Below are positions 1-19,936 of a stretch of 19,936 nucleotides of DNA, in pieces. Every line of letters begins with the position of its first letter. The first letter of the stretch is position 1. Position numbers and translations under genes: made by a program. The DNA is taken from the NCBI GenBank assembly GCA_037446635.1, contig JBBIIG010000069.1, positions 1-19,936 on the forward strand, written 5' to 3'. The notes beneath the pieces are model-generated. The model was not told the DNA's origin and made no database searches. It saw nothing but the letters and a program-made list of their open reading frames with translations. The DNA is from a bacterium (GTDB lineage: Bacteria > Zhuqueibacterota > Zhuqueibacteria > Oceanimicrobiales > Oceanimicrobiaceae).

Positions 1-84
1 GGAGGAGGGGGCGGATTTGGCGGCGGCTTAGGGGGGTTTGGCGGCGGGATGAGCGGCGGCGGCGGCGCGGGACGGGGGTATTAA
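1..84 (+). CDS. 3' end of a Gly-rich-tailed protein, probably TPM-domain (YgcG-like); partial
   Basis: Frame 1 reads GGGGGFGGGLGGFGGGMSGGGGAGRGY*, stop TAA at 82-84. A GGFGGGxSGGGGAxxxW/F/Y tail is typical of TPM-domain proteins, which commonly neighbour lemA. Confidence 0.75.
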   Translation, partial: GGGGGFGGGLGGFGGGMSGGGGAGRGY

Positions 85-111
85 CTTTTGTAGGCAAGAA
101 AGGAGCATAAC

Positions 112-837
112 GTGCCCAACATACCCGATTCCCCCGAAGAAATTTTTGGGGAATTTTCTCAAGATTTTCAAACTGCTTACGGCAGCGATTTGCTCTCCAT
201 CATCCTCTACGGCAGCGGTGCCAGGGGCGAGTACGTTCCCAAAAAGTCGGATATCAATTTTCTCATCGTCTTAAGCGAACGTGGCATCGCGCACCTCGAA
301 AAGGCGCTCGACCTTATTCCCAAATGGCGCCAGCGCGCCGTGGCCGTTCCCCTCTTTCTCACCAAATGGTACATCGCCTCCGCGCTGGATACCTACCCCA
401 TCGAATTTTTGGATATGAAAACCCACCACCGCCTCGTGTTTGGTGAAGATGTTTTGAATGATCTGCAGATCGACAAAAACCATTTGCGGCTGCAGATTGA
501 GCGCGAGCTGCGGGGGAAGCTGCTGGCGCTGCGCCAGGGATTTCTCAGCACCGGAAACGATCGGGACAGCCTGCGCGCGATGTTAGCCGGCACGGTTTCG
601 ACCTTTGCCGCAATTTTTGAGGCGCTGCTATTTTTGAAGGGAGAAGAACCGCCCAACTTGAAGGCTCAAATTTTTGAGAAAACCGCTCAAACTTTTGAAC
701 TCGATCATTCCGTTTTCATTCAAATGATGAATGTTAAAAATGACCAGTGGCACGGCTCGCGGGTGCAGCTTCAGGAAATCGCCGCAGATTATATTAAACA
801 GATAAAACGACTGATTGAAATTGTGGACAAAATGTAG
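112..837 (+). CDS. Nucleotidyltransferase-fold (Pol-beta superfamily) protein with helical C-terminal domain
   Basis: IILYGSGARGE...SDINFLIV motif (GS plus DxD-like, here DIN). AAGGAG RBS before the GTG start. Confidence 0.8.
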   Translation: MPNIPDSPEEIFGEFSQDFQTAYGSDLLSIILYGSGARGEYVPKKSDINFLIVLSERGIAHLEKALDLIPKWRQRAVAVPLFLTKWYIASALDTYPIEFLDMKTHHRLVFGEDVLNDLQIDKNHLRLQIERELRGKLLALRQGFLSTGNDRDSLRAMLAGTVSTFAAIFEALLFLKGEEPPNLKAQIFEKTAQTFELDHSVFIQMMNVKNDQWHGSRVQLQEIAADYIKQIKRLIEIVDKM

Positions 838-896
838 TTTGGTTTTACGATTATTTTTGTTATTTTCTTTTGAAGCAACATCGGGAGGATTGAAGA

Positions 897-1271
897 ATGG
901 CGGTCATTGAGAAAAAAATCAAGCTGGTAGGCTCAAAGGGGGAGAAAGAAGTTTTGGCATTGTTTGATAGTGGGGCAACGTATTCTTGCATCCACCCCGA
1001 ACTCGCTGAACAACTTGAAGTTCTAATACCCCTGCCGCGAGGATTCGAGTTTGAGACGGCGGAGAAGGGAAAGAAATTGAAGGCGAAGTCGCATGTGAGC
1101 CTGATTTTTTATATGAATGGTGATCGTTTTTCAGACGAGTTCATGGTCATTGAGGGGTTGTCCGATCAATTAATCATCGGCGCCAAAACCTTACAGTCAT
1201 GGCGCATGAAGTTAGATTTCAAGCAGGAAGAAGTCATTTACGATCCACGCGTAACAAAACTCAGAATCTGA
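897..1271 (+). CDS. Retropepsin-like (clan AA) aspartic protease, single domain, 124 aa
   Basis: ALFDSGATYS catalytic D[ST]G motif and the downstream LIIGAKTL motif. GGGAGG RBS. Confidence 0.85.
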   Translation: MAVIEKKIKLVGSKGEKEVLALFDSGATYSCIHPELAEQLEVLIPLPRGFEFETAEKGKKLKAKSHVSLIFYMNGDRFSDEFMVIEGLSDQLIIGAKTLQSWRMKLDFKQEEVIYDPRVTKLRI

Positions 1272-1289
1272 GAAATTGGAGGGATAAAA

Positions 1290-1919
1290 ATGGGCAAAGG
1301 GTTAAAAATATTTATCGGCGTGGCCATCGTTCTGGTGGTCGTCGGATTCATGGTGTACTCATTTTTCGTCAACACCTACAACTCTCTGGTTAATTTAGAT
1401 GAAACGGTGAACGGCGCCTGGGCGCAAGTGCAGAACGTCTATCAGCGCCGCGCGGATTTGATTCCCAATTTAGTCGAAACCGTGAAAGGTTACGCCGCCC
1501 ACGAGCGCGAAACGCTGGAAGCGGTGATTCAGGCGCGCGCTAACGCTACCCGTCCCCAGCTTAATGTTAGCGGCGAGGAAATCCTGCAGAATCCCCAACT
1601 GTTTCAACAGTTTGAGCAAGCGCAGGGGCAGTTAGGCGCGGCGCTCGGCCGGCTGATGGTGGTCATCGAGCGTTATCCGGATTTGAAGGCCAACGTCAAT
1701 TTCATCCGGCTGCAGGATGAGTTAGCGGGCACAGAAAACCGCATCGCGGTTGAGCGGCGGCGATTTAACGAAACCGTTCAGCAATACAATCAGACGCTGC
1801 GGACGTTCCCCACGGTGCTGATCGCCGGCATGTTTGGCTTTCAGCAGCGGCCTTATTTTCAAGCCAGCGAGGCGGCGCAGGAGGCGCCCAAAGTGGATTT
1901 CTCCAAAGGCAGCAACTAA
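1290..1919 (+). CDS. lemA: LemA family protein
   Basis: N-terminal TM helix, YNSLV...WAQV...YQRRADLIPNLVETVKGYAAHE, ERYPDLKAN...LQDELAGTENRIAVERRRFN. GGAGG RBS. Confidence 0.95.
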   Translation: MGKGLKIFIGVAIVLVVVGFMVYSFFVNTYNSLVNLDETVNGAWAQVQNVYQRRADLIPNLVETVKGYAAHERETLEAVIQARANATRPQLNVSGEEILQNPQLFQQFEQAQGQLGAALGRLMVVIERYPDLKANVNFIRLQDELAGTENRIAVERRRFNETVQQYNQTLRTFPTVLIAGMFGFQQRPYFQASEAAQEAPKVDFSKGSN

Positions 1920-1922
1920 CGG

Positions 1923-3479
1923 ATGGCTTCTGAGAAAATCAAACCAGCTGGTCCAAACGATTGCTATTCCTTCCGCCAAAAAATCAGCCTCGTCTCGGGC
2001 CTCCCGATTTTTCTGTTCATTCTGTGTTTGCCAACGCCTGCGGGGCTTTCGCCCGCAGGCCATCGAACGCTCGCCGTAACCGTGCTCATGGCTTTCTGGT
2101 GGATCACCGAAGCCCTGCCCATCGCCGCCACTGCCCTCATTCCGCTGGCCCTCTTTCCTTTTCTCGGCATCATGGAAACCAAGTCGGTCGCGGTGAATTA
2201 TGGCGACAGCGTTCTCTTTATGTTCATGGGTGGGTTTTTTCTTGCCATCACCATGCAGAAGTGGAACCTCCACAAGCGGCTCGCCCTGCACATTGTCCGA
2301 ATCATTGGCGCCAACGCGCAGCGCATCGTTTTGGGATTTATGTTGGCCACGGCGTTCATCTCGCTGTTTATTGCCAACATCTCGGCCACCCTGCTGATGT
2401 ATCCCATCGCGTTGGCCGTGCTGCTGCAACTTTCGGAATTGGATGACACGGCCGACGCCGTCACCCACGCCAACTTGCGGGTGGCGCTGATGCTTGGCAT
2501 TGCCTACTCGGCCAGCGTGGGCGGCATCGGCACGCTCATCGGCACGCCGCCCAATCTCATCTTTGCCGGGGCGGTCAGCTCGATGTTTCCCGGCGCGCCA
2601 GCCATCGGCTTTGCGCAGTGGATGGCCATCGGCCTGCCGCTGGTGATAATCTTTTTGCCCATCATCTGGGTTTGCTTGACGCGCTTCATTTTTCCTCTTC
2701 CCAAAGTTGAATTGACCGGCGGCAAAGAGTATATTAAAAATGAACTGGCGTTTCTTGGTAAAATGACCGCTGGCGAAAGCCGCACGTTGGGAGTGTTTGT
2801 TTTGACGGCCTTCGCGCTCATTTTTCGCAGCGATATTGGCCTGGGGGTGGTTGTTATTCCCGGCTGGACGAATTTTTTGGGGATATCAGAGTGGGTGAGC
2901 GATACCACCGTGATGATGTTCATGAGCATTCTCTTGTTTATGATTCCGGTCCGTTGGCGTGAGGGGGAATTTCTTTTGGATTGGCCGTCGGCGGTGAAGA
3001 TTCCCTGGGGTTTGCTGCTGCTCTTTGGCGGGGGAATTGCGATGGCAAAGGGTTTCCAGACCTCGGGGCTGGCCGATTGGCTGGGCTCCCATCTCGGTCG
3101 TTTGCAGCACCTGCCGGTGATGGTCATGATTCTTCTCGTTTGTTTGATGATGACGTTTATGACCGAAGTGGCCTCGAACACCGCGATTACGACCATCTTC
3201 ATGCCGGTGATGGCATCGACTGCCATCGGGATGGGGACGCACCCGTTTTTGTTGATGATCCCGGCCGCCATCTCCGCATCGTGTGCGTTCATGCTGCCAG
3301 TGGCGACGCCGCCCAACGCCGTCATTTTTGGTTCCGGCTATTTGCGGATTAGCGATATGGCGAAGGCCGGCGTGGTGATCAATTTCATTGGCGCGGTTTT
3401 GGTGACGCTGCTGGTGTACTTTCTGGCGCTCCCGTTGTTCGATATCCAGCCCGGGCAATTGCCGGTTTGGGCGAAATAG
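1923..3479 (+). CDS. SLC13/DASS family divalent anion:Na+ symporter
   Basis: Multi-TM protein with WWITEALP, GGIGTLIGTPPN, TEVASNTA and AFMLPVATPPNA motifs. Starts 3 nt after the lemA stop. Confidence 0.92.
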   Translation: MASEKIKPAGPNDCYSFRQKISLVSGLPIFLFILCLPTPAGLSPAGHRTLAVTVLMAFWWITEALPIAATALIPLALFPFLGIMETKSVAVNYGDSVLFMFMGGFFLAITMQKWNLHKRLALHIVRIIGANAQRIVLGFMLATAFISLFIANISATLLMYPIALAVLLQLSELDDTADAVTHANLRVALMLGIAYSASVGGIGTLIGTPPNLIFAGAVSSMFPGAPAIGFAQWMAIGLPLVIIFLPIIWVCLTRFIFPLPKVELTGGKEYIKNELAFLGKMTAGESRTLGVFVLTAFALIFRSDIGLGVVVIPGWTNFLGISEWVSDTTVMMFMSILLFMIPVRWREGEFLLDWPSAVKIPWGLLLLFGGGIAMAKGFQTSGLADWLGSHLGRLQHLPVMVMILLVCLMMTFMTEVASNTAITTIFMPVMASTAIGMGTHPFLLMIPAAISASCAFMLPVATPPNAVIFGSGYLRISDMAKAGVVINFIGAVLVTLLVYFLALPLFDIQPGQLPVWAK

Positions 3480-3618
3480 TTACGTTTCTAAACATTGCGA
3501 ATCGCAGCGGCTTCAAATCTTAAAATTGAGAAAACCGTCTTCAAGAAAATGTTTTTGCAGATAGGAGTCTAACAATAAATTCAGAGACTTATCTTCCTCC
3601 CAATTTCTGAGCAAACAG

Positions 3619-3634
3619 TGGTATGTTTCTTGAT
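3619..3634 (+). promoter_or_regulatory. Possible sigma54 (-24/-12) promoter of gdhA
   Basis: TGGTAT-GTTTC-TTGAT versus consensus TGGCAC-N5-TTGC. Spacing is correct, but GA replaces GC at -12. Confidence 0.35.
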
Positions 3635-3712
3635 ATTAGCGTTTATCATGTCTATCGACCGCTTCGCGAACTTTCCTGTTCTTAATCATATTATAATTCA
3701 ATAGGAGGCTTT

Positions 3713-5074
3713 ATGTCTGAGTATGTGAAAAACTTGATGGCCGAAGTGAAAGCCAAGAATCCCAACGAGCCGGAATTTCACCAGGCCGTTCAGGAGGTGG
3801 CCGAGTCATTAGACCTGGTTTTGGAGCGGCATCCCGAATACCGCGCCGCCAAAATTCTCGAGCGCATCATCGAGCCTGAGCGGATAATCATGTTTCGTGT
3901 GCCGTGGATGGACGACCGCGGCGAGATTCACGTCAATCGCGGTTTTCGCATTGAGATGAATAGCGCGATTGGCCCCTACAAAGGCGGCCTGCGTTTTCAC
4001 CCTTCGGTGAATTTAGGAATCCTAAAGTTCTTGGCGTTTGAGCAGGTATTTAAAAACAGCCTGACCACCTTGCCGATGGGCGGCGGCAAGGGTGGCTCAG
4101 ATTTTGATCCCAAAGGTAAAAGCGACAACGAAGTCATGCGTTTCTGTCAAAGTTTTATGAGCGAACTGTTTCGCCACATTGGTCCGGATACCGATGTGCC
4201 GGCCGGTGACATCGGCGTGGGCGGCCGCGAGATTGGTTTTCTCTTCGGGCAATATAAGAAGTTGCGCAATGAGTTTACTGGCGTCCTCACTGGCAAAGGT
4301 TTGAACTGGGGCGGCTCGCTCATTCGTCCCGAAGCCACCGGCTACGGCGCGGTTTACTTTGCCGCTGAAATGCTGGCCACGCGCGGCGAGACGCTGGCCG
4401 GCAAAGTGTGTCTGGTCTCAGGCAGCGGCAACGTGGCGCAATACACGGTTGAGAAAATCAATCAGTTGGGTGGAAAGGTGGTAACGCTTTCCGATTCCAA
4501 TGGTTATATTTATGATGAAGAAGGTATCACGCCGCAAAAATTACAGTTTGTCCTGGAGTTGAAAAATGTTCGCCGCGGCCGCATCAAAGAGTACGCGGAT
4601 AAATTCAAAAGCGCGGTGTACACCCCGATCAATCCGGGGGCGGCCTTCAATCCGCTGTGGAATCACAAAGCTCAATGTGCCTTCCCCAGCGCTACGCAAA
4701 ATGAAATTAACGCCCAAGATGCGCAAAATCTGGTGAAAAATGGTGTCTATTGCGTGAGCGAGGGCGCCAACATGCCCACCACCCTTGACGGCGTGAAAAT
4801 CTTTTTGGACAACGGCGTTCTCTACGGTCCGGCCAAAGCCGCCAACGCCGGCGGCGTGGCAACCTCCGGATTAGAAATGTCGCAGAACAGCATGCGTCTG
4901 CCGTGGAGCCGCGAGGAAGTGGACGCCCGTTTACACCAAATTATGAAGAACATTCACAAGACCTGCGTGGAGATGGCTGAACGTTTCGGCACGCCGGGGA
5001 ATTATGTGAACGGCGCCAACATCGGCGGTTTCCTCAAAGTTGCGGACGCGATGATGGATCAAGGACTGGTGTAG
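3713..5074 (+). CDS. gdhA: NADP-specific glutamate dehydrogenase
   Basis: GPYKGGLRFHPSVN, LPMGGGKGGSDFDPK, DVPAGDIGVG, RPEATGYG, SGSGNVA and KAANAGGVATSGLEM motifs. AGGAGG RBS. Confidence 0.97.
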   Translation: MSEYVKNLMAEVKAKNPNEPEFHQAVQEVAESLDLVLERHPEYRAAKILERIIEPERIIMFRVPWMDDRGEIHVNRGFRIEMNSAIGPYKGGLRFHPSVNLGILKFLAFEQVFKNSLTTLPMGGGKGGSDFDPKGKSDNEVMRFCQSFMSELFRHIGPDTDVPAGDIGVGGREIGFLFGQYKKLRNEFTGVLTGKGLNWGGSLIRPEATGYGAVYFAAEMLATRGETLAGKVCLVSGSGNVAQYTVEKINQLGGKVVTLSDSNGYIYDEEGITPQKLQFVLELKNVRRGRIKEYADKFKSAVYTPINPGAAFNPLWNHKAQCAFPSATQNEINAQDAQNLVKNGVYCVSEGANMPTTLDGVKIFLDNGVLYGPAKAANAGGVATSGLEMSQNSMRLPWSREEVDARLHQIMKNIHKTCVEMAERFGTPGNYVNGANIGGFLKVADAMMDQGLV

Positions 5075-5119
5075 CAAAATTTACTACACCTTCAAGTTTA
5101 GTAAACTTTTGGCGCCTCG

Positions 5120-5147
5120 AACCCTCGGATTTTTCCGGGGGTTTTTT
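5120..5147 (+). terminator. Intrinsic terminator of gdhA
   Basis: Stem AACCCTCGGA / TCCGGGGGTT (one G-U pair), TTTT loop, followed by a T run. Confidence 0.85.
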
Positions 5148-5172
5148 GTCTCTTAACCGAACTTCTTCAATG

Positions 5173-5194
5173 TTGTCATCAATTCGTAACATTG
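5173..5194 (+). promoter_or_regulatory. Pho box upstream of porin gene
   Basis: TTGTCAT-caat-TCGTAAC-attg: two heptamers at 11-bp pitch resembling CTGTCAT-N4-CTGTAAC. A further in-register TCTTAAC lies at 5151. Confidence 0.7.
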
Positions 5195-5262
5195 GATTGA
5201 TATTTTATTAAAAATTCTTAAGTATATGTTTCGTCTACAAAATTAAAATTGAGGAGGGTTTT

Positions 5263-6285
5263 ATGTTTAGAAATTTTATCTGGGTTATCGCAGCGATTGT
5301 TTTTGTTTTTATCGGAGCGCAGGAAAGCTTCTCGCAGGGAAAATTCAGCGGCTATATGTTTGGCGATTTATATTACGTCGCCAGCAACCACGACGCGTCT
5401 ATTGAAGACCGAAATGGCTTCTGGTTTCGGAGAATTTATTTCACCTACGATCAGGGTCTAAGCGAGCAATTTGCGGTTCGTTTCCGCTTGGAGTTGGTCA
5501 GCGAAGGCGATTTTACTACCCGCGCGAACCTCGAGCCGTTTCTTAAAGACGGCTATCTGAAGTGGAGCCGTTCCGGCCATTCCGTGATTTTGGGGTTATC
5601 GCCTACTCCCACCTGGGAGTATTTTGAAGAATTCTGGGGATACCGTTCAGTGGAGAAGACGCCGGCGGATTTATATAAATTTGGTTCGTCGCGGGATTTT
5701 GGAGTCGCCGTGAAAGGCAGCCTCGGAAGCGCCAAGAACATCAAATACCATTTTATGTTTGGCAACGGTGGCGGCACCAACGGCGCCGACACCAACGAAG
5801 GCAAAAAACTGATGTTGGCCGTAGCCTATGAATTCTCCAAAAACTTTTTCGTGGAGGCCTATGGCGATTGGGAGGAACGTCCGGGGCCAACCAATCGCTA
5901 CACGGCGCAGGGCTCGGTGGGATACAAAAATGACAAGCTGCGAGTGGGCGGGCAGTTTTTGCGTCAGACCCGCGAGGGCGCGCTTGCCGATCTGAATCTG
6001 GAAGTCGCTTCTGGATTTATGGTAGTGCAGGCAAAGGAAAAACTCGCCGGATTTCTGCGCTACGACCGTTTGTTCGATCCTCTCCCGGACGGACCGTCCA
6101 TTGCCTACCTCCCATTTTCTAACGCGGCCAAGGCGAATTTCATCGTGGCCGGGCTGGATTACGAGCCGCAGCCGCAGGTGCATTTCATGCCAAACGTTGA
6201 ATTCGCTTTCTATGATGAAAGCGCTGGCGTCAACCCGGATACCGATGTCATCCCGCGGCTGACGTTTTATTATATCTGGAAGTAG
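5263..6285 (+). CDS. Outer-membrane beta-barrel, putative phosphate-selective (OprO/OprP-like) porin
   Basis: Signal peptide, alternating aromatic beta-strand pattern, GFWFRRIYF motif reminiscent of porin O/P FRRAR, aromatic C-terminal strand (LTFYYIWK), Pho box upstream, next to phoBR-pst. Confidence 0.65.
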   Translation: MFRNFIWVIAAIVFVFIGAQESFSQGKFSGYMFGDLYYVASNHDASIEDRNGFWFRRIYFTYDQGLSEQFAVRFRLELVSEGDFTTRANLEPFLKDGYLKWSRSGHSVILGLSPTPTWEYFEEFWGYRSVEKTPADLYKFGSSRDFGVAVKGSLGSAKNIKYHFMFGNGGGTNGADTNEGKKLMLAVAYEFSKNFFVEAYGDWEERPGPTNRYTAQGSVGYKNDKLRVGGQFLRQTREGALADLNLEVASGFMVVQAKEKLAGFLRYDRLFDPLPDGPSIAYLPFSNAAKANFIVAGLDYEPQPQVHFMPNVEFAFYDESAGVNPDTDVIPRLTFYYIWK

Positions 6286-6360
6286 GGGCGTATGGCTATA
6301 CGCCCTACACGGTATTGTAGGGGCGAATTCTCGTTGGGGCGTATCGCGATACGCCCCTAC
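6282..6360. repeat. Cluster of GTAG-type REP palindromes
   Basis: GTAGGGGCGTATGGCTATACGCCCTAC (6282-6308), half-copy GTAGGGGCGAATTC (6317-6330), GTTGGGGCGTATCGCGATACGCCCCTAC (6333-6360). Confidence 0.85.
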
Positions 6361-6496
6361 CCAAGTTGCGAAAGTTTTCAATCTCACGGGACAAGAAAGC
6401 TTTGCATTGCTGGATTTTTTGCTTAAATTTTCACCTGAAATGGAGGAGGTCTCCACTGCCATTTAAACTCACTTAGACTAACTTGCGACGGGAAGC

Positions 6497-7189
6497 ATGC
6501 AAAGCGAAACCATTTTAGTGGTAGAGGATGAGAGGGATATTCTCGATCTCGTCTGTTATCATCTCGAACAGGCTGGTTATAAAACACAGCGCGCCGACTC
6601 CGGCCGCGCGGCGCTCGAAATCGCCGGCCAAAATCAACTGGATTTGATCATCTTGGATATCATGCTGCCCGGCCTCTCGGGCACGGAAGTTTGCCGAGTG
6701 CTGAAGCAGCAGGAAGAGACGCGCCACATTCCAATCATCATGTTGACCGCCAAAGGCGAGGAGATCGATCGCGTCGTCGGCTTCGAGTTGGGCGCGGACG
6801 ATTACGTCACCAAGCCCTTCAGTCCCCGCGAGTTGGTGCTACGGGTGAAAGCTATTTTCAAACGTATTCACAACGCGGGCGACAAAAAAGAGGTGATCGT
6901 CATTGACGGCATGACTATCGACGTGCCGAAACATCTGGTGCTGTTGGACGGCGACCGCGTCGAGCTGACCGCCACGGAATTCAAATTGCTGCTGACGCTG
7001 GTGGAACGCAAGGGCCGCGTGCAAACCCGCGATATGCTCTTAGAGACGGTGTGGGGGTACGACTACGTTGGCTTCACCCGCACGGTTGACACGCATATCC
7101 GGCGGCTGCGCGCCAAATTAAATAAATGGGGCGATTGCATTGAGACCATCCGCGGCGTGGGCTATCGCTTCCGGGAGTTAGAAGTGTAA
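6497..7189 (+). CDS. phoB: OmpR/PhoB family response regulator (PhoB/PhoP)
   Basis: REC domain (VVEDE, LDIMLP, LTAK, GADDYVTKPFSPREL) plus winged helix (TRTVDTHIRRLRAKL...IETIRGVGY). pst context. Confidence 0.88.
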   Translation: MQSETILVVEDERDILDLVCYHLEQAGYKTQRADSGRAALEIAGQNQLDLIILDIMLPGLSGTEVCRVLKQQEETRHIPIIMLTAKGEEIDRVVGFELGADDYVTKPFSPRELVLRVKAIFKRIHNAGDKKEVIVIDGMTIDVPKHLVLLDGDRVELTATEFKLLLTLVERKGRVQTRDMLLETVWGYDYVGFTRTVDTHIRRLRAKLNKWGDCIETIRGVGYRFRELEV

Positions 7190-8967
7190 TGCGAATGAGT
7201 ATTCGCTGGAAATGGCTTTTCACTCAGCTTGCCATCGGCGCTGCGGTGCTGCTCTTCATGATGGTTTATCTCCATAGCCGTTTGATGCGGGATTTTGAAA
7301 ACCGTTTCGAAAGCCGCTGGCGGCAAGATTTGAGTTTAGTTAAAAAATTTGTCCAATCCCAAAATATCACCCGTCTCACCCAAGCCGAAGCTGACCACCT
7401 CGCCGATGAAATGGGCGCGATTTTACAAGTGCGCGTCACGCTTATTGACTCGTTGGGATGGGTGATCGGCGATTCACACGTTGAGACGCGCGATTTGACC
7501 GCGGTTGAAAATCACAACGATCGCCCGGAAGTCCTCCAGGCGCGCGCTGGGGAGGTTGGCAAAAGTCGGCGGCTCAGCACCACTGTTAATGAGGAGTTGG
7601 TTTATTTTGCTGAACTCGTGGGAACCGTTGAATACCCGTGGGGCGTCGTTCGCATCGGCGTGCCGTTGGCAGAAGTTCGCGATGCGCGTGCACAAATCCA
7701 ACAGCTCATCTGGCTGGCAGCCGCGCTGGGTTTCGGGCTGGTTCTGATCATTGGGGTTTATGCCTCCCGCATCATGACCCGCAGGTTGGAAGAGATGACC
7801 GTTGCCGCAAAAAATTTTGTTTGTGGCGACATTCCACAAAAAATCACTCCCCAGGGCAACGACGAATTGACTGACCTCGCGTTCGCTCTGAATCAAATGA
7901 GCAAGGCCTGCAACAATTATTTATCCGAGATCACTCGCGAGCGCGATGAACTGCAGGCCATTTTGAACAGCATGGTGGAAGGAGTGATGGTGACGGATCT
8001 CTCCGGCCGTATCGTGTTAATTAATTATTCTCTGCAAAATATCTTCAAGCTCAAGCAACCCGTGGTGGAGAAGCTGGCGAGCGAGATCTTCCGCGACGCT
8101 CAACTGTTGACGGCTTTGGAACGGGCGCTGACCAAGAAAGAGAGCGTGGTGGAAAATATCGAGGTGATTAACCCCGGCCGCAAAAGCTTGGAAGTTCATA
8201 TCGGCATCTTGGGCACCAAAACACAGCCCACCGGCGCCGTGATGGTTTTTCACGACATCACCCGGCTTAAACAGTTGGAGAATATCCGCCGCGATTTTGT
8301 AGCGAACGTCTCCCACGAGCTGCGCTCACCGTTGACGGCCATCAAAGGTTACGTGGAAACTCTTTTGGAAAACAGCAAATTGCCGCCCGAGAAATCAGCG
8401 GAGTTTCTGCAGATCGTTTTGCGCCATGCCGACCGCATGTCCAAACTGGTGGACGATCTGCTGGTGCTTTCGAAATTAGAATCGCTGGAAAACGATGTTA
8501 GCGCGACGGAAATCAATTTGAGCGATTTGATTTTACGGGTGGTGGAGAATTTCAAAAACCTTCTTGAAAAAGAAAAAATCGAACTGCGTCTGAACGTCGC
8601 GGGCAATCTCTCCAGAATCCGCGGCGCGGTTTCCGAAATCGAAACCGTTATTGAAAACCTGGTTGACAACGCCATCAAATACGGCGCGCGCGGCAAATTT
8701 CTGGGGATTTCAGCTATAGAATTGAACGGTGAAATTCGGCTTGAAGTCGAAGACCGCGGCATGGGCATTCCCGTGGACGATCAGCCGCGCATTTTTGAGC
8801 GCTTTTATCGCGTGGACAAAGGTCGCTCGCGGGCTCTGGGCGGAACCGGGCTGGGTCTCTCTATTGTCAAACATATCGTGCAGCGCCACGGCGGCCGGGT
8901 GTGGGTGGAAAGCGAGTTGGGCAAGGGCGCCCGGTTCGTTGTTACGTTTCCCAAAATCCTCCCTTAG
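7189..8967 (+). CDS. phoR: Phosphate regulon sensor histidine kinase (2 TM, HAMP, PAS, HisKA, HATPase)
   Basis: ENHNDRPEV in the extracytoplasmic domain, RRDFVANVSHELRSPLT H-box, NLVDNAIKY, FERFYRVDKGRSR..GGTGLGL. Overlaps the phoB stop (TAATG). Confidence 0.9.
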   Translation: MRMSIRWKWLFTQLAIGAAVLLFMMVYLHSRLMRDFENRFESRWRQDLSLVKKFVQSQNITRLTQAEADHLADEMGAILQVRVTLIDSLGWVIGDSHVETRDLTAVENHNDRPEVLQARAGEVGKSRRLSTTVNEELVYFAELVGTVEYPWGVVRIGVPLAEVRDARAQIQQLIWLAAALGFGLVLIIGVYASRIMTRRLEEMTVAAKNFVCGDIPQKITPQGNDELTDLAFALNQMSKACNNYLSEITRERDELQAILNSMVEGVMVTDLSGRIVLINYSLQNIFKLKQPVVEKLASEIFRDAQLLTALERALTKKESVVENIEVINPGRKSLEVHIGILGTKTQPTGAVMVFHDITRLKQLENIRRDFVANVSHELRSPLTAIKGYVETLLENSKLPPEKSAEFLQIVLRHADRMSKLVDDLLVLSKLESLENDVSATEINLSDLILRVVENFKNLLEKEKIELRLNVAGNLSRIRGAVSEIETVIENLVDNAIKYGARGKFLGISAIELNGEIRLEVEDRGMGIPVDDQPRIFERFYRVDKGRSRALGGTGLGLSIVKHIVQRHGGRVWVESELGKGARFVVTFPKILP

Positions 8968-9000
8968 TACATCGTTTCAAAATTCCTTGTAGGGATGGCT

Positions 9001-9033
9001 GACCTCACCCTAACAAAAAGTCAGGATGGGGTC
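9001..9033. repeat. Imperfect hairpin, degenerate REP-like
   Basis: GACCTCACCCTAAC-AAAAA-GTCAGGATGGGGTC, preceded by GTAGGGATGG at 8989. Confidence 0.45.
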
Positions 9034-9085
9034 TGCTTTTGGGAAGATGCCGATCCAAACCATACAAATATTTCTGAAATGGAGT

Positions 9086-9111
9086 TAGGGGCAATTCATG
9101 AATTGCCCTAC
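9086..9111. repeat. GTAG-type REP palindrome
   Basis: TAGGGGCAATTCATGAATTGCCCTAC, a near-perfect palindrome. Confidence 0.8.
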
Positions 9112-9170
9112 CATTGGAATCAAAACGGATTCCAAAACCATCGCAACACAGCCGGGATTTAGTTTCTGAA

Positions 9171-9203
9171 ATTCAACCTGTTCTTAACACGAATGTAACA
9201 CGG
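9171..9203 (+). promoter_or_regulatory. Pho box array upstream of pstS
   Basis: TCAACCTG (9173), TTAACACG (9184) and GTAACACG (9195) at exact 11-bp pitch. Confidence 0.75.
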
Positions 9204-9244
9204 GAATGTTATGTTCCTTAACAAAACTTAATTGGAGGTTATCT

Positions 9245-10252
9245 ATGTTACGGAACAAACTTTTGAAATGGATGGGATGGTCTCTGGCAACCATGTTTGT
9301 ATTTTATCTTTCCGCTGGTAGCAGTGTGGCGCAGGAAAAAGTTCAGGTGGATCCCAAAATTCCCGGTTACAAAAAAGTCAGCGGTATTTCCGGCAATTTG
9401 AACAGCATCGGCTCGGACACGATGAACAATCTGATGACGCTGTGGAGCGAGGGCTTCAAAAAATTCTATCCCAACGTCAATTTGCAAGTGGAAGGCAAAG
9501 GCTCCAGCACCGCGCCACCGGCGCTAATTGCCGGCACGGCGCAGTTCGGCCCCATGTCTCGCAAAATGAAGCAACAGGAAATGGATGAATTCGAGAAAGC
9601 TTTTGGCTATAAACCCACCGAGATGCGCACCGCGCTGGATGCGTTGGCGGTATATGTCAACAAAGACAACCCCATCACCGGACTGACCGTGCCGCAGGTG
9701 GACGCCATCTTCTCTAAAACCCGCGCTGGCGGCTACAAAACCGATATTACTACCTGGGGCGGTGTGGGTTTGACCGGCGAATGGGCGAATAAGCCCATCA
9801 GCCTCTACGGCCGCAACTCCGCCTCCGGCACCTACGGCTACTTCAAAGAACACGCGCTTTACAAAGGCGATTACAAAGACACCGTGAAAGAGCAGCCGGG
9901 CTCGGCCTCCGTGGTGCAGGGCGTTACCGAAGATCGTTATGCGATTGGCTACAGCGGCATCGGGTACATCACCTCCGGTGTGAAAGCCGTTCCGCTGGCC
10001 AAGAATGCCCAGGATACCTTTCACTCCGCGGATATGGAAAACGTGATATCCGGAAAATACCCGCTGGCGCGCTTCCTCTATGTTTACATCAACAAGCAGC
10101 CCGGCAAAGAGATGGATCCGCTGGTGCGCGAATTTCTGAAATTCGTGTTCAGCAAAGAGGGGCAGGAAGTGGTGATTAAAGACGGCTACCTGCCGCTGCC
10201 GTACAAAATCGTGCAGGAAGAATTGGCGAAACTTGAGGCCGGCACCAACTGA
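9245..10252 (+). CDS. pstS: Phosphate ABC transporter substrate-binding protein
   Basis: GSDTM...GKGSSTAPPAL...MSR, YGRNSASGTYGYF and YPLARFLYVY motifs, plus a signal peptide. Start moved to ATG 9245 because GGAGG lies at 9234-9238. Confidence 0.95.
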   Translation: MLRNKLLKWMGWSLATMFVFYLSAGSSVAQEKVQVDPKIPGYKKVSGISGNLNSIGSDTMNNLMTLWSEGFKKFYPNVNLQVEGKGSSTAPPALIAGTAQFGPMSRKMKQQEMDEFEKAFGYKPTEMRTALDALAVYVNKDNPITGLTVPQVDAIFSKTRAGGYKTDITTWGGVGLTGEWANKPISLYGRNSASGTYGYFKEHALYKGDYKDTVKEQPGSASVVQGVTEDRYAIGYSGIGYITSGVKAVPLAKNAQDTFHSADMENVISGKYPLARFLYVYINKQPGKEMDPLVREFLKFVFSKEGQEVVIKDGYLPLPYKIVQEELAKLEAGTN

Positions 10253-10254
10253 CT

Positions 10255-10341
10255 TGGAGTTGGAGTATTGGAGTGATGGATTAATGGATTAATGGTTTGT
10301 TTGTAACGCAAACATCCAGTACTCCATCACTCCATTTCTCC
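10255..10341. repeat. Inverted pair of octamer tandem arrays forming a long hairpin
   Basis: Left arm TGGAGTAT TGGAGTGA TGGATTAA TGGATTAA TGG. Right arm TCCAGTACTCCATCACTCCATTTCTCC, which is reverse-complement units. Inner hairpin TGTTTG-TAACG-CAAACA. Confidence 0.85.
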
Positions 10342-10376
10342 TTTTGATTCGCCCGCTATTTTAACGAATATAGATC

Positions 10377-12668
10377 ATGCTGGTTGAAACCAAAGAACGT
10401 AAACTGTCGAGCCGCCGGGAGCAATCCCGGCTGCGGCTGAAAACGCGCCGCTTGCTGGACCGCTGGGCGCGGGGAGTGATCGCCGCCGGCGGATTCGCGG
10501 TCATCGCCAGTATTCTGGCGATTTTAATTTTTATTTTGATAGAAATCTGGCCGCTCTTCGAATCTGCCAAAGTCCGTTTGAAGCAATCCTTCCCGGTTGC
10601 CGAGTTGTTTGAGGACTGGCCTGCGCTCCAAAGCCAGCCAGTGGCCGTTGGCTTGGATGAAAATATGGAAATCGGTTACGTGATTTTGGACAACGGCGTT
10701 GTGCAATTTTTTATGCTTGAAAACCAGCAGCCGCGGGAGCGCGTTCAACTACAAAATATTGAAGGGGAGCGAATCACCGCGGTGTGGCAATCGCTCAATG
10801 GTACGCGATTACTTGTTGGCACCGACGCTGGCAACGCTGTCGCAATTTTGGTGCGTTTCAATTCAAAATTCTTTGAAGGCGGGCGCACCTATCAACCCGA
10901 GATCCTCGAAAGCGCGGTTTTTGAAATCGACCCGCAGAACAAGCCGATCGTCGCCCTGTCATTTGCCGGAGATGTAGAGGGGCAAATGGCGGTGGCAGCC
11001 ATCACGACCGATGAGCGCGTCGTGCTCTTTTCTCAAAATAAAGAAGAATCGCTTTTTGGCGACGCTCAAGTAACCACAGCGCAGTATGAGTTGGCTCGTA
11101 AGTGGACAACACATCCGCTGTCGATTGCGGTGGACGACGCCCAGCGCAACCTCTATGTGGGCGTCGCTGGCGGACGAATCTATCACTGGAATCTTTTCCC
11201 GGATCGCCAGCCCGAATTCCTCACCGTCGCGCGCGTCAACGAGAACAATCACGGCGTCAGCCAATTGCAATTTTTGATTGGCCACCGCACCCTGCTGGTG
11301 GGCGATAGCAGCGGCGAGCTCAGCGCCTGGTTTCTGGTGCGCGACAGCACATCGGTTTCCGGCTGGCGTATGACCCGCATTCACGAACTGAAGTCAAACC
11401 CAGCGGGAATCACTGCTCTTGCGGCATCGGCGCGCGGAAAAGGTTTCATCGCCGGCGATCGTCAGGGAAATCTCACGCTGCAATACACCACCTCGGAGCG
11501 GGTGCTGGCCGATTTTCAATGCGCGAACGGCGCCGCCATCACTTACGTTCATTTCGCGCCCAAAGCCACCGGCGCCTTGACGCTGGACGCCGCGGGAACC
11601 CTCTCGTTCTGGGAAATTAACAATCCCCATCCGGAGGCAAGCGTCAAAGCTTTTTTTGGAAAAATCTGGTACGAAGGTTACGAGCGGCCGGAGTACGTCT
11701 GGCAGTCCACGGGTGGCACCGATGATTTTGAGCCGAAACTGAGCCTGGTGCCGCTAATCTTCGGCAGCTTGAAGGGCACATTCTACGCGTTGATCATCGC
11801 GATCCCATTGGCAATTTTAGGCGCTATTTACACTTCGCAGTTCATGCATCCGAGTCTGCGCAATTACATTAAGCCGACGGTGGAAATTATGGCGGCGCTG
11901 CCGAGTGTGGTGCTGGGATTTTTGGCGGGACTCTGGCTGGCGCCTCTCATCGAAGGTTATGTGCCGGCGGTTTTACTCATGCTGGCCGCCATTCCGCCGC
12001 TGATCATCTTTTGTGCATTTGCCTGGCGAAAGCTGCCGCAGCGCGTCCGCTCGCGCCTGCATTCCGGCACAGAAAGTCTTGCGCTTATTCCCATCATCAT
12101 TTTGGGGATTGGGTTGTGTATCAAATTAAATGGCGCGGTCGAGGCGCTGCTTTTCGCGGGCAATTTCAAACACTGGGTTTTCAACGCGCTCGACCTTTCC
12201 TTCGATCAGCGCAATGCATTGGTGGTCGGTTTTGCGATGGGCTTTGCCGTGATTCCGATCATCTACACCATTTCCGAAGACGCGCTTTCGAACGTTCCGA
12301 AGACGCTGGTCTCCGGCTCCCTGGCATTAGGCGCGACACCCTGGCAGACCGCCGTGCGAGTGGTGCTGCCCACCGCGGCGGCGGGAATTTTTTCCGCGAT
12401 CATGATCGGCTTTGGCCGTGCCGTGGGTGAAACCATGATCGTGCTCATGGCCACCGGCAACACCCCAATCATGGATTGGAACATCTTCAGCGGCTTTCGC
12501 ACGCTCTCGGCGAATATCGCGGTGGAGATACCGGAAGCGCCAGTCGGCGGCACCCTTTACCGGGTGCTGTTCATGGCGGCGTTCCTGCTGTTCCTCATCA
12601 CCTTTTTGGTGAACACGCTGGCAGAGTTGGTTCGACAAAAATTAAGAGAGAAATATCAGAAACTTTAA
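10377..12668 (+). CDS. pstC: Phosphate ABC transporter permease PstC with large periplasmic beta-propeller-like domain
   Basis: KIWYEGY...WQS...EPKLSLVPLIFG, KPTVEIMAALPSVV, SLALGATPWQT and GRAVGETMIVLMATGN motifs. About 350 aa beta-rich insert after TM1. Confidence 0.92.
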   Translation: MLVETKERKLSSRREQSRLRLKTRRLLDRWARGVIAAGGFAVIASILAILIFILIEIWPLFESAKVRLKQSFPVAELFEDWPALQSQPVAVGLDENMEIGYVILDNGVVQFFMLENQQPRERVQLQNIEGERITAVWQSLNGTRLLVGTDAGNAVAILVRFNSKFFEGGRTYQPEILESAVFEIDPQNKPIVALSFAGDVEGQMAVAAITTDERVVLFSQNKEESLFGDAQVTTAQYELARKWTTHPLSIAVDDAQRNLYVGVAGGRIYHWNLFPDRQPEFLTVARVNENNHGVSQLQFLIGHRTLLVGDSSGELSAWFLVRDSTSVSGWRMTRIHELKSNPAGITALAASARGKGFIAGDRQGNLTLQYTTSERVLADFQCANGAAITYVHFAPKATGALTLDAAGTLSFWEINNPHPEASVKAFFGKIWYEGYERPEYVWQSTGGTDDFEPKLSLVPLIFGSLKGTFYALIIAIPLAILGAIYTSQFMHPSLRNYIKPTVEIMAALPSVVLGFLAGLWLAPLIEGYVPAVLLMLAAIPPLIIFCAFAWRKLPQRVRSRLHSGTESLALIPIIILGIGLCIKLNGAVEALLFAGNFKHWVFNALDLSFDQRNALVVGFAMGFAVIPIIYTISEDALSNVPKTLVSGSLALGATPWQTAVRVVLPTAAAGIFSAIMIGFGRAVGETMIVLMATGNTPIMDWNIFSGFRTLSANIAVEIPEAPVGGTLYRVLFMAAFLLFLITFLVNTLAELVRQKLREKYQKL

Positions 12669-12699
12669 CTTTGCGTGCGGTGCCAAAAAAGTAGCGAGG

Positions 12700-12783
12700 C
12701 TGTCATTCCCGCATGTTTTTGGCGGGAATCTTCTCCCGAGACGTCGGGACTGGATGCCCGATAAAGGCATTCGGGCATGACAG
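12700..12783. repeat. TGTC/CGTC-type REP doublet with nested mini-hairpin
   Basis: CTGTCATTCCCGC-ATGTTTTTG-GCGGGAATC ... GGATGCCCGA-TAAAGGCAT-TCGGGCATGACAG. Termini CTGTCAT/ATGACAG are inverted. The spacer holds TCCCGA-GACG-TCGGGA. Confidence 0.85.
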
Positions 12784-12844
12784 AGAAACCGGTCTTTTGG
12801 ACGACTACCCAAATCAGATTGCATGTTGAATTGATGAATTGCCT

Positions 12845-14470
12845 ATGAAAAAATTCTGGAAAAGCGGCGACCCCTTTGTCTGGCTCACCGCCGGCGCGCT
12901 GGCGGCAAGCCTGTTGATGATCTTTGGCCTGGTTTTACTCATTCTATTTAATGGACTCGGCCAATTCTGGCCGGACAACCTTTCGGAATTGAGTTTGAAA
13001 GATGGCCAAAAGTTGTTGGGCGAAATCTGGGAGCGCGAAGCCATCCCGCAGCACGACGCAGTGGAAGACGAAGAAGCCTATCGCATCCGCATGAAAATTG
13101 GCAACCGTGATCTTTACGCCCTCGATTTTCGTTGGGTGGAGGAATCCGACATCGTGCGCCGCGAGCAGCCGGCAAACGCGCTGGCGCTCGAGCGCATCGA
13201 GTGGGGAAATTTTTACGGTTATTTCAAAGCCCTGAAGTCGAACGGGGAGATCACCGACAGCACGTTATTTGGCGCCTGGCCCCAAATTCAAACCCTTCTG
13301 GGAAACATGCACGATCTGCGTGACCAGATTCGAGAAATCGAGAAAGATGAGATTGGCGCGATCAATTACAAGCTCGAAAGGCATCGCCTCAGTATTCGCA
13401 AAATCGAATTACGAGGAAAAACGGAAGAGTCGCGGGCTCGAATCGCGAAATTGCAAAACGAGATTCAAAAACTCGAAGAAGAATATGCGAAAAAAGAAAA
13501 GCAGCTCGAGTCGCTCTATGAAAAAACCAGGCAACATTATTTGACCGTAACTACTGCCGATGGCCGCGAAAAGGATATTAAACTTTATGATGTGGTGCGA
13601 GTTTACCAACCCAACCGCATGAACGTGTTCAGCAAGTCCGGTTTTTATGCCAGCAAAGTTTGGGAGTTTGTTGCCGGCGAACCCCGCGAGTCCAACACCG
13701 AGGGCGGAATTTTCCCAGCGATTTTCGGCACGGTGATGATGGTGATGATCATGAGCGTGGCGGTGGTGCCGTTCGGGGTGCTGGCCGCGGTTTATTTGCG
13801 CGAGTACGCCAGACAGGGATTTTGGGTGCGGATGGTGCGCATCGCTGTTAATAATCTCGCCGGCGTTCCTTCAATTGTTTACGGCGTGTTCGGCCTGGGA
13901 TTTTTCATTTACGCCATTGGTGGCACCATCGATCAGCTGTTTTACCCCGAAGCGCTGCCTACGCCCACGTTCGGCACCGGCGGCATTCTGTGGGCCTCGT
14001 TGACGCTGGCGCTGCTGACGGTGCCGGTGGTGATCGTCGCGACTGAGGAAGGGTTGGCTGCTGTGCCGCGCGAGATCCGCGAAGGCTCGCTGGCGTTGGC
14101 TGCTACCAAATTTGAGACGCTCTGGCGCATCGTGGTGCCCTCGGCCATGCCGGGAATTTTGACCGGGATGATTTTGGCGGTGGCGCGCGCTGCGGGCGAG
14201 GTGGCGCCGCTGATGATCACCGGCGTGGTGAAACTCGCGCCGACGCTGCCATTGGATGGCTACTTCCCGTTTTTGCATCTCGAGCGCAAGTTCATGCACC
14301 TCGGGTTTCATATTTACGATGTGGGATTTCAATCGCCGAACGTAGAAGCTGCGATTCCGATGGTTTATTCCACCACGCTGCTGTTGTTGATGATAGTGAT
14401 TTTGTTGAACATCGTTGCCATTTTTATCCGCAATCGCCTGCGGAGAAAATTGGCGTATGGGGTGTTTTAA
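12845..14470 (+). CDS. pstA: Phosphate ABC transporter permease PstA with periplasmic coiled-coil domain
   Basis: PRESNTEGGIFPAIFGT, NNLAGVPSIVYGVFG and ARAAGEVAPL motifs. ATG 12845 preferred over TTG 12839. Confidence 0.92.
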   Translation: MKKFWKSGDPFVWLTAGALAASLLMIFGLVLLILFNGLGQFWPDNLSELSLKDGQKLLGEIWEREAIPQHDAVEDEEAYRIRMKIGNRDLYALDFRWVEESDIVRREQPANALALERIEWGNFYGYFKALKSNGEITDSTLFGAWPQIQTLLGNMHDLRDQIREIEKDEIGAINYKLERHRLSIRKIELRGKTEESRARIAKLQNEIQKLEEEYAKKEKQLESLYEKTRQHYLTVTTADGREKDIKLYDVVRVYQPNRMNVFSKSGFYASKVWEFVAGEPRESNTEGGIFPAIFGTVMMVMIMSVAVVPFGVLAAVYLREYARQGFWVRMVRIAVNNLAGVPSIVYGVFGLGFFIYAIGGTIDQLFYPEALPTPTFGTGGILWASLTLALLTVPVVIVATEEGLAAVPREIREGSLALAATKFETLWRIVVPSAMPGILTGMILAVARAAGEVAPLMITGVVKLAPTLPLDGYFPFLHLERKFMHLGFHIYDVGFQSPNVEAAIPMVYSTTLLLLMIVILLNIVAIFIRNRLRRKLAYGVF

Positions 14471-14532
14471 ACGCGGAGTCGTGCGGGAAAGCCGCATTCC
14501 GGCGCAGCAGTAACGATGAGCGCAATGGAAGT

Positions 14533-14592
14533 CCACGGATTTCAAATATTCTTTTATAGGTGTTGATCAGTAAAATCCGTTTCATTCGTGTG
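14533..14592. repeat. Degenerate inverted 9-mer repeat element
   Basis: Left CCACGGATT(TCAAATATT). Right ATCAGTAAA ATCCGTTTC ATTCGTGTG at 9-nt pitch (14566, 14575, 14584). Confidence 0.55.
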
Positions 14593-14656
14593 CTAATAAT
14601 ATTTCTCAAGTCGAATTGAATGCAATTGCTAAAAAAATTCCGGAGTGTATGATCTC

Positions 14657-15514
14657 ATGAAAAACGATTTGATAGATGAGGTGAATTTGAAGGAGAGCGA
14701 GAAATCCCTCACGGCCAAGGTTGTGGAGCGCAGCAATCACAAATCGCATTTCGATGCGCAGCAGCCTGCGGTAAAAGTGCAGAACCTCTTTTTCAGTTAT
14801 GGGCAAAACTGGGCTTTGAAGGATATTAGCCTCGAAATCGCCAACAACAAAGTGACGGCGTTCATTGGACCATCGGGCTGCGGCAAAAGCACGCTTCTGC
14901 GCTGCCTCAACCGCCTGAATGACCTCATCGATGGCGCGAGAATGGAAGGCAAAATTTTTATTCACGGCACCGACATTTACGATCTTAACCTCGACGTTAA
15001 CGAGCTTCGCAAACGGGTTGGCATGGTATTTCAAAAATCTAATCCATTTCCGAAGTCAATTTATGAGAACGTAGCGTACGGTCCCCGCATCAGTGGCATC
15101 AAAAATAAACAAATGCTCGATGAAATTGTAGAGAAGAGTCTTAAGGGCGCCGCGTTATGGGAGGAAGTGAAGGATCGATTGCACGAAACCGCGCTTGGTC
15201 TTTCCGGCGGCCAGCAGCAGCGGCTGTGCATCGCGCGGGCCATTGCTGTGGAGCCGGAAATTGTATTGATGGATGAACCGTGCTCGGCGCTCGATCCCAT
15301 CGCCACCGCCAAGATCGAAGAGCTGATTTTAGAATTGAAAAAAGATTACACGATTGTGATCGTCACCCATAACATGCAGCAGGCAGCGCGCATTTCGGAT
15401 TACACAGCTTACCTCTGGCTCGGTCAACTCATCGAATACGACGTTACCGATAAAATCTTCACTAACCCCAAAGAAAAGTTGACGGAAGACTACATTACCG
15501 GAAGATTTGGTTGA
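14657..15514 (+). CDS. pstB: Phosphate ABC transporter ATP-binding protein
   Basis: [47 protein letters not shown] and DYITGRFG motifs. Start uncertain (GTG 14645 or ATG 14657). Confidence 0.96.
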
Positions 15515-15554
15515 CAAATACCCAGAATTTTCTAAGTTACAAAAGCACGTATTC

Positions 15555-15574
15555 AACCACGAAGTACACGAAGT
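15555..15574. repeat. 9-mer tandem repeat (left-arm type)
   Basis: AAC-CACGAAGTA-CACGAAGT, related in reverse complement to the ATTCGTG units at 14584. Confidence 0.5.
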
Positions 15575-15600
15575 TTAAAAATCCAATTTACAAGGTCCCA

Positions 15601-15633
15601 TGTAGGGAACGCATACGGTATGCGTTCCCTACA
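15601..15633. repeat. GTAG-type REP, perfect palindrome
   Basis: TGTAGGGAACGCATAC-G-GTATGCGTTCCCTACA (16-bp perfect arms). Confidence 0.9.
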
Positions 15634-15707
15634 CTGACTGACGAATGAACTGAGAGTGGATCAAATAAAGCAAGTGATATTGAAAGTTTGTAGATAGAGG
15701 AAAAAGA

Positions 15708-16385
15708 ATGGAACGTCATTTTGAAACCGAGATCAGAAATCTCAAACAGGATTTGATTAAAATGGCTGGCTTGGTGGAAGCCGCCATCGATAAAGCGATT
15801 CTGGCATTGAAAGAACGGGACGACGCCCTGGCGTTTGAGGTGATCGCCAACGATCATCAAATCAACCAGCTTGAAATTTCTGTTGAGCAGCAATGCCGCA
15901 CGTTGTTGGCGCGTCACCAGCCGGTGGCGATGGATTTGAGGTTCATTATTTCCTGCGTGAAGATCAACAACGATCTCGAGCGCATGGGCGATCACGCGGT
16001 GAACATCGCGCAGAAAGCACAGGTCCTGAGCAAAACGCCGCCGGTGAAGCCGCTCATCGATATCCCCTACATGGCGGGCCTGGTGCAAAACATGGTCAAA
16101 GATTCTTTGGATGCGTTCGTGCAGGGCGACGTGGCCAAAGCCCAGGGGGTCTGCGAGCAGGACGACGTCATCGACGGACTCGAAGACCAGATCAACCGCG
16201 AGCTGCTGACCTACATGATGGAGGACGTCAAAAATATTTCGCCGTGCCTGTCGCTGGCGCTGATTGCAAAAAACTTGGAGCGCATCGCCGACCTGTCCAC
16301 CAACATCGGGGAAGAAGTGATTTACATGATTGAAGCCAAAACCATCAAGCATCACTTCGAGGACGTTCACGTTAAGAGCCATTAG
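15708..16385 (+). CDS. phoU: Phosphate signalling protein PhoU
   Basis: QPVAMDLRFI, DLERMGDHAVNIA and NLERIADLSTNIGEEV tandem PhoU repeats. GAGG RBS. Confidence 0.96.
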   Translation: MERHFETEIRNLKQDLIKMAGLVEAAIDKAILALKERDDALAFEVIANDHQINQLEISVEQQCRTLLARHQPVAMDLRFIISCVKINNDLERMGDHAVNIAQKAQVLSKTPPVKPLIDIPYMAGLVQNMVKDSLDAFVQGDVAKAQGVCEQDDVIDGLEDQINRELLTYMMEDVKNISPCLSLALIAKNLERIADLSTNIGEEVIYMIEAKTIKHHFEDVHVKSH

Positions 16386-16403
16386 TTCGCGCCATAAAAA
16401 TTC

Positions 16404-16432
16404 TTGCTTTTTAGTTGCTGAATTGATATATT
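16404..16432 (+). promoter_or_regulatory. Sigma70-type promoter
   Basis: TTGCTT-17 nt-TATATT with an A-rich tract just upstream. Confidence 0.65.
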
Positions 16433-16439
16433 CGCCCAT

Positions 16440-16595
16440 CACATTCGTGAGAGAGTAGTCATAAATTGAAACTGGAATGATCCAATCAGAAAAAAACAGA
16501 GGAAAAGCACGGCACCTTAATGACTTAAATTTGACTCTCAAACGTCATCACAAAAAGATTAACGAATGCACCCCCTTTGGAGGTGCATTTTTTGT
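16440..16595 (+). ncRNA. Candidate ~155-nt small RNA or attenuated leader
   Basis: Bounded by a promoter and a terminator. Long-range pairing GAGAGT(16451)/ACTCTC(16534) and AGTCAT(16457)/ATGACT(16520). No family recognised. Confidence 0.4.
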
Positions 16596-16597
16596 TT
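16565..16597 (+). terminator. Intrinsic terminator immediately before the zinc-ribbon gene
   Basis: AATGCACC-CCCTTTGGA-GGTGCATT followed by TTTTGTTT. Confidence 0.8.
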
Positions 16598-16619
16598 ATT
16601 ATAGTCGGAGGTTCAAAAA

Positions 16620-17345
16620 TTGAAAAGCAATTTACTCGTCCTAATCGAGCTACAAAAAATTGACAACGAGTTACAGACTTTGGAAGAGCTAAAGGGCGAC
16701 CTTCCGCAGCGGGTGCAAGAAATAAGAGAAGAAGTGGATAACCTCGCGCAGACCACCAGCGCGCGCCAACAGGAACTGGAAGAAACCCGCCGTCAGCGGT
16801 TTCATTGGGACGGTGAGTTGAAGGCTTTGCAGGACAAATTAAACAAATATCGCGAACAGTTGTACGCCGTTAAGTCTAACCGTGAATACGACGCCATAAC
16901 TTTGGAGATCGAAATCGTCGAGCAAAAAATTGATGAAACGGAAACCAGGATTCTTGAACTCATCGAGAAAGAAGAAAACGCCGCAGCGGCGATTAAGGAG
17001 CTTGAATTGCAGCTTGCCTCGGTGCGGGAAAATCTCGCGGCCAAAGAGCAGGAACTGCAGCAGAAAATCAGCAAAACCGAGGACGAGTTTAAGCAGTGGC
17101 AGATCAAACGCCAGGCCTTGCTGCCGCAAATTCGCAAACCGATTCTGGCCACGTACGAGCGCATTCGTAAAGTGCGCGGTCGAAAGACGGTTGTGGAATT
17201 AAGCAAATATGCCTGCGGAGGCTGTTATAGCGCAATTCCTCCCCAGAAGGCTTTGGAAATCCGCAATATGGATCAACTGATTCTGTGCGAGTCCTGCGGT
17301 CGAATCTTGGTTTATCTAAACGAAAACGAAGTAGTGGCCACTTAG
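16620..17345 (+). CDS. Coiled-coil protein with C-terminal C4-type zinc ribbon (COG1579/DUF164-like)
   Basis: LQKID N-terminus, long heptad pattern, CGGC...CESCGRIL. GGAGG RBS before TTG. Confidence 0.92.
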   Translation: MKSNLLVLIELQKIDNELQTLEELKGDLPQRVQEIREEVDNLAQTTSARQQELEETRRQRFHWDGELKALQDKLNKYREQLYAVKSNREYDAITLEIEIVEQKIDETETRILELIEKEENAAAAIKELELQLASVRENLAAKEQELQQKISKTEDEFKQWQIKRQALLPQIRKPILATYERIRKVRGRKTVVELSKYACGGCYSAIPPQKALEIRNMDQLILCESCGRILVYLNENEVVAT

Positions 17346-17373
17346 TCGGTGCTGGCAGTATTGACGCCATTTT

Positions 17374-17402
17374 GTAGGGAACGGTGAGCCGCCGTTCCCT
17401 AC
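17374..17402. repeat. GTAG-type REP palindrome
   Basis: GTAGGGAACGG-TGAGCCG-CCGTTCCCTAC, with the same GTAGGGAACG arm as the copy at 15601. Confidence 0.88.
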
Positions 17403-17414
17403 TTTTGTTATGAA

Positions 17415-17831
17415 TCCAAAGTAGCCCAGGCGGCCGCGTCCCGATCCCTCGGGATGAGGAAAGTCCGAACTCCACAGGGCAGGGCGCTTCGTAACGCGAA
17501 GGGGCGGCGACGCCCGGAAAGTGCCACAGAAACACACAGCCGATGACTCCGATTCGTCGGAAAACAGGCGAAGGTGAAATGGCGAGGTAAGAGCTCACCG
17601 TTCCGGCAGCGATGCCGGAAGCCAGGTAAACCCCGCCCGGAGCAAGACCAAATATGTCCCGCTTCGAGAGCGGCCCGCTCGAGTTCCCGATTCGTCGGGA
17701 TAGCGGGACGGGTAGGTCGCTTGAGCCCGCTGGCGACAGCGAGCCCAGATAAATGGTCGCCTCCCCCGACTGTTCGGGCTTGCCCGACGCAGGCGGGGAA
17801 GACAGAATTCGGCTTATCGGGCTACTTTGGA
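17415..17831 (+). ncRNA. rnpB: RNase P RNA, bacterial class A
   Basis: GAGGAAAGTCCGAACTC, GGAAAGTGCCACAGAAA, GGTGAAA, GGTAAGAGC, GGTAAACCCCGCCCGGAGCAAG and ACAGAATTCGGCTTA conserved blocks. P1 TCCAAAGTAGCCC/GGGCTACTTTGGA followed by a T run. Confidence 0.97.
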
Positions 17832-17841
17832 TTTTTTTAAT

Positions 17842-18101
17842 ATGGATCTTGAATTTAATCGTGAAAAAAGCGCGTCCAACAAAAATAAACACGGGATTGA
17901 TTTTTATGAAGCGCAGGAACTGTGGGATGATCCAAATCGAATCGTTATTCCTGCAAAGAATTTAGACGAACCGCGGTTTTTGTTGATAGCAAGAATCGGC
18001 GGCAAATATTGGTCGGCAATTTATACAATTCGCCAACGGAAATAAGGTTAATATCAGTTAGAAGGTCAAGAGAAGATGAAAAAGAAATTTGTAAAGGCTG
18101 A
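17842..18101 (+). pseudogene. brnT: BrnT family toxin, frameshifted
   Basis: EFNREKSASNKNKHGIDFYEAQELWDD...WSAIYTIR, then stop at 18043-18045. The conserved tail EIRLISVRRSREDEKEI continues in the -1 frame to TGA at 18099-18101. Confidence 0.85.
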
Positions 18102-18465
18102 AGAATTTGATAAAAAATTCGATGACGGTCAGGATGTTTCAGAGTTTTTAGATTTTTCCAAAACTGAAAGGCCTGCGGAGAAACAGAAGCGCGTTGAAGT
18201 AGATTTTCCGGACTGGATGATTCAATCACTTGATAAAGAAGCAAGGAGATTAGGGGTAAGCAGGCAATCGATCATTAAAGTTTGGATAGCCGAAAGATTA
18301 AAAGAAATATCGACAGCAGCACACAGCCCAGTTATATTGGCAAATTGCTTTCCGCCGAGAACAATATCAAACTTCTTTATGACAAAAAGGGCGATAACCA
18401 TCTTATCGTGTTGTGTCCGCGGCTCGAGGAGTGGATTCTTTTTGCAGCCAACGAAGCCAGTGTGA
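18076..18465 (+). CDS. BrnA/CopG-type antitoxin with aberrant C-terminal read-through
   Basis: KAEEFDKKFDDGQDV...KRVEVDFPDWMIQSLDKEARRLGVSRQSIIKVWIAERL (ribbon-helix-helix). The last ~50 aa are off-frame read-through of a downstream remnant. Confidence 0.8.
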   Translation: MKKKFVKAEEFDKKFDDGQDVSEFLDFSKTERPAEKQKRVEVDFPDWMIQSLDKEARRLGVSRQSIIKVWIAERLKEISTAAHSPVILANCFPPRTISNFFMTKRAITILSCCVRGSRSGFFLQPTKPV

Positions 18466-18610
18466 GCATAGATGATTTTGGATTGCCAAACCAAGCAAAA
18501 CGACTGCACAAATTATTAATACCAAAGTTGATAACTTTGTGAATTTGATAAAAGCACTGAAGGGCAAAAGCCAAATGCTGAAGGCTCTGGAAACTATGAT
18601 AAAAACTTAG
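18312..18610 (+). pseudogene. 5'-truncated, frameshifted remnant of a conserved hypothetical gene
   Basis: DSSTQPSY...NHLIVLCPRLEEWIL...FGLPNQAKRLHK, then -1 shift at ~18512 to IINTKVDNFVNLIKALKGKSQMLKALETMIKT*. No start or RBS of its own. Confidence 0.6.
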
Positions 18611-18622
18611 GGTATCTGACAA

Positions 18623-19765
18623 ATGCTCAAAAAAGCGAAACCAGTCCTCATTTCTATTTTTGCCTTTGTTCTACCTCTTTCCGGACTCAGTCAAACCCTC
18701 TCCATCGAAGACTACCAGCCGCGTTCCACCCTCGTCGTGCCCGAGCACATCGTCACCCGCGCCAAGTATCCGTTCATCGACGTGCACAGCCACCAGTGGC
18801 GGATGGATTCGCAAAATCTCGATTCGCTGATCGCGGAGATGGACCGTCTCAACCTGGCGACGCTGGTGAATCTCAGCGGCCGCGGGTTGACTGTAGTCTA
18901 TAATCCCGATAATCACACGCTTGCCGACGAAACGGAGTTTTTGAAAAAGTCGTTGGCGAATATCAGAAAATCCGGTTATTCAAATCGACTCATCGTTTTC
19001 ACCAACATTCGTTATGATGGTTTTGGTGAAGCCGGCTGGGCTGAGAAAACTATCCAACAATTGGAGCAGGATGTGAAATGGGGGGCGCGGGGTTTGAAAA
19101 TTTATAAGGATTTGGGATTCGACGTTAAAGATCAAAACGGCCAACGCGTGCCTGTGGACGATCCCCGCCTCGATCCAATTTGGGAAAAGTGCGGCGAGCT
19201 GGGCATCCCAGTGCTGATTCACTCCGGCGATCCGTTTCAATTCTGGTTGCCGAAGGACAAATTCAACGAACGCTGGTTGGAGCTGAAAGAACATCCCGAG
19301 CGTTACCGCGATCCGGCAATTTATCCGCCGTGGGAACAAATCATGAACGAGCAGCACAACGTGTTTCGCAAACATCCGCAGACGATTTTCATCAGCGCCC
19401 ACCTCGGCTGGATGGGCAACGATCTCGCCCGCCTCGGCAAGCTGTTGGACGAAATTCCCAACCTGTACACCGAGATTGGCGCGGTGCTGGCCGAGCTCGG
19501 TCGCCAACCACGCTTCGCCCGCGCGTGGTTTATCAAGTATCAGGATCGCGTTCTGTTTGGCAAGGATTTGTGGGCGCCGTCGGAGTACCACGTCTATTTT
19601 CGCGTGCTCGAAACCGCCGACGAGTATTTTGATTACTATCGCCGCCGCCACGCCTTCTGGAAAATGTACGGCCTCGATTTGCCGGATGAAGTTTTGAAGA
19701 AGCTCTACTACAAAAATGCGCTGCGGATTTTGCCGGGTATTGATGCGTCAATGTTTCCGGAATAA
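18623..19765 (+). CDS. Amidohydrolase superfamily (Amidohydro_2-like) metallohydrolase with signal peptide
   Basis: IDVHSH, GARGLK, PVLIHSGDP, ISAHLG, RVLFGKD and KLYYKNA motifs. N-terminal basic-hydrophobic leader. Confidence 0.9.
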   Translation: MLKKAKPVLISIFAFVLPLSGLSQTLSIEDYQPRSTLVVPEHIVTRAKYPFIDVHSHQWRMDSQNLDSLIAEMDRLNLATLVNLSGRGLTVVYNPDNHTLADETEFLKKSLANIRKSGYSNRLIVFTNIRYDGFGEAGWAEKTIQQLEQDVKWGARGLKIYKDLGFDVKDQNGQRVPVDDPRLDPIWEKCGELGIPVLIHSGDPFQFWLPKDKFNERWLELKEHPERYRDPAIYPPWEQIMNEQHNVFRKHPQTIFISAHLGWMGNDLARLGKLLDEIPNLYTEIGAVLAELGRQPRFARAWFIKYQDRVLFGKDLWAPSEYHVYFRVLETADEYFDYYRRRHAFWKMYGLDLPDEVLKKLYYKNALRILPGIDASMFPE

Positions 19766-19771
19766 TGTACG

Positions 19772-19855
19772 ACGTGAGACAGCAGAGGGCAGACGTGAAA
19801 CGTGAAATGTGAGATGTGAGACGTGAGATATGAAACGGCAACTGGCGGACGGTAA
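19772..19855. repeat. Degenerate heptamer tandem array (12 in-register units, consensus AYGTGAR)
   Basis: ACGTGAG ACAGCAG AGGGCAG ACGTGAA ACGTGAA ATGTGAG ATGTGAG ACGTGAG ATATGAA ACGGCAA CTGGCGG ACGGTAA. Confidence 0.85.
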
Positions 19856-19864
19856 ATTTGTTTT

Positions 19865-19903
19865 CATCGATCCATCGATCCCTCAATCCATTGATCCATC
19901 AAT
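19865..19903. repeat. Octamer tandem array (5 units)
   Basis: CATCGATC CATCGATC CCTCAATC CATTGATC CATCAAT. The reverse complement resembles the TGGATTAA units at 10277. Confidence 0.85.
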
Positions 19904-19910
19904 GCGGAAC

Positions 19911-19936
19911 ATGAGGAAACTCACACTTCTTTTCTT
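19911..19936 (+). CDS. Possible start of next gene (signal-peptide-like), runs off the window
   Basis: ATG AGG AAA CTC ACA CTT CTT TTC = MRKLTLLF. Only 8 codons are visible. Confidence 0.35.

Follow-up and report, generated by a model that had tools for sequence, protein, structure and literature searches.

The short palindromes in the RNase P RNA gene of this bacterium are best read, with a probability of roughly 65%, as members of a family of 16-19-base hairpins, TCCCGA-loop-TCGGGA, that stand in for other short hairpins and likely spread by overwriting them. The window, that is, the whole stretch of 19,936 nucleotides analyzed here, holds four members in the RNase P RNA gene rnpB and one in an intergenic repeat. 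They likely persist in the RNase P gene because only helix shape matters at the four outer positions.

The rnpB gene is a full-length match to RF00010 (270.9 bits against a gathering score of 100, E 8e-88, model positions 1-367), which places it in class A. The features of the window are as follows:
17418-17832, + strand: rnpB, bacterial RNase P RNA class A (Rfam RF00010, full model).
17439-17454, + strand: palindrome copy forming helix P3, loop TCCC (RF00010 alignment and fold).
17548-17561, + strand: degenerate copy at the P12 tip, loop TTCG (RF00010 alignment and fold).
17685-17700, + strand: exact copy with loop TTCG; it forms an extra helix within P16, 3' of P17 (fold).
17765-17778, + strand: copy in P19; in the predicted fold it now supplies the 5' strand of an elongated helix.
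17779-17797, + strand: 19-nt P19 extension, absent from the same-genus relative G001 (comparison of P19 segments).
12702-12781, no strand assigned: CGTC-type REP dimer between two phosphate-transport genes (type as in the consulted part of PMC3733652).
12734-12749, no strand assigned: palindrome copy in the spacer of that dimer, where sister dimers hold a 12-nt hairpin.

All five palindromes of the original prediction are present at these positions, and alignment to RF00010 puts the rnpB copies at P3, at the P12 tip, beside P16/P17 (17685-17700, placed there as an insertion) and in the P19 region. That each of the four forms a hairpin holds for three of them: in the lowest-energy fold the P3 copy (z -3.6), the P12 copy and the P16/17 copy are hairpins of their own, but the P19 copy serves as the 5' strand within an extended P19. 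P19 of G001 has the short form in which the motif itself is the hairpin, whereas the gene of the window has 19 further bases behind the motif. This extension also occurs in a near-identical piece from sequencing runs X1/X2.

The surroundings of the gene are also rearranged. The 3' ~105 bases of rnpB (window 17727-17832) are duplicated in the genome of the window (G000) on contig C37 (32029-32135, - strand), ahead of recJ. Of 31 relative loci, 30 have recJ after rnpB, unlike the window. Here rnpB is followed by a two-gene pair with a CopG antitoxin match, presumably BrnT/BrnA-like, and by the apparent rear half of a small gene, the front half of which precedes the C37 copy of the rnpB end. A cassette with the rnpB end and the gene pair, and then a crossover or an assembly mis-join in the repeat, would explain the arrangement.

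The core pattern CCGA-N4-TCGG has five matches in the window; shuffling gave a mean of 0.49, and none of 200 shuffles reached five. Across the 4.64-Mb genome, the strict form TCCCGA-N4-TCGGGA is found 7 times against 0.21 expected, which ranks it 14th by enrichment among palindromes with six-base arms and four-base loops (p 2.6e-9), and CCCGA-N4-TCGGG is found 19 times against 2.66 expected. The expected genome-wide over-representation is thus seen for these two forms; the P12 form TCCGA-N4-TCGGA, taken alone, is not enriched (6 against 3.46). TCCCGA-N4-TCGGGA is a minor family in this genome, where GCCTGC-N4-GCAGGC has 83 copies. A family larger than that of the motif, GCCTGCCTGC..GCAGGCAGGC, with 83 strict copies, was seen inside REP arms as a true insertion of ~18 bases (C2:238644, C13:72394).

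Long ORFs make up 83% of the genome, yet 10 of the 12 strict or C-flanked copies are found outside them. Most coding matches to relaxed patterns were set aside as apparent chance hits. One strict copy (C27:2864) apparently lies inside what is presumably a conserved enzyme motif; an 877-aa frame at C27:1796-4429 (- strand) has a start that by eye resembles a reverse transcriptase. Further copies cap terminator-like stems, and a cobalamin riboswitch helix holds a near copy. None of 15 other motif sites in the genome was matched in an Rfam search. Related non-coding units at C17:26610-26700 and C72:260-340, also without an Rfam match, consist of a promoter-like TTGACA-17-TATGTT and then a motif-capped stem. 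The proposal to look for the same insert in tmRNA and rRNA yielded none: tmRNA lacks it, and so do the initial 700 bases of the contig with a 23S fragment (16S rRNA is absent from the assembly). No SRP RNA was located.

Comparison of sister copies within one locus or genome shows that a whole hairpin is replaced, cut at the base of its stem and without target duplication. REP dimers: Five dimers like that of the window occur in its genome, of which one is filled with the palindrome, and two sisters with identical flanks carry the 12-nt hairpin. Swaps inside REP scaffolds are found in G000, G001, G009 and G050, and two REP subtypes in G001 have the same 7 bases replaced. Two other long intergenic inverted repeats are present in the window at 6282-6360 and 10262-10341.

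tRNA copies: Partial tRNA copies give clearer evidence than the REPs. A set of 106 tRNA-copy loci was found by the motif adjoining the T-arm, the query setting their rough position and not their exact ends. An unfilled partner was assigned by script to 26 of the 106. The 17-nt anticodon stem-loop is exactly swapped at 13 of these 26 loci (13 of the 106), covering 8 anticodons; in all 13, both flanks are kept once and the target is removed, with no target-site duplication. A 10-nt swap in tRNA-Asn is seen at another 6 of the 26 and may be one inherited event.

Protein linker and other sites: Three hairpin types were distinguished with one mismatch allowed, namely A (the TCCCGA motif), B (TCCGCC..GGCGGA) and C (TCCGGC..GCCGGA), of which B and C were picked from rnpB sequences before their genome counts. 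In one linker of G000, a motif copy lies within a 9-codon in-frame gain relative to G009 and G014; a second gain there carries a type B hairpin, and G004 has a type C hairpin in the same linker. Orthologous empty sites were sought between G001 and G000 at 12 sites, of which 6 aligned. Only one of these alignments spans the motif, and at that site a half-matching hairpin is present in G000. Locus L479 (C41 of G000) has a ~55-base hairpin-rich insertion before its terminator that is absent from L242 of G001. None of the sequencing runs contained as much as half of the sequence words. In their contigs (X1 and X2 are apparently one data set), no filled/unfilled polymorphism was seen and no swap event was caught; the RNA matches in these runs are rnpB of other organisms.

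The palindrome replaces hairpins more than it inserts. The idea that the hairpin enters existing stem-loops was right about the target, but the mode is mostly replacement and not insertion, as seen in the P3 length retained in 9 of 20 relatives and the exact anticodon-arm swaps.

The candidate for an enzyme comes from the tRNA copies. A small GIY-YIG gene is present at 17 of 80 metagenome tRNA-copy loci, at 6 of 30 phylum loci (4 genomes) and at 0 of 80 rnpB loci; the last group serves as a control, though with shorter flanks and without tRNA DNA. A tree built from 48 rows and only 88 columns puts the 23 rows from beside filled tRNA copies (21 distinct) together in one 29-row clade (98/94). 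This clade is apart from the CGTC-REP-flanked clade, which is tentatively taken as Ssn. The nearest solved chain is 1zg2 (UPF0213, E 2.9e-5), and NCBIfam named none of 4 GIY-YIG proteins. Overall, the hairpin lies within 400 bp at only 3 of 33 small GIY-YIG loci, and the motif is not beside the small GIY-YIG gene of G000. The G000 member of the tRNA-linked clade follows a tRNA-Ser on C94, where a spare tRNA piece has a different hairpin. Partial tRNA-Ser copies at C94:106-400 and C90:12462-12540 carry a TCCGC..GCGGA double hairpin in the anticodon loop, and one of the pair stands behind a 78-aa GIY-YIG gene (C94:106-342).

The small tRNA-linked GIY-YIG nuclease is a putative enzyme of the hairpin swap, with somewhat less than an even chance of being the right one. 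Its predicted action, held just as tentatively, is that the ~80-residue protein would nick single-stranded DNA at hairpin bases and host repair would copy in the resident palindrome. The spare tRNA copies may be just safe targets made by the nuclease cassette. On the other hand, the same overwriting element could travel by another route, through a RAYT-type HUH enzyme in trans or through host template switching or repair without a dedicated enzyme. This is unlikely, even though no member of the clade was found in the hairpin-rich draft genomes G004, G040, G044, G050 and G056, several unrelated hairpin families show like behavior, and G000 has four Y1-family/RAYT-like genes (L051-L054). Moreover, HUH enzymes cut and rejoin hairpin single-stranded DNA, according to the main text of PMC11893778. 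However, the four Y1 genes are each bordered by a distinct repeat of their own and the motif is within 5 kb of none of them, on which the RAYT link was rejected for G000. Template switching alone would also leave unexplained why a single arm sequence is fixed in many phyla.

The overwriting reading is also consistent with rnpB across relatives, which was located in 56 of 61 related genomes and scored in all 56. The four helices are old, and their tips differ wholesale at similar length. The P3 site of relatives has other sequences of equal length, the same 18-nt length being kept in 9 of the 20 order-level relatives listed. At the P12 tip, the copy of G001 is nearer the consensus than that of the window. 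The extra P16/P17 helix is present in most of the family with other sequences and has the motif in G000, G001, G003 and G009. Within one genus, G050 and G053 differ by whole tips at P3, P12 and P18. Type A matches number two or more in 4 of the 56 genes, one in 14 and none in 38; the 4 genes fall on three separate branches in a tree of conserved rnpB columns, and their genomes hold 5-27 other motif copies. Among all 61 relatives, copies range from 0 to 27, with none in 29. The hairpin type in rnpB follows the same type genome-wide over the 56 genes (rho 0.40, 0.48 and 0.23; within-family permutation p 0.005, 0.008 and 0.033), and the six cross-type pairs all have p > 0.2. The rnpB tips probably arose by the same hairpin replacement, since their sequence type follows the hairpin type of the genome and switches within a genus. 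The predicted lineage-specific replacement is thereby supported as to tips that change and a motif in separate lineages, but the helices as such are ancestral, and so are the CCCG/CGGG stems in P3 and P19.

Two further RNAs were considered and rejected. The cobalamin riboswitch did not serve as an independent replication of the concordance, although that of G000 has a near copy: over 38 genomes the test was not significant (rho 0.31, p 0.14) and is noisy, as shown by an off-diagonal pair with rho -0.06 and p 0.017. The tRNA-Sec arm is not a fresh target; in three families its motif is inherited whatever the copy number of the genome, being present in genomes with 0-1 other copies.

These observations bear on convergence, in which ancestral GC-rich stems and selection for stable hairpins would have produced the motif, and the four copies would not be mobile DNA. 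Few changes are needed at P3 and P19 to match the motif, since their CCCG/CGGG stems are ancestral across the class. The inherited tRNA-Sec arm, the non-significant riboswitch test and the 14 of 56 genes with one relaxed match, several of them without another strict copy in the genome, point the same way. However, convergence fails to predict the type-specific concordance of rnpB and genome, the base-exact anticodon-arm swaps and the whole-tip switches between G050 and G053, and 38 of 56 genes have no match at all. It is already weakened and is improbable.

The family is dispersed, patchy between genomes and present in many phyla. The motif forms P3 in GTDB species at no fewer than 120 of about 210 loci. 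The 80 titles listed are mostly Bacteroidota and also include Ignavibacteria, Patescibacteria, Marinimicrobia, Phycisphaerae, Acidobacteriota, Verrucomicrobiota, Nitrospirae and others; no proteobacterium, firmicute or actinobacterium is named among these 80. A further copy is present in 34 of the 80 full-length rnpB genes with the P3 motif. Thirty genomes were hand-picked for spread from these 80, and every one has the family, at 2-155 copies with a median of 15.5; the reversed pattern reaches 0-2. In the genus Flavobacterium (G167, L120), the family is in 78 of 81 genomes and the motif forms P3 in only 6 of 81; presence of the family in a genome is therefore a condition for an rnpB copy and not a guarantee. 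Two of the six carriers were pre-selected, and copy number in the remaining four is not clearly higher (p 0.12). A dispersed, lineage-patchy palindrome of ~16 nt in variable rnpB helices, as originally proposed, is thus supported, in separate lineages and aimed at existing stem-loops. That the palindrome is instead a selected binding or cutting site of a host protein, retained at every place that tolerates a hairpin, as with the NTS marks that SsnA cuts, is highly improbable. In its favor, the arms are fixed with a free loop, single-domain GIY-YIG genes are nearby and SsnA reads both sequence and hairpin (main text of PMC11893778), but copy number runs from 0 to 155 within one genus, motif copies destroy tRNA copies and strict copies in G000 are only 7.

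In the overwriting reading, selection would filter the swaps, and the survivors would be those in variable helices or spare tRNA copies, at the tips of terminators, in REP loops and in linkers of proteins. The broadest form of the proposal is a selfish class of 16-base hairpins exchanged hairpin for hairpin by tRNA-linked GIY-YIG nucleases, with several competing families rewriting the variable helices of RNase P RNA, riboswitches and terminators in many bacterial phyla; it is rather doubtful. If true, this class of exchange would explain how variable helices change sequence wholesale at constant shape. For the rapid turnover of peripheral helices in structured RNAs, the finding offers a testable cause, namely mobile hairpin replacement and not paired point mutations, and analyses of covariation or phylogeny would be misled by swapped tips. 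Overwriting of a target by a 16-base unit, with no duplication, is unlike the described movement of REPs, MITEs and IS elements. The candidate nuclease family is uncharacterized. The genus with the palindrome family in 78 of its 81 genomes is cultured, so the proposal can be tested at the bench.

Several known systems offer precedent for parts of the finding, both as repeats inside rnpB and as possibly mobile repeats of ~20 bp. No description of such a hairpin-overwriting palindrome was found in the literature searched, which included few subscription papers and no supplements.

Repeats inside genes: The STRR repeats of cyanobacterial rnpB are reportedly tandem heptamer arrays that lengthen a helix, unlike the tip-swapping palindrome. 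Rickettsia palindromic elements are described as insertions and are about ten times longer than the palindrome, and cyanobacterial small dispersed repeats are likewise said to be insertions. Both resemble the palindrome in being very small or palindromic and in entering genes in frame and RNA genes. STRR, too, is a genome-wide short repeat inside rnpB (Vioque 1997). Extended RNase P helices in CPR bacteria are a further precedent, and the consulted part of that report does not mention palindromes (PMC8172020). As small dispersed repeats of ~20 bp, possibly mobile, are on record in the part consulted of PMC2884548, the phrase "far smaller than known" MITEs in the original prediction needs care. 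Unlike a MITE, the palindrome leaves no target-site duplication in the 13 exact swaps.

Ssn: SsnA is a single-domain GIY-YIG protein that cuts single-stranded DNA beside a specific hairpin (Chenal et al. 2025, PMC11893778); the main text contains no match to "tRNA" and shows cutting, not mobilization. Its gene stands beside NTS/SRM hairpins; here, a single-domain GIY-YIG gene lies near the palindrome at part of the tRNA-copy loci, but few of the small GIY-YIG loci overall have the palindrome close by. The REP that hosts the window's palindrome resembles the NTS consensus given there. The nucleases beside the palindrome form a tRNA-linked clade that is probably separate from that of Ssn (cd10448).

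REP/REPIN with RAYT: Like these, as portrayed in the consulted parts of PMC3116915 and PMC3733652, the palindrome is short, palindromic, present in many copies, patchy between strains, non-coding and presumed to be mobilized in trans. Unlike them, it is a singlet of 16-19 nt without a GTAG/CGTC tag, with flanks that vary in all listed copies. REP/REPIN are inverted doublets and extragenic, whereas the palindrome occurs as a singlet, located in RNA genes, within other repeats and in one linker, and it replaces hairpins, including within REPs and RNA genes. None of the four Y1 genes of G000 is a cognate RAYT flanked by it. The palindrome thus works like a non-autonomous REP-type element, yet departs from the criteria of both REP/RAYT and MITEs, and is likely a hairpin-overwriting micro-element.
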